Origin: Methanocaldococcus sp. 16A
GTDB taxonomy: Archaea > AGJL01 > Methanococci > Methanococcales > Methanocaldococcaceae
Reading direction: 5' to 3' (one strand)
DNA length: 64,000 nucleotides
Assembly: GCA_049860595.1 (NCBI GenBank)
Contig: CP187551.1
In this document: piece after piece, positions 1 through 64,000 of the stretch
Layout: every line of letters starts with the position of its first letter
Position numbering within the stretch: position 1 is the stretch's first letter
Program-made: the position numbers and the translations under genes
Notes under the pieces: generated by a model
What the model saw: the letters and a program-made list of their open reading frames with translations, nothing else
Database searches by the model: none
Told to the model about the DNA's origin: nothing

Positions 1-238
1 AAAGGCTGGAGAGTTATAGAGCCACATTGTTTTGGTTATGACAGAAAAGGGAAGTAAAAAATTAAGAGCTTATCAAGTAAGTGGATATAGCGAAAGTGGA
101 AACTCCGAAGGTTGGAAATTATTTAATGTTGAGGATATTAGAGATATAGAAATTCTTAATGAGCAGTTTAACAAACCAAGACCAGGATATAATAGATATG
201 AAGATAGGCACATACCAGATATAATTTGTAAGATTTAA
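1..238 (+). pseudogene. WYL-domain-like small protein, 5'-truncated by the window edge and frameshifted near 43-57
   Basis: Frame 1 reads KGWRVIEPHCFGYDRKGK then TAA (55-57). Frame 2 continues KKLRAYQVSGYSESGNSEGWKLFNVEDI..PRPGYN. Joined, these give the R-x-I-EPH ... LRAYQ ... GWKLF pattern of standalone WYL proteins. Confidence 0.6.
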
Positions 239-251
239 TTGTGCTTGAAAT

Positions 252-941
252 GTGATAAAAATGAATTGGAAAGGACATACAATTTTGGGGCTTATATTTG
301 GATTGCCTTTCATCTCTTCTCCAGAACAGATATTTTTGGCATTAGCTGGGGCTTTATATCCAGATTTAGACCATGATGTTAAAGAAGATATTGTTAAAAG
401 AGGAATTTTAATATCTGGAGGGATTGTTTTTATAAATATATTGCTTTATTTTTTTGATAAAAATTTATTTAATATTGATTTGTTTATTTTGGGAGTTTCA
501 GTTTTTTTGATATATTTGATTCCATATTTTTCAGAGCATAGGACTTTGACTCATACATTTTGGTCTTTGTTATTTGTATCTTTTATTTTAGGTTATTTGG
601 CTTATAAACTTTCATTCTTATCTTCAGTTTTTGCTGGGTTGATATCTTTGTTAATGGTTACTAATGAAATTTTACTTGGTAGAGTGATGATTTTTGCAGT
701 GTTTGCATGGGCTATTTTGGATATTCTAAAATTAAATCCTGGAGTTGATGGAACTTTACATTACATATTGCCAATAATGGCTGGTTATTTATCTCATTTA
801 GTTGGAGATTCAATGACTCCAGCTGGAGTTAGAGCTTTTTATCCAATATCTAACTATAAATTGAGAAAAAAAGAAGGATATATTTTAGTAGCAATATGGC
901 TATTAATAGCAGTATATATTTGGAAAGATGTTATTTTTTAG
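252..941 (+). CDS. Membrane-bound metal-dependent hydrolase (YdjM-like family)
   Basis: MNWKGH start; [15 protein letters not shown] and [16 protein letters not shown] motifs; several hydrophobic segments. Confidence 0.8.
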
Positions 942-949
942 TTTATGTT

Positions 950-2407
950 TTATCCAATCTCATAGGATAAAAGTGTTTCTTTAACTTTATTTATCTTTTG
1001 CATTTTTTCATTTACTTCTTTTTCATATTTATTCAATCTCTCTTTAAATGCCTTTATCCTCTTCTCGACCTCTTTTGGAGCAGGACCACCTATAACATCC
1101 CTCATTTTAACATTCTCATAAGGGTCTAATGCCTTTCTTATTTTTTCTTCATCAACTTTCAAATTATATTTTTCTAAAACTTCATAGATAACTTCAATCA
1201 TATCCTTTTTTTCATCAATAGCCTTTCTAACAACTTCTCCAACGATGCCATGAGCTGTTCTAAATGGAATCCCTGTCTCTCTAACCAAAGTATCTGCTAA
1301 TTCTGTTGCTGTTGAGTAATTTGCATTAGCTAACTCTCTCATTCTCTCTTTATTTACTTTTATTGTCTTTAACATCCCATGAACCATTTTTATTGTGTCT
1401 ATTGTTGTATAAACACTATCCCATAAATGTGGGCTAACTTCCTGCAAATCTCTATTGTAAGTGTTAGGCAAAGCTTTTAAAATAGTTAGAGCAGTAACTA
1501 AATTTCCATTTAGCTTAGATAGTTTAGCCCTTGCTATCTCTGCCACATCAGGATTCTTCTTTTGAGGCATTATTGAAGATGTTGAGCAGAACTCGTTAGC
1601 AATCTCAACGGTTCCAAATTCGTAGGTTGAGAATAAAACTAATTCTTCACAAATTTTTGATAAATTAGTTCCTAATATTGCTAAATCTGCCATAGTCTCT
1701 AAGATAAAATCTCTCGCTGAAACACCATCCATTGAGTTCTCTATTAAAGTATCAAAGCCAAGAAGTTCATTAGTTCTCTCTCTATTTATCTTAAATCCAG
1801 TAGTAGCCATTGCCCCACAACCTAACGGTGAGATATTAATCCTTTTGTAGGCATCTAACAACCTTAAAATATCCCTTTCAATTGCTGAAACATAACTTAA
1901 TAGATGATGAGCAAAAGTTGTTGGTTGAGCATGTTGTAAATGTGTATATCCAACAGTTAATGTCTCTTTATGCTCTTCAGCTAATTTTAAGATATCTTTT
2001 AGCATCTCAATCAATGATTTGACTATTATCAAAACCTTCTCTCTTAAGGCAATCCTTAAATCTGTTGCTACTTCATCATTTCTACTTCTTCCAGTATGCA
2101 TTCTTCCTGCTACGTCTTCACCAAGTTTTTTAATTAATTCGCTTTCAATAACCATGTGTATATCATCTAAAGATGGGTCTAAGTTTAGATTTTCCATACC
2201 TTTTTTATAAATTTCTTTTAAACCTTCAATAATCTTTTTTGCATCTTCTTTTTTAATAATATTTTGCTCATAAAGCATTATCACATGAGCAATATCACAT
2301 AAAATATCTGCCTCAAATATTTCTTTATCAAAATCTAAACTTGTTGTGTATTTTGCAACATCTTCTTTTATTGAGTTTCCCAACCTTCCTCTTCTTAAAA
2401 TGTTCAT
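950..2407 (-). CDS. argH: Argininosuccinate lyase
   Basis: HTGRSRNDE, GYTHLQHAQP and SSIMPQKKNPD fumarase-superfamily signatures. Confidence 0.97.
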   Translation of the reverse strand: MNILRRGRLGNSIKEDVAKYTTSLDFDKEIFEADILCDIAHVIMLYEQNIIKKEDAKKIIEGLKEIYKKGMENLNLDPSLDDIHMVIESELIKKLGEDVAGRMHTGRSRNDEVATDLRIALREKVLIIVKSLIEMLKDILKLAEEHKETLTVGYTHLQHAQPTTFAHHLLSYVSAIERDILRLLDAYKRINISPLGCGAMATTGFKINRERTNELLGFDTLIENSMDGVSARDFILETMADLAILGTNLSKICEELVLFSTYEFGTVEIANEFCSTSSIMPQKKNPDVAEIARAKLSKLNGNLVTALTILKALPNTYNRDLQEVSPHLWDSVYTTIDTIKMVHGMLKTIKVNKERMRELANANYSTATELADTLVRETGIPFRTAHGIVGEVVRKAIDEKKDMIEVIYEVLEKYNLKVDEEKIRKALDPYENVKMRDVIGGPAPKEVEKRIKAFKERLNKYEKEVNEKMQKINKVKETLLSYEIG

Positions 2408-2504
2408 ATTTTCACCATATTTTAATAATATTATTATTGGTGCTATTTTAGATAATTACAAAATATATAAGTTTTTATATTTACAATTATGAAAAATAAT
2501 AAGG

Positions 2505-2609
2505 ATGTTAGAAGTTATATTTGGAATTTTGACATCTTTAATCTCTGCGGTATATCCTGCATATAAAGCGGCAAATTTAGACCCAATAAAAGCATTAAGA
2601 AATGAATAA
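2505..2609 (+). pseudogene. C-terminal remnant of a FtsX/MacB-type ABC transporter permease
   Basis: Translates MLEVIFGILTSLISAVYPAYKAANLDPIKALRNE*, the characteristic P-A-x-K-A-A-x-L-D-P-I-x-A-L-R-x-E permease tail. An in-frame TGA lies just upstream (2490-2492). Confidence 0.8.
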
Positions 2610-2628
2610 TAAAATTTTTGGTGTAAAC

Positions 2629-3513
2629 ATGGAAAATTTTGAATATGAGCTAAAAATGGCTATAGAGCATATATTAGAAACAAACTATCCAAGAAAGGCG
2701 TTTTGGCACTTTGATGATTTAATTGATGATTTAAAAAGCGGAATTAAAGCTGGAGATGATGCAATAGTTATAAATAACATGGTTGTCAATATGGAAGGCC
2801 CATATCCTTTAAAATTAGGGGCTAAGACAGCTTTAATTCATACAGCATGTGATGTAGTAGCAATGGGGGCTAAGCCAAAATTTGCATTAAATGCTATTCA
2901 AGCAAAAAATGATGAGGAGATAAAATTTGCTGTTGATGGTTTAAGAAAGCAGAGTATAGGTTTAGAGATTCCAATAATTGGAGGAAACACACAAACAGTT
3001 GAAGGTCTAAAATCTTGCATTTCAGTAGCTGTTTTTGGGGAGTTAATTGATGAAAATTTAATAATAAGGGATGGAGGAGCTGAAGAAGGAGATTTATTAA
3101 TTATGCTTGGGGACCCTGTAGAGGGAGATGTTGGAGAGAGAATATATAAAGCAAAGAAAAAATTTGATACATATTTAGAAATCTTAAAGAGAGGAGTAAA
3201 AATAAACGCCTGTAAAGATGCATCAAGGGGAGGATGGTTAGGGAATTTATTAGAGATGTTAATTAAAGCAAAGAAAGGAGCTGAGATAAAATCTCTTCCA
3301 TATCCAAGAGCTACAAGATATTTGGGAACTTATATATTAGCAGCTCCAGAGGAAGAATATAAAAAAGTAGTAGATATTGCATTAAAAAATAAATGTCCTG
3401 TAGTATTGTTTGGTAGAATACTAAAAGAGCCAAAGCTGATTATAGGCACAAAGGAATATATATCTGAAAATAAAATGTTAGAATTAATAAAAAAATTTCC
3501 ATATAAATATTGA
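2629..3513 (+). CDS. AIR synthase (PurM/ThiL/HypE superfamily)-related protein
   Basis: GDDA, CDVVAMGAKP, IIGGNT and CKDASRGG motifs; ATG at 2629 follows a GGTG RBS. Confidence 0.8.
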   Translation: MENFEYELKMAIEHILETNYPRKAFWHFDDLIDDLKSGIKAGDDAIVINNMVVNMEGPYPLKLGAKTALIHTACDVVAMGAKPKFALNAIQAKNDEEIKFAVDGLRKQSIGLEIPIIGGNTQTVEGLKSCISVAVFGELIDENLIIRDGGAEEGDLLIMLGDPVEGDVGERIYKAKKKFDTYLEILKRGVKINACKDASRGGWLGNLLEMLIKAKKGAEIKSLPYPRATRYLGTYILAAPEEEYKKVVDIALKNKCPVVLFGRILKEPKLIIGTKEYISENKMLELIKKFPYKY

Positions 3514-3527
3514 ATTAGGTGTAAGTT

Positions 3528-4766
3528 ATGGTAAAGATTGCTTTATTAACTTGCGGAGCAGAGTGGAGTGGAGTTTATCACGAAATTGAAAAAGCAGCAC
3601 AAAAGGTTGGAGGAGAACTTATTTTCCCTGAAGTTGATTTATCATATATTGATGAAGTTGAAGAGAGATTAGGGTTTAAAGTTGGTTCAGCTAATTTAAA
3701 ATTAATGTTTGCAAGAGCAATGTCTATTATAGAGGGAAATACAGATGCTGAAGCTGTGTTTATAGCTACATGTTTCAGATGTGCTGAAGGAGCTTTGGTT
3801 AGAAATGAAGTAAGAAAGCTAATTCAACAAAACACAAATCTACCAGTTGTTATGTATTCATTTACTGAAAGAACAAAAGCTTCTGAGTTATTAACAAGAA
3901 TGGAAGCTTTAACCACAATTGTTGAAAGAAAATCTTTATTAGCAAGAAAGAAGCAAGAGGGAATAAGTTTAGGTATTGATAGCGGTTCTACAACAACAAA
4001 GGCTGTTGTTATGATAGATGATGAAGTAGCTGGAACAGGATGGATTTATACAAAGGATGTTATTGAATCTGCTAAAGAAGCGGTTAATAATGCTTTAAAA
4101 GAGGCTGGCATATCATTAGACCAAGTTGAAACTATAGGAACTACAGGATATGGAAGATATACCGTTGGAAAATACTTCAACGCTGATTTAATACAAGAAG
4201 AGCTAACGGTTAACTCAAAAGGAGCCGCTTATTTAGCAGATAAACAGGAGGGAGAAGCAACCGTCATAGATATTGGAGGAATGGATAACAAAGCTATCTC
4301 TCTATATGATGCTATCCCAGATGGATTTACAATGGGAGGAATCTGTGCTGGGGCAAGTGGTAGATTCTTTGAGATAACTGCAAGAAGGTTGGGAGTTTCT
4401 CTTCAAGAATTAGGGGAGTTGGCAGCAAAAGGAGATTGGAGAAAGATAAACATGAACAGCTATTGTATAGTCTTTGGTATTCAAGATTTGGTTACTGCCT
4501 TAGCTGAGGGGGCTAAAGCTGAAGATGTAGCAGCTGCAGCTGCTCACTCAGTTGCTGAGCAAGTTTTTGAACAGCAATTGCAAGAGGTTGATGTTAGAGA
4601 CCCAGTTATATTGGTTGGAGGAAGTAGTTTGTTAAAAGGTTTAGTTTTAGCAATGGAAGAGGTTTTAGGAAGGAAGATTATTGTTCCAAGATACTCTCAA
4701 CTAATTGGAGCAGTTGGAGCCGCTTTATTGTCATCAGGATTTAGATACAAGAAGATAAAGGCATAA
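3528..4766 (+). CDS. Methanogenesis marker protein 15 (BadF/BcrA-type ATPase activator family)
   Basis: [25 protein letters not shown] and CAGASGRF motifs; N-terminal LTCG and CFRCAEG. Confidence 0.88.
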
Positions 4767-4821
4767 ATAAATTAGTAATATTTAAATCTTTAAATTTTAA
4801 CTTTTTTAGTGAGGAGAGAAT

Positions 4822-5388
4822 ATGGCTGAGATAGTAGTATATTGTGAAGATAAAGCTGGAAAGGAGATTTATACAAAAGTTATACAAACAGCATTAGAAG
4901 ATTTATTATTAGGAAAATCAATAATTAGAGTAGAATTTATTGCTAAAGAAAAAGAACCATATTTTATATTGGGAGTTCTCCCAAAGCCAACAAGAAAGAT
5001 TATTAAGCTTAGAGATTTTGCTGAAATTGTAGAGCAAAAGAAAGAAAACGATAGAGTAATATACAAATTAAAGATTACTGACGAAACCTATGTTCCACAC
5101 TTATTAAGAAAGATACATGTTATAGACCAACCGTCAAGGTTTGAAATTATTACAGATTCGGATATTGACTTAGATATGGAAGTTTATGATACAAGCAAAG
5201 ATTTTATAGATAAAGTAATGGATTTTATGAATAGAGTGTTTCCAGAGGGTATGAGAATTAGAAACACTTATGTAGGAAAAGCAATAGTTTCTGTAGCTTC
5301 AGAACGCCCAATAAAACCTGAAGAAAATGAAGAAGCTTTAAAATTAAAAGAAAAATTAGAGACAATGAATACTGCTGGCTATTATTAA
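4822..5388 (+). CDS. Methanogenesis marker protein 17
   Basis: Directly follows marker 15; RVFPEGMRIR and VASE motifs. Confidence 0.75.
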   Translation: MAEIVVYCEDKAGKEIYTKVIQTALEDLLLGKSIIRVEFIAKEKEPYFILGVLPKPTRKIIKLRDFAEIVEQKKENDRVIYKLKITDETYVPHLLRKIHVIDQPSRFEIITDSDIDLDMEVYDTSKDFIDKVMDFMNRVFPEGMRIRNTYVGKAIVSVASERPIKPEENEEALKLKEKLETMNTAGYY

Positions 5389-5396
5389 GTCAATCT

Positions 5397-6875
5397 TTAT
5401 AATGTAATATTTAAATTCTTTAGAGATTCTTTTGCATATTTTAAACCTTCATTTTCATCTTTTTCAATATATATCTCCACAGTTTTTTTAGCTATTTCTA
5501 AAAGTTTTTTACTATTCTCTCTTGCTTTAAATGATTGTTGGATTAGTTGGGAGATTTTTTGTTGGATTTGGGGTTCAATTAAGGGTATTGGAAGATTTAA
5601 TATGTCTTCATCTGTGAGAGTAGGATAAGTAGTTCCTGTGTAAAATTTATAACTCCACAAAGAAAAAATGTCTGTTCTTAAAAAAACAAACAATGTTTCA
5701 ATATTTATTTTTTTGTTTTCTTTTTCATGTAAAACTACAAATGCTGTGCTTCCAATCAAATTAGGATATGTCTTTTTTATAAGAGCGATACCTTTTCTAT
5801 AGGTTCTAACTTTAGACACTAACAAATCGTTTTTATCCAACTTTAATTTTGCATTTGCTGGTAAATCTTCCCCTCTAAGATAAGATGGGCTAAAATCTCC
5901 AGTTGAAATATTAACTGAACTTATTTCAACATAGTTATAATATTTTTCTTTATCAACTTTTAATTTATCTGTTTTATGCAAAAATTCCTTTGAAATTGTT
6001 GAATATCCATTTTTGTAATTCTTTATCAATTCTTCAATTTCATCATATTTGGGCTCCCAATATTCAGCATCCAGTCTATCTGCTCTTATAACCTCTGAAA
6101 GATTTCTTATTGAAATGTTTTCATCTTCCACAAATTCTATATTGCCTATTTTTATTTTCTTTGTTTTTGGTTTCCAATTTTTAAGTCCTAATTCTTCTAA
6201 TAATATTTCTTCTGCTTGTTTGTAAAGTTGTTCTGCTTTTTGCCTTTCTTCATAAGCTTTTAAGACAAGTTTTTCTATGAATTTTTGAAAAGTGTCAGAA
6301 GGTATTGGAATTTTAAGATTCATAATGTCATCTTCTGAAATCGCAGGATACATTGTAGCAGTTGTTTTTCTAACAAGTAAATCCCTGTAGTATTTTGTTT
6401 TAAAGAGTATAAATAAGTAACAGGGTTTTATACGATTGCTAATTATTTTTAACTTACAAAATCCTGTACTTGCAACTAATGGTTTTTGTTTTACTTCAAA
6501 AATAAAAGCCACTGCGTTTCTATTAGGCCTAACAGTAGAAATTAAAATATCATTTTTTTCAACAATTTTCTTTGCTCTTGATGGAGCTAAATGGGATGGT
6601 AATGTTTCAACTTCAAAGTCTCCTGTAATTAGATCCACATTAGATATTTCAATATAATAAAATTTATCGTATAATTTAGGATTAAAAGTACTGTATTTAT
6701 TTGAAGCTAAATTATATAGAAAATCATGATTTAAATTTTCTATCTTTTCTTGCAACATTATCCAAGAAGGATCATAATATTCAGCATCAAGCCTTAATTC
6801 TCCTTCTAATTCAGAAACATTAACTATGGAATATTCCACATCATAATATTTTCCTTTATGGGTAGCTGTTATCAT
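5397..6875 (-). CDS. Restriction-modification specificity (S) subunit with two TRDs
   Basis: Two RLDAEY repeats; two TRDs ending in YP..EDILNL.IP..Q coiled-coil conserved regions; same operon as the N-6 methylase. Confidence 0.85.
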   Translation of the reverse strand: MITATHKGKYYDVEYSIVNVSELEGELRLDAEYYDPSWIMLQEKIENLNHDFLYNLASNKYSTFNPKLYDKFYYIEISNVDLITGDFEVETLPSHLAPSRAKKIVEKNDILISTVRPNRNAVAFIFEVKQKPLVASTGFCKLKIISNRIKPCYLFILFKTKYYRDLLVRKTTATMYPAISEDDIMNLKIPIPSDTFQKFIEKLVLKAYEERQKAEQLYKQAEEILLEELGLKNWKPKTKKIKIGNIEFVEDENISIRNLSEVIRADRLDAEYWEPKYDEIEELIKNYKNGYSTISKEFLHKTDKLKVDKEKYYNYVEISSVNISTGDFSPSYLRGEDLPANAKLKLDKNDLLVSKVRTYRKGIALIKKTYPNLIGSTAFVVLHEKENKKINIETLFVFLRTDIFSLWSYKFYTGTTYPTLTDEDILNLPIPLIEPQIQQKISQLIQQSFKARENSKKLLEIAKKTVEIYIEKDENEGLKYAKESLKNLNITL

Positions 6876-6878
6876 TTA

Positions 6879-7469
6879 TTACACCTCATCTTTTATAAGT
6901 ATGCTTAAAATATTATAGCAAGCCTTTATTATCTTATGATTTTCATCTGTTGGTTCCATCTCTCCATGAATTAATTGATTTCTAATCATATACAAAATTT
7001 CAACAAAATATGGCCAGATCTCATCAGGATCATTTTTTACATATATTTTTCCTACTTTTATATAACCCCTAGGTTTCCTTTGTAAGTGAAAACTCCTTAT
7101 ATGGATAAACTCTTTAAAGCTAATTTCATCGAGTTTATTTCCATTCATTTGTGGCTTTATAGATTCTGTTTTTAATATTGTTTTACCCCCAAAAATCCCT
7201 CCATCATAGATTCTTATAAGTTCCCCTAAATACAATCTAAACTCTTTCCCATCATCTGAGTTTTCTTCAAATAGTCGTTTAAATTTTCTTCTTAACACAT
7301 TATCTGTTGTTTTAAGATTTTCAATATAGTCTCGGTCTTTTCTTAAATTTTCATTTTGGAACAATCTCTTATATAAGGCATTAAAAGATAACCATAGCTT
7401 TACAAATGCTGAAAAATAATCAATTTCAGCTTTTCTAAACCATTCTAAACTATTAGATTGACGGGGCAT
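6879..7469 (-). CDS. HEPN-like protein (putative RNase toxin)
   Basis: N-terminal FSAFVKLWLSFNALY helix and C-terminal LYMIRNQLIHG (R-x4-H) motif; 196 aa. Confidence 0.65.
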   Translation of the reverse strand: MPRQSNSLEWFRKAEIDYFSAFVKLWLSFNALYKRLFQNENLRKDRDYIENLKTTDNVLRRKFKRLFEENSDDGKEFRLYLGELIRIYDGGIFGGKTILKTESIKPQMNGNKLDEISFKEFIHIRSFHLQRKPRGYIKVGKIYVKNDPDEIWPYFVEILYMIRNQLIHGEMEPTDENHKIIKACYNILSILIKDEV

Positions 7470-7470
7470 T

Positions 7471-9462
7471 TTAATCCACCTCTAAATCCTCTAAAAAGTC
7501 AAAAGCCTCATCCCCATCTTCTAACCTTTTTAATCCCCATTTGATAAAAGCATCTGCTATATCAAATAAATCTGTCTGATAAATAGGATTTCCTTTTTTA
7601 TCTCTTATATAATTCCCGTTTTCATCTTTTACAAAAATATATTCTCCTGAGTTATCTTTAAATGGAATCTTTGAAACAGCAAAAAAGATAGGATAATCTT
7701 TCAATTTTGGATTTCCTCCTTCGTCAAGTTCTTCTTCTTTCCATTTTCTTAAAATTAATAAAGAAGTTTTTACTCCAGCATGTGGTTTAAATGAATTAGG
7801 ATGTAATCCAACTACTGCTAATATTCTTGCTCTTTTCATAATAAATTCTCTAACATATCTTTCTGTAGTATTATTAAAAATCCCTTGAGGTAAAACAATT
7901 GCCAGCCTACCGCCTGGCTTTATCATATCTAAAGCCCTTTCAATAAACAATATGTGTCTTTCAATTTTGCTCTGCTCCTTCTTCTTTTTATTTTCTGGAA
8001 CTATTTTATAATTATTTTTAAACCATGATTCCCTAATTTCCCCCGCAAATGGGGGATTTGATAATAAAATGTCAAAATTAAGTTCTTTAAATTTTTCATC
8101 TCTTACTAAATTTTCTTCTTTTAGATCTGCTTTTAACTTTTCACTCCATTTAACAAACTCCAAAGAATTTTCTTTATAAATATGAGATCTACCATCTCCA
8201 GAAATAAGCATTAAAGCTTTTGCGATTTTAACGGCTTTTTCATCAAAATCTATTCCCCATAAATATTTTCCAGCATATATTATTTTTTCAGCTTCATTTA
8301 AATTATATTTTTCCCAAACATATTGCATTGCATGAATTAAGAATCCAGCACTACCACATGCTGGATCAATAATATATTCATCCTCTCGAGGATTTAACAT
8401 TTTAACTGCAGCATCTATAATTACTCTTGGAGTGAAATATTGACCTTTTTTAGATTTTGAGACTTCTGGAACTAAATATTCAAAAGCATCATCAATTATT
8501 CTTAAATCAGCTCCAAAAAGTTTTAAATTTTGCATTTCTGCAACACAAATATCTAAGTGCTCAGGTTTTAATTTGATTTTATCAGTTTTTTCGAAAATAC
8601 CTGGCCATTGCCTTTTAGCTTTATCAAACAAATCTGATATAACTTTATATGTTGTATTTGGATCTGAATATTTCCTAAATTCAAGAATTTTTCCTTTTCT
8701 TCTTTTGGCTTTATATTCATCGTAAAGTTTTGCATATATTAATTTAAAAACTTCATTAAACACATCTACTCCCGAATTAGCCAAAACTAATTCTTCTAAA
8801 GTTTTTATAATCTCCTTAAAATTTGGTTTTTTTGTTTTATATATCTCCTCTAATTTATCCAAAGTCCATTCTCTTTTTAAAATAATATTGGTTACTTCTA
8901 AAGCTGGATTTTTAGAATCTTTTACTTTTTGATACTCCATATATGTTGGAATATCAGGCAAGTTATCTTCAAATTCTCTTGGATATGGTCTGTATAAAAT
9001 TATTTGTTCTTTTCCATTTATTGCTACACCAATAGGAGAACCTTCCGCATTTAAATAACTTTTTAGCTGAGGAATATTTAATCTTTCATAAGGAGATTTT
9101 ACCTCTACTATAATCCAAGGAGTTATTTTGTCATCTTGATAAACTATTATATCTGCTCTCTTCTTTTCTCTCCCAAAACTGACTTTTTCTTCAATTTTTA
9201 TATTTTCTTTTGGATATTTATAATTATCAATTAATTCATAAAGAAAAAGTTGTCTTACGATTTCTTCAGGTTTTTTCTTATTCTTTGTTTCATCAAACAC
9301 TAATAATTCCTTTTCTTTTGAATCATAACTTTTAATATACCATTTTCCTTTTTCTTTTTCATAAATTTTAATCTTTGGGATATGAGAAACTAATAAAGGA
9401 ACTTCACTTTCAATATTGGGTATTATTTTTAATAGAATATCCATATTTTGTTTTTCATTCAT
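7471..9462 (-). CDS. Fused HsdR_N-type endonuclease / N6-adenine DNA methyltransferase (Type IIB/IIG-like RM subunit)
   Basis: N-terminal PEEIVRQ..RADIIVY..IIVEVK..QLKSY nuclease motif; C-terminal GQYFTPR, DPACGSAGFL and NPPF methylase motifs. Confidence 0.88.
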   Translation of the reverse strand: MNEKQNMDILLKIIPNIESEVPLLVSHIPKIKIYEKEKGKWYIKSYDSKEKELLVFDETKNKKKPEEIVRQLFLYELIDNYKYPKENIKIEEKVSFGREKKRADIIVYQDDKITPWIIVEVKSPYERLNIPQLKSYLNAEGSPIGVAINGKEQIILYRPYPREFEDNLPDIPTYMEYQKVKDSKNPALEVTNIILKREWTLDKLEEIYKTKKPNFKEIIKTLEELVLANSGVDVFNEVFKLIYAKLYDEYKAKRRKGKILEFRKYSDPNTTYKVISDLFDKAKRQWPGIFEKTDKIKLKPEHLDICVAEMQNLKLFGADLRIIDDAFEYLVPEVSKSKKGQYFTPRVIIDAAVKMLNPREDEYIIDPACGSAGFLIHAMQYVWEKYNLNEAEKIIYAGKYLWGIDFDEKAVKIAKALMLISGDGRSHIYKENSLEFVKWSEKLKADLKEENLVRDEKFKELNFDILLSNPPFAGEIRESWFKNNYKIVPENKKKKEQSKIERHILFIERALDMIKPGGRLAIVLPQGIFNNTTERYVREFIMKRARILAVVGLHPNSFKPHAGVKTSLLILRKWKEEELDEGGNPKLKDYPIFFAVSKIPFKDNSGEYIFVKDENGNYIRDKKGNPIYQTDLFDIADAFIKWGLKRLEDGDEAFDFLEDLEVD

Positions 9463-9634
9463 AGATTATCACCATTATTATTAATTTACTCCCGTATTAT
9501 ATCAAAATTCAAACTTAATAAATTATTTATATATGCGGTTTATTATATTATTTCGTATATTTTAAGTAGAATTACAGATATTGTTAAATATTAACTTTTC
9601 TATTAATCTAATATAATCTAAAATTTAATTTTTT

Positions 9635-10504
9635 GTGATGACTATGATAATTTTAAGAAATGAGATTTGCGATAAATTGGAAAAAATAGTTAAAAATTTA
9701 AAGATAGTTAAACACTGCATTGGCTGTGAAGGGATAGATTTAGAGATAGAAAATCCTCATCATCATCCCTCAATAGAATTAACACAAAAGTGCAATTTAA
9801 ACTGTATTTATTGTTATTCTAAACTAAAAAATGTAAAAAGAGGAATTTATGGAAATTTAGAAGAGGCAGAGGCAGTTACCATATCTCAATATGGAGAGCC
9901 GTTATTGGATTTGGAAGGAGTAAAAAAAGGTATTGAATTTAGTAAAGATTTAGGACTAAGAGTTGATTTACAAACAAATGGTATTTTATTAAATGGAAGA
10001 ATTATAGAGGAATTTAAAGATTTAGGTTTAGATTTGATAATGATTAGTTTGAGCACTTTTAGTAGTGAGAAATATAAATTATTGACAGGAAAAGATTATT
10101 TTGAGAGAGTTTTAAATAATATAAAAATTGCTTCAAAATATTTGCATACAATTGTTAGAGCAATTTATATTCCAGGATTTAATGATAATGAGCTCTTAAA
10201 TTTAGCTAAAGAACTTAATGGCTACGCTGATGAAATTATGGTTCATCAACTCATATCTTACAAAGAGAACTTAAGTTTTTTAAAAAATGCTGGGATAGAT
10301 TTGAATAATTTGGGAAAAATTAGAGATTTACTTTTAATAGTTGATGAAATGCAAAAAAATGTACCTAAAATTAATGTCACTATTAAAGGATGCTTATTAG
10401 TTCAATTAAAGGAGATGGATGGTTTTATATTAAATAATATAACTTATGATGTGTTCTCGGAAGTTCCAGATATTAAAAGAGAATATAAGCCCTTACCATG
10501 GTGA
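9635..10504 (+). CDS. Radical SAM protein of unknown function
   Basis: CNLNCIYC (CxxxCxxC), GEPLL, QTNG; extra N-terminal HCIGC. Confidence 0.85.
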   Translation: MMTMIILRNEICDKLEKIVKNLKIVKHCIGCEGIDLEIENPHHHPSIELTQKCNLNCIYCYSKLKNVKRGIYGNLEEAEAVTISQYGEPLLDLEGVKKGIEFSKDLGLRVDLQTNGILLNGRIIEEFKDLGLDLIMISLSTFSSEKYKLLTGKDYFERVLNNIKIASKYLHTIVRAIYIPGFNDNELLNLAKELNGYADEIMVHQLISYKENLSFLKNAGIDLNNLGKIRDLLLIVDEMQKNVPKINVTIKGCLLVQLKEMDGFILNNITYDVFSEVPDIKREYKPLPW

Positions 10505-10508
10505 TTTT

Positions 10509-11111
10509 ATGGATTTTGAGATTTTTGACACTGATTATATAACAATAATTTTTGTTAAAGATAAATTAGATTATACTGGAAGAGAGATAGAGCCATTATG
10601 GGCATTTAAAACCTTTGATGTCCAAAAAGATAGTATAATTGTTTTTAGAGGTAAGATGAATGTCTCTATAGAGAATATGAAAGATTTGAAAGACATAAAA
10701 AGAGAAAAAGATATAGAGATTCCAATAAAATCAGAAGATGCTATAAATTTTGTTGTAGAGCATTTTGATGCCATTGATTTAAAGACAATATATTTAAGGC
10801 AGAGATTGTTGGTTTTTATAGCTAAGGAAGTAATTGAAAGTTATAATATAAGATTAAAAAGAGATGGAGATGATTTATACTTTGAAGATAAAAAATTATC
10901 TGTTTGTATAGCATGTAAAGGAACTGTTTCAGCAAAAATACATTTGGGGATAAATGTTAAATCTAAAGGAGCAGAGCATGTTAAAATTATTGGATTGGAA
11001 GATTTAGGAATAAACAATGTTAATGAGGTTATGAGAAAGATAGCAATTAAATATGCTGAAGAAATAAATAAGATTGAGAGAGATTTGAGAAAAACATTGC
11101 CATTAATATAA
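10509..11111 (+). CDS. DUF366 family protein (biotin/lipoate ligase-like fold)
   Basis: YTG.EI.PLWA, FVVEHFD, RQRLLV, RDGDDLY, KKLSV.IA and KIHLGINV; ATG follows a GGTGAT RBS. Confidence 0.75.
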   Translation: MDFEIFDTDYITIIFVKDKLDYTGREIEPLWAFKTFDVQKDSIIVFRGKMNVSIENMKDLKDIKREKDIEIPIKSEDAINFVVEHFDAIDLKTIYLRQRLLVFIAKEVIESYNIRLKRDGDDLYFEDKKLSVCIACKGTVSAKIHLGINVKSKGAEHVKIIGLEDLGINNVNEVMRKIAIKYAEEINKIERDLRKTLPLI

Positions 11112-11136
11112 TTAAAATGTAATTAGGTGGAATTAA

Positions 11137-12135
11137 ATGCTACACATAATTTACAAATTTTTTATAAATTTCTGGAATTTTTTGAATGATTTAGCTATTT
11201 ATATAATAATTGGATTGTTAATAGCTGGAATTTTAAAATATTTTTTACCTGATGACCTTATTAGAAAACATCTTGGGAATCCTACAACTTCATCAGTTGT
11301 AAAAAGTGTTATATTTGGAATTCCATTACCTATTTGCTCCTGTTCAGTAATTCCAATAGGTGTATCTTTAAAAAGGAGTGGAGCAAATACGGCCTCTGTT
11401 TTATCTTTTTTAATAGCTACGCCTGTAACTGGAATAGATTCTATATTAGTGACTTATGGAGTCTTTGGAGGTATTTTTACAGCTTTTAGGGTTTTATCAT
11501 CTGTTTTTATATCATTGTTTGCTGGAATTTTAGGAAATATTTTTATTAAAGAAGAAAATGAAGAAATAATAAGAAAAAGAAAGGTTAAAAAGAGAAAGAA
11601 GAAGAAAAATTTAAAAAATGCTATTAAAGAGATTATTAACTACTCATTTAATGAGCTTTTTTCACCATTAGCAAAGCCATTATTATATGGGATTATTCTT
11701 GGGGCAATTATCTCTCTAATTCCTATAGATATCTCATCCTATGTGGATAATTTGTTTCTACAGTATATTTTGGTTTTGTTATTATCAATTCCAATTTATG
11801 TTTGTTCAATATCTTCAATCCCTATAGCTTTATCTCTCATTAAAATTGGTTTCTCTCCTGGCTCTGCTTTGATATTTTTAACTGCTGGACCTGCTACAAA
11901 TATTGTAACTATGACAACAATTTATGAAATTTTTGGAAAAAAGGCATTAGCAATATATTTATCCAGCATAATTATTGGTAGTTTTTTATTTGCATTTTTA
12001 TTTGATTATCTTATAGGAGATATTGGTGTTAAAACACCTATTAGCGTCTCTCATCATTTACATATAAGTGAGATATTTGCGGTTATTCTTATTATTCTAA
12101 TAACTTATCATTTAGTTAAACAATGGAAAAAATAA
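11137..12135 (+). CDS. Permease, DUF318/ArsP family (probable metal/metalloid transporter)
   Basis: GIPLPICSCSVIP, FLIATP, PIYVCS and FLTAGPATN motifs; multiple TM helices. Confidence 0.82.
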   Translation: MLHIIYKFFINFWNFLNDLAIYIIIGLLIAGILKYFLPDDLIRKHLGNPTTSSVVKSVIFGIPLPICSCSVIPIGVSLKRSGANTASVLSFLIATPVTGIDSILVTYGVFGGIFTAFRVLSSVFISLFAGILGNIFIKEENEEIIRKRKVKKRKKKKNLKNAIKEIINYSFNELFSPLAKPLLYGIILGAIISLIPIDISSYVDNLFLQYILVLLLSIPIYVCSISSIPIALSLIKIGFSPGSALIFLTAGPATNIVTMTTIYEIFGKKALAIYLSSIIIGSFLFAFLFDYLIGDIGVKTPISVSHHLHISEIFAVILIILITYHLVKQWKK

Positions 12136-12136
12136 T

Positions 12137-13156
12137 TTAATATATAGGAATTTCTGCCTTACTCAGTTTTTCAAATCTATTCTTTTTAATTAAATATAAA
12201 TCTTCTATCCTTACACCAAATTTATTTTTTAAATATAGTCCTGGCTCAATTGTTATTATCATACCTTCTTTTAAAATAATATTTTCAGAATCTTTTAATT
12301 TATTTGATAATCTTGGCTCTTCATGAACTTCTAACCCAACACCATGCCCTAAAGAGTGGATAAATAGCTCTTTATAATCACCAAAGAACTCTCTAACTAT
12401 ACTATCAAGTTGTTTAGCAGATATCCCTTCTTTTAAATATTCTTCAGCAACTTTTTTTGCTTCATAGACTAAATTATAGATTTTTTTCATCTCTTCATCA
12501 TCTTTTAATAAAAATGTTCTTGTTATATCTGAACAATAGCCATCATAAACAGCTCCAATGTCAATTAATAAAATATCCTCTATTTTATCTTTTGTAGGTA
12601 AAGCATGAGGGAAAGAAGTTTTTTTACCAGAAACAACAATAGAATCAAATGCTGGCTTTATTGAACCATGCTTTTTTATAATATATTCTATCTCAGCCGC
12701 TAATTCATATTCATTTAGATTTTTAACATCATCTAAATTATTTAAAACCCAATTTATGGCTTTATCACTAATCTCAGCAGCTTTTTTAATTAATTCTATT
12801 TCTTCTTTATCTTTAATCATTCTTAGCTCTTTAATTTTGTCGGATATTATTTTATACTTTTTATCAATATATTTTAAATAACTAATTGGTAATTCCTTCT
12901 CAACTCCATCACATCCTTTAAATATCTCCTCCCAGCTTTTGAACTCTCTAATTTCTAAAAAGTTAAAAAGTTCTTCAGCATAATCTTTATCAAGTTTTCC
13001 AACATATAAACATGGCTCTTCTTCAAAAACTAAGATAGAAAAGCTCATAAAGTATTTTCCTAAGAAGTAATTTATGTTTTCTTTTTTAAATATGACTGCC
13101 TTTTTTATACCTTCACTTTCCATATATTTTAAAAATCTCTTAATCCTATTATTCAT
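12137..13156 (-). CDS. pepQ: Xaa-Pro dipeptidase / M24 peptidase
   Basis: LRMIKD, DIGA..GYCSDITRT, HSLGHGVGLEVHE, TIEPGLY and GVRIED. Start placed at 13156 behind a GGTGAT RBS; the longer ORF runs into a repeat. Confidence 0.9.
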   Translation of the reverse strand: MNNRIKRFLKYMESEGIKKAVIFKKENINYFLGKYFMSFSILVFEEEPCLYVGKLDKDYAEELFNFLEIREFKSWEEIFKGCDGVEKELPISYLKYIDKKYKIISDKIKELRMIKDKEEIELIKKAAEISDKAINWVLNNLDDVKNLNEYELAAEIEYIIKKHGSIKPAFDSIVVSGKKTSFPHALPTKDKIEDILLIDIGAVYDGYCSDITRTFLLKDDEEMKKIYNLVYEAKKVAEEYLKEGISAKQLDSIVREFFGDYKELFIHSLGHGVGLEVHEEPRLSNKLKDSENIILKEGMIITIEPGLYLKNKFGVRIEDLYLIKKNRFEKLSKAEIPIY

Positions 13157-13184
13157 CAATATCACCACATCATTTATTGATAAA

Positions 13185-13309
13185 TTATAGTTTTGTGCAA
13201 AATAAATTAACTCTATATGGAAAATTATGGAAAATTTGAATGTTTTCCAAAAGGAAGACATTCAGAATAATACATTATTCATTTTAACCACTTTTGCTCA
13301 AAACTATAA
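13185..13309. repeat. Palindromic MITE-like repeat, family B, copy 1
   Basis: Terminal IR TTATAGTTTTGTGCAAAA (13185-13202) / TTTTGCTCAAAACTATAA (13292-13309), 17/18 match; internal hairpin TGAATGTTTTCC-AAAA-GGAAGACATTCA (13237-13264). Confidence 0.85.
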
Positions 13310-13321
13310 ACATGTGATATT

Positions 13322-13828
13322 ATGATTATTTATAAGGAAATATCAAAGCTGAATAAAAAATTTCCTTTGCTGAATGAAGAAAAAATACTCTTAGGAACTG
13401 ATGGAAGTGTAACAAATATTTTAGAGATTTTGTTTGAAGATATTTGTATAGTTGAGACAATTAATCAAAAAATTATTGATAACACAAACTATAGGGAGGT
13501 TATTCTTAAAGTTAATGATATCCCATTAGTTTATGCAGTATCAAAAACACCTTTTAAAAACATTGAGGAAGAGAACCTTAGAGAAGAAATAAAAAAGGAT
13601 TTACTCTCTGCAGATATCCCGATAGGTAAAATTATAAGAAAACACAACTTAGAAACAAGAAGGGAGATTAAATCTATTGGTATTGCTGAAATTGATGATT
13701 ATCTAAAATCTCTCTTAAAAACAAATTATAGCAGATTACCAAAAAGAACATATAACATAATATACAAAAATAAGATATTGATGGAAATTACTGAGATATT
13801 TGCTATCAGAGGAAAATTAGTAGATTAA
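13322..13828 (+). CDS. Chorismate pyruvate-lyase-like protein (DUF98/UbiC family)
   Basis: LLGTDGSVT, YREV.L, PLVYAVS, DIPIGKI...LETRREI and ITEIF motifs. Confidence 0.85.
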   Translation: MIIYKEISKLNKKFPLLNEEKILLGTDGSVTNILEILFEDICIVETINQKIIDNTNYREVILKVNDIPLVYAVSKTPFKNIEEENLREEIKKDLLSADIPIGKIIRKHNLETRREIKSIGIAEIDDYLKSLLKTNYSRLPKRTYNIIYKNKILMEITEIFAIRGKLVD

Positions 13829-13919
13829 GAGGCGTTGCTTCCGTAAGGAAGCAATGCATCAATTTTGATGAAACTTTATTAAAGTTTCTTACGGAGATAT
13901 TTGCTATTAGAGGAAAGTT
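13788..13919. repeat. 31-bp direct repeat of the UbiC-like gene 3' end flanking a double-hairpin element
   Basis: TTACTGAGATATTTGCTATCAGAGGAAAATT (13788-13818) vs TTACGGAGATATTTGCTATTAGAGGAAAGTT (13889-13919). Between them lie GCGTTGCTTCC-GTAA-GGAAGCAATGC and GAAACTTTATTAAAGTTTC. Confidence 0.85.
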
Positions 13920-13938
13920 GTAATATTTTGGTGATTTT

Positions 13939-14940
13939 ATGAGAGAGGCAATGTTTTATGAGAAATTAGATGATAATAAAGTTAGATGCAACATATGTCC
14001 AAGACATTGTATAATTAAAAATGGGGAGAGGGGCTTCTGCTGGAATAAACAAAATATAAATGGTACTTTATATGCTGTAGGTTATGGAAAAGTTTGCTCA
14101 TTAGCAATTGACCCAATAGAAAAAAAGCCGTTGTTCCATTTCCATCCAACAACTCAAGTGGTTTCTTTAGCAATTGGAGGCTGTAATTTTAGATGCTTAC
14201 ACTGTCAAAATTGGACAATTTCCCAATTTCCACCAGACCAAATACCATATAGAGAGATGACACCAGAGGAAATAGTTGAGATTGCTATAAGATACAACTG
14301 CCCAGGAATATCTTATACATACACTGAACCAACAGTATATTATGAGTTCATGTACGATACTTCAGTTGTAGCAAGAGAGAAAGGGCTATTTAATGTCATG
14401 ATTACCAATGGTTATATTGAAAAAGAACCATTAAAAGCCCTTCCAGTGGATGCAATGAATGTAGATATTAAAGGAAATGCTGATTTTTATAAAAAAGTAT
14501 GTAAAGCTACTTTAGAGCCAGTATTAGAAACCTGCAAATTAGCAAAAAAATTAGGAATACATGTAGAAGTAACGAATTTAATAGTTCCAGGTTATAATGA
14601 CAATATAGATGATTTGTTATTTATAATACACTTTGTAAGAGATGAGTTAGGAAAAGAAACCCCTCTACATTTTTCAAGATTTCATCCGGACTATAAACTA
14701 ACTGATGTCCTACCAACACCAATAGAAACCTTAGAGATGGCAAGAAATTTAGCTATTGAAGAGGGGCTTAAGTATGTTTATATTGGAAATGTCCCTGGGC
14801 ATGAGGGAGAAAACACCTATTGCCCAAACTGTGGAGCTTTGTTAATAGAAAGGTATATATTCAACGCTAAGATAATTAATTTAGATGTAGAAACAGGAAG
14901 ATGTAAAATTTGTGGAGAGAAAATTGATATTATTATTTAA
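13939..14940 (+). CDS. amrS: AmmeMemoRadiSam system radical SAM enzyme
   Basis: C..CPRHC N-terminus, DPIEKKPLFHF, GCNFRCLHCQNW.ISQ, TYTEP, HFSRFHP and C-terminal CPNCG/CKICG. Confidence 0.9.
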   Translation: MREAMFYEKLDDNKVRCNICPRHCIIKNGERGFCWNKQNINGTLYAVGYGKVCSLAIDPIEKKPLFHFHPTTQVVSLAIGGCNFRCLHCQNWTISQFPPDQIPYREMTPEEIVEIAIRYNCPGISYTYTEPTVYYEFMYDTSVVAREKGLFNVMITNGYIEKEPLKALPVDAMNVDIKGNADFYKKVCKATLEPVLETCKLAKKLGIHVEVTNLIVPGYNDNIDDLLFIIHFVRDELGKETPLHFSRFHPDYKLTDVLPTPIETLEMARNLAIEEGLKYVYIGNVPGHEGENTYCPNCGALLIERYIFNAKIINLDVETGRCKICGEKIDIII

Positions 14941-14953
14941 TTTAAGAATTTAA

Positions 14954-15009
14954 CGCGATGATGAGTGCCGACTTCCCTGAACTGTGATGACACCTGGGAC
15001 AACTGAGCG
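14954..15009 (+). ncRNA. Archaeal C/D box methylation-guide sRNA
   Basis: Box C ATGATGA 14958-14964, 12-nt guide, D' CTGA 14977-14980, C' GTGATGA 14984-14990, 12-nt guide, D CTGA 15003-15006, terminal CGC/GCG stem. It is a GC-rich island in an AT-rich spacer followed by a T-tract. Confidence 0.9.
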
Positions 15010-15052
15010 TTACTATTTTTTATTAATTAATTAGAACATATTTGGTGGAATT

Positions 15053-15658
15053 ATGAGATTACTAACCTTAGAAGAGGGAAAATTTGCAGTAAAATATGCA
15101 AGGGCAGTTATAGAAAACTATTTAGCTGGTAATAAAGTAATTATAGAGAATTATCCTCCCATATTTAATGAGAAAAGAGGATGTTTTTGCACTCTCCACA
15201 CATATCCAGATAAGGAACTTAGAGGATGTATTGGGATTCCAGAGCCAATAATGCCTTTAATTGAAGCTTTAAAAGAAGCAGCAATAAGTGCAGCTACAAA
15301 AGACCCAAGATTTATTCCAGTAACATTAGAAGAGATGGACAACATTGTGATTGAAGTTAGTATCTTAACCCCTCCAGAACTTATTAAAGTTAGAAATCCA
15401 AAAGAGTATTTAGAGAAAATAAAAATTGGTAGAGATGGATTAATTATAGAGTATGGATTACATAGAGGGTTGTTATTGCCTCAAGTACCTGTTGAGTATG
15501 GATGGGATGTTGAAGAATATTTAGCTAATTTATGTCTAAAAGCAGGACTACCACCTGATATGTGGTTAGCTGAAGGAGTTAAAATTTATAGATTTGAGGC
15601 ACAGATATTTGAAGAAATTGAGCCAAGAGGAGAAATTTTTGAGAAAAAACTTTTATAA
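15053..15658 (+). CDS. amrA: AMMECR1 domain protein (AmmeMemoRadiSam protein A)
   Basis: ELRGCIG, AATKDPRF, EVSILT, GLLLPQV and CLKAGL motifs. Confidence 0.92.
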   Translation: MRLLTLEEGKFAVKYARAVIENYLAGNKVIIENYPPIFNEKRGCFCTLHTYPDKELRGCIGIPEPIMPLIEALKEAAISAATKDPRFIPVTLEEMDNIVIEVSILTPPELIKVRNPKEYLEKIKIGRDGLIIEYGLHRGLLLPQVPVEYGWDVEEYLANLCLKAGLPPDMWLAEGVKIYRFEAQIFEEIEPRGEIFEKKLL

Positions 15659-15666
15659 AACCTAAA

Positions 15667-16998
15667 TCAAGATGAAGATACTGCTTTATATATTTTTCTT
15701 GCTTCTTCATCCACTAAATCATAAACTTTTATAACTTCATCAGAAATTATTTTTAAAGTTTCTGTTGGAAAGGTTTCAACGAACACAGAGATTAATTTAA
15801 TATTATGTTCATTTTTAAATTTGTCAAATTCTTTTAAAAACGCATCATTTACTTCAGCATAGCCATCAGTTATCAATAAAATATCTGCATTTTTGAAGGT
15901 ATCGTTTTCGTTTATTATTTTTATTGCTCTATTTAATGGCTCTATGAAATTTGTTCCCCCACCAAAGTATAAGGAGGCAATTTCAATTATTTCATCTATG
16001 GTTATATTCTTAGGGTTTATCTTTTTTTCAAATCTAACTCCATCATCAAAGGCAATATAATATATCTCTCTATTTTCTCTCTTAGCAATCTCTATTAAAG
16101 ATAAAGCAACCGCCTTTCCCCAAATTTCCCTATCTCCATACATTGAACCACTATGGTCTAATAAAACTACAATCGGTCCTTTTTGCTTTTCCAATTTATT
16201 TTGAATATCATAAATTAAGAGCTTTTTATCAACAAATCTTCTTAAAAAGTCATAATACAAAATCTCATCTGAAAAATTCGCAATCTCTTTTGGTAGTAGA
16301 TGCTTTAAATCTCTCCCAATTTTTGTAGAATAAATTTCACCAGAGTAATGTTTAATCTTCGATTTGTATTCATTTATGGCTAGTAATCTTAATTTACCAA
16401 GTTTTTTCACAATCTCTCTAATTTTTTTATTCTGTAGAATTTTATCTGCCAACTTTATTCTTTCATCTGGAGATAACAGCTTTTTATCCCCCTCCCCTCT
16501 ACCAAAATTCTCAACGGCATTAAATCCTTGCATAATTTCAGAAACTTCTTCTGATATGTCTTTCATTGTTTCTTTGGCAGTTTCTTTTAATTTATCTTCC
16601 AATCCTTCTCCTTTTCCTTCAGATATAAATTTTTTTATCTCTTTATTTAGCTTTTTAAGTTTTAGATTTTCAAAAAATTTTTCACAAAACATTATTGTGG
16701 CAGTTCCAGCATTTACTTCATCCAATTCAGTTAAAAGCTTATTTTTTTCATACTCAATATTTTTTATAGCACCTTCTAATATTGCCTTATTTATCTTAAA
16801 TTTTTCTTCAACATGCTCATTAAATTCAACAACATATTTAAAGAAGGCATAAAAGGTATCTTCAGCTAATTTTTCATGGATTGGATGGAATTGAGAATAA
16901 TAGCTAAGGAGTTTTTGCAAATATTTGCTATTCTTTAAAAATCTTTCAAATGCCTTTTTATCATAGGTATCATGTTTTATGACATTTTTCATAAGCAA
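15667..16998 (-). CDS. VWA domain protein (ViaA-like)
   Basis: LLPKE, KGPIVVLLDHSGSM (MIDAS DxSxS), GGTNF and LITDG. Confidence 0.85.
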   Translation of the reverse strand: MLMKNVIKHDTYDKKAFERFLKNSKYLQKLLSYYSQFHPIHEKLAEDTFYAFFKYVVEFNEHVEEKFKINKAILEGAIKNIEYEKNKLLTELDEVNAGTATIMFCEKFFENLKLKKLNKEIKKFISEGKGEGLEDKLKETAKETMKDISEEVSEIMQGFNAVENFGRGEGDKKLLSPDERIKLADKILQNKKIREIVKKLGKLRLLAINEYKSKIKHYSGEIYSTKIGRDLKHLLPKEIANFSDEILYYDFLRRFVDKKLLIYDIQNKLEKQKGPIVVLLDHSGSMYGDREIWGKAVALSLIEIAKRENREIYYIAFDDGVRFEKKINPKNITIDEIIEIASLYFGGGTNFIEPLNRAIKIINENDTFKNADILLITDGYAEVNDAFLKEFDKFKNEHNIKLISVFVETFPTETLKIISDEVIKVYDLVDEEARKIYKAVSSS

Positions 16999-17012
16999 TC
17001 ACTTAAAATTGT

Positions 17013-18143
17013 TTATTTTTTTAATAATTCTTCAACATATTTTTTGAATCCTTCAACTTCCTTCAAAACATCTTCAACAAGCTCATAAGGTTTATTAGCT
17101 TCAATTGCTTTATTTTTTACATCTTTTAAGGTTATAGACATACTATTTAGCTTCCCTAAAATTTCAAGGCATTTTCTATACTCTATTCCTCCTAACTGTA
17201 TTCTATCTTTATTAATTTTCTTTATCTCATTCATTAAGCTGTCTAAAATTTCTCTCTGCTCCAAAGCAAAGCCAGCAAAGTGATTAGATAATTTAAAAAT
17301 TTCAACTGAAACTTTAAAGAATTCATCCGGCTCATTCCAGTAAATATGCCTTAAAATGTCTAAATCATTCTCATCTGCTTTTTCTTTTTCGTTTAGGTAG
17401 GAGAAGCATTTAACTGCCTTAACTGACTTTTTAAACCTTCTATCAGAGATTTTTATTCCTTCACTCTCCAATGATAATTTTATTTTAATCAAATCTTCTT
17501 TTATATTTGAGATATCAACTTTTGAAGCTTCTTTTTGCATTTCTCTAATATCTTCAACATCAATAACAGTTTTTGGCTTATATTCATCTTCTAAATCAAT
17601 CAGCTTTGATAGGTTTTCATAGCTTCTAATACCTCTAACCACTTTTCTAAACAAAAATCTATCATAAAAAGCTAACAGCTCATTTTCTTCTGGGAGTTCA
17701 TTTGAAGCTCCGAAGAGGCTAATTAAAGGCACTTTCTCTATCCTATCCCCATTGTGATATATCCTTTCATTAATTATTGAAAGTAGAGCGTTTAATATGG
17801 AGCTGTTAGCTTTAAAAACCTCATCTAAGAATGCTATCTCTGCTGTTGGCAGATAACCAGAAGTTTTTCTAACAAACCTATCATTGTCTTTCAACTCTTT
17901 AATACTTAAAGGTCCGAATAACTCATCTTCGGTTGTAAATCTTGTTATGAGCTTTTCGAAATAATTGGCATTAATATGTGAGGCAATAGCCCGAATTAAT
18001 TGTGATTTAGCAACTCCAGGATTTCCTAAAAAAACTGTATGTTCATTAGCCAAAATTGAAGTTAATGCAATATCTATTTCTTCCCTCCTCTCTAAAAAAT
18101 AAGTGTTTAGCTCCTCTCTTATTTTTTCAAGCATATTTTCCAC
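17013..18143 (-). CDS. MoxR-family AAA+ ATPase (RavA-like)
   Basis: GNPGVAKS, RFTTEDELFGP, FLDEVFKANSSILNALL, GASNELP and YDRF. Confidence 0.88.
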   Translation of the reverse strand: MENMLEKIREELNTYFLERREEIDIALTSILANEHTVFLGNPGVAKSQLIRAIASHINANYFEKLITRFTTEDELFGPLSIKELKDNDRFVRKTSGYLPTAEIAFLDEVFKANSSILNALLSIINERIYHNGDRIEKVPLISLFGASNELPEENELLAFYDRFLFRKVVRGIRSYENLSKLIDLEDEYKPKTVIDVEDIREMQKEASKVDISNIKEDLIKIKLSLESEGIKISDRRFKKSVKAVKCFSYLNEKEKADENDLDILRHIYWNEPDEFFKVSVEIFKLSNHFAGFALEQREILDSLMNEIKKINKDRIQLGGIEYRKCLEILGKLNSMSITLKDVKNKAIEANKPYELVEDVLKEVEGFKKYVEELLKK

Positions 18144-18893
18144 CTAAATTTTATATTTATTTAAATAACCTCTTGGAGTTATCATCTTGTCGTTTATAAT
18201 TTTTGTTGAAGAATTCCCAATGATTAATATTGTATTCATATCTATAAACTCCAAGTATTTTTCTAAGTTATTATAAAGCTCCTTAAAGTTTGTAATTAAA
18301 ACTTCTTCTTTATCTCTTCCGGCATTTTTAACTATTCCAATAACGTAATCTTTATCTTTTGCAAAATCGTTTAGTATTTCTATAGCTTTTAAAAATGGCT
18401 CCTTTCTCTTTTTACTTAATGGATTGTATATGCAGATAACAAAATCTCCTTCTAACGCAAATCTAAATCTTTTTAATATTAAATCCAGAGGTGTTAATAA
18501 ATCACTAAAGCTTATGACAACAAAGTCATGATTTAATGGACTTCCTAAGATTGCAGAAGCTAATGAAGCAGCTGTTATCCCTGGAATAACTTTTATATCT
18601 ACATTGTATCCTTTAGCTTCGTTTATCTCATAAGCTAAAGAAGCTAAGCCATAAATTGTTGCATCACCACTTGAGACTAAAGCAACATCTTTATCTTTTG
18701 CCTCTTTTAAAGCATAATCAACTCTATCAATCTCTTTTGTCATACCTGTTGTATATATTGGCTTATTAAATCTCTCAACAAACTTTTTGTAGTTTTTATA
18801 ACATACAATTAAATCTACGTTATTTAATATCTCTTCTGCTTCTTTTGTAAAATGCCTTTCACTGCCACTACCTATACCTACAACAAATAGCAT
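18144..18893 (-). CDS. cobJ: Precorrin-3B C17-methyltransferase
   Basis: VVGIG, VSSGD..IYG, IPGITA, GSPLNHDF..ISFSDLLTP, YNP.S, DM.T..IGNS.T and MITPRGY. Confidence 0.92.
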   Translation of the reverse strand: MLFVVGIGSGSERHFTKEAEEILNNVDLIVCYKNYKKFVERFNKPIYTTGMTKEIDRVDYALKEAKDKDVALVSSGDATIYGLASLAYEINEAKGYNVDIKVIPGITAASLASAILGSPLNHDFVVISFSDLLTPLDLILKRFRFALEGDFVICIYNPLSKKRKEPFLKAIEILNDFAKDKDYVIGIVKNAGRDKEEVLITNFKELYNNLEKYLEFIDMNTILIIGNSSTKIINDKMITPRGYLNKYKI

Positions 18894-18930
18894 ATTTTCA
18901 ACCATTAAAAAATAATTTAATTAAATTTAA

Positions 18931-19959
<1,029 letters not shown>

Positions 19960-20835
19960 TTATTTATTTACAGTAAATTTCTCTCCCTTTACTTTAAATT
20001 TTAGTTCTTCATTGTTTGCATTTTTTATTAACAACTCTGCTAAACTTGGATTTGTTTTTAGCCCATAAACTGTTGTTGTAATTCTTGGGTTTATCTCTAT
20101 AATGTATATATCTTCATTTACTATAACATCAACTCCAACATATCCATTTAATCCATCTATACATTTAACTGCTTTAATAACTTCATTGAAAATTTTATCT
20201 TTTAATTTATGCTCAATATCTACTTCAGCTCCAACGAAGCCTCTCTCATCAATATACTGCCTATTTAAAGATAACGGATATATCTTTTTACCAACAATCA
20301 AAGAGACAGATAGATTTTCTCCTTCAATAAATTCTTGAATAATATAATTCTCATCAAATAAATTAAATTTTCCTCCACAGCTGTCTATCCTCTTAATTAC
20401 ATATTTCTTTGGAGGTAATGTTTTTGGCGTTCTTACAGCATTTTTTATTGCTAAGTAAGTTAAATATTTGTTTCCAGCAATAAATATTGCTTCTGAATTA
20501 CTACCTAAATTTTTTACTGGATATTTTTCTATAATTTTTGTTAAATTGTATAAAATGTTTTCATCCTCTGGGGCTATGGTTAGTGCATAATCCATTTTTT
20601 TATTTTTTAAGATGCAGTTTAATTTTTCTTCAATTTCTTTTTCATCTTCAATCTCAATTATTTTAAGGTTTTTAAAATCTTTATATTCATTAGCAAAATC
20701 TTTATAAATTAAAGATACCACATTATTAATCTCCAAGAATTGTTTTAATAAGGTATCAAACATCATTTTTCCTTCTTTTAAAATTCCCTCATCTTCAAAA
20801 CCAGAAGCAATGGCATATTCGAAAAATAGAATCAC
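19960..20835 (-). CDS. mfnD: Tyramine--L-glutamate ligase (methanofuran biosynthesis, ATP-grasp)
   Basis: FFEYA, EGKMM, IAPE, QEFIEG, LSLNRQ, GYVGVD and IEINPR.TT; syntenic position after dys. Confidence 0.82.
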   Translation of the reverse strand: MILFFEYAIASGFEDEGILKEGKMMFDTLLKQFLEINNVVSLIYKDFANEYKDFKNLKIIEIEDEKEIEEKLNCILKNKKMDYALTIAPEDENILYNLTKIIEKYPVKNLGSNSEAIFIAGNKYLTYLAIKNAVRTPKTLPPKKYVIKRIDSCGGKFNLFDENYIIQEFIEGENLSVSLIVGKKIYPLSLNRQYIDERGFVGAEVDIEHKLKDKIFNEVIKAVKCIDGLNGYVGVDVIVNEDIYIIEINPRITTTVYGLKTNPSLAELLIKNANNEELKFKVKGEKFTVNK

Positions 20836-20850
20836 AATACCACCTAAAAA

Positions 20851-21750
20851 TTATTTTAATTTCAATATATTTATAAGTTCTTCAGATGCATCTGTTGGCT
20901 CTTTAAATCCCATATAAACCTCTTTAACAATTTTTTTTATAAATTTCTCTTTATTTTTCTCAATTTTAGAGCTTTGAATGCATAAAGGGCAGTAATTTAA
21001 ATAATTTTCATCCTTTTTAATTTTTATTGGAAAGAGTTCAAAAAAGTTTATAATTATTCCATTGTCATATTTAAAAACTTCACAATTTAAACAGCTTGTA
21101 AATATGTATCCCTCTAAATCTTCTATAATTTTATCTTTTAAAAATCCGCAAGGGAATGAATTTATAATATTTTTTATTTCATCTTTTTTTAAGTTTAATT
21201 TTAAAAATTCATGCTCTATATTCTTCTTATTTAAAAAATCTAAAATCTTTTCTTTAGTTTTTTGTGGAACTAATGCTGGAAAGTCATAAGTTATTGCTTT
21301 GATGTTAAAAATGTTTGATAAGATATCTAAAGCATATAAATCATATTGACAATGGATTAAACAAATAACATCTTTTTTCTCTTTAGGAATTTCTTTGTAT
21401 AAAAAATAGTTACAGATATCTTGAAAAATGCCATCTTCAAATAGAGATTTAATTGCTTTTATTCTCTCCTCAAATAAAACTTTGTCAGTATAATCTTCAA
21501 CTCTTATAATTTCAAATCTATCTTTCATCTCTTCCCTTAATTTTCCAACGACCCAACCTCCAGGCCCTATAATTGTAGATTTATCACTTCTGTTTTTTGT
21601 GTAAATGGTTAATAGTTTTCCATCTACTTCAATATCTACTATATCAAATAATGCTTTATTTAGCCCTAAACTTTCTCTAATTCTTGAAACACTCTCCTTA
21701 ATCTCATTAATTAGCTGTATTTTTGACTGCAATGATTGTTTGCCCTCCAT
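20851..21750 (-). CDS. Conserved archaeal hypothetical protein (KH-like N-terminus, degenerate PP-loop-like body)
   Basis: [18 protein letters not shown] motif; PCG and CPLC; start uncertain because it overlaps asd. Confidence 0.6.
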
Positions 21751-22327
21751 AGACCTTCTCTCCTACTTTAACTGTTATATTGTAATTAGATGGGATTATA
21801 ACTGCTGTTTGTGAGCCTAATTTTATTTTTCCAATTCTTTGTCCTATTTCAACGTAATCTCCTTCTTTTATACTTAACCAGCATCTTCTTGCAACAAAAC
21901 CAGCTATTTGAACAACTCCAATATAGTCAGAACCATTTTTTATTATTGCTATATTTCTCTCATTTATTTTTTCTACATCCTTTAAAAATGCTGGATAAAA
22001 ACTACCATCAATATGCTTTATATATATAACTTTCCCACTTATAGGCGCTCTATTAACATGTACATCAAATGGAGACATGAATATGCCAACAACATAACAC
22101 CCATTAGGGAAGTATTTTGAAACATTTAAAACATAACAATTTCCATCTTTAAAAACTTCTGCTTTTCCATTTTTGTAGAATTTTATATACTCTACTGTTC
22201 CATCTGCGGGAGATAATATAATGTTATTTCCTTTTGTTATCTCTCTATCTGGGTCCCTATAAAAATAAACAGTAAATAACAGTAATGAACAAACAGCTAT
22301 AGCGAAAAATTTTTTATATTTTCCCAT
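21707..22327 (-). CDS. asd: Archaetidylserine (phosphatidylserine) decarboxylase proenzyme
   Basis: [38 protein letters not shown] and LGS cleavage site. Confidence 0.9.
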
Positions 22328-22329
22328 AA

Positions 22330-22950
22330 TTACTCACCATGTTTATTGCACCATTTACATATTTCATACCCAAGAGTTTTTGCATCTTCCTCAGAATAAA
22401 AGTATATTATATTTTCTTCTTTTAATCTTTTTCCATAGGGGCAGTTTTTTGATATGTGGTATTTTTTACCATATTTTGAGGCATATATATTAGTTGGTGT
22501 TGGAGATAAATAGATATCTCTCTCAAAATTTTTCTTTTCTATTAACTTAAAATCATTTATATTGTTTAAGATTATTTCATATTTCCCTTGATAAATTGAA
22601 ACTTTTCCTTTAACCTCAACATAGTCTCCTTCTTTAATCATCGGGCTATAGCTTAATATATAGTTTAAAAGCTCTTCCCTTGTTTTTCCAAAAGCAACAA
22701 CATCTAAATTCCCAGTGCCATCATTTATAACAATTCTTGAAATGTTAATAACATGCCTGTATTTATCTCTTTTAATATACATATCTTGTATATATCCTTT
22801 TATAACAACATAATCTCCTTCTTTTATCTCAGCTATATGTTTTTCTTTTGGTTGGATTGGATTTAAAAATAGCCAGGTAGTGGAGATAATTATAAAACAA
22901 GTTAAAGAAAACAGTATGATATTTTTCTCAGTTAATTTCATTTTAAACAC
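22330..22950 (-). CDS. Membrane-anchored OB-fold protein with C-terminal Ada-like Zn-binding motif
   Basis: N-terminal TM; DGTG..V.GKV.IYQG.YEI OB fold; ASK.GKKYH...C..A..GY..CKWC. Confidence 0.72.
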   Translation of the reverse strand: MFKMKLTEKNIILFSLTCFIIISTTWLFLNPIQPKEKHIAEIKEGDYVVIKGYIQDMYIKRDKYRHVINISRIVINDGTGNLDVVAFGKTREELLNYILSYSPMIKEGDYVEVKGKVSIYQGKYEIILNNINDFKLIEKKNFERDIYLSPTPTNIYASKYGKKYHISKNCPYGKRLKEENIIYFYSEEDAKTLGYEICKWCNKHGE

Positions 22951-22979
22951 CTAACTATCTTTATAAAACTCTCTTTATA

Positions 22980-23119
22980 GCATTTATTGTTAATTACCTC
23001 ATTAATTAATGATGTCTTCCCACTGTTTATAGGGCCATATATAAAATAAATAAAATTTGGCTTCCCATCTATAATGGATAGAATTTTTTTATCTCATTTT
23101 CTCTTTTGAAGAATTTCAT
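22980..23119 (-). pseudogene. N-terminal remnant of an archaeal (MJ-type) AAA ATPase
   Basis: GGTG RBS, then ATG at 23119. Reads MKFFKRENEIKK / frameshift in T7 at 23084-23090 / ILSIIDGKPNFIYFIYGPINSGKTSLINEVINNK, with Walker A at 23013-23036; the similarity then ends. Confidence 0.8.
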
Positions 23120-23217
23120 TTTTTCACCAACAAAAATATAAATTAAGAAGTATTTTATTAATTTAAATACATAAATTAAGATGCCTAAAAAATAAAAAGA
23201 AAAAAGATTTAGAGAAT

Positions 23218-24921
23218 TTAGAGCATTTTAATTAACTCTAAAGCAGCTTCTCTTGTCTTCTCTCTGTCTCCTCCTGCAACTACAACGACATCGTGTCCGT
23301 TTGCTTCTCCTGGTAAGACAGCGATTGTTGCAGGGCTTGTGTTATCTAATGATAACTTACCAGCATCGACTAACTCTTTTGTTAATTTGTTTGCAACTGG
23401 TCCTCCAACTAAGACTAAGTTCTTGTCTGCTGTGTTTAAGCTAACTTCTGTGTCTAACTTAGCGATTGGTGCTGTTAATGTGCATGGTTCAACTGCATCT
23501 GCTTTAATACCTTTTAATTTTATGTCTGTGTTTAATACAGATGTCTCTTCTCCAACGTTTAATGTTGCATCTTTTGATACATCCATTAGATACTCTGCAT
23601 ATAATGCTGGAGCGTTATCATCATCCGTGAATTTTAAACATGCATAGTCATTTACGAAAGCAACTTCGCTTCCATCTTTTAAGGAATCTAATTTGTCACC
23701 AGTATATTTTAATGCAAGACCATATATTGCATTTCCATTACTGTCGCTTAATGGTTTTTCTTTTGCACCTGCTGGAACAGCACCTTCTGATAAATCATTG
23801 TCTGTTAGAGCTAATCCATTTCCTGCTGCATTTTTAGTTATTCCATATATTTTCCAATCTTTTACGAATTCTTTACCTAATTCATAGCCTTTTACATCTT
23901 TTGTGATTATCAATGATGCATATCCATAGTTTCCTCCAACATCTTGGAATGCATCATATACAATTACTCCTATATCTCCATATCTTAATTCAAATGGAGC
24001 CTGATCACTTTTGGATGCGACTTCTTTTCCATCTTTTAATATTGCAACATCTACTTGTGCAGTTCCTCCCCCAATTGGTATTAAAACACTCTTAACTTTT
24101 ACAGCATATCCATTTCCTAAATCATATGTTGTACCTTCTTTTATATTTCCTGAATATACCTTCTTACCTAAATAGATAATATTATCGTTAGTATCTACAA
24201 TTGTATATTTTTCTCCTAATAACGGAATTTCCATACCGATGAATAATTGCTGTAAGTTATTTAAGTCGGTTTTACCATCTTTAAATGCTAATGTTCCATA
24301 TACTAAATCCCCTGTATTTACTTCATAGTCATCATTTCCTATTTTTTTAACTGATGCTAATAAGAATTCTGCTGCATCTGCTGAAGTTTCACTGCTGACA
24401 TCATCTGGGTCTATGTCTTTATCTCTTACTAATGTTGGTAATCTTGATAATTGTTGGACTAAAGGATCCCCGTCACCATTTGCATCAGTTGCAGCATCAT
24501 CAACAAGTCCATCTAATATTGCAGTTGTTCCCAAGTTTGTTGTATAGTCTCTTTTTGGAGTTGTGAATATTAAAAACTGATCATTAGCATCATATAACGC
24601 ATTAATATCATTTGTTAAATCAGTTTCAGAAGCTACATGGACATATAAATCAGCACTACCATCTTCAACTTTTCCTTCTTTATAACACAATGAACCTATC
24701 TTAGCAGCAATGTCAGCTGCTGAAACGACATCCATTGTTGATGGAGCATTAGCTCCAACAACAACGTAACAGTTTGGTTGACCATCTTTAACTAATATAT
24801 CTTTTAATGCGCCAGTGTCTCCTAATTTTACAACTTCAGCAGAAATTCCACTAGCTAAAGCTGTAGCAACCATTGTTCCTCCAACTGCAATAGCACCGAT
24901 TTTCTTTAAGCTCATTGCCAT
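23218..24921 (-). CDS. sla: S-layer protein
   Basis: MAMSLKKIGAIAVGG signal peptide, VVVGA.APSTMDVVSAADIAAKIG, LVGGPVANKLT and VAGGDREKT: the conserved Methanococcales S-layer termini. Confidence 0.93.
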   Translation of the reverse strand: MAMSLKKIGAIAVGGTMVATALASGISAEVVKLGDTGALKDILVKDGQPNCYVVVGANAPSTMDVVSAADIAAKIGSLCYKEGKVEDGSADLYVHVASETDLTNDINALYDANDQFLIFTTPKRDYTTNLGTTAILDGLVDDAATDANGDGDPLVQQLSRLPTLVRDKDIDPDDVSSETSADAAEFLLASVKKIGNDDYEVNTGDLVYGTLAFKDGKTDLNNLQQLFIGMEIPLLGEKYTIVDTNDNIIYLGKKVYSGNIKEGTTYDLGNGYAVKVKSVLIPIGGGTAQVDVAILKDGKEVASKSDQAPFELRYGDIGVIVYDAFQDVGGNYGYASLIITKDVKGYELGKEFVKDWKIYGITKNAAGNGLALTDNDLSEGAVPAGAKEKPLSDSNGNAIYGLALKYTGDKLDSLKDGSEVAFVNDYACLKFTDDDNAPALYAEYLMDVSKDATLNVGEETSVLNTDIKLKGIKADAVEPCTLTAPIAKLDTEVSLNTADKNLVLVGGPVANKLTKELVDAGKLSLDNTSPATIAVLPGEANGHDVVVVAGGDREKTREAALELIKML

Positions 24922-24995
24922 ACTTTATCACCTAAGTTTTATATATTACTCTTTTATTATTCTTATTTGATTGACGGTATATACCTTCGACAAAC

Positions 24996-25013
24996 TACTA
25001 TATAAATCTTACG
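24996..25013 (-). promoter_or_regulatory. Probable BRE/TATA promoter of the S-layer gene
   Basis: Minus strand reads CGTAAGA-TTTATATAG about 80 nt upstream of the ATG. Confidence 0.55.
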
Positions 25014-25244
25014 ATATGAAACGGTTGTAACGATAGTTTCATAGCCAAAAATTTAGTTTATCTTTTGATATTTCATATTTACCATATAATTTCTGTTAAA
25101 TTATTAAATAAAAAAGTTACAAACATTTACAACTTTTTTAAATAGATAAAAATTAATTTCAATAAATTTAAATATTTGATAGATAGTAATATAAATCTTG
25201 CAGGAGATAATTTTAAAAATTATAAAAAATAACCTGTGATAAAA

Positions 25245-26018
25245 ATGAAGATGGCAATAACTGGAAAAGGTGGTGTAGGAAAAACTTTTATTGCTTCTAC
25301 CTTAATGAGATTGTTTGAAAAAAATGGTTTTAAAGTTATTGGAGTTGATTGCGACCCAAATCCTACATTAGCATTGGCTTTTGGGATTGAGGAAGAAATT
25401 ATTCCTTTATCTAAGAGGCATGATATAATAGAAGAAAGAACAGGAGCTAAACCCGGAAGTTATGGAAATATTTTTAAGATAAATCCCAAAGTTGATGATT
25501 TGATTGATAAAGTTGGTTATAAAATAGGAAACATTACTCTGTTAGTTATGGGGACTATAGAAGAAGGAGGAGAAGGATGTGTTTGCCCTGCTTCTGTTTT
25601 ATTAAGAAGGTTATTGAGACATTTAATTTTAAAGAGGGATGAAATAGTTATCTTAGATATGGAAGCAGGAATTGAACACTTTGGAAGAAAAACAATAGAT
25701 ACTGTTGATTTAATGCTTATTGTTATAGAGCCTACAAAAAAATCATTAATAACTGCAAAAAGAATGAAAAAGCTTGCTAAAGATTTAGGCATAAAAAATT
25801 TAGGAGTTATCGTTAATAAAGTAAGGGATGAAAATAAAGAATTATTAAAAGATATCATTGAAAAAGAACTTGGTTTAGAGGTTTTAGGATTTGTTCCTTA
25901 TGATGATGAGGTTATAAAAAGTGATTTTATAGGAAAACCTATTAATTTAGATTCAAAAGCCGTAAAAGAAATAGAGAGGGTATTTAACTACATTTTAAAA
26001 CTAAAAAATACTACTTAA
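25245..26018 (+). CDS. cooC: CooC/AcsF-type nickel-insertion ATPase (MinD family)
   Basis: GKGGVGKT, D.DP, GEGCVCP (CxC) and DMEAGIEHFGR. Confidence 0.85.
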   Translation: MKMAITGKGGVGKTFIASTLMRLFEKNGFKVIGVDCDPNPTLALAFGIEEEIIPLSKRHDIIEERTGAKPGSYGNIFKINPKVDDLIDKVGYKIGNITLLVMGTIEEGGEGCVCPASVLLRRLLRHLILKRDEIVILDMEAGIEHFGRKTIDTVDLMLIVIEPTKKSLITAKRMKKLAKDLGIKNLGVIVNKVRDENKELLKDIIEKELGLEVLGFVPYDDEVIKSDFIGKPINLDSKAVKEIERVFNYILKLKNTT

Positions 26019-26907
26019 TTTTGAAATATGGCTCTCTTCTATTAATACATTCAATAAAATATGGCTCTAAATTTTCTCCTCTCCTTAGTGGAGTTAAAAT
26101 ATCAACCAAGTTATCATCTCTCAGTAAACATGGCTTTAAATAGCCATCATAGGTTAATCTTATCCTTGTGCAGTGCATACAAAACTCACTATTATCCATA
26201 GGTCTTACAAACTCTATCTCTAAGTTATCAACAATATATTTTTTCCTATTTTGCATGAATTTTCTTGTTATAACTTTGTCAGCTTTTTCTTTAATCTCAT
26301 TTTCTATTGCGGAAATGTCATAGTAATACCTTCTTAAATTTTCATTTAAAGGAATAAATTCAATAATTTGTAAAATAGCCCCAATATCTCTACAAAATTT
26401 CATAATCTCAGATAAGTCTTTAATATTAATACTCATTGCTAAGAAATTAACCTTTAAAGGAGTTAATCCTACATCTATTGCTCTCTTTATCCCATTTATT
26501 ACTCTATTTACATCTCCAACCTTTGTAATTTTTTTATACAACGCTGGATTTAAGGTATCTAAGCTCACATTAACTCTATCCAATCCTGCATCTTTAAGTT
26601 TATCAGCTAAATTTTCTAAAAAAATTCCATTAGTTGTTAAAGAAATATCTTTTATTCTTTCATCTCTAATATTTTTAATGATTTCACAAATATCTTTCCT
26701 TAATAATGGCTCACCGCCAGAGATTTTTATCTTTCTAACTCCAAATTTTATTGAAGTTTTTGCTATAATTCCAATTTCTTCAGCAGTCATGTATCTGTTA
26801 TTATTTAAACTATGTCCTTCTTTATGGCAATAAAAGCACTGTAAATTGCATTTATTTGTTACAGAAATTCTAAAAGACCTAATATCTCTACCAAATCTAT
26901 CTCTCAT
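26011..26907 (-). CDS. moaA: GTP 3',8-cyclase (Mo/W cofactor biosynthesis)
   Basis: DRFGR, RISVTNKCNLQCFYC, GGEPLLR and FCMHCTRIRLT.DG.LKPCL. Confidence 0.95.
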   Translation of the reverse strand: MRDRFGRDIRSFRISVTNKCNLQCFYCHKEGHSLNNNRYMTAEEIGIIAKTSIKFGVRKIKISGGEPLLRKDICEIIKNIRDERIKDISLTTNGIFLENLADKLKDAGLDRVNVSLDTLNPALYKKITKVGDVNRVINGIKRAIDVGLTPLKVNFLAMSINIKDLSEIMKFCRDIGAILQIIEFIPLNENLRRYYYDISAIENEIKEKADKVITRKFMQNRKKYIVDNLEIEFVRPMDNSEFCMHCTRIRLTYDGYLKPCLLRDDNLVDILTPLRRGENLEPYFIECINRREPYFKIK

Positions 26908-27024
26908 AGTTATCCACTACTAAAAATTTAGAGAATTTAAAAAAAGATATTGGAGATTAATTATAAAAAAGCTACGTAATGTTTTTAAATTAATTAGAAT
27001 ATATAAATTTATTCATTATTTTCT

Positions 27025-27717
27025 TCAGTTTTTTCTTCTTTCTCTTTTTTTTCTTTCGAATGTTTCAACAAAGTTAATCTTTTCAACATCATCTAATCTT
27101 TTCAATATTTCGTTAGCAATAGCCATCTTAGCTGTTTGGATGTTTGGAATGAATGGAGCAAATTCTGGCAATTCTATTTTAACTGTTCCATTTCTTATTG
27201 TTACTTTTACATCACTTAATCTTGGAACATATATCTTTATAATTTCTTTTACCATGTCTTTTTTATCTTCAACAACTTCTTCAATTTTTATTCTGTATTT
27301 TACTTCCTTTCCAGCTAATTCATGGTTAAAATCAACTAAAACTCTTCCACTGTTTATGCTAACAATTTTTCCTGGCATTCCGTCAATTGTTATAGGTAAT
27401 CCTTTTATTGGCTTAATTCCTCTTTTTTTAAATTCTGATAATGGGACTAATTTTATTTTTGATGGGTCTCTCTTACCAAATGCCCTTTCTGGAGGTAAAA
27501 CAACTACTCTCTCTTCACCAACATCCATCTCTAATATAACCTCATCCAATCCTGGTAACACTTGCCCTTCTCCAGCAAAAATAGCAACAGGACCATAAAC
27601 TATTGCAGGATTATAAATACCTTCTTTTTTAGCTAATTCTTCATTAGTTGTGTCAAAGAGTTTTCCATCAACGTATCCATCATAGCTAATTTTTACCATT
27701 TTTCCTTTTTCTACCAT
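27025..27717 (-). CDS. Long-type FKBP peptidyl-prolyl isomerase
   Basis: [20 protein letters not shown] and [10 protein letters not shown]; ATG at 27717 follows a GAGGTG RBS. Confidence 0.92.
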
Positions 27718-27860
27718 ATCTTCCACCTCTATTAATTTAGCCAAAGTTCAATGATTTGATGAGTTTAAAATGTTTTCATAATTTTTAATATAAACACTAT
27801 ATAAATATAACTGACAAAGAACAAAAAAGTTTAAATATTACAATAAATTATAATTAATTA

Positions 27861-27960
27861 AATAATGCCTTCGCAATTTATATTATTTTGCTAATGAAAA
27901 AATGATGCTAAAGTCATCAAATATTCCTTCATTAATATTTATACCTGCGAAAGACCTATT
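27861..27960. repeat. Palindromic MITE-like repeat, family A (opposite orientation, degenerate left end)
   Basis: Ends CCTGCGAAAGACCTATT; internal TGATGCTAAAGTCATCA; the reverse complement aligns with the copy at 60765-60862. Confidence 0.8.
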
Positions 27961-27992
27961 AAGAAACTGAGAGAATGGTAAATGGGATGTAA

Positions 27993-28409
27993 ATGGATAT
28001 TGGCTATATATTTATATTGGTAGGGTTTTTATTAATGGCATTAGAAACTGTAATTCCTGGGTTGTATTTTCCTGCTTTAGGAATAGCTCTATTAATATAT
28101 GGAATAGTTTTATTGATAATTCCACAATATGCATTTATTTCTGCAATAATTGCAGGAGTTCTAACTTTAATAATATTACACAAATTTGTCTATGGCGTAG
28201 GAAAAGAAATAAAAGTTGGAGCTGAACGATTTATAGGAAAGATTGGAGTAGCAATTGAAGATTTTGAAGAAAATGGCTATGGGAGGGTTGAGATAGAAAA
28301 TCAAGTATGGTTGGCAAAGTCCAAAGATAAAATAAAAAATGGGGATAAAGTTGAAATTGTGGGGGTTGAGGGGGTTTCATTAATAGTTAAAAAGTTTGAA
28401 GGTGAATAA
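27993..28409 (+). CDS. NfeD family protein
   Basis: LMALE..PGLY TM region; G.G.V.IE..W.A.S; [13 protein letters not shown]; paired with an SPFH gene. Confidence 0.88.
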
Positions 28410-28410
28410 T

Positions 28411-29226
28411 ATGTTTTTCTTTTGGTTAATATTGGGAATTATAGCATTGTTTATAATTGTTAAAGCAATAGTTATTGTCAATCAGTATGAAGGAGGTTTA
28501 ATATTTAGATTGGGAAGAGTCATTGGAAAACTAAAACCCGGAATAAATATAATTATTCCATTTTTAGATGTGCCTGTTAAGGTTGATTTGAGGACAAGAG
28601 TTACTGATATCCCTCCTCAAGAAATGATTACAAAGGATAATGCAGTAGTAAAAGTGGATGCAGTTGTTTATTATAAGGTTGTAGATGTAGAGAGAGCAAT
28701 ATTAGAAGTTGAAAATTATGAATATGCAATAATAAATTTAGCACAAACAACATTAAGGGCAATAATTGGAAGTATGGAATTAGATGAAGTCTTAAATAAA
28801 AGAGAGTATATAAATTCAAAACTATTGGAAATTTTGGATAGAGAGACAGATGCTTGGGGAGTTAGAATTGAAAAAGTTGAAGTTAAAGAAATAGACCCAC
28901 CAGAGGATATTAAAAATGCAATGGCCCAACAGATGAAAGCAGAGAGGTTGAAAAGAGCTGCTATATTAGAGGCAGAGGGAGAGAAGCAGAGTAGGATTTT
29001 ACGGGCAGAGGGAATTGCTGAGAGTTTGAGAATTGAGGCAGAAGGGCAAGCTAAAGCAATACAAATAGTTGCTGAGGCAGCAAGACAATACTTTAAAGAT
29101 GAAGCTCAATTGTATAAGGCTTTAGAAGTGGCTAATAATGTTTTAAAAGATAATGCAAAATATGTTATCTCAGAAAATGTATTAGATGTTGTTAGAAACT
29201 TTATTAAAAAGAATAAATCAGCTTAG
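28411..29226 (+). CDS. SPFH/stomatin-like membrane protein
   Basis: [31 protein letters not shown] and [16 protein letters not shown]. Confidence 0.92.
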
Positions 29227-29271
29227 CAAAATTATATATAAATCTTTTTTTATAATATTTTACGCTCATAC

Positions 29272-29376
29272 TTATAGTTTTGTGCAAAATAAATAAAACT
29301 TTATAAGGAAAATTTGAATGTCTTCTAAAAGGAAGACATCCATTAATGCCTTATTTATTATAAATCAAAACTATAA
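29272..29376. repeat. Palindromic MITE-like repeat, family B, copy 2
   Basis: TTATAGTTTTGTGCAAAA ... GAAAATTTGAATGTCTTCTAAAAGGAAGACAT ... TCAAAACTATAA, matching 13185-13309. Confidence 0.85.
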
Positions 29377-29493
29377 TGTCTCATTTTTATAAATCATTAA
29401 TAAAATAAGCAATAAAAACACAATAGCTGCTTTTACGATTTTAAAAATTGGTTATAAAACAAAATTTAAAAATAAAGGTTTATGGTGATAGTT

Positions 29494-30759
29494 ATGGCAT
29501 CAAATGATTCAAAACAATTATATTTATTTAAAAAAATGTTAAAAGAACTAAAAACAAAAAAAGGTAAAGGTACAGAACTTATTAGTCTTTATATCCCAGC
29601 AGGTAGAAGAATATCTGATGTAGCTCAGCATTTGAGAGAGGAGATGTCACAGGCATCAAATATTAAAAGTAAAAGTACAAGAAAAAATGTTCAATCAGCA
29701 ATAGAAGCAATTTTGCAGAGGTTGAAGTTATTAAAAGAACCTTTAGAGAAAGGAGTTGTTATATTTGCTGGAATGGTTCCAAGAAGTGGTCCAGGAACAG
29801 AAAAAATGGAAACTTATGTTATAGAGCCACCAGAACCAATAAAAACTTATATCTACAGATGTGATTCAGAATTTTACTTAGAACCATTAGAGGAATTTTT
29901 AGAGGATAAAGATGTTTATGGAATAATATTAGTTGATAGAAATGAGGCAACAATAGCGTTAGTTAAAGGAAGAAACATAAACATCTTAAAAAAACTAACA
30001 AGTGGAGTTCCTGGAAAGTTTAAAGCAGGAGGGCAGTCAGCAAGAAGATTAGAAAGGCTTATAGATTTAGCCGCTCATGAGTTTTTACAGAGAGTAGGGC
30101 AGAAAGCAAATGAGCAATTCCTTCCATTATTGCAAGAGAAAAAACTTAGAGGAATTTTAGTTGGGGGGCCTGGACATACAAAAAACGAGTTTGTTGAAGG
30201 AGATTATCTACATCATGAACTTAAAAAGATTGTCTTAGATACATTTGATTTGTGCTATACAGAAGAGTTTGGTATAAGAGAACTTTTAGAGAAAGCTGCC
30301 CCATTATTAAAAGATGTTGAGTTGATGAAAGAGAGAGAGGCTGTACAAAGGTTTTTAAAGGAATTAATTAAGGAGGATGGAGGATTGGCATGCTATGGTG
30401 AGAAAGAGGTTTTAGAAGCTTTAATGATGGGGGCAGTTGATACTTTAATTGTTTCTGAAGAATTAGAAAAATATAAGATAAAAATAGCATGTAATAACTG
30501 TAATTACTTAGAAGAGAAAACAGTTACAAAACTTGAGCTTATTAAATTGGAAGAAGAGCTTAAAAATGAACAATGTCCAAAATGTGGAGGAGCTTTAAGT
30601 ATTGTTGAAGAAAAAGACTATATTGAGTATCTTTCAGAGTTGTGTGAGCAGAGTGGAGCTAAGCTTATAACAGTTTCATCAGAAACAGAAGAAGGGGCTA
30701 TGATTTTAAATGCATTTAAGGGAATAGCCGCTATATTAAGATATAAAATTCATCAATAA
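29494..30759 (+). CDS. prf1: Peptide chain release factor aRF1
   Basis: GTELISLYIP, ASNIKS, Y.CD, GGQS motif and a CNNC/CPKC zinc mini-domain. Confidence 0.97.
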   Translation: MASNDSKQLYLFKKMLKELKTKKGKGTELISLYIPAGRRISDVAQHLREEMSQASNIKSKSTRKNVQSAIEAILQRLKLLKEPLEKGVVIFAGMVPRSGPGTEKMETYVIEPPEPIKTYIYRCDSEFYLEPLEEFLEDKDVYGIILVDRNEATIALVKGRNINILKKLTSGVPGKFKAGGQSARRLERLIDLAAHEFLQRVGQKANEQFLPLLQEKKLRGILVGGPGHTKNEFVEGDYLHHELKKIVLDTFDLCYTEEFGIRELLEKAAPLLKDVELMKEREAVQRFLKELIKEDGGLACYGEKEVLEALMMGAVDTLIVSEELEKYKIKIACNNCNYLEEKTVTKLELIKLEEELKNEQCPKCGGALSIVEEKDYIEYLSELCEQSGAKLITVSSETEEGAMILNAFKGIAAILRYKIHQ

Positions 30760-31517
30760 CTTTTATATTCCTCTAAATTTATACATACTTTTTTAAATCC
30801 ATAAGCTTTAAATTTTTCAATAATTTCTTCCTTTTTATTAATTATATTTTCTAATTCACCTTCAACTTCAATAACTGCTAAATCTTTATAGTTTCTAACT
30901 CTTATAGCCCCTTTCACATAATTCCTTAAAAATTCTTCTAATACTTCTATCTTTTTTAAATCATTAATTGAAATTTCTCTATTAAACTCAAATCTTGTTA
31001 ATAAACATGTTTCTTTTGGAGGGATGCATATATTTAGTTCTTTAGCTATTTCTAAAATATCTTTTTTACTAATCTTAAAATCTGCAAATGGAGATATAAT
31101 ATTAAATTCTTCTTTAGCCTTTAATCCAGGTCTATCTTCAAACAAATCGTCATAATGAGTTCCATCAACAATAACATCGTAATTATATTTTTCTTTCTCT
31201 TTAGTTAATATTTCAAAAAACATCTTTTTGCATAAATAACATCTTTCTGGAACATTTTCAATAACTTTATCAAGTTCAATAATTTTTAAATTTAGGTTAT
31301 ACTTTTTTGCATTAATAATTGCGTTATTTAAAGACCATTCTGAAATGTAAGGAGTTTTTATAAAAATACATAAAGTTTCAGTAATTTCTGATAGTAGTAT
31401 AGATAAAAGCAAACTGTCTATTCCACCAGAATAAGCAATAATAACTTTTTTATTTTCAAATTTTTCTTTAAGATTATTTTTTAATTCCTTTAATTTCTCC
31501 AAAATTATCACCAGCAA
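30753..31517 (-). CDS. LarE-like PP-loop sulfur transferase
   Basis: AYSGGIDS, RCYLCK, DGT..DD..RPG, CL.TR and RVR. Confidence 0.8.
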   Translation of the reverse strand: MLVIILEKLKELKNNLKEKFENKKVIIAYSGGIDSLLLSILLSEITETLCIFIKTPYISEWSLNNAIINAKKYNLNLKIIELDKVIENVPERCYLCKKMFFEILTKEKEKYNYDVIVDGTHYDDLFEDRPGLKAKEEFNIISPFADFKISKKDILEIAKELNICIPPKETCLLTRFEFNREISINDLKKIEVLEEFLRNYVKGAIRVRNYKDLAVIEVEGELENIINKKEEIIEKFKAYGFKKVCINLEEYKSY

Positions 31518-31593
31518 TAATTTTAAATAGACTATATTAATTTTATATTCTTTATGTTATTGGTTATTAATTTAATGTTTTAGAGGGAAAAAC

Positions 31594-32892
31594 ATGATGG
31601 AAAAACTTAAAGAAATAGAAAAAGTAACTAAAGCCATTAAAGAGAAAATATTAAACCACTATGGTTATATTAGAGTAATAACTCACCATGATACAGATGG
31701 ATTGAGTAGTGGCGGAATATTGGCTAAGATGCTGATGAGAACAAATAAATTATTTCATTTAACTGTTGTTGAACATTTATCTAAGGATGTTATTGAAAAA
31801 TTAGCTAAGGAAAATGAAGTAAATAAACCTCTCTTTATATTTGCAGATATGGGTAGTGGGCAGATAGAGGATATAATAAAACACAACTTTAATGCAATAA
31901 TCTTAGACCATCATCCACCAATTATAAAGGAGAGCTTTGTTAATGAAAATATTATTCAACTAAATCCACATATTTTTGGAGTAGATGGAGCGAGAGAAAT
32001 AACAGCAAGTGGAGTTTGTTATTTAGTGGCAAGAGAATTTGGCTATTATGATTTAAGCGTCTTGGCAATAGTTGGGATTATTGGAGATATGCAATACTCC
32101 CCCCTTTTAGGATTAAACAAGTTTATAGTAAATGAGGCGAGAGAGTATAGATATGTAAAGATAATGAGAGATATTGTCTATAATATCTACAACGTAGAGA
32201 TGCATAAGGCAATTGCATATTGCACTAAACCCTACATACCAGATTTAGCTTCTGAAGTAAAAGCATTTAAGTTTTTAAAAGACATTGGTATAGACCCAAA
32301 TAAAAAAGAGTTGGATGATTCTGATAGAAAAAAGCTTTTATCAGCAATAATTTTCAAATATCCGAAAATTGAGAACTTGATGGTTGATAGGTATCTAATT
32401 GAGCATAAGGTTAGAGATACTTTTTTATTATCAGAGATGTTAAATGCCGTTGGTAGAAATGGATTATTTGCTGTAGGTATTGGGATATGCTTAGAGGATG
32501 ATGAATGCATAAAAATAGGTAATGAAATATTATGGGAATACAAAAAGAATTTAATTAATGAGCTTAAAAATGTTAAACTAAAAAAATTAGATAATATTTG
32601 TTATTTTGAAGGTAAAAAAGGGATGATTGGAGTTATTGCCTCCATATTGGTTGATGATAAACCTGTTATTGGTTATCATATTGATGGAGATATTGCTAAA
32701 TTCTCTGCGAGAGGAAATAGAGAGCTTGTAAATAGAGGATTAAATTTAAGTGTAGCTATGGCAGTAGCAAAAGAATTTGGAGGCAATGGAGGAGGGCATG
32801 ATGTAGCCTCTGGAGCAGTAGTTCCAAAAGATAAAGTGAAAGAATTTTTAAAGAGAGTGGATGAAATTATTGGAGAGCAGTTGAAAAGGTAA
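31594..32892 (+). CDS. RecJ-like DHH/DHHA1 single-stranded DNA exonuclease
   Basis: HHDTDG, ADMGSG, LDHH, LNPH, GD.Q, FSARG and GGGHDVASG. Confidence 0.9.
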   Translation: MMEKLKEIEKVTKAIKEKILNHYGYIRVITHHDTDGLSSGGILAKMLMRTNKLFHLTVVEHLSKDVIEKLAKENEVNKPLFIFADMGSGQIEDIIKHNFNAIILDHHPPIIKESFVNENIIQLNPHIFGVDGAREITASGVCYLVAREFGYYDLSVLAIVGIIGDMQYSPLLGLNKFIVNEAREYRYVKIMRDIVYNIYNVEMHKAIAYCTKPYIPDLASEVKAFKFLKDIGIDPNKKELDDSDRKKLLSAIIFKYPKIENLMVDRYLIEHKVRDTFLLSEMLNAVGRNGLFAVGIGICLEDDECIKIGNEILWEYKKNLINELKNVKLKKLDNICYFEGKKGMIGVIASILVDDKPVIGYHIDGDIAKFSARGNRELVNRGLNLSVAMAVAKEFGGNGGGHDVASGAVVPKDKVKEFLKRVDEIIGEQLKR

Positions 32893-33151
32893 GGTGCTAA
32901 ATTTAAAATATATGTTTATATTTATATAAATTGGTATATTTACTTTAATTAAATAAAGAAATTTCCATCATTTATATACTATTTTAAGGAATTATCACCT
33001 CCTATTTAAATTATTTAAGGGAAATCATTCCGTTATCTTTATATGTTATTACTGAAAAACTACTAACGAATTCTTGAAGAGGAATAGAATAATTAATTAA
33101 AATTCATAAATTAATTTTATTTTTATCTTATTTATTTTTTTGGGTGATTAA

Positions 33152-36100
33152 ATGATAAGTGTTAAAGATTTTGAAGAAAAGGTTATGGAATTTTATGTAG
33201 TAAAAAGAGATAAAAAAAAGGAGAGATTTAATATAAATAAATTAGTTAAGTCCCTAATAAACAGTGGGGTAAATTATGGTGATTTAGATTATATACTATC
33301 TGAAGTTTGCACTAAGGTCTATAATGGGATAACAACCGACGAAATAAAAAATATTGTTTATAATGTTTTAAAGAAAATAGACAAAAATATTGCTGAGAAT
33401 TATAGAAATGGGATTATATTAAAAGTCAGAACATCAGAAAAAGAGTTTGAGCCTTTTAATAAAGAAAAAATAGTTAAAGCATTGATTAGAGAAACAGGAG
33501 CAGATGAAGAGACTGCCAAAAAGATAGCTGATGAAGTTGAAAGAGAGTTAAAAAAATTAAAAGTTAAATATTTAACTGCACCAATGATTAGAGAAATCGT
33601 CAATTACAAATTAATAGAGTATGGATTTGAAGATTTAAGGCATAAGCACACAAGGTTAGGAATGCCTGTCTATGATATAACTAAATTAATAAAATCTGGA
33701 AGTAGGGAAAATGCCAATTTAATGTATAATCCAGAATCAATTCATAAATGGGTTGCTGATGAAACAATGAAGCAGTATGCTTTATTGGCAATATTCCCAA
33801 AACATATAGCCGATGCTCATATAAAAGGTGATATCCACCTGCATGACTTGGAATATGCTGCCACAAGACCAGTTTGTTTACAACATGATTTGAGACCTTT
33901 CTTTAAATATGGTTTAAGAGTAGATGGAACTGGATTACATACAAGCGTTTCAAAGCCAGCTAAACATCCAGAGGTTGCCATTCAACATGCTGCCAAAGTT
34001 ATGATGGCGGCTCAAACAAACATGAGTGGAGGGCAGAGTATTGATGAATTTAATGTTTGGCTCGCTCCTTATGTTAGAGGGCTTAGCTATGAAAAAATAA
34101 AGCAGTTAATGCAAATGTTTATTTATGAACTAAATCAAATGTATGTGGCAAGAGGAGGACAATCTCTTGCTAAAGATGAATTAATTTTCATAAAAGAAGG
34201 GGATAAATTAAAGGTTTGTAAAATAGGAGAAATAATTGATGAATTTATAGAAAAACACAAAGATAAAATAATAATGAATGGAGATACAGAAATCCTTTAT
34301 TTAGAAGGAATTGCTGACATTTATACAATATCTGTGAATATAAAAACAGGAAAGGCAGAATTTAAAAAAGTTTATGCTCTATCGAGACACAAACCAAGAG
34401 GGAAACTATATAAAGTTATTGGTAAAGATGGAACTTCAATAACAGTAACTGAAGACCATTCTCTATTTAACTATGATGAAAATGGAAACTTAATCTGTGT
34501 TAAGCCATTGGAAATGAGACATATTATTAGAAATTTCGATAATCCATATAATACAGAATATAAAATTGGGGATTATATAGAAACTAACTATAAAAGAACT
34601 GATTCAAAATACAATAGCAGACAGAATGATATTCCAGAAAAATTAAAAATAACAAAAGAATTATGTCAATTCTTAGGTTTATTTGTTGCTGAGGGTAGCT
34701 ATATAACAAATGGAATTTTAATAGCTACAAAAAATAAGGAAATAAGTGAATTTGTTGAGAAATTTATAAAAGATCAGATAAATGAAAATATTTCAATTAT
34801 AAAATATGACGACTCAGTAAGATTTGTAAATAAAGGATTTTATGAGTTTTTAAAGAAACATATAAATGGTGGGGCAATAAACAAAAACATTCCAGAGTTT
34901 ATATTAAAAGGAGACAAATGTATGAAATTAGCATTCTTAGGAGGTTTGATTAGTGGAGATGGATATGTTAGTAAAGATGGGAGGGTGAAAATATATACAA
35001 CATCTGAACAACTATTGGGGCAATTACATTTATTGTTGTCCAGTTTAGGAATGTTATATACAATATCCAAAATTAAAGGTGAAGGAGAGAAAATTAATAT
35101 CAATGGATATAATACTCAAAGAAATTATAAACTTTATGAAATTGAAATTGCTAAAAGATATACAAGTGTTTTGAGAGAATATATAATTCCAGAATATAAA
35201 AAAGAATGTCTAAAGCAGTGTAGTTATGACCAGTTGCCATATGATTATAATATAATAAAAGAGCATCTAAGAAAAATAACAAACAAAAAACCATACAATG
35301 ATTATGCATGGAAATCAAATAATAGAAAATTAAAATTAAACACATTAGAAAAAATTGAACAACTAAATCCACATTTAAAAGAAATTATTGAGAAATTTAA
35401 ACTAAATATTCCATTTGAAATAAAAGAAATTAAAGAGATTGACTATAATGGCTATGTATATGATTTAAGTGTTGAAGAAAATGAGAACTTCATAACCTTT
35501 ACTGGGATATTATGCCACAATACAATATTTAGCTCTATTAACTTAGAATTAGAAATTCCTAAATATTTAAAGGATAAACCAGCTGTAATAGCTGGAACTA
35601 CAAAAGGAACTTACGGAGATTATGAAGATGAGGCTAAGTTAATTTTAGAGGCATTAGTTGATGTAATGATGGAAGGAGACGCAATGGGAAAACCTTTCTT
35701 ATTCCCGAACTTTATAATTAAATTGAGAGAAAATGCCTTTAAAGATGAGAATAGAGAACTTATGTATAAAATCCATCAATTATCTGCTAAATTTGGAATT
35801 CCTTACTTTATAAATATGCTCCCAGACTGGCAGGAAATAAATACCAATGCAATGGGTTGTAGAACAAGATTAAGTGGAAATTGGACAGGAGATGCTGAGA
35901 TAGACACATTAAGAACAGGAAATATGCAATGGTACTCTCTAAATTTACCAAGAATTGCTTATGAAGCTAATGGAGATGATGGTAGATTATTTGAAATTTT
36001 GAATGAAAAATTAGAGCTATTAAAAGAAGCTTTATTAATAAAACATGAAGTAACAAAGGAAAGGTTATATGTTGATAACTTAATGCCATTCTTAACTCAA

Positions 36101-36805
36101 GAGTTTGATGGAGAGCCATACTATAGATATGAGAACACAACAAAGACATTTGGATTTGTTGGATTGAATGAGATGCTTAAATATCATTTGGGAGAAGAAT
36201 TACATGAGTCAAAAGATGCTGTTAAGTTTGGTGAAAAAGTTATTGAATATATTAGAGAATATGCCGATAAATTGAAGGAAGAAACGGGAATGAGATGGAC
36301 GGTAACTCAAACTCCGGCTGAATCAACTGCTGGAAGATTTGCAAGATTGGATTATAAATATTATAAAGAAGAAACAATAAGTGTTGTTAGGGGAGATTTA
36401 AAAGACCCAGAAACATTATACTACACAAACTCATCCCACGTTAGAGTAGATGCACCAATAACTTTGGGAGAGAAGGTTAAAATTGAAGCTAAATTCCATC
36501 CTTTGTGTAATGGAGGACACATAATGCATGTTTGGAATATTGAATCTGCAGCTGATCCAGAGGTTTTAATGGACATAACAAAAAAGATAACAAAAACAGA
36601 TATTGGCTTTTGGACATATACAAAAAATCTAAGTGTTTGTAATAAATGTGGAGTAAGTGCTGGAGGCTTATTAGATAAATGTATAAATTGTGGCTCTGAG
36701 GATATTGCTAAATTTAGTAGGATAACAGGATATTTACAAAATATTTCAAACTGGAATAGAGCAAAACAAAAAGAGTTAGAAGATAGAAGGTTGCCAAAGA
36801 TTTAA
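33152..36805 (+). CDS. nrdD: Anaerobic (class III) ribonucleoside-triphosphate reductase with two ATP-cones and one intein
   Basis: Two ATP-cone repeats, [40 protein letters not shown] Zn site and SRITGY glycyl-radical loop. Confidence 0.95.
34163..35521 (+). mobile_element. Intein (453 aa) with LAGLIDADG homing endonuclease in NrdD
   Basis: GGQ|SLAKDE N-junction, VTEDHSL block [11 protein letters not shown] and [19 protein letters not shown] blocks, VYDLSVE..NF..GILCHN|T C-junction. Confidence 0.93.
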
Positions 36806-36822
36806 ACAACTATTTTTTATTT

Positions 36823-37242
36823 TTATTGAATATTAACTGTTACTTCATCTACATTAGTTTTTGTTATATTAACTGTGATTATTCTACTTGTAGAGATGTC
36901 TGTATCTCCTGTTAAAGTTACATCTACACTACAATTTGTTGTTATTGTGTAACTAAATGATGGATTTTTAAATTGTAATTGATTATTAACAACATTCCAC
37001 TCTCCTGGAGGGCATTTTATATAAACAATTTTTGTAGTACCTTCATCTGCAGCTGCTACTAATTCTATATTCTGCTTCATTTTAGAAACAGCTGCATGTG
37101 CTAAACTCATAGAAGATACAGTGGCAGTTTTTTTTAGTCCAAACATTCCTGGCCAACCTACGGCAATAATAATTACAAGTAAAGAAACTAAAAGTAATAT
37201 AGAAAATTCTAAGGATAATTGAGCTCTTTTATTAAATAACAT
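36823..37242 (-). CDS. Type IV pilin-like protein (class III signal peptide)
   Basis: KRA|QLSLEFSILLL signal with +1 Q and +5 E; EppA-substrate type. Confidence 0.85.
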   Translation of the reverse strand: MLFNKRAQLSLEFSILLLVSLLVIIIAVGWPGMFGLKKTATVSSMSLAHAAVSKMKQNIELVAAADEGTTKIVYIKCPPGEWNVVNNQLQFKNPSFSYTITTNCSVDVTLTGDTDISTSRIITVNITKTNVDEVTVNIQ

Positions 37243-37263
37243 ACTAATCCCTTAAAAATATTT

Positions 37264-38415
37264 TTATTTATTCCAATAAATAACATAGGCAAATTCTATA
37301 GGTTCATCTGAACTTGTTGTATATTCTATAGCAGGAACATCAAACTTTGTAAATAATGATTTTGTATCTTCAACGTCCCAACCAAATTTAGGAATTAATG
37401 GGTCATCAGAAGATAACGCCCCTGAAATATATGAAGTATCTTCCGCTTCAACATAGTATTCATTTTCGTTAGAATTTGATAACTTTTCAAGATTATTTAC
37501 CCATTTTTCATAAGAGTCTATCCATATATCCGCATTATATTCGTCATAGTTTATTTTTGAAAAGCTATTGTAATTTTCAATAATTAAAGGAGCAGGAATT
37601 ACTATAGATATAGTATCTGTATTACCTTTTTCAATTTTTCCTCTAACATACAATTTAAGATAATTAATGTTGATACCATTTTCAATAGCACAACTAAATA
37701 TCTTTTTTGGATCTAATACTCTTATCTCATTTACTACTGCTGGACCGTATATCTCAAAATTTTTATTGTCATAGGAATTTCCGATATATGTTTTAAGACT
37801 ACCAACAATTTTTACTTTAACTGTTGTATATGGTGGTAACCAAAAACCTTTAACACCATTTAATGTAGCATTACTATTAGGAAATTTTACATTCCAATTG
37901 CCTATATCCTCATAAAGTTTATATGTGAAATTACCTTCCCCGGTGATGTTTGGGGATAATGTAATATTAACAGAAGGATATTTGTATGTAACTCTTGTTG
38001 CAGATGGAGGTATATCTAAAGGTAATTTATAGCTAATTTTATCTAACGTTTGAGGATTAGTAATTATCCATAACTCACAAGGATATACGTCATAATTTAC
38101 CCACATATAATACTCATAATTGTATAATCTTATTTTTTGATCAATTTCATCTTCTCGTCCAAGGCATATTTTATAAACATCATAATTTGTATCAGAAGAA
38201 GGTAGAGTAACAAAAACTGAATATGGATAATCATTGGTTAGCTCTCCCTCTAATGTGAAGTCATATTGGAGATATGCGAAACCTTCAATATCTTTTGGTT
38301 GTATGTCATAAACATATTCATCTGGAATGTAATTAATTATTGAATAACCTACATTAAAAATCATCAATAAAAAAAATATACATATTAGAGATTTAAGAGT
38401 TCTCATCATCTCCAC
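37264..38415 (-). CDS. Exported hypothetical protein of the pilus locus
   Basis: N-terminal signal/TM; N.YPY.VFV and GFW.PPYT motifs; beta-rich; lies within the pilus operon. Confidence 0.6.
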   Translation of the reverse strand: MEMMRTLKSLICIFFLLMIFNVGYSIINYIPDEYVYDIQPKDIEGFAYLQYDFTLEGELTNDYPYSVFVTLPSSDTNYDVYKICLGREDEIDQKIRLYNYEYYMWVNYDVYPCELWIITNPQTLDKISYKLPLDIPPSATRVTYKYPSVNITLSPNITGEGNFTYKLYEDIGNWNVKFPNSNATLNGVKGFWLPPYTTVKVKIVGSLKTYIGNSYDNKNFEIYGPAVVNEIRVLDPKKIFSCAIENGININYLKLYVRGKIEKGNTDTISIVIPAPLIIENYNSFSKINYDEYNADIWIDSYEKWVNNLEKLSNSNENEYYVEAEDTSYISGALSSDDPLIPKFGWDVEDTKSLFTKFDVPAIEYTTSSDEPIEFAYVIYWNK

Positions 38416-39580
38416 CCATAATTACAGAAATATATAAATTTTCAGGTTTTTGTTTTGCTAAGTCATTTACAGTATCTTGTGGAACATAAAGTACCAATAA
38501 ATATTTTACATTATCTATATCAAGTATTTGGGTTTTTTGTTCTAATTCATTTAATCTATAACCATAGTTTTCAAACATCTGTACTATTTTATTATAATCT
38601 AATCTACCTATTACAGTAGCGTGTAATATTCCAGGTATATCATTTATACTATATTGTATATTAGAATTTGCAGATTTTTTTATACTAGTATCATATCTTG
38701 ATACACTACTATCTACACTTTTACTTTCAGAATATTGTACGTTTTTTACAAGTACATACGCTCTATCTACTAATGTAGATGTGATTAATGTCCCATTATT
38801 GTTATATATATTTAGAATTTCACCTTTTTTAGGTAAGTCAGGTAATTGATTTGGAGATACTACTAACGAAACTTTACTTAATTTTGAAGGAATTACTAAA
38901 TTATTTTTTATATTTTCTAACTCATTAATATCAGCTGTTTTAAGAATATTTAGTATCTGTTTTTTTGTAATAAAATGTTTTTCAGATTTTAAATAAAAAA
39001 TATTTCCAGTCTCTATAATGTCATATATGTCTTGTAATAGTTTTTTTCTATATTGTGATTTCAGAGATTCTAAATCAGAATCACGAACTTGCATATATTT
39101 TTCATAAATTTTATCTACATCTTCAAGACTATCAGCAGATTGTATTTTAAAAACAGTTTCTTGAGCTAAAGTACTCATGTTATAGTATTCTCCATAATAA
39201 TTTTTAATATAATTTATGATACTTTCTTTATATTCTTTAAGTTTTATGTATCTATTTGCTTCTTCAACAGTTTTACTTATTTCTTCTTCATTTTTTGCTG
39301 CATATATTTTTGCTATAAATGTATTTTTCATAGGGTCTGATGGATATTTAGAAAACATTATATTTATTTGATTTATAGCATTACTTTTTGTTTTTTCAAA
39401 ATTTTGCATAGCCAATATTTTCTCTTGTTTAAAAGTTTCAATGATTGATGGAACAGTTAATATCAAAAGTGCTACAACAGAAATAACAATTATTATAATA
39501 ACAATTGGCATCAAATTAGATTTTGGCTTTCTACCTTTACTTTTTTCTTTTAAAGTTCTTATTTTTGATATATCTACCAT
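38393..39580 (-). CDS. DUF515-like pilus-locus protein
   Basis: Basic N-terminus, one TM, helical coiled region; pilus operon context. Confidence 0.6.
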   Translation of the reverse strand: MVDISKIRTLKEKSKGRKPKSNLMPIVIIIIVISVVALLILTVPSIIETFKQEKILAMQNFEKTKSNAINQINIMFSKYPSDPMKNTFIAKIYAAKNEEEISKTVEEANRYIKLKEYKESIINYIKNYYGEYYNMSTLAQETVFKIQSADSLEDVDKIYEKYMQVRDSDLESLKSQYRKKLLQDIYDIIETGNIFYLKSEKHFITKKQILNILKTADINELENIKNNLVIPSKLSKVSLVVSPNQLPDLPKKGEILNIYNNNGTLITSTLVDRAYVLVKNVQYSESKSVDSSVSRYDTSIKKSANSNIQYSINDIPGILHATVIGRLDYNKIVQMFENYGYRLNELEQKTQILDIDNVKYLLVLYVPQDTVNDLAKQKPENLYISVIMGGDDENS

Positions 39581-39622
39581 ATAACCACCTTAGTATTGAA
39601 TTATAAATCATAGACACTCAAT

Positions 39623-40024
39623 CTATATTTGGGTTGGGTTTATTGTTATATTATATACACTTTGATTTATCTTTGTAGTGTTGTAAATATAGCTTTTAAT
39701 AAAATTTTTTATTTCATTTGTTACATAATCTTTTGGACTTATGTAGATATATATACTCTTTTTATCATCTGACCATGAAATTCCTCCATAGATTAATGTA
39801 GTATTAGGATGGATTCCGTTATATCCTGAATTTATTAACAAAACTGATGTTTTTGCAGCACTATCCACTGAATCTATAACCCAATCATCCTTCGAGAAGT
39901 TTTGTAATAAAAAATGACTTATAGTTATGAGGGATATTAATAATATAGCAAGAAACAAAATTGAGAATTCAAAGGATATTTGAGCTTTTTTTGATTTTAT
40001 TAACCTACTTATCATAATGCCCAC
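39623..40024 (-). CDS. Type IV pilin-like protein (class III signal peptide)
   Basis: KKA|QISFEFSILF signal; directly downstream of the prepilin peptidase. Confidence 0.85.
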   Translation of the reverse strand: MGIMISRLIKSKKAQISFEFSILFLAILLISLITISHFLLQNFSKDDWVIDSVDSAAKTSVLLINSGYNGIHPNTTLIYGGISWSDDKKSIYIYISPKDYVTNEIKNFIKSYIYNTTKINQSVYNITINPTQI

Positions 40025-40040
40025 ACATTATATTATTTTT

Positions 40041-40138
40041 AAATAGGACTTTTGCAGAAATAAATATCAAAAGATATTTTGAAGCCTTCTGGCATCATTA
40101 TTTCATTATTAAATATATAAAATGCGAAAATCCTATTT
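40041..40138. repeat. Palindromic MITE-like repeat, family A
   Basis: AAATAGGACTTTTGCA ... TGAAGCCTTCTGGCATCA ... TGCGAAAATCCTATTT. Confidence 0.85.
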
Positions 40139-41146
40139 GAAATTTATTAACGTAAGTGTAACTATGTAACCTATAACAACAAATGGAACAAATGGATAAG
40201 TTTTTATAATGTTCAGTTTCTCTGGAACTTTTCCTTCTCTATATAGTTTCTTTATTTTTTGGATATCTTCATTGGACAACCCTTCCCCATCAGTTATTAT
40301 TACCTCTTTTTTATGTTCTTTAATCTCTTGTTCTAACAGGAATTTTATTCTTTTTATTATATTTAAGTTTCTCACTTCAACTTTATCGTTATCTATAATT
40401 ATCACATCTCTTAAAATGTCTCCTTCCTTTAACTCTTCAACATGCTTTTTATCTGAAATTTCTACACCTGTAAGGGCATAAATAACGATAGATATTAGTA
40501 TTATTTCACAAAGATATATTATTGATGAGACTAACACGTTATATTTAATAAAGTAGGTCGTATCAATCATATAAAGGAGTAGTAGGTATATTGGAAACAA
40601 ATAACCCAATTTTTTCGTATATTCATTATATTTAGGAATTTTTCGTGAGATAAATATGGAATAAATAATATAAGCCCATATTATTATTGATGCGTATGGA
40701 ATTTTATAGATATTTATAAAGTAATATAATATCCCAATAATCATAGTTAGATAACAAGCTGAAGGTAAAATATCTTTCCAATATCTTGTTAAAATTTTAA
40801 ACATTGGAAAAACTGCAGCAATAAACATGCTAAATGCTATTAGGTAAAGGATATATTTTGGGATATAAAATACAAAAGAATTAGGATATGCAAAAATAGG
40901 GGCTAAAGCTGTAAATAGCTTAACATCTCCACCTCCCATTCCAACACTAAGTATTAAACATAACATTAACGTAGAGAAAAACGCGATAATTGCGTCAAAT
41001 CCAAAATAATAATACCCAACAACCAAATTTATTATAATCATGGCGATTATATACTTGTGAGGGATAATTCTTTCTTTAATATCAGTGATTGACGCTAAAA
41101 TAAGTAAAATAAAATTAATAATGTAAACTATATCCAATACATCCAC
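40133..41146 (-). CDS. eppA: A24 prepilin peptidase (EppA type)
   Basis: ASITDIKERIIP, MGGGDVKLF, extra TM helices and LKEGDIL..YPFVP; heads the pilin operon. Confidence 0.85.
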   Translation of the reverse strand: MDVLDIVYIINFILLILASITDIKERIIPHKYIIAMIIINLVVGYYYFGFDAIIAFFSTLMLCLILSVGMGGGDVKLFTALAPIFAYPNSFVFYIPKYILYLIAFSMFIAAVFPMFKILTRYWKDILPSACYLTMIIGILYYFINIYKIPYASIIIWAYIIYSIFISRKIPKYNEYTKKLGYLFPIYLLLLYMIDTTYFIKYNVLVSSIIYLCEIILISIVIYALTGVEISDKKHVEELKEGDILRDVIIIDNDKVEVRNLNIIKRIKFLLEQEIKEHKKEVIITDGEGLSNEDIQKIKKLYREGKVPEKLNIIKTYPFVPFVVIGYIVTLTLINFK

Positions 41147-41150
41147 AATT

Positions 41151-41513
41151 TCACCTATTCGGATATTTAGATTTAACTTTCTCTTTTATTTTTAACATCA
41201 ACTCATGGTTATCTAAGATTTTTAGAGCTTCATCTATGCTTTTATCTTTCGTTAAATTTAAAATTTCTTTTAGTATTTCAGTAGCAACATCTACTCTATG
41301 TACCCAAGAACACTTCATACAACTCCAAATTTTTGTTCCATCTTTTCTTTCAATATACTCTCCTAATTCTTCATCTTCACATGGATAAAAAGGACAGTAA
41401 CACCACAAACAAACCTGTCCATCAAAGTGGCAAGGATAGTATTCACAATTTCTGTTAGCTCCACAAACTTCTAAAACCTTCTTTAGATGATTTTTAGCAA
41501 GTTCAATCATCAC
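41151..41513 (-). CDS. Cysteine-rich small domain protein
   Basis: CEYYPCH..Q.CLWCYCPFYPC..WSC..C..VH. Confidence 0.8.
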   Translation of the reverse strand: MMIELAKNHLKKVLEVCGANRNCEYYPCHFDGQVCLWCYCPFYPCEDEELGEYIERKDGTKIWSCMKCSWVHRVDVATEILKEILNLTKDKSIDEALKILDNHELMLKIKEKVKSKYPNR

Positions 41514-41585
41514 ACAACACCTTTAAATAGCTTAAATATTATTCTATACTTTTATATGTATTTAAAAGTTTATGTGGTGATTTTA

Positions 41586-42326
41586 ATGGAGAGATTAATA
41601 AAACTTGCAGAGCTAATAAAGGATGAAGAGCTAAGAAATAAGGTTATTGAATTTTTGAAAAATCCTAAGGCAACACACTCAGGTATTGTGGATACAGGGA
41701 TTAGTGTTGAAGAAGCTCCCGCAAGTATAAATTGGCATCATAGATATGAGGGGGGCTTGATAGAGCATACAGTATCAGTAACAAAGATGGCTTTAAAGAT
41801 GGCTGATGTTTTAGAAGAGGTTTATGGTGTTAAGGTTAATAGGGATTACATAATTGCTGGAGCTCTATTGCATGATATAATGAAACCATATAACTATATA
41901 AGAAAAGAAGATGGCACTTTTGACCACTATGATATGTTCAATTTAGACCATCTAACATTAGCTGTTGCTGAACTCTACAAAAGAGATTTTCCAATTGAAG
42001 TTATTAAAATAGTAGCTTCTCACCATGGAGAACATTCTCCAACAAGACCAGGCTCTATAGAGGCATATATAGTACATTATGCTGATGAGGCTGATTCAAA
42101 GATTAACGATGTTGCTGTAAGAGTTTGTCAGGCAAGAAGTAGAGATTTGGGAGTTTCTGAACATGATATATATAGAGCAATTAATCCTTTGAAGGTTTAT
42201 GAAGTTAGAAGTAGGGAAGGAAAGATAGGAACTATAGAATTTTTAAAAGATATTTTGAAATCAATTGGAATAATTAAAGAAAATGAAGAAAATGAAAAAG
42301 AAGAATCTTCTAATGATACAAAATAA
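41586..42326 (+). CDS. mptB: HD-domain phosphodiesterase, probable dihydroneopterin 2',3'-cyclic phosphate phosphodiesterase
   Basis: APAS..HH.YEGGLIEHT, ALLHDIMK, SHHG and HYAD..D; synteny with recalled MJ0837. Confidence 0.75.
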   Translation: MERLIKLAELIKDEELRNKVIEFLKNPKATHSGIVDTGISVEEAPASINWHHRYEGGLIEHTVSVTKMALKMADVLEEVYGVKVNRDYIIAGALLHDIMKPYNYIRKEDGTFDHYDMFNLDHLTLAVAELYKRDFPIEVIKIVASHHGEHSPTRPGSIEAYIVHYADEADSKINDVAVRVCQARSRDLGVSEHDIYRAINPLKVYEVRSREGKIGTIEFLKDILKSIGIIKENEENEKEESSNDTK

Positions 42327-42371
42327 TTCTATATATTTAAATGTTTAAATATAATTATCTAAAATAAAAAA

Positions 42372-42448
42372 TGGAGCCTCGGGCGGGGTTTGAACCCGCG
42401 ACCTCCTGCTTACCAAGCAGGCGCTCCGCCAGGCTGAGCTACCGAGGC
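42372..42448 (-). tRNA. tRNA-Thr(GGT)
   Basis: Reverse complement folds as GCCTCGG..CCTGC-TTGGTAA-GCAGG..GGTTCAAA..CCGAGGC-T-CCA; CCA is encoded. Confidence 0.96.
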
Positions 42449-42476
42449 ACCTTAGCATAGTTAAATTACTACCTCT

Positions 42477-42511
42477 AATATATAAACATTACGCCGAAAA
42501 GTATATATATC
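42477..42511. promoter_or_regulatory. Back-to-back BRE/TATA promoters for the divergent tRNAs
   Basis: Minus strand CGTAATG-TTTATATA; plus strand CCGAAAAG-TATATATA. Confidence 0.6.
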
Positions 42512-42548
42512 ACTTCTTGGTATTTACTAAATTGCTTACGTTTGATGT

Positions 42549-42623
42549 AGCCCGGTGGTGTAGTGGCCTATCATCCGGGGCTTTGGACCCGGGACCGCGG
42601 TTCGAATCCGCGCCGGGCTACCA
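42549..42623 (+). tRNA. tRNA-Gln(TTG)
   Basis: AGCCCGG acceptor, CGGGG-CTTTGGA-CCCGG anticodon arm (one C short), CGCGG-TTCGAAT-CCGCG, CCGGGCT-A-CCA. Confidence 0.93.
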
Positions 42624-42672
42624 TTTTTATTTTTGTATAATATATTTATTAATTTAAATATATGGTGAAAGT

Positions 42673-43335
42673 GTGAAGGTTGCTATTTTAACCGATGGTA
42701 CTTATGGAGAGAGAGCTTATAAAATAATTAAATCAAAATTTCCATGTGATTTTATAACTGTTAATTATTATGGGGATTTTGATGAAATAACAATAAGTGA
42801 TGATGATATTCAAAAATTAAAAAATTATGATTTATTTATAACTTACACTCTAAATCCTGATTTAACCTACGAGCTCGTTAGAAAGATAAAAGAGCTCAAC
42901 AATAAAGCTTTTGTTCTTGTTGGAGCTTGGAAAGGAGAAGGATTTAAAAAACAAATTGAAAGGATTGGAAATGCTTTCTGCCCATATTTAATGTGTTATA
43001 TTGATGAAGATGAACTAAAAGATTATTTAGACAATTATCCTCAATTAAAAGAATTTTTAAAATATTTTGGGAAACCAAAAGTGAAATTATATGTTAAAAA
43101 TAATAAAATTGAAAAAATTGATGTTTTAAGAGAGGCTCCATGTGGTTCAACTTCTGAAACATTAAAAGAATTTGTTGGAAAAGAGTTTAATAATAAAACT
43201 TTAGTAGATATTGGTTTGAGAGTTCAACACTTTTGTAGGGCTGGGAAAATAAGGTTATTTGTAGAGAAAGAAGGAAAGAAAACAAAAGCTGGGAAAATAT
43301 TAGTTAATGGAATAGAAGTTATAAAATTGGATTAA
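42673..43335 (+). CDS. DUF166 family protein
   Basis: DG.YGERA, PDLT, FGKP, VLR.APCGST and CRA motifs. Confidence 0.7.
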   Translation: MKVAILTDGTYGERAYKIIKSKFPCDFITVNYYGDFDEITISDDDIQKLKNYDLFITYTLNPDLTYELVRKIKELNNKAFVLVGAWKGEGFKKQIERIGNAFCPYLMCYIDEDELKDYLDNYPQLKEFLKYFGKPKVKLYVKNNKIEKIDVLREAPCGSTSETLKEFVGKEFNNKTLVDIGLRVQHFCRAGKIRLFVEKEGKKTKAGKILVNGIEVIKLD

Positions 43336-44381
43336 TTTAATATTTCAAATTTAATATTATGCCCAAATAAATATAGCAAAGCTGAGCCAGTAATTTTTTT
43401 ACTATTGTTGTTGTATTTTTTTCCGCATATTTCAATTTCGAATTTTCTATTGTCAAATATATTAACTTCATACAATTTATTTTCAAAATTTTCAAATACA
43501 GCATCTTCTAATGGATTGAATTTCTTTAACTCATCTAAACTACTTAATGGCTTAACAATAAATCCAGTATAGCCATGTAGAGAATTTATAACCCTCAAAA
43601 GCCTTATATCATCATCCATAACTTTTTCATCCAATTCAAGTTTATTTTTAGTTTTTTCTATAATATTATAAATTTTGTTTTTGCTCTTTAAATTATCAAT
43701 AATTTTTTTCCAATTTTTTTCCTTTTCAAGTTTTTTTGTTGATATCCTTTTATCTTTTTCTTTAATCGCCTTTGTAAGTCTTCTTCTCCAACCACTACCA
43801 ACTGAATTTAAATTTAAATTTTCTCCTAATATGTAGCCCATTAAAAACCTTCTGTCCTCTTTTGAATAATTTTCAATGATATTCCTAATTTCTTCATCCT
43901 TTGGTTTTATATAGATGTGATAGCCCCTATTTCCACTAAACACAATCTTTAAATCTTCTTCATTTAAACCAAAGTCAGGAATTAAAAATTCTTCAATCAA
44001 GTAAATAGCTTGATTTTTTGCTTCCTCTAAGCAATGTTTGCAAATCCAATCTTCATCATGATTACATTTTTTTGTTTTATGCACATCAATATCAAACGCC
44101 AATTCTCTCCTGAATATACCTTTTTTAGCAGCTCCACCAGATTTGTTTGGGTAGAGCATATAAGCCAAAGATTTATAGAGATGCATTGGAGCATTTTTTA
44201 AAACCCAGTCTTTGTATTCTCTCTCATTTTTAAAGGATAGATTTCTGTTATCAACCTTATTTAAATATCCATAACCAAATTCCCTATACTCTATACAATC
44301 TGGAACTTCAAGAATGTTGTTTTTTATTGCAAAGCTATAATATTCCTTATACAATTTCTGAACTTCTACAAAGATGTTCAT
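43332..44381 (-). CDS. priS: DNA primase small (catalytic) subunit
   Basis: REFG, ELAFDID, C.H..WIC..C, VFSGNRGYH and D..RLLR..SLHG; start placed at 44381 because the upstream extension runs through a repeat. Confidence 0.93.
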   Translation of the reverse strand: MNIFVEVQKLYKEYYSFAIKNNILEVPDCIEYREFGYGYLNKVDNRNLSFKNEREYKDWVLKNAPMHLYKSLAYMLYPNKSGGAAKKGIFRRELAFDIDVHKTKKCNHDEDWICKHCLEEAKNQAIYLIEEFLIPDFGLNEEDLKIVFSGNRGYHIYIKPKDEEIRNIIENYSKEDRRFLMGYILGENLNLNSVGSGWRRRLTKAIKEKDKRISTKKLEKEKNWKKIIDNLKSKNKIYNIIEKTKNKLELDEKVMDDDIRLLRVINSLHGYTGFIVKPLSSLDELKKFNPLEDAVFENFENKLYEVNIFDNRKFEIEICGKKYNNNSKKITGSALLYLFGHNIKFEILN

Positions 44382-44402
44382 TATATATCCCTCAATTTTT
44401 AG

Positions 44403-44498
44403 TATAGGTCTTTTGCAGGGATAAATATTAAAAGGTAGATTTAATGCCCTTGGCGTCATTTTTTCCTTATTAATTATATAAACTGCGAAAGTCCTAAT
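44403..44498. repeat. Palindromic MITE-like repeat, family A
   Basis: TATAGGTCTTTTGCAGG ... TAATGCCCTTGGCGTCA ... CTGCGAAAGTCCTA. Confidence 0.82.
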
Positions 44499-44548
44499 AG
44501 TAATATAACATATCAAAAAAAACTCAATAAATTTTTTATGGTGATACA

Positions 44549-45547
44549 ATGATTTTGGGAATAGATATTGGTGGGGCAAATACAAAAATTACTGAGATTG
44601 AGGGAGAAAATTATAACATTCATCACATCTATTTTCCAATGTGGAAGAAAAAGGATGAATTAGAGGATTTATTAAAAAACTATAATGATAATGTTGATTA
44701 TGTTGCCTTAGTTATGACTGCTGAATTGGCTGACTGCTACAAAACAAAAAAAGAAGGAGTTGAGGATATAATAAATAAAGTTGAAAAATCCTTTGACTGC
44801 CCAATATATGTATTTGATGTTAATGGAAACTTTTTAACTTCAGAAGAAGCTAAAAAAAATTATTTAGATGTTTCAGCGTCAAATTGGATGGCTACTGCCA
44901 AATTAGTTTCAGAGTTTATAAAAGATAGTTGTATTTTGGTTGATATGGGCTCTACAACCACAGATATAATCCCAATAAAAGATAAAAATATTCTATCTGA
45001 AAAAACAGATTTGGATAGGATGATGAACAACCAGTTAGTTTATGTAGGAACTTTAAGAACTCCTGTTAGTTTTTTAGCCAATAAAATAGAGTTTAGAGGA
45101 AAATTAACTAATCTATCTTCAGAGTACTTTGCCATTACTGCAGATATTTCTCTAATTTTAAATAAAATTACAGAAGAAGATTACACCTGTGACACTCCAG
45201 ATGGGGCTGGAAAAGATTTTGAAAGTTGCTTAACAAGGTTAGCGAGAGTTTTATGTGCCGATAGAGAAATAGTTAGTGATAATGAATTAATAGATTTTGC
45301 TAATAAGCTTTATAGTAATCTCCTAAACTTAATTAGAGAAAATGTTGATACTATTGCAAAAAGATACAATTTAAATGATGTGGTTATAACTGGTTTGGGA
45401 GAGGAAATTTTAAAAGATGCCTTAGATGGCTATAATATAATATCAATAAAAGAAACCTATGGTAAAGATGTTTCCTTAGCAACTCCAAGTTTTGCTGTAG
45501 CTAAATTATTACAAAAGCAATTAAATGAACATAAAAAAATGATATAA
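44549..45547 (+). CDS. mfnF: MfnF, methanofuran biosynthesis (hydantoinase A-like)
   Basis: GIDIGGANTK, MTAELAD, SASNW, DMGSTTTDIIP, GTLRTP and TPDG. Confidence 0.85.
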   Translation: MILGIDIGGANTKITEIEGENYNIHHIYFPMWKKKDELEDLLKNYNDNVDYVALVMTAELADCYKTKKEGVEDIINKVEKSFDCPIYVFDVNGNFLTSEEAKKNYLDVSASNWMATAKLVSEFIKDSCILVDMGSTTTDIIPIKDKNILSEKTDLDRMMNNQLVYVGTLRTPVSFLANKIEFRGKLTNLSSEYFAITADISLILNKITEEDYTCDTPDGAGKDFESCLTRLARVLCADREIVSDNELIDFANKLYSNLLNLIRENVDTIAKRYNLNDVVITGLGEEILKDALDGYNIISIKETYGKDVSLATPSFAVAKLLQKQLNEHKKMI

Positions 45548-45557
45548 TAATTATTTT

Positions 45558-46805
45558 TTATTGTTTTTTCATTCCAAAGAAATTTATCATGCCAATTAAT
45601 TCCTCAAATGCTTCAATTTCAAATTTTAATGCTTCTTCTTTGCTATATATTCCACTAACCTCTCCATCTAAGGTTAATTGCACCACTCCTCTAACAACTA
45701 TTCTATCTATTCCATCCCTTCTTAAAATCTCTTCAGCAACTTTGTCATGAACAAAAGCCTTTGGAGGAATAAAAACTGTCTCTTTAACATCTTTTAAATC
45801 CAATTTTTCTAAATCCTTAGCAGTTATTAAATCGGCAATATCTTTATTAACTTTAACAACATTTACAGATGTTTCATCAAAAATCTTTTTTAAAAATGGA
45901 TATGCAACATTTCCAGTAATTATTGTTGCTTCACCATTTATTTTGTTTTTTAATTTTTCTAAGATATGGTTGTTTTCTTCTTTAGCCAATGCAAATGGAG
46001 TTCCAGCAACTGGGTCGTGTAAAGGAGTTCCAGTAACTCTAATATAATCTCCAAACTCATTATGGATTTCATCAACTATGTTTTTAAATTCTTCAACTGA
46101 ATGTGTTCTTATATTCTCAATTAGAGGAGCGTTTCCTAAAATTAGTCCCTGCTCTTCAGTATTTGCAAATCTCATCAATATAACTGCCTTAGCTCCCCAA
46201 TCAACTAAATCAGAAACTGTTTTCTTCAACTCATTACCATCATTAATCCCTGGAATAACAATTATTGCACAATGAACCTCACAATGCTCACAAAAATATC
46301 TTAGGCATTTTAAAGCAGTTTCAGCATTTTTATCGTTCATCCAGTCTTTCCTAAGCTTAGGATTTGTTGAAAAAACTGAAAAAGTTACTTCATCAACTCC
46401 ATAATCTACTAAGTTTTTTGCTATCTCTAAGGTATCAAAACCTTTTCCTGAAGTATATCCAAGATGAATCCTTAAACCCATATTGCTTATGAATTTGCAT
46501 AGCTCTTCTAATTGAGGATAACAGCTAACATCTCCTCCTCCAGTAATATTAACTTTTTTGTATCTTTTAAATAATAAACTACTTTGCAATTCCATTAGAG
46601 CAAATGGTAATGGTATGAAATCACCATTAATCTCTCTAACTGAGTACATACAATATTCGCAACCAACTGTAAATTGGCAGTATTTACATCCAAATGGTTT
46701 TGGATTGTTTTTATTAACTTTTCTAAAATAACAGAACTTACAAAATCCATTACAATTAATTCCTGGTTCTCCTTTCAAATCTATTAATAAATTAGCCTCT
46801 TTCAT
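45558..46805 (-). CDS. mmp10: Methyl-coenzyme M reductase arginine methyltransferase (radical SAM, marker 10)
   Basis: [16 protein letters not shown]...[12 protein letters not shown] and LMRFAN; divergent from mcrB. Confidence 0.9.
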
Positions 46806-47041
46806 AATTTCACACTATAGTTATTATTTTTAATAAAAAATTTCAAATAGAAAACTTTATAATCTGGATTTCTTTCAATAAAATTATTATTGAGCTTTTA
46901 TGTTATATTTTAATTTTAAAACTTTGGCTGTAAATTCCAAATCTATCTAATATATAAACCTTACGATTTTATTCAAATGAAAAATTGGATATATATAAAA
47001 TGTGATAACTAATAACGAACCAATGTGTGGGAGTGATTCCT

Positions 47042-48376
47042 ATGGTAAAGTATAAAGATACAATAAACTTGTATGATGAGAAAGGTAACTTAGTAGAAGA
47101 AAATGTTCCATTAGAAGCAATCAGCCCATTATATAACCCAACAATCCAGAAGTTAGTTAAAGACGTTAAGAGAACAGTAGCAGTTAACTTAGCAGGTATA
47201 GAAAACGCTTTGAGAACTGGACAAGTTGGTGGAAAAGGTTGTATGATTAAAGGAAGAGAATTAGATTTACCAATTGTTGAAAACGCTGAAACAATCGCTG
47301 AATATGTTGAAAAAGTTGTTAGAGTTTCAGAAGATGATGATACTTCAGTTAAATTAATCAACGATGGAAAACAGATGGCTGTTCAAATCCCAACAAAGAG
47401 ATTAGATGTTGCTGCAGAATATTCAGTTTCTGTTTTAGTTACAGGTCAGGCATTAAAAGAGGCTATAATTAGAACATTCGATGTTGATATATTCGATGCT
47501 CCAATGGTTCACGCAGCTGTTTTGGGAGGCTATCCTCATGAAGTTACAATGAAAGGTTCAAACATCGCTGCTTTATTAGGTAGTCCATTATCCTTAGAAG
47601 GGCCAGGATATGCATTAAGAAACATTATGGCAAACCACTTCGTTGCATGTACAAAGAAAAATGTCATGAACGCTGTTGCATTTGCTTCAATTATGGAACA
47701 AACAGCAATGTTTGAAATGGGAGATGCTGTTGGGTTATTTGAAAGATTACACTTGTTAGGTTTAGCTTACCAAGGATTAAATGCAGACAACTTAGTAATT
47801 GACTTAGTAAAAGCAAACGGTAAGAATGGAACTGTTGGTACAGTAGTAGCTTCAGTAGTTGAGAGAGCTTTAGAGGATGGAGTTATTAAGGAAGATAAGA
47901 CATTACCATCAGGATTTACAATGTATAAGCCAGTTGATGTTGCTAAGTGGAACGCTTATGCTGCGGCTGGTTTAGTTGCTGCAGTTATAGTTAACGTTGG
48001 TGCTGCAAGAGCAGCACAAAACGTTGCATCAACAATTCTCTACTATAACGATATCTTGGAATATGAAACAGGATTGCCTGGAGTTGACTTCGGTAGATGT
48101 GAAGGTACAGCAGTAGGATTTAGTTTCTTCAGTCACTCAATCTATGGTGGAGGAGGTCCTGGTATCTTCAACGGAAACCACATCGTTACAAGACACTCAA
48201 AAGGATTTGCTATCCCACCAGTTGCAGCTGCAATGTGTTTAGATGCTGGAACTCAGATGTTCTCACCAGAAAGAACTTCAGCATTGGTAGGTACTGTCTT
48301 CAGTGCAATTGATGAATTCAGAGAACCATTGAAGTACGTTATAAAAGGAGCATTAGAAGTTAAAGACAAAATCTAA
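47042..48376 (+). CDS. mcrB: Methyl-coenzyme M reductase beta subunit
   Basis: [31 protein letters not shown] and [13 protein letters not shown]. Confidence 0.99.
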
Positions 48377-48394
48377 AATCTTTAAGTGATTGTA

Positions 48395-48886
48395 ATGGTT
48401 GAAGTTGAAGTCTTCCCACATAGGTATTTGAAAGCTTCTACAACTGAAAAATTCCTAAATAAAATCTATGACTTGAAGACCGTGGAGAGGGTAGTTATCC
48501 ACGGTCAGCCCCTCCCTAAAGTTATCACTTATGGACCAGCAAGAGGTTTGCCAGTGAATCATACAGAGAGAAAAATAATATATGTTAAAGGAGTTCCAGT
48601 GGAGCTTACAGTGATGGCAGGAAGATTTTGGATAACTCTCAGTGATGATAGCGAGTTGGATAAATTAGATGCTATATGCAAGGAAATGTTTCCATTTGGA
48701 TATAATTTAAGAGTTGGAAAATTCTTGAAAGATAAACCAACAGTTACAGATTATATAAAATATGGTGAAGATGGCGTCTTCCTAATAAATGAGATGGATA
48801 GAAGATTGATAGGAATGGTTGACCCAAGAAGTAGAATGGTTAACTCTGTTACAGTTGTAGAAAAAGAAGAAGAAAAAGAGGAATAA
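48395..48886 (+). CDS. mcrD: Methyl-coenzyme M reductase operon protein D
   Basis: FPHR.LK..TTEK.LN, HG..LP..V.YGPARG..VNH and TVTDY.KYG. Confidence 0.96.
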
Positions 48887-48887
48887 T

Positions 48888-49490
48888 ATGCCAGTAGGTA
48901 GAAGAGAGCAAATTGTGGATTGTAGGTCAGTGATGGGTTTAGGAGAAGGGGGAGGATTAGCACAGAGAGGGACATTTGCAGAGGCGTTAAAAAATGATGT
49001 AGTAGTTGTAGCGATGTCACCAGGGAGGAGGCATATAACAAAACCTGTGTGTGAGATAACTTATGGAATAAGGGAGGCAGGAATTCAAACAAGTGTTTTA
49101 GTTTTAAATGCTGGTTCAGGAATTCCACATGATGCTCCAAGGGGAGCTTTAGGTTCTACCTTTGGTATTAAACCAGAAGAAGCAGAGCAAATAAATAGAC
49201 ACAAGCTATGTGTTGTCCATTTCGGAAACGTTATTAGCCATGTTGTTTATAAAGCAGGTCTTCTCTTAAAATATGTAAAAATTCCAACGATTATTGTCTG
49301 TCAAGCTCCTGTAGATATGGAAGACCTTGCTAAATATGGTATAAAGACAAGAGATGTTATGCCTTTGGAACCTAAAACTGAAGGAATGGTTGTTGATATT
49401 GTAACTGGGGTGATTAGGGGAGAGTCTTGTCCTCAAAGTAAAATTGATGAAATAATAAAGAAAATAAAGTTTCATTTAAACTTAAATTGA
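48888..49490 (+). CDS. mcrC: Methyl-coenzyme M reductase operon protein C
   Basis: [18 protein letters not shown] and [16 protein letters not shown]. Confidence 0.97.
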
Positions 49491-49499
49491 GGTGATTGT

Positions 49500-50282
49500 A
49501 TGGCATACAAGCCACAGTTCTACCCTGGTCAAACAAAAATTGCTCAAAATAGAAGAGACCACATGAACCCAGATGTTCAGTTAGAAAAGTTGAGAGACAT
49601 TCCAGATGATGATGTTGTTAAAATAATGGGTCACAGACAGCCAGGAGAAGATTACAAAACAGTTCACCCTCCATTAGAAGAAATGGACTTGCCAGAAGAC
49701 TACGTAAGAGATTTAGTTGAGCCAATCAACGGAGCTAAGGAAGGGCATAGAATTAGATACATTCAGTTTGCTGATTCAATGTACTTCGCTCCAGCTCAAC
49801 CTTATGACAGAGCAAGAACATACATGTGGAGGTTTAGAGGAGTAGATACAGGTACCTTATCAGGAAGACAAGTTATTGAGATGAGAGAAAGTGACTTAGA
49901 AGCGTTATCAAAGAACTTCTTAATTGATACAGCATTCTTCGACCCAGCAAGATGTGGTATTAGAGGGGCTACAGTTCATGGACACTCATTGAGATTGGAT
50001 GAAAATGGTTTAATGTTCGATGCTCTCCAGAGATACGTGTATGATGAGAAAACAGGACACGTTGTCTATGTTAAAGACCAAGTTGGAAGACCATTAGATG
50101 AACCAGTAGATGTCGGAGAACCATTACCAGAAGAAAAATTGAAAGAAATTACAACAATCTACAGAATTGATGGAGTTCCAATGAGAGACGATGAAGAATT
50201 ATTGACAGTCGTTAAGAGAATCCACAGAGCTAGAACCTTAGGAGGATTCTTACCAGTTGAAGATGTCTTCGAGAAACTCTAA
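49500..50282 (+). CDS. mcrG: Methyl-coenzyme M reductase gamma subunit
   Basis: PQFYPG, HPPLEEM, GTLSGRQ and GATVHGHSLRLDENG. Confidence 0.99.
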   Translation: MAYKPQFYPGQTKIAQNRRDHMNPDVQLEKLRDIPDDDVVKIMGHRQPGEDYKTVHPPLEEMDLPEDYVRDLVEPINGAKEGHRIRYIQFADSMYFAPAQPYDRARTYMWRFRGVDTGTLSGRQVIEMRESDLEALSKNFLIDTAFFDPARCGIRGATVHGHSLRLDENGLMFDALQRYVYDEKTGHVVYVKDQVGRPLDEPVDVGEPLPEEKLKEITTIYRIDGVPMRDDEELLTVVKRIHRARTLGGFLPVEDVFEKL

Positions 50283-50419
50283 GCTTTGGGGCTGTGCCCA
50301 TTTAATTATAAACTTTTATCCAAAAATTAAAAACCAAAAAAACTTAAACCTTAAAGAATCTCCAAATAAAACTTAATAACAAAAAATAAAAATAAAACGT
50401 CCTCACAGAGGTGAGCCCG

Positions 50420-52081
50420 ATGGATGCTGAAAAAAGATTGTTCTTAAAAGCATTAAAGGAGAAGTTTGAAGAAGACCCAAAAGAAAAATACACTAAGTTC
50501 TACATCTTCGGAGGATGGAAACAGTCAGCAAGAAAGAGAGAATTCGTTGAGGCTGCACAAAAATTAATTGAGAAGAGAGGAGGAATTCCATTCTACAACC
50601 CAGATATTGGGGTTCCATTAGGGCAAAGAAAATTAATGCCTTACAAAGTTTCAAATACAGATGCAATTGTTGAAGGGGATGACTTACACTTCATGAACAA
50701 CGCTGCAATGCAGCAGTTTTGGGATGACATTAGAAGAACAGTAATTGTTGGTATGGACACAGCTCACGCTGTATTAGAGAAAAGATTAGGGGTAGAAGTT
50801 ACACCAGAAACAATTAACGAATACATGGAGACTATTAACCACGCTTTACCAGGAGGGGCTGTTGTCCAAGAGCACATGGTTGAGGTACACCCAGCATTAG
50901 TTTGGGACTGTTATGCTAAGATATTCACTGGAGATGACGAATTAGCTGATGAAATTGACAAAAGATTCTTAATCGACATTAACAAGTTATTCCCAGAAGA
51001 GCAAGCAGAGCAAATCAAGAAAGCAATCGGTAAGAGGACATACCAAGTTTCAAGAGTTCCAACATTAGTTGGTAGAGTTTGTGATGGGGGGACAATAGCA
51101 AGATGGAGTGCTATGCAGATTGGAATGTCATTCATTACAGCTTACAAGTTGTGTGCTGGAGAGGCAGCTATCGCTGACTTCTCATACGCTGCAAAACACG
51201 CAGATGTTATTCAAATGGCTTCATTCTTACCTGCAAGGAGAGCAAGAGGTCCAAATGAACCTGGAGGAATGTTCTTCGGAGTTTTAGCTGATGTTGTTCA
51301 GACTTCAAGAGTTTCAGACGACCCAGTTGAACAGTCATTAGAAGTCGTTGCAGCAGGAGCTATGCTCTATGACCAAATCTGGTTAGGAAGTTACATGTCT
51401 GGAGGGGTTGGATTCACACAGTATGCTACTGCATCCTATACAGATGACATCTTAGATGACTTCTCATACTATGGATACGATTACGTAACCAAGAAATATG
51501 GAGGATGTAATAGCGTAAAACCAACAATGGATGTTGTTGAAGACATTGCAACAGAAGTTACATTATATGCGTTAGAGCAATACGACAGCTTCCCAGCTTT
51601 ATTAGAAGACCACTTCGGAGGTTCACAAAGAGCTGCAGTTACCGCAGCTGCATCAGGTATTTCAGTAGCATTGGCTACTGGAAACTCAAACGCTGGACTT
51701 AACGGATGGTACTTAAGCCAAATAATGCATAAAGAATACCACAGCAGATTAGGATTCTACGGATATGACTTGCAAGACCAGTGTGGAGCAGCTAACTCAT
51801 TGTCATTCAGAAACGATGAAGGTTCACCATTAGAGTTAAGAGGTCCAAACTATCCAAACTATGCAATGAACGTTGGTCACCAAGGAGAGTATGCTGGAAT
51901 TACACAAGCAGCACACTCAGCAAGAGGTGATGCTTTCGCACTCAACCCATTAATTAAAGTTGCATTCGCAGACCCATCATTAATCTTCGACTTCAGATAC
52001 CCAAGAAAAGAGTTTGCAAGAGGTGCTTTAAGAGAGTTCGAACCTGCTGGAGAAAGAGACCCAATCATTCCAGCTCACTAA
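50420..52081 (+). CDS. mcrA: Methyl-coenzyme M reductase alpha subunit
   Basis: [50 protein letters not shown] and NYAMNVGH. Confidence 0.99.
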
Positions 52082-52085
52082 ATCT

Positions 52086-52108
52086 AAATTTTTTTATTTT
52101 TTTATTAT
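52086..52108 (+). terminator. Oligo-T terminator after mcrA
   Basis: TTTTTTTATTTTTTTATT immediately after the stop codon. Confidence 0.6.
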
Positions 52109-52249
52109 GTTGTCATTGTTAAGAGTATTAAAACATAAAATTCAAAAAACTAAGATTTGATTAAGATTTGGTTAATTTTCTAGAAATTTAGAATGTTTTT
52201 CTAATTAAAAGAAAGTTAAATAAAAATTAAGTGAATTTTAACAGAATCA

Positions 52250-52272
52250 AATAGAAAACCTTATATATTAAC
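52250..52272 (+). promoter_or_regulatory. Probable BRE/TATA promoter of the mtr operon
   Basis: AGAAAACC-TTATATA about 45 nt upstream of mtrE. Confidence 0.55.
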
Positions 52273-52313
52273 CTATATAAAAACTAACTTTTATGTAAAA
52301 TGAGGTGATAGGG

Positions 52314-53216
52314 ATGGATGCAACACTAATCGCCCTTGGGGCTCTTGCCTTAAGTGGTGCATTGGCAACAGTTGCTGGATGTGCAGAAGATTTAGAATCT
52401 GATGTAGGTTCTCAGTCAAACCCAAACTCACAGGTTCAGTTAGCTCCACAGATGGGGAATATACACAGATACTTTAACAAAGCTATATCAGGGGAGCCAG
52501 TTTCTTATGGTTTGTATGTAGCAGTTGCAGGAACAGTAGCTTATGCTATTATGCAGATGGGATTAAATCCAATTTTGTCATTAATCTTAGGAGCTGGTGT
52601 TGCAGCATTTGTTCATGGAGCTTATGCAATTTCAGCATACTTAGGAAGAATTGTAGGGCAGTCAAAGAACTTTGGGCAGCCAGTTTATTGGGATGTTGTA
52701 ATGAGCCATATTGGGCCAATTGTTGGACACGGTTTTATTGCTGTCTTTTGTATGGTTTTAATGGCTTACTTAGCTAATGCTGTATTAGGAAATCCATTCC
52801 CGTTACCATTGATTGCATTGATATTTGGGATTACTGTAGGGGCAATTGGTTCATCAACTGGAGACGTTCACTATGGGGCTGAAAGAGAATATCAGAAATA
52901 TCCATTTGGAGGAGGAGTGCCTGTTGCTAACCATGGAGATATTGATATTAAAGCAGAATACGGTTTAAGAAATGGAATGGATTCATCATACTTCTGTGTT
53001 AGAGTAGGAGGAGTCTTAACTGGTTTATGCTTTGGTTTTATTGTTTTCTTAGATGGTTGGAGAGGAATTATTGGGGATGTATTACAAGGAGAAAATGTTA
53101 TTTCAGCGTCAGTCATCTCAGTAGTTGTAGGTTTAATAATCATAGCTTTATTGGCTATAGCTAACAGAAAGGTTGAGGTATTTGCAAGAAACAAATATGG
53201 TCCATACACAAAATAA
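52314..53216 (+). CDS. mtrE: N5-methyl-H4MPT:CoM methyltransferase subunit E
   Basis: AEDLESDVGSQSNPNSQVQLAPQMG and GSSTGDVHYG.ER. Confidence 0.98.
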   Translation: MDATLIALGALALSGALATVAGCAEDLESDVGSQSNPNSQVQLAPQMGNIHRYFNKAISGEPVSYGLYVAVAGTVAYAIMQMGLNPILSLILGAGVAAFVHGAYAISAYLGRIVGQSKNFGQPVYWDVVMSHIGPIVGHGFIAVFCMVLMAYLANAVLGNPFPLPLIALIFGITVGAIGSSTGDVHYGAEREYQKYPFGGGVPVANHGDIDIKAEYGLRNGMDSSYFCVRVGGVLTGLCFGFIVFLDGWRGIIGDVLQGENVISASVISVVVGLIIIALLAIANRKVEVFARNKYGPYTK

Positions 53217-53228
53217 AGGTGATATTTT

Positions 53229-53918
53229 ATGGATGCAAGTTTGTTAATTTCATTAGCTGAAATAACTATTGCAGGAGCGATAATTAATGCAAGTGTTCAT
53301 TTTGTTCCTGTTGGAGGGGCACCAGCAGCAATGGCTACTTCAACAGGAGTTGGGACAGGAACAACCCAGTTAGCAGCAGGGGCTGGTTTCACTGGATTGA
53401 TGGCAGCAGCTGTAATGGCTTCAAAAGTAGGAACTGATGGCTTAGGACTCTTATTAATTTTATTATCTGGAGCTGTTGGTTCAATGATTATGCTTGGAGT
53501 TACAATGTTAATTGGGCAATTGATTTATGTATTTGGAGTTGGAGTAGTTCCTGCTGCAGATAAATGTGAGATAGATCCAATAACAAAAGATCCACAAAAA
53601 CCTTATGTTACACCAGGAACTACAGGACATGGAATCCCAACAGTTTGTTTCATTAGTGGTTTAATAGGGGCAGCTTTAGGAGGATTAGGAGGAGGTTTGG
53701 CATATATAGCATTGATAAATCTTGGATTCTCTCCAGCAGTTGCCGGAATGTTAGCAGTTGGTTTCTTCTTTATTAATGCAGTTCTTGCATCCTACAACAT
53801 TGGAGGTACTATTGAAGGTTTCCACGACCCAAAATTCAAGAAAATGCCTAATGGAGTTGTTGCATCATTAGTAGCCTCATTAGTTTGTGGAATAGTTGTG
53901 GTAGCAATGGCATTATAA
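53229..53918 (+). CDS. mtrD: Mtr subunit D
   Basis: [19 protein letters not shown] and [16 protein letters not shown]. Confidence 0.98.
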
Positions 53919-53937
53919 AAAATTTTTTGGTGATAGT

Positions 53938-54735
53938 ATGGCACATGGTGGAGGAGGTCATGCAGCTGAACTTTATCCTGAAAACCAAATATTTGCAACT
54001 GGAGTAGTTTTATCATTGATAGGTATTTATGCAGCACATTTCTTGTCAGATTATGGTTTGTCAATGTTAATAGGAGGTTTATTAGTTTCAGCTGCATGTG
54101 TTGCTGGAGCAAACACAGTTAGAAAGGTAGCTGCTTATGGTTTAGGGACAGGTGTTCCATCTATAGGTATGGTTAGTTTAGGTATGGGAACATTAGCTGC
54201 GGTAGCAGGAGTTTTAATTCCAAAAGCATTAGGAATTACTTATTTAATAGCTCCAATATTAACATTAATAATATCAGCAGTTGTTGGATTCATTGTTGGA
54301 AAATTAACAGTAAAACCAGTAGGAATGAAAATTCCAATTATGGTTAGGAGTATGACATTCTTATCCATAGCAGGAGCTATGGCATTATTAGGATTTACAA
54401 CAGCTTATGTTGGAAGTTTAGAACCAAATGCCTTTATTAATGGTGCTTTAAATTCAGGAATTATGGCTTTGGCATTTATAGTGGCTGGTATGGCTATATT
54501 ACATCCATTTAACGCATGTTTGGGTCCAAATGAAAGTCATAAAAGAACTTTAACATTAGCAATAGCTTGTGGTTTAATAAGCTGGTTTGTTTTCTCAGTA
54601 GTTAAATTAGATGTTATATCAATGGTGGTCTCAATAGTATTGTGGGCAATTGTATATGTGAAATTCGTTAAGATGTCATTTAAAGATGCATGTGCAGTTC
54701 TCTACACTCCAGAAATTCCTAAGAAGGAGGAGTAA
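53938..54735 (+). CDS. mtrC: Mtr subunit C
   Basis: [14 protein letters not shown] and [11 protein letters not shown]. Confidence 0.98.
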
Positions 54736-54744
54736 GGTGGAAAG

Positions 54745-55068
54745 ATGGAAATTGTTAAAATTGCTCCAGAGATTGACATTGTCATGGATGTTAATTCTGG
54801 TTTAGTAGCAGAGATGAGAAAAGATGTATTAATGATTGATTTAAATCCTGTTGAAGAAAGAATTAAAAATTTAGAGAAATTGGTTAATGCATTCGAGAAT
54901 TCATTAGACCCAAGATACCCACCATTAAACTCATTTCCAAATAGAGATGGAGTTTATGCAATAGCTGGTTACTTTAAAGGAATATTCTTTGGATTTTGGA
55001 TAACATTGGCAATAATGACACTTGCAATATTTACAATAATTAAACTATTTCCAGGTTTAATTCAATAA
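54745..55068 (+). CDS. mtrB: Mtr subunit B
   Basis: I.PE..IVMD, SLDP..LNSFP.R.G and C-terminal TM; operon position. Confidence 0.93.
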   Translation: MEIVKIAPEIDIVMDVNSGLVAEMRKDVLMIDLNPVEERIKNLEKLVNAFENSLDPRYPPLNSFPNRDGVYAIAGYFKGIFFGFWITLAIMTLAIFTIIKLFPGLIQ

Positions 55069-55130
55069 TTATCCCTTATAATAATTTTAAATAAATTCAG
55101 AGAGTTTTATAAAGATAGAGGTGTTGAAAT

Positions 55131-55859
55131 ATGGTTGAAAAAAAAGAACCTGCACCAGGATGGCCAATTGTTTCTGGAGAGTATGTTGTCGGTAACCCAG
55201 AGAGCTGTGTTGGTGTCGTGACACTTGGTTCTCATGGTTTAGAGCAGGCATGTATTGATGCTGGAGCTGCTATCGCTGGACCCTGCCACACAGAAAACTT
55301 AGGTATTGAAAAAGTCATTGCTAATTATATATCAAACCCAAACATTAGATTCATGATTCTTTGCGGTTCAGAAGTTCAGGGACATATAACAGGACAGTGT
55401 TTCAAAGCGTTATGGGAAAATGGTATTGGAGACGATGGAGGAATCATCGGAGCTAAAGGAGCAATTCCATACTTAGAAAATGTTGGGAAGGATGCAGTTG
55501 AAAGATTTAGAAGACAAATTATTGAAGTTATAGATTTGATAGATGTTGAGGATGTGAATAAAATAACCCAAGCTATAAAAGAGTGTATAAATAAGGACCC
55601 TGGAGCAATTGATGAAGAGCCAATGATTTTGGATTTAGAAGGTGGAGGGGGAGGAGGAGAGGAAGAAGAAGAGGGTGAAATAAAACCAATGTCCCCAGAA
55701 GTAGCATTATTAGAGGCAAGAATGAGATTAATCTCTGAAAAAATCAATTCTACGGCGTTATTATCAAAATATAATTCAGGATACTATAATGGAAAAGTTC
55801 AGGGAATTGCAATAGGGTTGTTTATTTCAATACTTTTATTCTCCCTCTTAGGAGTTTAA
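55131..55859 (+). CDS. mtrA: Mtr subunit A (corrinoid protein)
   Basis: [22 protein letters not shown] and GSEVQGH corrinoid ligand. Confidence 0.98.
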
Positions 55860-55881
55860 ATATAATTAGAGGTGGAAAAAC

Positions 55882-56121
55882 ATGAGTGAAGAAGAAAAGA
55901 AAACCACAGGTATTAAAGGAATACCTAAAATTGTTAAACCAGATTTGGAGTATTGTGATAAGTTACTAAATAACTTGGAATACAAAGTAGGTTTGATGAC
56001 AAGAGACCTTGGTTTAGCTTCAGGAGTATTTTCAAAATCAACACAAGGAGTTATCATAGGTTCAATTATTGCATTAGTGTTAGTTGTTATTCCAATAATA
56101 TTAAAATTATGTATAGGGTGA
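55882..56121 (+). CDS. mtrF: Mtr subunit F
   Basis: P......LEYKVGL..RD..L.SG plus TM; operon position. Confidence 0.88.
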   Translation: MSEEEKKTTGIKGIPKIVKPDLEYCDKLLNNLEYKVGLMTRDLGLASGVFSKSTQGVIIGSIIALVLVVIPIILKLCIG

Positions 56122-56126
56122 ATTAA

Positions 56127-56375
56127 ATGAGCGATGATGTTCCAACAGTAATTACACCTACAAAAGAATTTAAAAGATTAATGGAAAAACTTGATGAGCT
56201 TGAAGAAAAAGTAGAAAATACAAATGCTGAAATATTCCAAAGAGCAGGCAAAAAAGTTGGGAGAGATTTAGGAATTGCTTATGGTTTAATTATTGGAACA
56301 ATAATATCAATTGTATTACCTTATATAATCAAAGTTATGAACTATATGATGAACATTACCATTTCTATAAAATAA
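56127..56375 (+). CDS. mtrG: Mtr subunit G
   Basis: LDELEEKVE..AE..QR.GKKVGRD.GI.YG. Confidence 0.95.
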   Translation: MSDDVPTVITPTKEFKRLMEKLDELEEKVENTNAEIFQRAGKKVGRDLGIAYGLIIGTIISIVLPYIIKVMNYMMNITISIK

Positions 56376-56411
56376 AAAACTATAAGTAATAAATTTTGAG
56401 GTGATGTAAAT

Positions 56412-57371
56412 ATGTTTAAATATGATAAGGAACAAATGGTTGTAGAGATTGCTGGTAGAAAAATAGGAGGACAGCCAGGAGAATATCCAACAGCTTTGGC
56501 AGGAACAATATTTTACGCAAGACACAAGATTGTTGAAGATGAAAGAAAAGGTATTTTTGATAAAGCAGCAGCAGAAGATTTAATCAATAAGCAAGCAGAG
56601 ATGGAGGATATTACAGGAAATCCTGCATTAGTCCAAGTATTTGGTGGAAACCCTGAAGCATTGACAAAATACATTGATTTTGTTGCAGAAATTTGGGATG
56701 GTCCAATGTTACTTGATTCTACATCAGGAGAAGCGAGAATGGCAGCAGCAAAAAGGGCAACAGAAGCAGGATATGCTAAGCAATGTATTTACAACTCTAT
56801 TAATGTTTCAATTGAAGAAGAAGAATTCCAAAACTTAGTAGAAAGTGATTTGGAAGCATCAATTATTTTATGTTTCGACCCAATGGACCCATCAGTTGAA
56901 GGTAAATTAAATGTTCTCTTAAATGGTGGAAAAACTGCTGATAAAGGAATGTTAGAATTAGCTGAAAAGGCAGGAATTAAATACCCATTAATTGATGTTG
57001 CGGTTACACCATTAGGAAATGGAGCTGGTAATGCAGTTAGAGCATCATTTGCTGTTAAAGCAAAATTAGGAATGCCTGTAGGAAGTGGTATTCACAACAT
57101 TCCATCAGCATGGGACTGGTTAAGAACATTTAGAAAACAGTTAAGAGAAAGTGGTAATGCACAGTTAGCTAAAGATGTCCATCATGTCTGTGATGTTGGA
57201 GCAAACTTAATTCAAGTTATGGCTTCTGGAGATTTTGTTTTATATGGTCCTATAGACAACGCTCAATTAGCATTCCCTGCAGTAGCTATGGTTGATATGG
57301 TTATTGCAGAAGCAGCGAAAGATTTAGGTATAAGCCCAGTAGATTCACATCCAATTAATAAACTATTATAA
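56412..57371 (+). CDS. mtrH: Mtr subunit H
   Basis: GGQPGEYPT..GTIFY, DST, IYNSIN, GSG.HN.PSAWDW and DFVLYGPI. Confidence 0.98.
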   Translation: MFKYDKEQMVVEIAGRKIGGQPGEYPTALAGTIFYARHKIVEDERKGIFDKAAAEDLINKQAEMEDITGNPALVQVFGGNPEALTKYIDFVAEIWDGPMLLDSTSGEARMAAAKRATEAGYAKQCIYNSINVSIEEEEFQNLVESDLEASIILCFDPMDPSVEGKLNVLLNGGKTADKGMLELAEKAGIKYPLIDVAVTPLGNGAGNAVRASFAVKAKLGMPVGSGIHNIPSAWDWLRTFRKQLRESGNAQLAKDVHHVCDVGANLIQVMASGDFVLYGPIDNAQLAFPAVAMVDMVIAEAAKDLGISPVDSHPINKLL

Positions 57372-57622
57372 AAAATTCTCAATATTATTCTTTTTTATTT
57401 GCTAAAAATATATTCTTGCGAACATTATAAAGTTCTAACCAACTCATAGTTTATATTCTCAAATTGAGAGAGAACCCACTATCCTCAATAATAATCTAAG
57501 GTAATACAACGATATTAATAAAAGTTTAATTGACAATTTCTTTTTATTTTAAGAAAAATTTATATATAATTATAACAAAAGGATAGAATATCAAAAACTT
57601 TTTATAATTTTTAGGTGTCCAT

Positions 57623-59185
57623 ATGGAACTACATAAATTATATATTCACAAAATGATAAAAAATCCATACAAGGATGGGCTAAAAATTGGGGCAGAGATT
57701 AAAAGAAAAATAGGTAAACCGTCTCTAATAATATTTATTACATCATTATTAGATGAAGAGAAATTAAAAATGGTCTTTGAAGGAATGAAAAAATCTATTT
57801 CTTTAGAAGGTCTTATTGGATGTTCTACAGGAGGGACATTTGTAGGGAATAAATATATAAAGAAAGATGGAGTCTTAATTTTAGCTTTTCATAGACATTT
57901 TAAATATGCAACCGCTTATAAAAAAATAGAAGAGAGTGCAGAGAAAACAGGAAAGACAATTGCAACAGAAATTAAAAATACACTTAGAGAGAAATACTTA
58001 TATTCTTTAGATGTAGAAGATAAGTTTCTTGGATTTGTATTTTTTAATTGGAATGAAAATCATGAACAAGAAATATTAGATGCTTTAGGGAAAGAACTTG
58101 GCTTTCCAATTGTTGGAGGAACTGCGGGGGATGATGGGTCGTTTAATAAAATTTTTTTGATATACAAAGGAGAGATTGTTAGAGATGGTTGTGTTTTTGG
58201 GGTTATTGGTGGAAAATTAAAATTTGATATAATTTATGGACATGGATATGAGCCAACAGATATTTATGCAAGAGTCACTAAGGCAGAGGGGAGGGTAGTT
58301 TATGAATTAGATGGAAAACCTGCTTATCAAAGATATTTGGAGATGATATCTGAATATACAAAACTTCCCAAACATATAGTTGAAAAATATCTAGGAATTA
58401 ATAAAAAAGAGAGATTAAAATATATAAACTTTTATCTTATTCATCCACTGGGTTTTATAGATATAAATGGAAATGTTATAACTGCATTCTTAGAAGATGT
58501 TGATGGGGATGGATTAATATTCAGAAGAAAAATTCCTGAAGGAACATTTTTAATATTGATGAGAACTAATTTAGAGAGTCAAGCTAAAGCACTTTCTGAT
58601 AAGATAAGAATTATTGAAGAGGATTATAGAAATCCACTTATTTTTATAAACGAATGTCATGGAATCGAAACTCTTAAAAATCCATTATATGGAAAATTTG
58701 AAGAAAGTCCTTTTCCATATTTTTTGGAGTTTTATAATGATAATAAAAAAATTGATAGGTATATTATTGGAGATAACTGTATTGGCTGGCTATCTTATGG
58801 AGAAACAATATCTAAGGACATATTGAGATTCCACAATAATTTATCATTTACTGGGGTTATATTTGAGTTAAAAGAGGCGTGTATAAATTGGAAAGAGGCT
58901 TTAAAAAACTTTAATTTTACTGATGAGGAAATTGAAGTTATAGTAAATTTAATCTATGATGAGTTGGATATAAAAGAGTTATCAGAAGTAACAAAAATAC
59001 CTATAGAAAAGCTTGAGGATGTGTTAAAGAATTTAGAAAAGAGGGGAATAGTTGGATATATTGACATAACAGGAAAATACTATATTGATAACTTAAAAGA
59101 GGTTTTGAAAAAGATTGATGAAGAACTTGACTTTGAATATAAAATTAAAAAAGCGGGAAGAGAAAGGTTGTTAAGAATTTTATAA
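57623..59185 (+). CDS. FIST-domain sensor fused to a C-terminal TrmB-like winged HTH
   Basis: IGCSTGG, GG.AGD, GHGYEP..VTKAEG.V.ELDGKPA and GWLSYGE..FHN (FIST_N/FIST_C); then FT.EE.EV..L..IKELS..T.IP...L..LEKRG.V. Confidence 0.8.
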   Translation: MELHKLYIHKMIKNPYKDGLKIGAEIKRKIGKPSLIIFITSLLDEEKLKMVFEGMKKSISLEGLIGCSTGGTFVGNKYIKKDGVLILAFHRHFKYATAYKKIEESAEKTGKTIATEIKNTLREKYLYSLDVEDKFLGFVFFNWNENHEQEILDALGKELGFPIVGGTAGDDGSFNKIFLIYKGEIVRDGCVFGVIGGKLKFDIIYGHGYEPTDIYARVTKAEGRVVYELDGKPAYQRYLEMISEYTKLPKHIVEKYLGINKKERLKYINFYLIHPLGFIDINGNVITAFLEDVDGDGLIFRRKIPEGTFLILMRTNLESQAKALSDKIRIIEEDYRNPLIFINECHGIETLKNPLYGKFEESPFPYFLEFYNDNKKIDRYIIGDNCIGWLSYGETISKDILRFHNNLSFTGVIFELKEACINWKEALKNFNFTDEEIEVIVNLIYDELDIKELSEVTKIPIEKLEDVLKNLEKRGIVGYIDITGKYYIDNLKEVLKKIDEELDFEYKIKKAGRERLLRIL

Positions 59186-59204
59186 AGGGATAGGAGGAAT
59201 TTAA

Positions 59205-59897
59205 ATGACTAATGCCATGAAAATTATAGAAATGCTTAGAATTATTGATAACAGAGCAAAATTTATGGGTATTAAATTAACTATGATGAAAAATTTATTA
59301 GAAAAATATAAAGATAATAAAGAATTACTAAAAGAAGTTTTAAAATTAACTGAAGGGACGCGGCTCCATGAATTAATATTAGAGGCATATCCTCCTTTAG
59401 AAGAGTTAGAAAAAGAACTTAAAGAAGAATATCAAATTAATCTCACAACTAGAGAAGAATTGGAGAGTAAAGAAGATGTCCATGAATTTTGTGTTTTTGA
59501 TGGTAATGTTTCTATTGTTGCTTATATAAGAGAATATCTAAGAAAATTCTACTTTGGAAGTAATATAAAAAGAATTTTTTATGATATTGGTAAAGATTAT
59601 GCAATTAGATTAGGGATTAATAATTATGAAGATATGATTAAATTTATGAATGAAGAATTTGGAGAAGTACATATTGAGAAGTCTGAACCTTTAACAATTA
59701 TTGTTAAAGATAACAAAGATTGCAAAAATTGTAGAGCATCAGAACCTGTTTGTTATTTAACAGCAGGATTTATAGCAGGATGTTTAGAAAATATGGCAGA
59801 TAGAAAATATATTGTGGATGTTGTAGAAAAAAAATGTCAAGCAGTTGGAGACCCATATTGTTTATTCATTGCAAGAAAATCAATAAGATTGGATTAA
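59205..59897 (+). CDS. V4R-domain protein
   Basis: IFY.IG..Y, DC..C, PVCY..AGFIAG.LE and E.KC.A.GD.YC.F. Confidence 0.85.
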   Translation: MTNAMKIIEMLRIIDNRAKFMGIKLTMMKNLLEKYKDNKELLKEVLKLTEGTRLHELILEAYPPLEELEKELKEEYQINLTTREELESKEDVHEFCVFDGNVSIVAYIREYLRKFYFGSNIKRIFYDIGKDYAIRLGINNYEDMIKFMNEEFGEVHIEKSEPLTIIVKDNKDCKNCRASEPVCYLTAGFIAGCLENMADRKYIVDVVEKKCQAVGDPYCLFIARKSIRLD

Positions 59898-59907
59898 ATT
59901 TTTGAAA

Positions 59908-60435
59908 TTAACCTTCTCTCCACATAATTGCAAAGTCCTTTAAAGCTTTTTTTACTCTTTCAATATTTCCTTCAATAATTACTTTATCTCTTTCATCACT
60001 ATATTCAAATATAACCCCATGCCACTCTCCTAAGTCACTTAATCTCTCAATTTGTATTTCTTTTTGTAGTTTCACTCTTATTGATTCAACCTTTCCTCTT
60101 TTTTTAACTTCTTTATTATAGTTACTTTTACTTAGTGGGAATTTAACATTAAGCTCTCCTCTAACTGCTTTTATCATCTTATTTAAATATTTTTCAGTTA
60201 GTTCTGCATCACACAAACTAAATAATTGAGATTGTATAAAATTTAGTTCTCTCTCAGCGTTTGATAATATATTTATAGAAGCGTGAGGGTCTAAAAGGTA
60301 ATAAGAAAGGAGAGCGTTAGCTAATCTAAGTTTTTCAAAAACAATTTCAGGAACTTTAATTCCTCTATTAACTAATTCAGCCGATAACTCAGACAATACA
60401 ACCCACTGCTTATCTAAGTTCCTTGCATCCCTCAT
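59908..60435 (-). CDS. DUF2096 family protein
   Basis: QW.VL.EL..L motif and a conserved methanogen neighbourhood upstream of idsA. Confidence 0.6.
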   Translation of the reverse strand: MRDARNLDKQWVVLSELSAELVNRGIKVPEIVFEKLRLANALLSYYLLDPHASINILSNAERELNFIQSQLFSLCDAELTEKYLNKMIKAVRGELNVKFPLSKSNYNKEVKKRGKVESIRVKLQKEIQIERLSDLGEWHGVIFEYSDERDKVIIEGNIERVKKALKDFAIMWREG

Positions 60436-60749
60436 TCCTTTAACCTCTCAATGTATCTTTTTAAAATATGCTCACTATCATAATTAATTCTAACATTCAT
60501 CTTCTTAAACTCTTCCTTCAATTTTTCTATATCAGTATCTTTATCTATAAAAAATACCTGATAACTTGTTGTAGAATTTATATTAAAGATGGCTACCTTA
60601 TCATCATCTTTCAACTCTCTATTCTCAATAGCTGCTCTAACTCTAACAAAGTTTTCCATTTCACTATTTAATGCTTCTTTAACAGTCAATATTGAAATTA
60701 AGGTGGCAACAAACTCCATTTTGTTATTATTATTCATAATATCCCTCAA
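60432..60749 (-). CDS. DUF749 family protein
   Basis: FV..RAAIE.REL..DD.VAI.NI..TTSY.V.F; start uncertain. Confidence 0.65.
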   Translation of the reverse strand: MRDIMNNNNKMEFVATLISILTVKEALNSEMENFVRVRAAIENRELKDDDKVAIFNINSTTSYQVFFIDKDTDIEKLKEEFKKMNVRINYDSEHILKRYIERLKE

Positions 60750-60764
60750 AATTTATTCTTCCTC

Positions 60765-60862
60765 GAATAGGACTTTCGCAGGAATAAATATGAAGAAGGA
60801 ATATTGATGCCTTTGGCATCATATTTTCATTATTAAATATATAAAGTGCGAAAGTCCTATTC
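60765..60862. repeat. Palindromic MITE-like repeat, family A (best-preserved copy)
   Basis: Perfect 16-bp terminal IR GAATAGGACTTTCGCA (60765-60780) / TGCGAAAGTCCTATTC (60847-60862); central TGATGCC-TTT-GGCATCA. Confidence 0.92.
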
Positions 60863-61336
60863 AAATTTAATTTCTTCTTCTGGTAATATGTAGAATACAT
60901 AGTTTTCTCTCTTTGCTGGAACTTCTTTTAAGAATAATACAATCCCATTAACTGGGGTATTGACGAATCTTATATCTCCCTTCCTACTCTGCAAAGCAGC
61001 TATTCTATGTCCTTCCAAAATTCTACAACCAAAATCTACAATTGGATAAACTTTGTAACCCTCAGCAGGGATTTCTAATAATCTTATCCCCTTTCTAATA
61101 TAAGTTAGTTGCTTAACACCTCCAACCTCATATTCAATGAGCATATCTCTTGTTACTTGCCCCATTAGTACATAGTTATCAAAATCATCATATATAACTT
61201 GATATAAAACTTTTCCATCTCCTTCATATTCCTCATTTTTATCTAAAAATTTTATAACTTTACCATCATTTTCAATAACAACCTTTCTACCTTCATGTTT
61301 TTCAGCATTTTCAACATATAATTTAGGAATTCTCAT
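60857..61336 (-). CDS. DUF2118 family protein
   Basis: IPKLYVE, P.EGY.V.PI and KGD.R....PV.G.V. Confidence 0.65.
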   Translation of the reverse strand: MRIPKLYVENAEKHEGRKVVIENDGKVIKFLDKNEEYEGDGKVLYQVIYDDFDNYVLMGQVTRDMLIEYEVGGVKQLTYIRKGIRLLEIPAEGYKVYPIVDFGCRILEGHRIAALQSRKGDIRFVNTPVNGIVLFLKEVPAKRENYVFYILPEEEIKFE

Positions 61337-61345
61337 TTTTTCACC

Positions 61346-62302
61346 TTAATAAATCCTATTCATTATAAAGTCAGCTAAATCTTCTAAAACTTTTCTTCTG
61401 TCTTTATCAAATATCTTTAAATAGTTCTTTGCTTCTTCTGTTTTTTGTTTCATAAGCTCTTTTGCATATTCTATTGAAGGCTTCAATATATCAATAGCCT
61501 CTTTAATCTCTTCATCTCCAATATCTTTATTTCCTAAAATTTCTAATAATCTTTTCTTTTTCTCTTCGTCTAATGTTTTTAAAGCATGAATTACAATTAT
61601 AGTTTTTTTACCTTCCCTTATATCACTTCCAACAGGCTTACCAATCTTCTTTTTATCTCCAATTAAATCTAATATGTCATCTTGTATTTGAAAAGTTAAT
61701 CCAATCCTTTTTGCATATTCTTTCAACGCTTTTTTTTCTTCTTCATTACAATCTGCCATTACTGCCCCAATCTCTACAGAAGCTTCTAATAAAGCTCCTG
61801 TCTTTTTTCTAATCATCTCTAAGTATTCTTCCATTGTAGGATAATAGTTTTCAAACTCCATATCCATTGCCTGACCTTCACAAACATCAACACACGCTTT
61901 TGATAGAATTTTTAAAACTTCATGAGCTTTTTTAGGATCTTTTATTCTTGAAATAGCTTCAAAAGCTTTTGCATATAATAAATCTCCAGCCAATATTGCC
62001 ATTGGGTCTCCATAAACTACATGAACTGTTGGCTTTCCTCTCCTTTCATCATCGTTATCCATAATGTCGTCGTGTATTAATGTATAGTTGTGTATGAGTT
62101 CAACACTAACCGCAGCTGGTAACACTTCGTCAATATCATCCTTCTTTAGCTTATAAGTGACAACAGCTAAATATGGTCTAATCCTTTTTCCTCCAGCAAA
62201 CAAAAGATGTTTTGATGCATTATATAACTTATCATCTTTATCCACATAAGTTTTTAATTCTTCATCTATTTTTTGTAATATGTTCTTATCAAATAGCATC
62301 AT
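61346..62302 (-). CDS. idsA: Short-chain isoprenyl diphosphate (GGPP/FPP) synthase
   Basis: GGKRIRP, LIHDDIMD..RRG, GQAMD, KTG, FQIQDDILD and GSDIREGK. Confidence 0.95.
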   Translation of the reverse strand: MMLFDKNILQKIDEELKTYVDKDDKLYNASKHLLFAGGKRIRPYLAVVTYKLKKDDIDEVLPAAVSVELIHNYTLIHDDIMDNDDERRGKPTVHVVYGDPMAILAGDLLYAKAFEAISRIKDPKKAHEVLKILSKACVDVCEGQAMDMEFENYYPTMEEYLEMIRKKTGALLEASVEIGAVMADCNEEEKKALKEYAKRIGLTFQIQDDILDLIGDKKKIGKPVGSDIREGKKTIIVIHALKTLDEEKKKRLLEILGNKDIGDEEIKEAIDILKPSIEYAKELMKQKTEEAKNYLKIFDKDRRKVLEDLADFIMNRIY

Positions 62303-62341
62303 TCCACCTCATTTTAGATTATTAAAAAGTTTATAGAGATA

Positions 62342-63688
62342 TTATATAATTCTTTCAAAGCTTAAGCATTGTCCATTTCTTAATAAATGGACATCTTCTC
62401 CTAATCTATATCCTTCTTCTTCAGCTAATTTTGTATATTCAGCAGTTAAATTGAAGTCACCATGTGAAGGGATTATGTGTTCAGGATTCAACCATCTCAA
62501 CATATCTCTGTGGTCTTCTTTTGCAGCGTGTCCAGAGACGTGAGCCCCTTTGAATATTCTAACTCCTAACAATTTTAATCTTGATTCTAACATATACCTT
62601 TGGGCAGCGTTCATTGGGTTTGGAATAGGGTCTGCTGAAAATACAACACAATCATATTTATCAAACTTGTATGGTGTTTTGTTAGTAGCCATTCTTGATA
62701 ACACAGCACCTTCTTCCCCTTGGTGTCCTGTTGCTATTATTAGATATTTTTCCTTACCTTCTTTAACAATATTCTTTAAGGCCATCTCTATGGAACTTGG
62801 GTCTCCATAAATTCTTAAATTATCTGGAAATTTAACTATACCGATATCTTGAGCTATCCCACAATATCTCATCATACTTCTTCCTAATAAAACAGGAGTT
62901 CTATCCATTTTTTCAGCTATATCAGTTATAGATTTTATCCTTGCAATGTGAGAAGAGAAAGTAGTTACAATAACACCATTTTTATCATTGTCAGCAGCTA
63001 ATAAATCATTTTTCAATAAACCAGAAGCAATAATCTCTGGCGGAGTTTTTCCTTCATGGTTTATTCTTGTTGTTTCCGATATAAAGCATAAAACCCCATT
63101 CTTACCAACTTTTTTTATGGCCCTATAATCAGGTCTTTCTCCAACAACTGGGAAGTTATCAAATTTAAAGTCATTTCCATATACTATTGCTCCGTAAGGA
63201 GTATGTAAAACAGGCAAAACAGCATCTGGAATACTGTGAGTAATTCTAATAAACTCCAATGTTATGTTTGGAGTTAAATCAATAGATTCTCCAGCATTTA
63301 AAACAATTAAAGGATTTCTAACGTCAAATTTTTTCTCACTTAAGATTTCTCTCTTAACTAACTCAATTGTGTATGGAGTTCCAATGATTGGAGCATTATA
63401 TCTATGAGCTAATTTAGGAACAGCCCCAATGTGGTCTAAGTGGCCATGAGATAAAACAATGGCTTTAACTTCCCCTTCAATATTTTTCATAACTGTATCG
63501 TTTGGAATTATTCCCTTTTCAATTAACTCTAAGCTATGAAGTTTTGATATATCAGTATCTTCGTGGATTAAAACTCTATCTAATCTAACTCCCATATCTA
63601 ATATTATAATTTCTCCATCTACATTAACAGCCGTCATATTTCTTCCAACTTCTTCATAACCACCAATTGCAATAATTTCTAATTTCAC
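62342..63688 (-). CDS. rnj: Ribonuclease J (beta-CASP metallo-beta-lactamase)
   Basis: GG.EEVGRNM, SHGHLDHIG, HSIPD, DFKFD, TGHQGE, HVSGH and PSHG. Confidence 0.93.
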   Translation of the reverse strand: MKLEIIAIGGYEEVGRNMTAVNVDGEIIILDMGVRLDRVLIHEDTDISKLHSLELIEKGIIPNDTVMKNIEGEVKAIVLSHGHLDHIGAVPKLAHRYNAPIIGTPYTIELVKREILSEKKFDVRNPLIVLNAGESIDLTPNITLEFIRITHSIPDAVLPVLHTPYGAIVYGNDFKFDNFPVVGERPDYRAIKKVGKNGVLCFISETTRINHEGKTPPEIIASGLLKNDLLAADNDKNGVIVTTFSSHIARIKSITDIAEKMDRTPVLLGRSMMRYCGIAQDIGIVKFPDNLRIYGDPSSIEMALKNIVKEGKEKYLIIATGHQGEEGAVLSRMATNKTPYKFDKYDCVVFSADPIPNPMNAAQRYMLESRLKLLGVRIFKGAHVSGHAAKEDHRDMLRWLNPEHIIPSHGDFNLTAEYTKLAEEEGYRLGEDVHLLRNGQCLSFERII

Positions 63689-63800
63689 ACTCTCACATCC
63701 TTTAATTTTTATTTTAATTTTATAAATTCATTAATTTTTTATATTTGTGTCTGCAAATATTTAATTGTTTTAAATAAACTTACAGACGAACATCTAAGAT

Positions 63801-64000
63801 AAATAGAATTTTCGCAGTTTATATACCAATTAAAGAATTAACTGTCTGAATTCACTTTAATAAGGTAAGGTATTATGGTAATTTTGAAGCCAAAGGTATC
63901 ACATATTGAGACTTTCGCAATTTATATTTCATTTAAGGTATTTATGATGTTAAAAATTTGAAAGTCTTCCAAAAGGAAGATATTCATTACTCAATTCAAA
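63801..64000. repeat. Cluster of partial family A and family B repeats
   Basis: AAATAGAATTTTCGCAG (63801), TGAAGCCAAAGGTATCA (about 63885), GACTTTCGCAATTTATA (about 63910), then AAAATTTGAAAGTCTTCCAAAAGGAAGATATTCA (about 63953). Confidence 0.75.

Follow-up and report, generated by a model that had tools for sequence, protein, structure and literature searches.

A Type IIB-like restriction–modification cassette with a probable HEPN-type accessory protein in a hyperthermophilic methanogen

Type IIB restriction enzymes such as BsaXI and BcgI fuse a PD-(D/E)xK nuclease to a gamma-class N6-adenine methylase; they work with a separate S subunit that has two target-recognition domains (TRDs), and they have no translocase. 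BsaXI is encoded by two genes and is described as functioning with RM and S only (PMC9159934, PMC11997821). PrrC is encoded within the EcoprrI Type Ic hsdMSR operon; in PrrC and in RloC, an N-terminal ABC-ATPase is carried on a C-terminal HEPN nuclease. HEPN genes within restriction–modification (R-M) operons were described in 2013 by Anantharaman et al. (PMC3710099), whose main text ties at least 16 HEPN clades to such operons, many of them stand-alone (Abi2/AbiD/F, AbiU2, AbiJ, ApeA, DUF4145, C6orf70/DUF4209, RiboL-PSP and others), and proposes for them a PrrC-like back-up model. Last, the Ronin system consists of HsdM, HsdS and the effector RonA (Silas et al., bioRxiv 10.1101/2023.04.06.535777). 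RonA, a protein of 61 aa, is associated by the authors with disruption of the inner membrane; their text proposes that it is sequestered by the M–S complex and freed by anti-restriction proteins.

In the window (the whole stretch of DNA that was analysed, 64,000 nucleotides), we find a cassette of three minus-strand open reading frames: gene 1 (7471–9462, 663 aa) codes for an RM subunit, gene 2 (6879–7469, 196 aa) for a protein hereafter called X, a probable divergent HEPN-type RNase, and gene 3 (5397–6875, 492 aa) for an S subunit with two TRDs. The genes are separated by only 1 and 3 nt; the reading frames on either side (4822–5388 and 9635–10504) are on the plus strand. This is exactly the layout given in a preliminary description of this DNA, and the motifs it quoted are also present in the translations (RADIIVY...VEVK...QLKSY and NPPF in gene 1, FVKLWLSFNALY and IRNQLIHG in gene 2). 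The three genes are real, since each has many conserved homologues. Upstream, on the same strand, inspection of the sequence shows a non-coding leader (9463–9599), with a Shine-Dalgarno-like GGTGA motif 6–10 nt before the start of RM. A sigma-70 scan returned fewer sites than shuffled sequences, this model being bacterial and inapplicable to an archaeal host. The best overall explanation, to which we give a probability of about one half, is that of an acquired Type IIB RM and S pair with an accessory protein, X, probably a HEPN RNase, which may back up restriction.

The cassette is indeed an insertion between core genes, as had been proposed. Homology to the closest same-genus genome (locus L110 of G014) stops at 5388 and restarts at 9600, which defines an insert of 4,211 bp (5389–9599) that includes the leader and codes for just the three cassette genes, with no integrase or transposase inside it. 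The flanking core genes (DUF2113 and radical-SAM) sit side by side in seven genomes of the same genus, the CTATTA microhomology is seen at both junctions (5379 and 9600), and the flanking DNA is 96–98% identical to that of the relative that has no cassette. The cassette is a recent and clean acquisition, which sets this methanogen apart from that relative, and the three-gene unit is a self-contained, horizontally acquired defence module. The X–RM–S module is not found in the other 39 genomes sampled from the phylum of the owner. The latter has two MCR-alpha genes and a reverse gyrase (1847 bits), which establishes that it is a hyperthermophilic methanogen, in agreement with the initial assignment.

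The RM subunit consists of an N-terminal PD-(D/E)xK nuclease (Pfam HSDR_N_2, residues 65–172), a helical connector and a gamma-class N6-adenine methyltransferase (N6_Mtase, 322–642), all on a single polypeptide. Its best solved relative is RM.BsaXI (8w0p_A, 1e-28 across residues 65–582 in a sequence search); in a profile comparison (3.2e-45) the nuclease block is aligned, and E91, D104, E120 and K122 fall on E73, D90, E105 and K107, which are described as the catalytic residues of the BsaXI nuclease (PMC11997821). These four residues, as well as Q132 and Y136 of the nuclease and the NPPF motif of the methylase (469–472), are invariant in all 11 RM homologues. Gene 3 has two Methylase_S stretches according to Pfam, and its relatives in the PDB are the solved Type I S subunits 5ybb_D and 3okg_A (1.3e-17). 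PADLOC recognizes RM as MTase_I (PDLC03034, 3.6e-173, over the full length) and S through many Specificity_I models, but has no match for X. There is no gene for an HsdR-type (Res) translocase in the insert or adjoining the cassette. Its sequence places gene 1 among the Type IIB RM fusions of the BsaXI/BcgI class; the earlier assignment of a motor-less RM with a two-TRD S subunit to a Type IIB-like architecture is therefore sound. Two differences with BsaXI must be mentioned: its RM is longer (916 aa, against 663 aa here) and has a C-terminal knob/paddle that is absent here (as far as PMC11997821 describes it), and the present cassette comprises a third, conserved gene.

X belongs to a large family (56 close homologues, 482 representative clusters at 50% identity), and its association with RM and S is recurrent: in 19 of the 21 loci that were retrieved using the X profile, the neighbours of X include an RM gene of this family, an S gene or both, the two unlinked loci being the most distant matches. 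The genes are ordered M-X-S or M-S-X. The latter order is that of three genomes (G040, G049 and G202) and of a Klebsiella plasmid, and it recurs in 3 of 5426 E. coli genomes; the start and stop codons of these cassettes overlap or abut. RM and X diverge in step, their pairwise identities being correlated (Spearman 0.87, from 66 non-independent pairs among 12 loci), and a neighbour from the same RM family is kept while the identity of X ranges from about 29% (L078) to 79% (L016). The module is mostly bacterial and metagenomic; it is no archaeal peculiarity.

It may be that the restriction enzyme includes X as an integral, non-toxic subunit, acting as a helical adaptor or as a regulator of assembly, cleavage or the balance between methylation and restriction, and that the conserved R and H bind nucleic acid or a partner and cleave no RNA. 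The tight gene coupling and the co-divergence of X with RM go in this direction, as does a fold search that returns no HEPN (see below), nor is there evidence of an antitoxin, of a sensor domain or of a fused form of X (the failure to find longer fused forms being weak evidence). We nevertheless consider this unlikely. In sequence, X resembles none of the BsaXI chains, BsaXI is described as working with RM and S alone (PMC9159934, PMC11997821), and among 401 Pseudomonadota genomes only two of the ten close homologues of RM are accompanied by X, which makes X an accessory module; the genomes of the other eight contain no X, and the enzyme can therefore do without it. Besides, distant relatives of X are found in defence contexts other than R-M, with dynamin-like GTPases, with a STAND-like NTPase or in a DUF1156 system, which is how effector modules behave.

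The opposite possibility is that of an autonomous toxin or abortive-infection passenger, with X occupying a permissive slot of the R-M locus without any physical or regulatory coupling to RM and S. Other loci of the same RM family do have unrelated passengers at the position of X (Bro-N, a HEPN-clan NTase_sub_bind+MNT fusion, DUF1016), and X-like proteins occur without RM or S in four distant loci (L018, L036, L080 and L081). On the other hand, the same RM family adjoins X over the whole range of X identities and co-diverges with it, the insertion in this genome corresponds exactly to the conserved trio, and a toxin that stands alone, with no antitoxin, would have to be controlled in some way, so that we hold an uncoupled passenger to be quite unlikely.

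What kind of protein X is has to be deduced from remote relationships. It has no family match in Pfam, NCBIfam, PADLOC, PHROGs or PDB, is named "hypothetical protein" wherever it is encountered, and its protein-atlas neighbours are unnamed clusters throughout. According to the text of PMC3710099, HEPN proteins are defined by an R-x4-6-H motif, with a polar residue after R, which ends the penultimate helix. In X, R163 and H168 form an R-x4-H motif that is invariant in 31 close and 62 diverse members of the family; R163 is directly followed by N164 (or C), and G169 is nearly invariant. An N-terminal helix (DYFSAF.KLWLSFNALY) is also conserved. In the AF2 model (pLDDT 88), a helix (148–167) is followed by a loop and by the last helix (175–192), and the motif lies where the former ends and the loop starts; a beta-rich insert (about 88–147) precedes the penultimate helix, and there are two extra helices. 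In the secondary structure of this model, the position of the motif and the long insert ahead of it match the published description of HEPN proteins.

Profile comparisons link X weakly to the same superfamily. Using hhalign, the X-family alignment A2 matches 23 bona fide RiboL-PSP-HEPN proteins (P 2.4e-4, 43%; 51% in a further run) with R and H aligned, over the last 58 columns only, and the family also matches three DUF4209 (HEPN) proteins (P 1e-3, 21%), while controls give P of at least 0.06 and the comparison with three Apea-HEPN proteins is null (P 0.7). The only weak Pfam matches shared by more than one of the 62 members are HEPN_RiboL-PSP (three members) and DUF4209 (two), and one member exceeds the cut-off of PF18735 (29.1 against 28.4 bits). 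Conversely, the X of this window matches no Pfam HEPN model at threshold, and jackhmmer started from X recruits none of the 23 RiboL-PSP proteins, so that the two families remain unmerged.

The fold search is less favourable. With Foldseek, the X model has no match in PDB or BFVD at E below 0.5, far from the E ≤ 0.001 that would signal structural similarity in what is a low-power test, and among the matches listed there is one HEPN-containing chain, RnlA (prob 0.02). The model of a bona fide RiboL-PSP protein has no significant match either, but 8 of its 47 listed rows are HEPN entries, so that X is at best an atypical HEPN. The conserved motif could have arisen by convergence in a nuclease or other enzyme of a different fold, which might act for example on DNA alongside the RM nuclease: a confident model without a structural neighbour, a profile match that is only local and the unnamed atlas neighbours are what one would see in this case. 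We find this very unlikely, considering that the composition of the motif, its secondary-structure position and the insert fit the HEPN definition (in the text of PMC3710099), that the alignments to two independent HEPN families coincide at this motif and score better than the controls, and that Foldseek yields no significant match for an authentic HEPN family either. X is thus probably a divergent, metal-independent RNase of the HEPN superfamily, with the R163/H168 dyad as its predicted active site; since the fold search finds no HEPN, membership is probable, not established. Regarding the initial proposal of a HEPN RNase, the motif, its position and the two profile matches are in favour, whereas the Pfam scores, jackhmmer and Foldseek do not bring the expected confirmation.

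How could such a protein be connected to restriction? By analogy with BsaXI, from which both stoichiometry and activity are taken, RM and the two-TRD S subunit would form an (RM)2S complex, which would methylate the bipartite sites of the host and cut unmethylated incoming DNA without a translocase. X is an accessory component co-inherited with a subset of this RM family. Like what is proposed for PrrC–EcoprrI and Ronin, X may be kept inactive by the RM–S complex and freed when restriction is blocked or overwhelmed, as a second line of defence that arrests growth; we put forward this caging tentatively, on the strength of the analogy. A more specific version, which we regard as doubtful, is that the trio would be a single holoenzyme, a Type IIB complex that physically cages an atypical HEPN-like RNase, and that, once a viral anti-restriction factor occupies or jams the DNA-binding cleft of (RM)2S, the RNase would be freed and would arrest the cell. 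If it were true, this would be a minimal, ATPase-free machine combining restriction and abortive infection, working at hyperthermophilic temperatures in an archaeon and present also on enterobacterial plasmids.

The likeness to PrrC, whose gene also lies beside M and S, may indicate the same logic of a latent RNase that backs restriction (a concept found in PMC3710099, as far as its text goes). However, X has neither of the hallmarks of PrrC and RloC, as was initially noted: it has no ATPase domain, and its partner is a Type IIB-like RM fusion without hsdR instead of Type Ic hsdMSR. No sequence relationship between X and PrrC was detected. X resembles the stand-alone R-M HEPNs, which are also small solo proteins with R-x4-H and a polar residue in an R-M neighbourhood, RiboL-PSP-HEPN and DUF4209 being its nearest profile matches; it departs from them by being outside the Pfam HEPN thresholds, by its extra helices and beta-rich insert, and by its specific partner, the RM fusion. 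X is set apart from the families of 2013 by the text of the paper, and members may figure in its supplementary lists. Ronin resembles the cassette in that a small effector is encoded in tight linkage with an R-less M and S pair, but RonA is unrelated to X, and the M protein of the cassette retains an intact nuclease, unlike Ronin, which suggests that the system acts in restriction and not purely as a decoy.

The arrangement was first thought to be undescribed, which cannot be maintained given that stand-alone HEPNs linked to R-M and the back-up model are both in the text of PMC3710099. HEPN genes in R-M operons having been known since 2013, the cassette illustrates no new principle; it is a variant of an R-M and HEPN-type arrangement already predicted for bacteria. 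Its interest lies in a family of 482 clusters that Pfam, NCBIfam, PADLOC, PHROGs and PDB do not recognize, and in its tie to one defined partner, a BsaXI-like RM fusion with S. This makes a concrete three-gene system where the long-standing prediction that R-M operons carry RNase back-ups besides PrrC can be tested, with neither an ATPase sensor nor a translocase to complicate matters. Standard laboratory hosts are suitable for such tests, since near-identical bacterial copies are present in E. coli and on a plasmid of Klebsiella. As for the methanogen, the cassette should confer a strain-specific m6A methylation motif.

Last, the best NCBIfam matches of RM and S are the methyltransferase MAD2 (279 bits, cut-off 720) and the S subunit MAD5 (117 bits, cut-off 400), respectively, which indicates that the methylase and S modules are related to those of the methylation-associated defence system, MADS; membership of MADS itself was rejected, because these scores are far under the cut-offs and the insert contains no other mad gene. 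Only one HsdR-like match is present in the whole genome; it lies about 170 kb from the cassette, beside its own M and S genes.

The cassette consists of three minus-strand open reading frames, RM (the nuclease–methylase fusion, 663 aa, 7471-9462), X (196 aa, 6879-7469) and S (492 aa, 5397-6875), which are separated by gaps of 1 and 3 nt and flanked by plus-strand genes. The coordinates, strand and packing given in the preliminary description match the ORF listing exactly, and all the motifs that it quoted are present in the translated proteins. The flanks are ordinary archaeal core genes, for an AIR-synthase-like protein, a BadF/BcrA-type ATPase and DUF2113 upstream, and for radical SAM, DUF366, permease and M24 peptidase proteins downstream. 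We regard the cassette as real, cleanly delimited and defensive in role, and it is probably functional. A scan for sigma-70 promoters and terminators was uninformative, the host being an archaeon. Since the owner's genome encodes two MCR-alpha genes and one reverse gyrase, the owner is indeed a hyperthermophilic methanogen, as had been supposed. One of the two MCR alpha genes lies at about 51371-51751 of the window (G000:C1:915371-915751 in the owner's genome).

In RM, Pfam recognizes HSDR_N_2 (residues 65-172) and N6_Mtase (322-642), and the PADLOC model MTase_I PDLC03034 matches the protein end to end (3.6e-173). Among solved structures, the closest by sequence is the RM subunit of BsaXI, a Type IIB enzyme (1e-28 over residues 65-582), and a profile built from 11 RM homologues matches BsaXI at 3.2e-45. 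The accessible text of the cryo-EM study of BsaXI (PMC11997821) names E73, D90, E105 and K107 as residues that cleavage requires and that Type IIB enzymes conserve. Their partners in the profile alignment are E91, D104, E120 and K122 of RM, which, like Q132 and Y136 of the QxxxY motif and the NPPF motif (469-472), do not vary in any of 11 RM proteins, all taken from X-containing loci. The RM protein of BsaXI is longer (916 aa versus 663 aa) and the match of the cassette protein to it stops near BsaXI residue 640, so that the C-terminal region of BsaXI, where the accessible text of the same study (PMC11997821) places the paddle, has no counterpart here.

The S protein has two Methylase_S stretches according to Pfam, that is, two TRDs, and resembles Type I S subunits of solved structure (PDB). 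There is no HsdR-type motor in the cassette, and the genome has a single HsdR-like ORF, at a distance of about 170 kb, which scores 72.9 bits against TIGR00348, under the cut-off of that model. The proposal of a nuclease–methylase fusion working with a two-TRD S and no motor is therefore borne out by the Pfam domains, the match to BsaXI, the catalytic residues and the lack of HsdR. By analogy with BsaXI and BcgI, RM and S would assemble as (RM)2S, recognise a bipartite site and both methylate and cut around it. An identity as a MADS system was considered and rejected, because the top NCBIfam matches, MAD2 and MAD5, are far under their cut-offs; the gene content is also unlike that of MADS. The HsdR-like ORF (852 aa, helicase-like) belongs to a separate classical Type I-like locus outside the window (G000:C1:697231-702019), with a strong N6_Mtase ORF and a 445-aa two-TRD S ORF.

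X itself has no match in Pfam, NCBIfam, PADLOC or PHROGs. Searched against the PDB by sequence and by profile, X alone and two family alignments (A1 and the diverse A2) give chance-level matches only, and protein-atlas searches return unnamed clusters or nothing usable. The family is nevertheless real and widespread: a word-indexed search yields 56 relatives at E <= 1e-3 among 151 candidates, and an exhaustive profile search yields 482 representative clusters at E <= 1e-3, 209 of them at <= 1e-10. Five of the ten clusters checked carry a source name, in all cases 'hypothetical' or function unknown; one of these named clusters is from Thermococcus nautili.

Across 62 diverse members, whose identity to X ranges from about 24% to 78%, residues M1, W26, Y160, R163 and H168 are invariant, and W10, Y18, F22, N30, D45, K53, F77, E157, G169 and Y185 are nearly so. 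The AF2 model of X, which is confident (pLDDT 88.2, pTM 0.85), predicts helices at 18-36, 45-54, 58-68, 72-87, 148-167 and 175-192 and a beta-rich insert at about 88-147; R163 would close the penultimate helix and H168 would begin the loop after it. No longer, fused form of X turned up, which is weak evidence. A 452-aa ORF from genomes of the same order (L038:556-1914 in G017, and locus L039 in G019) matches the C-terminal half of X weakly (E 2e-4), has no Pfam domain and could be related to X as a fused or diverged form. In the X homologue of one metagenome contig (34.5 kb; L033:7001-7642), TGA codons stand in frame at conserved Gly/small residues of the family (YDG*LFG*K for the consensus YDGGLFGGK), a sequence pattern which suggests that this organism reads TGA as glycine (code 25). 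The protein-collection cluster P0059 has W at these positions, and the L033 frame leaves the family alignment after about residue 130.

The preliminary description tied X to restriction–modification genes, and the neighbourhoods agree with it. Among 21 loci fetched with the A1 profile (3 genomic and 18 metagenomic), X homologues lie beside RM and/or S in 19. The full RM-X-S order, with X between the two, is found in 12; L017 has the order RM-S-X, and six loci are truncated where their contig stops or interrupted because the genetic code differs, with X or its match still adjoining RM and/or S. Only L018 and L036 break the pattern; no other match is as distant. The gene boundaries abut or overlap in most X loci. 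Pairwise identities of RM and X are correlated (Spearman 0.87, 66 pairs from 12 loci), a value that is descriptive only because the pairs are not independent.

X was also found in 4 of 401 Pseudomonadota genomes, two of which (G049 and G202) have RM-S-X with the same RM architecture; the remaining two have distant X-like genes in other contexts. A conjugative IncF plasmid of Klebsiella pneumoniae (L131:4851-9066, NZ_LR890357.1) carries RM-S-X with two adjoining DUF262 genes; the trio is annotated 'N-6 DNA methylase / restriction endonuclease subunit S / hypothetical protein', and its X has 263 aa and scores 108 bits against the family HMM. This copy was reached only via the RM gene and then confirmed with the HMM; tblastn of X against plasmids and phages is negative at 1e-3, and no relative was found in viral contigs. 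Of 5,426 complete E. coli genomes, 3 have the plasmid-type trio in the chromosome, 99.9% identical and with X annotated as hypothetical.

Close RM homologues (E <= 1e-140, nuclease domain included) are present in 10 genomes of the 401-genome sample, and the assemblies of only two of these contain X at all: X is an optional companion of the RM family. Where it is missing, RM-family loci have other genes in the equivalent position, or nothing; the passengers are a Bro-N protein between RM and S or, after S, an NTase_sub_bind+Polbeta fusion (HEPN-MNT-like) followed by a DUF1016/YhcG nuclease. It may be that X is a structural or regulatory subunit, as a protein so regularly placed beside RM and S could be; since it is accessory and occurs in several defence-like contexts, we expect an effector and not a core enzyme subunit, and consider the subunit role unlikely. 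X could also be an autonomous passenger toxin, in a position that other genes occupy elsewhere; it keeps company with RM and/or S in nearly all the fetched loci, and this alternative seems to us quite unlikely.

L102:6411-10158 and L104:519-6055 are examples of RM-family loci that lack X and carry other passengers. A distant X-family protein of 223 aa is encoded directly behind a same-strand pair of dynamin-like GTPase genes (L081:3716-8424, G331:C2), a candidate for another kind of defence operon. Further distant proteins resembling X are encoded between the genes of a NOV_C-domain protein and a DUF1156 methylase (L036:3-3134), before that of a DUF6638 protein (L018:236-2439) and after that of a STAND-like NTPase (L080:528-3610).

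The R-x4-H motif formed by R163 and H168 points to a HEPN-type RNase, as the preliminary description held. At the level of sequence and predicted secondary structure, X agrees with all three HEPN features that we cite from a review (PMC3710099), the accessible text of which states that the residue following R is usually N, D or H and that inserts between helices 2 and 3 occur. Comparison of the X family with 23 HEPN_RiboL-PSP proteins over the Pfam cut-off, collected from 301 Pseudomonadota genomes, gives a probability of 43% with hhalign (P 2.4e-4, 58 columns, R and H aligned), and 51% in a separate run; three DUF4209 proteins, of the C6orf70 HEPN family, give 21% (P 1e-3) with the same motif. 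The controls are weaker: P is 0.15 and 0.18 for reversed alignments, 0.062 for the best of 20 column shuffles (one without usable output) and 0.34 for an unrelated RM alignment.

Weak Pfam matches also favour a HEPN. In the 62 members, the only weak Pfam matches shared by more than one protein are HEPN_RiboL-PSP (3, best E 0.0028) and DUF4209 (2), with HEPN_Apea found once; in 31 close members, Apea (2), DUF4209 (2) and RiboL-PSP (1) stand beside non-HEPN chance matches, among them DUF3623 and DUF384 (4 each). Other results speak against a HEPN. With three Apea proteins, the hhalign P is 0.7. Started from X on 1,050 sequences, jackhmmer settles on 241 family members and recruits none of the 23 RiboL-PSP proteins. 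Foldseek finds no match to the X model at E <= 0.001 in the PDB (best E 1.3) or BFVD (best E 0.58), and RnlA, which we take to contain a HEPN domain, is the only HEPN-containing protein among the PDB matches listed (prob 0.02). As a sensitivity control, a modelled bona fide RiboL-PSP protein (pLDDT 90.5) likewise has no significant PDB match (best E 0.41), but HEPN proteins make up 8 of its 47 listed matches (Csm6, YutE, four HEPN-toxin entries, MntA-HepT and 1wwp), so that the negative result for X is weak but real evidence.

The HEPN proposal is made plausible by the invariance and position of R-x4-H and by hhalign scores above controls; for X itself, no Pfam HEPN model reaches threshold, and jackhmmer and Foldseek do not bring out a link. 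We put the probability that X belongs to the HEPN superfamily at roughly 0.6; judging from its model, X would be at best an atypical member. That it is instead a non-HEPN enzyme, with the R/H dyad serving another chemistry, would fit the Foldseek result and not the hhalign comparison, and we hold it to be distinctly improbable. A protein of loci L068 and L081, the sole one passing both profiles, was tried as a bridge between X and RiboL-PSP and then given less weight: it is barely over the Pfam RiboL-PSP cut-off (29.1 versus 28.4 bits) and, after iteration, a clear X-family member (52.8 bits).

The analysis establishes the domains and conserved catalytic motifs of RM, the two-TRD S, the lack of a motor, the conserved trio and the invariant R/H dyad of X. 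By analogy with the HEPN literature, PrrC and Ronin, X would be a latent RNase controlled by the RM–S complex, and it would be released once restriction is blocked. The preliminary description knew of no such arrangement, but the principle was already set out in 2013: the accessible text of the HEPN review describes stand-alone HEPN genes within R-M operons, in at least 16 clades, as a second line of the PrrC kind (PMC3710099). In 2023, Ronin, an R-less M+S pair caging an effector, was reported on experimental grounds, according to the accessible text of the preprint (bioRxiv 10.1101/2023.04.06.535777). What appears to be new is the X family itself, recognised by no library searched, its recurrent and specific pairing with a BsaXI-like Type IIB RM fusion and S, and its presence in a hyperthermophilic archaeon. 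A full-text literature search returned no account of X with Type IIB RM and S; the supplementary tables of PMC3710099 might list members.

Regarding acquisition, the DUF2113 gene is found in 14 of 16 other genomes of the genus; the radical-SAM gene follows within 100 nt in seven of these 14 and after about 560 nt in one more, and is absent from the 1.5-kb flank in the other six. In the closest relative, G014, whose DUF2113 protein is 99% identical, nucleotide homology ends at window 5388 and restarts at 9600, hence an insert of 4,211 bp, which holds the three genes and a 137-nt leader only, with no integrase or transposase. The junctions (window 5379-5388 and 9600-9610) have only the hexamer CTATTA in common (CTATTATTAA on the left, CTATTAATCTA on the right); this microhomology may be left over from integration or, at only 27% G+C, have arisen by chance. 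With the X profile, no second copy turns up among 40 genomes of the owner's class, which are its whole phylum sample, and no X in the 16 other genomes of the genus. The nearest relatives of X, 72-79% identical, come from metagenome contigs of low G+C and from a MAG labelled 'bacterium' by its submitters.
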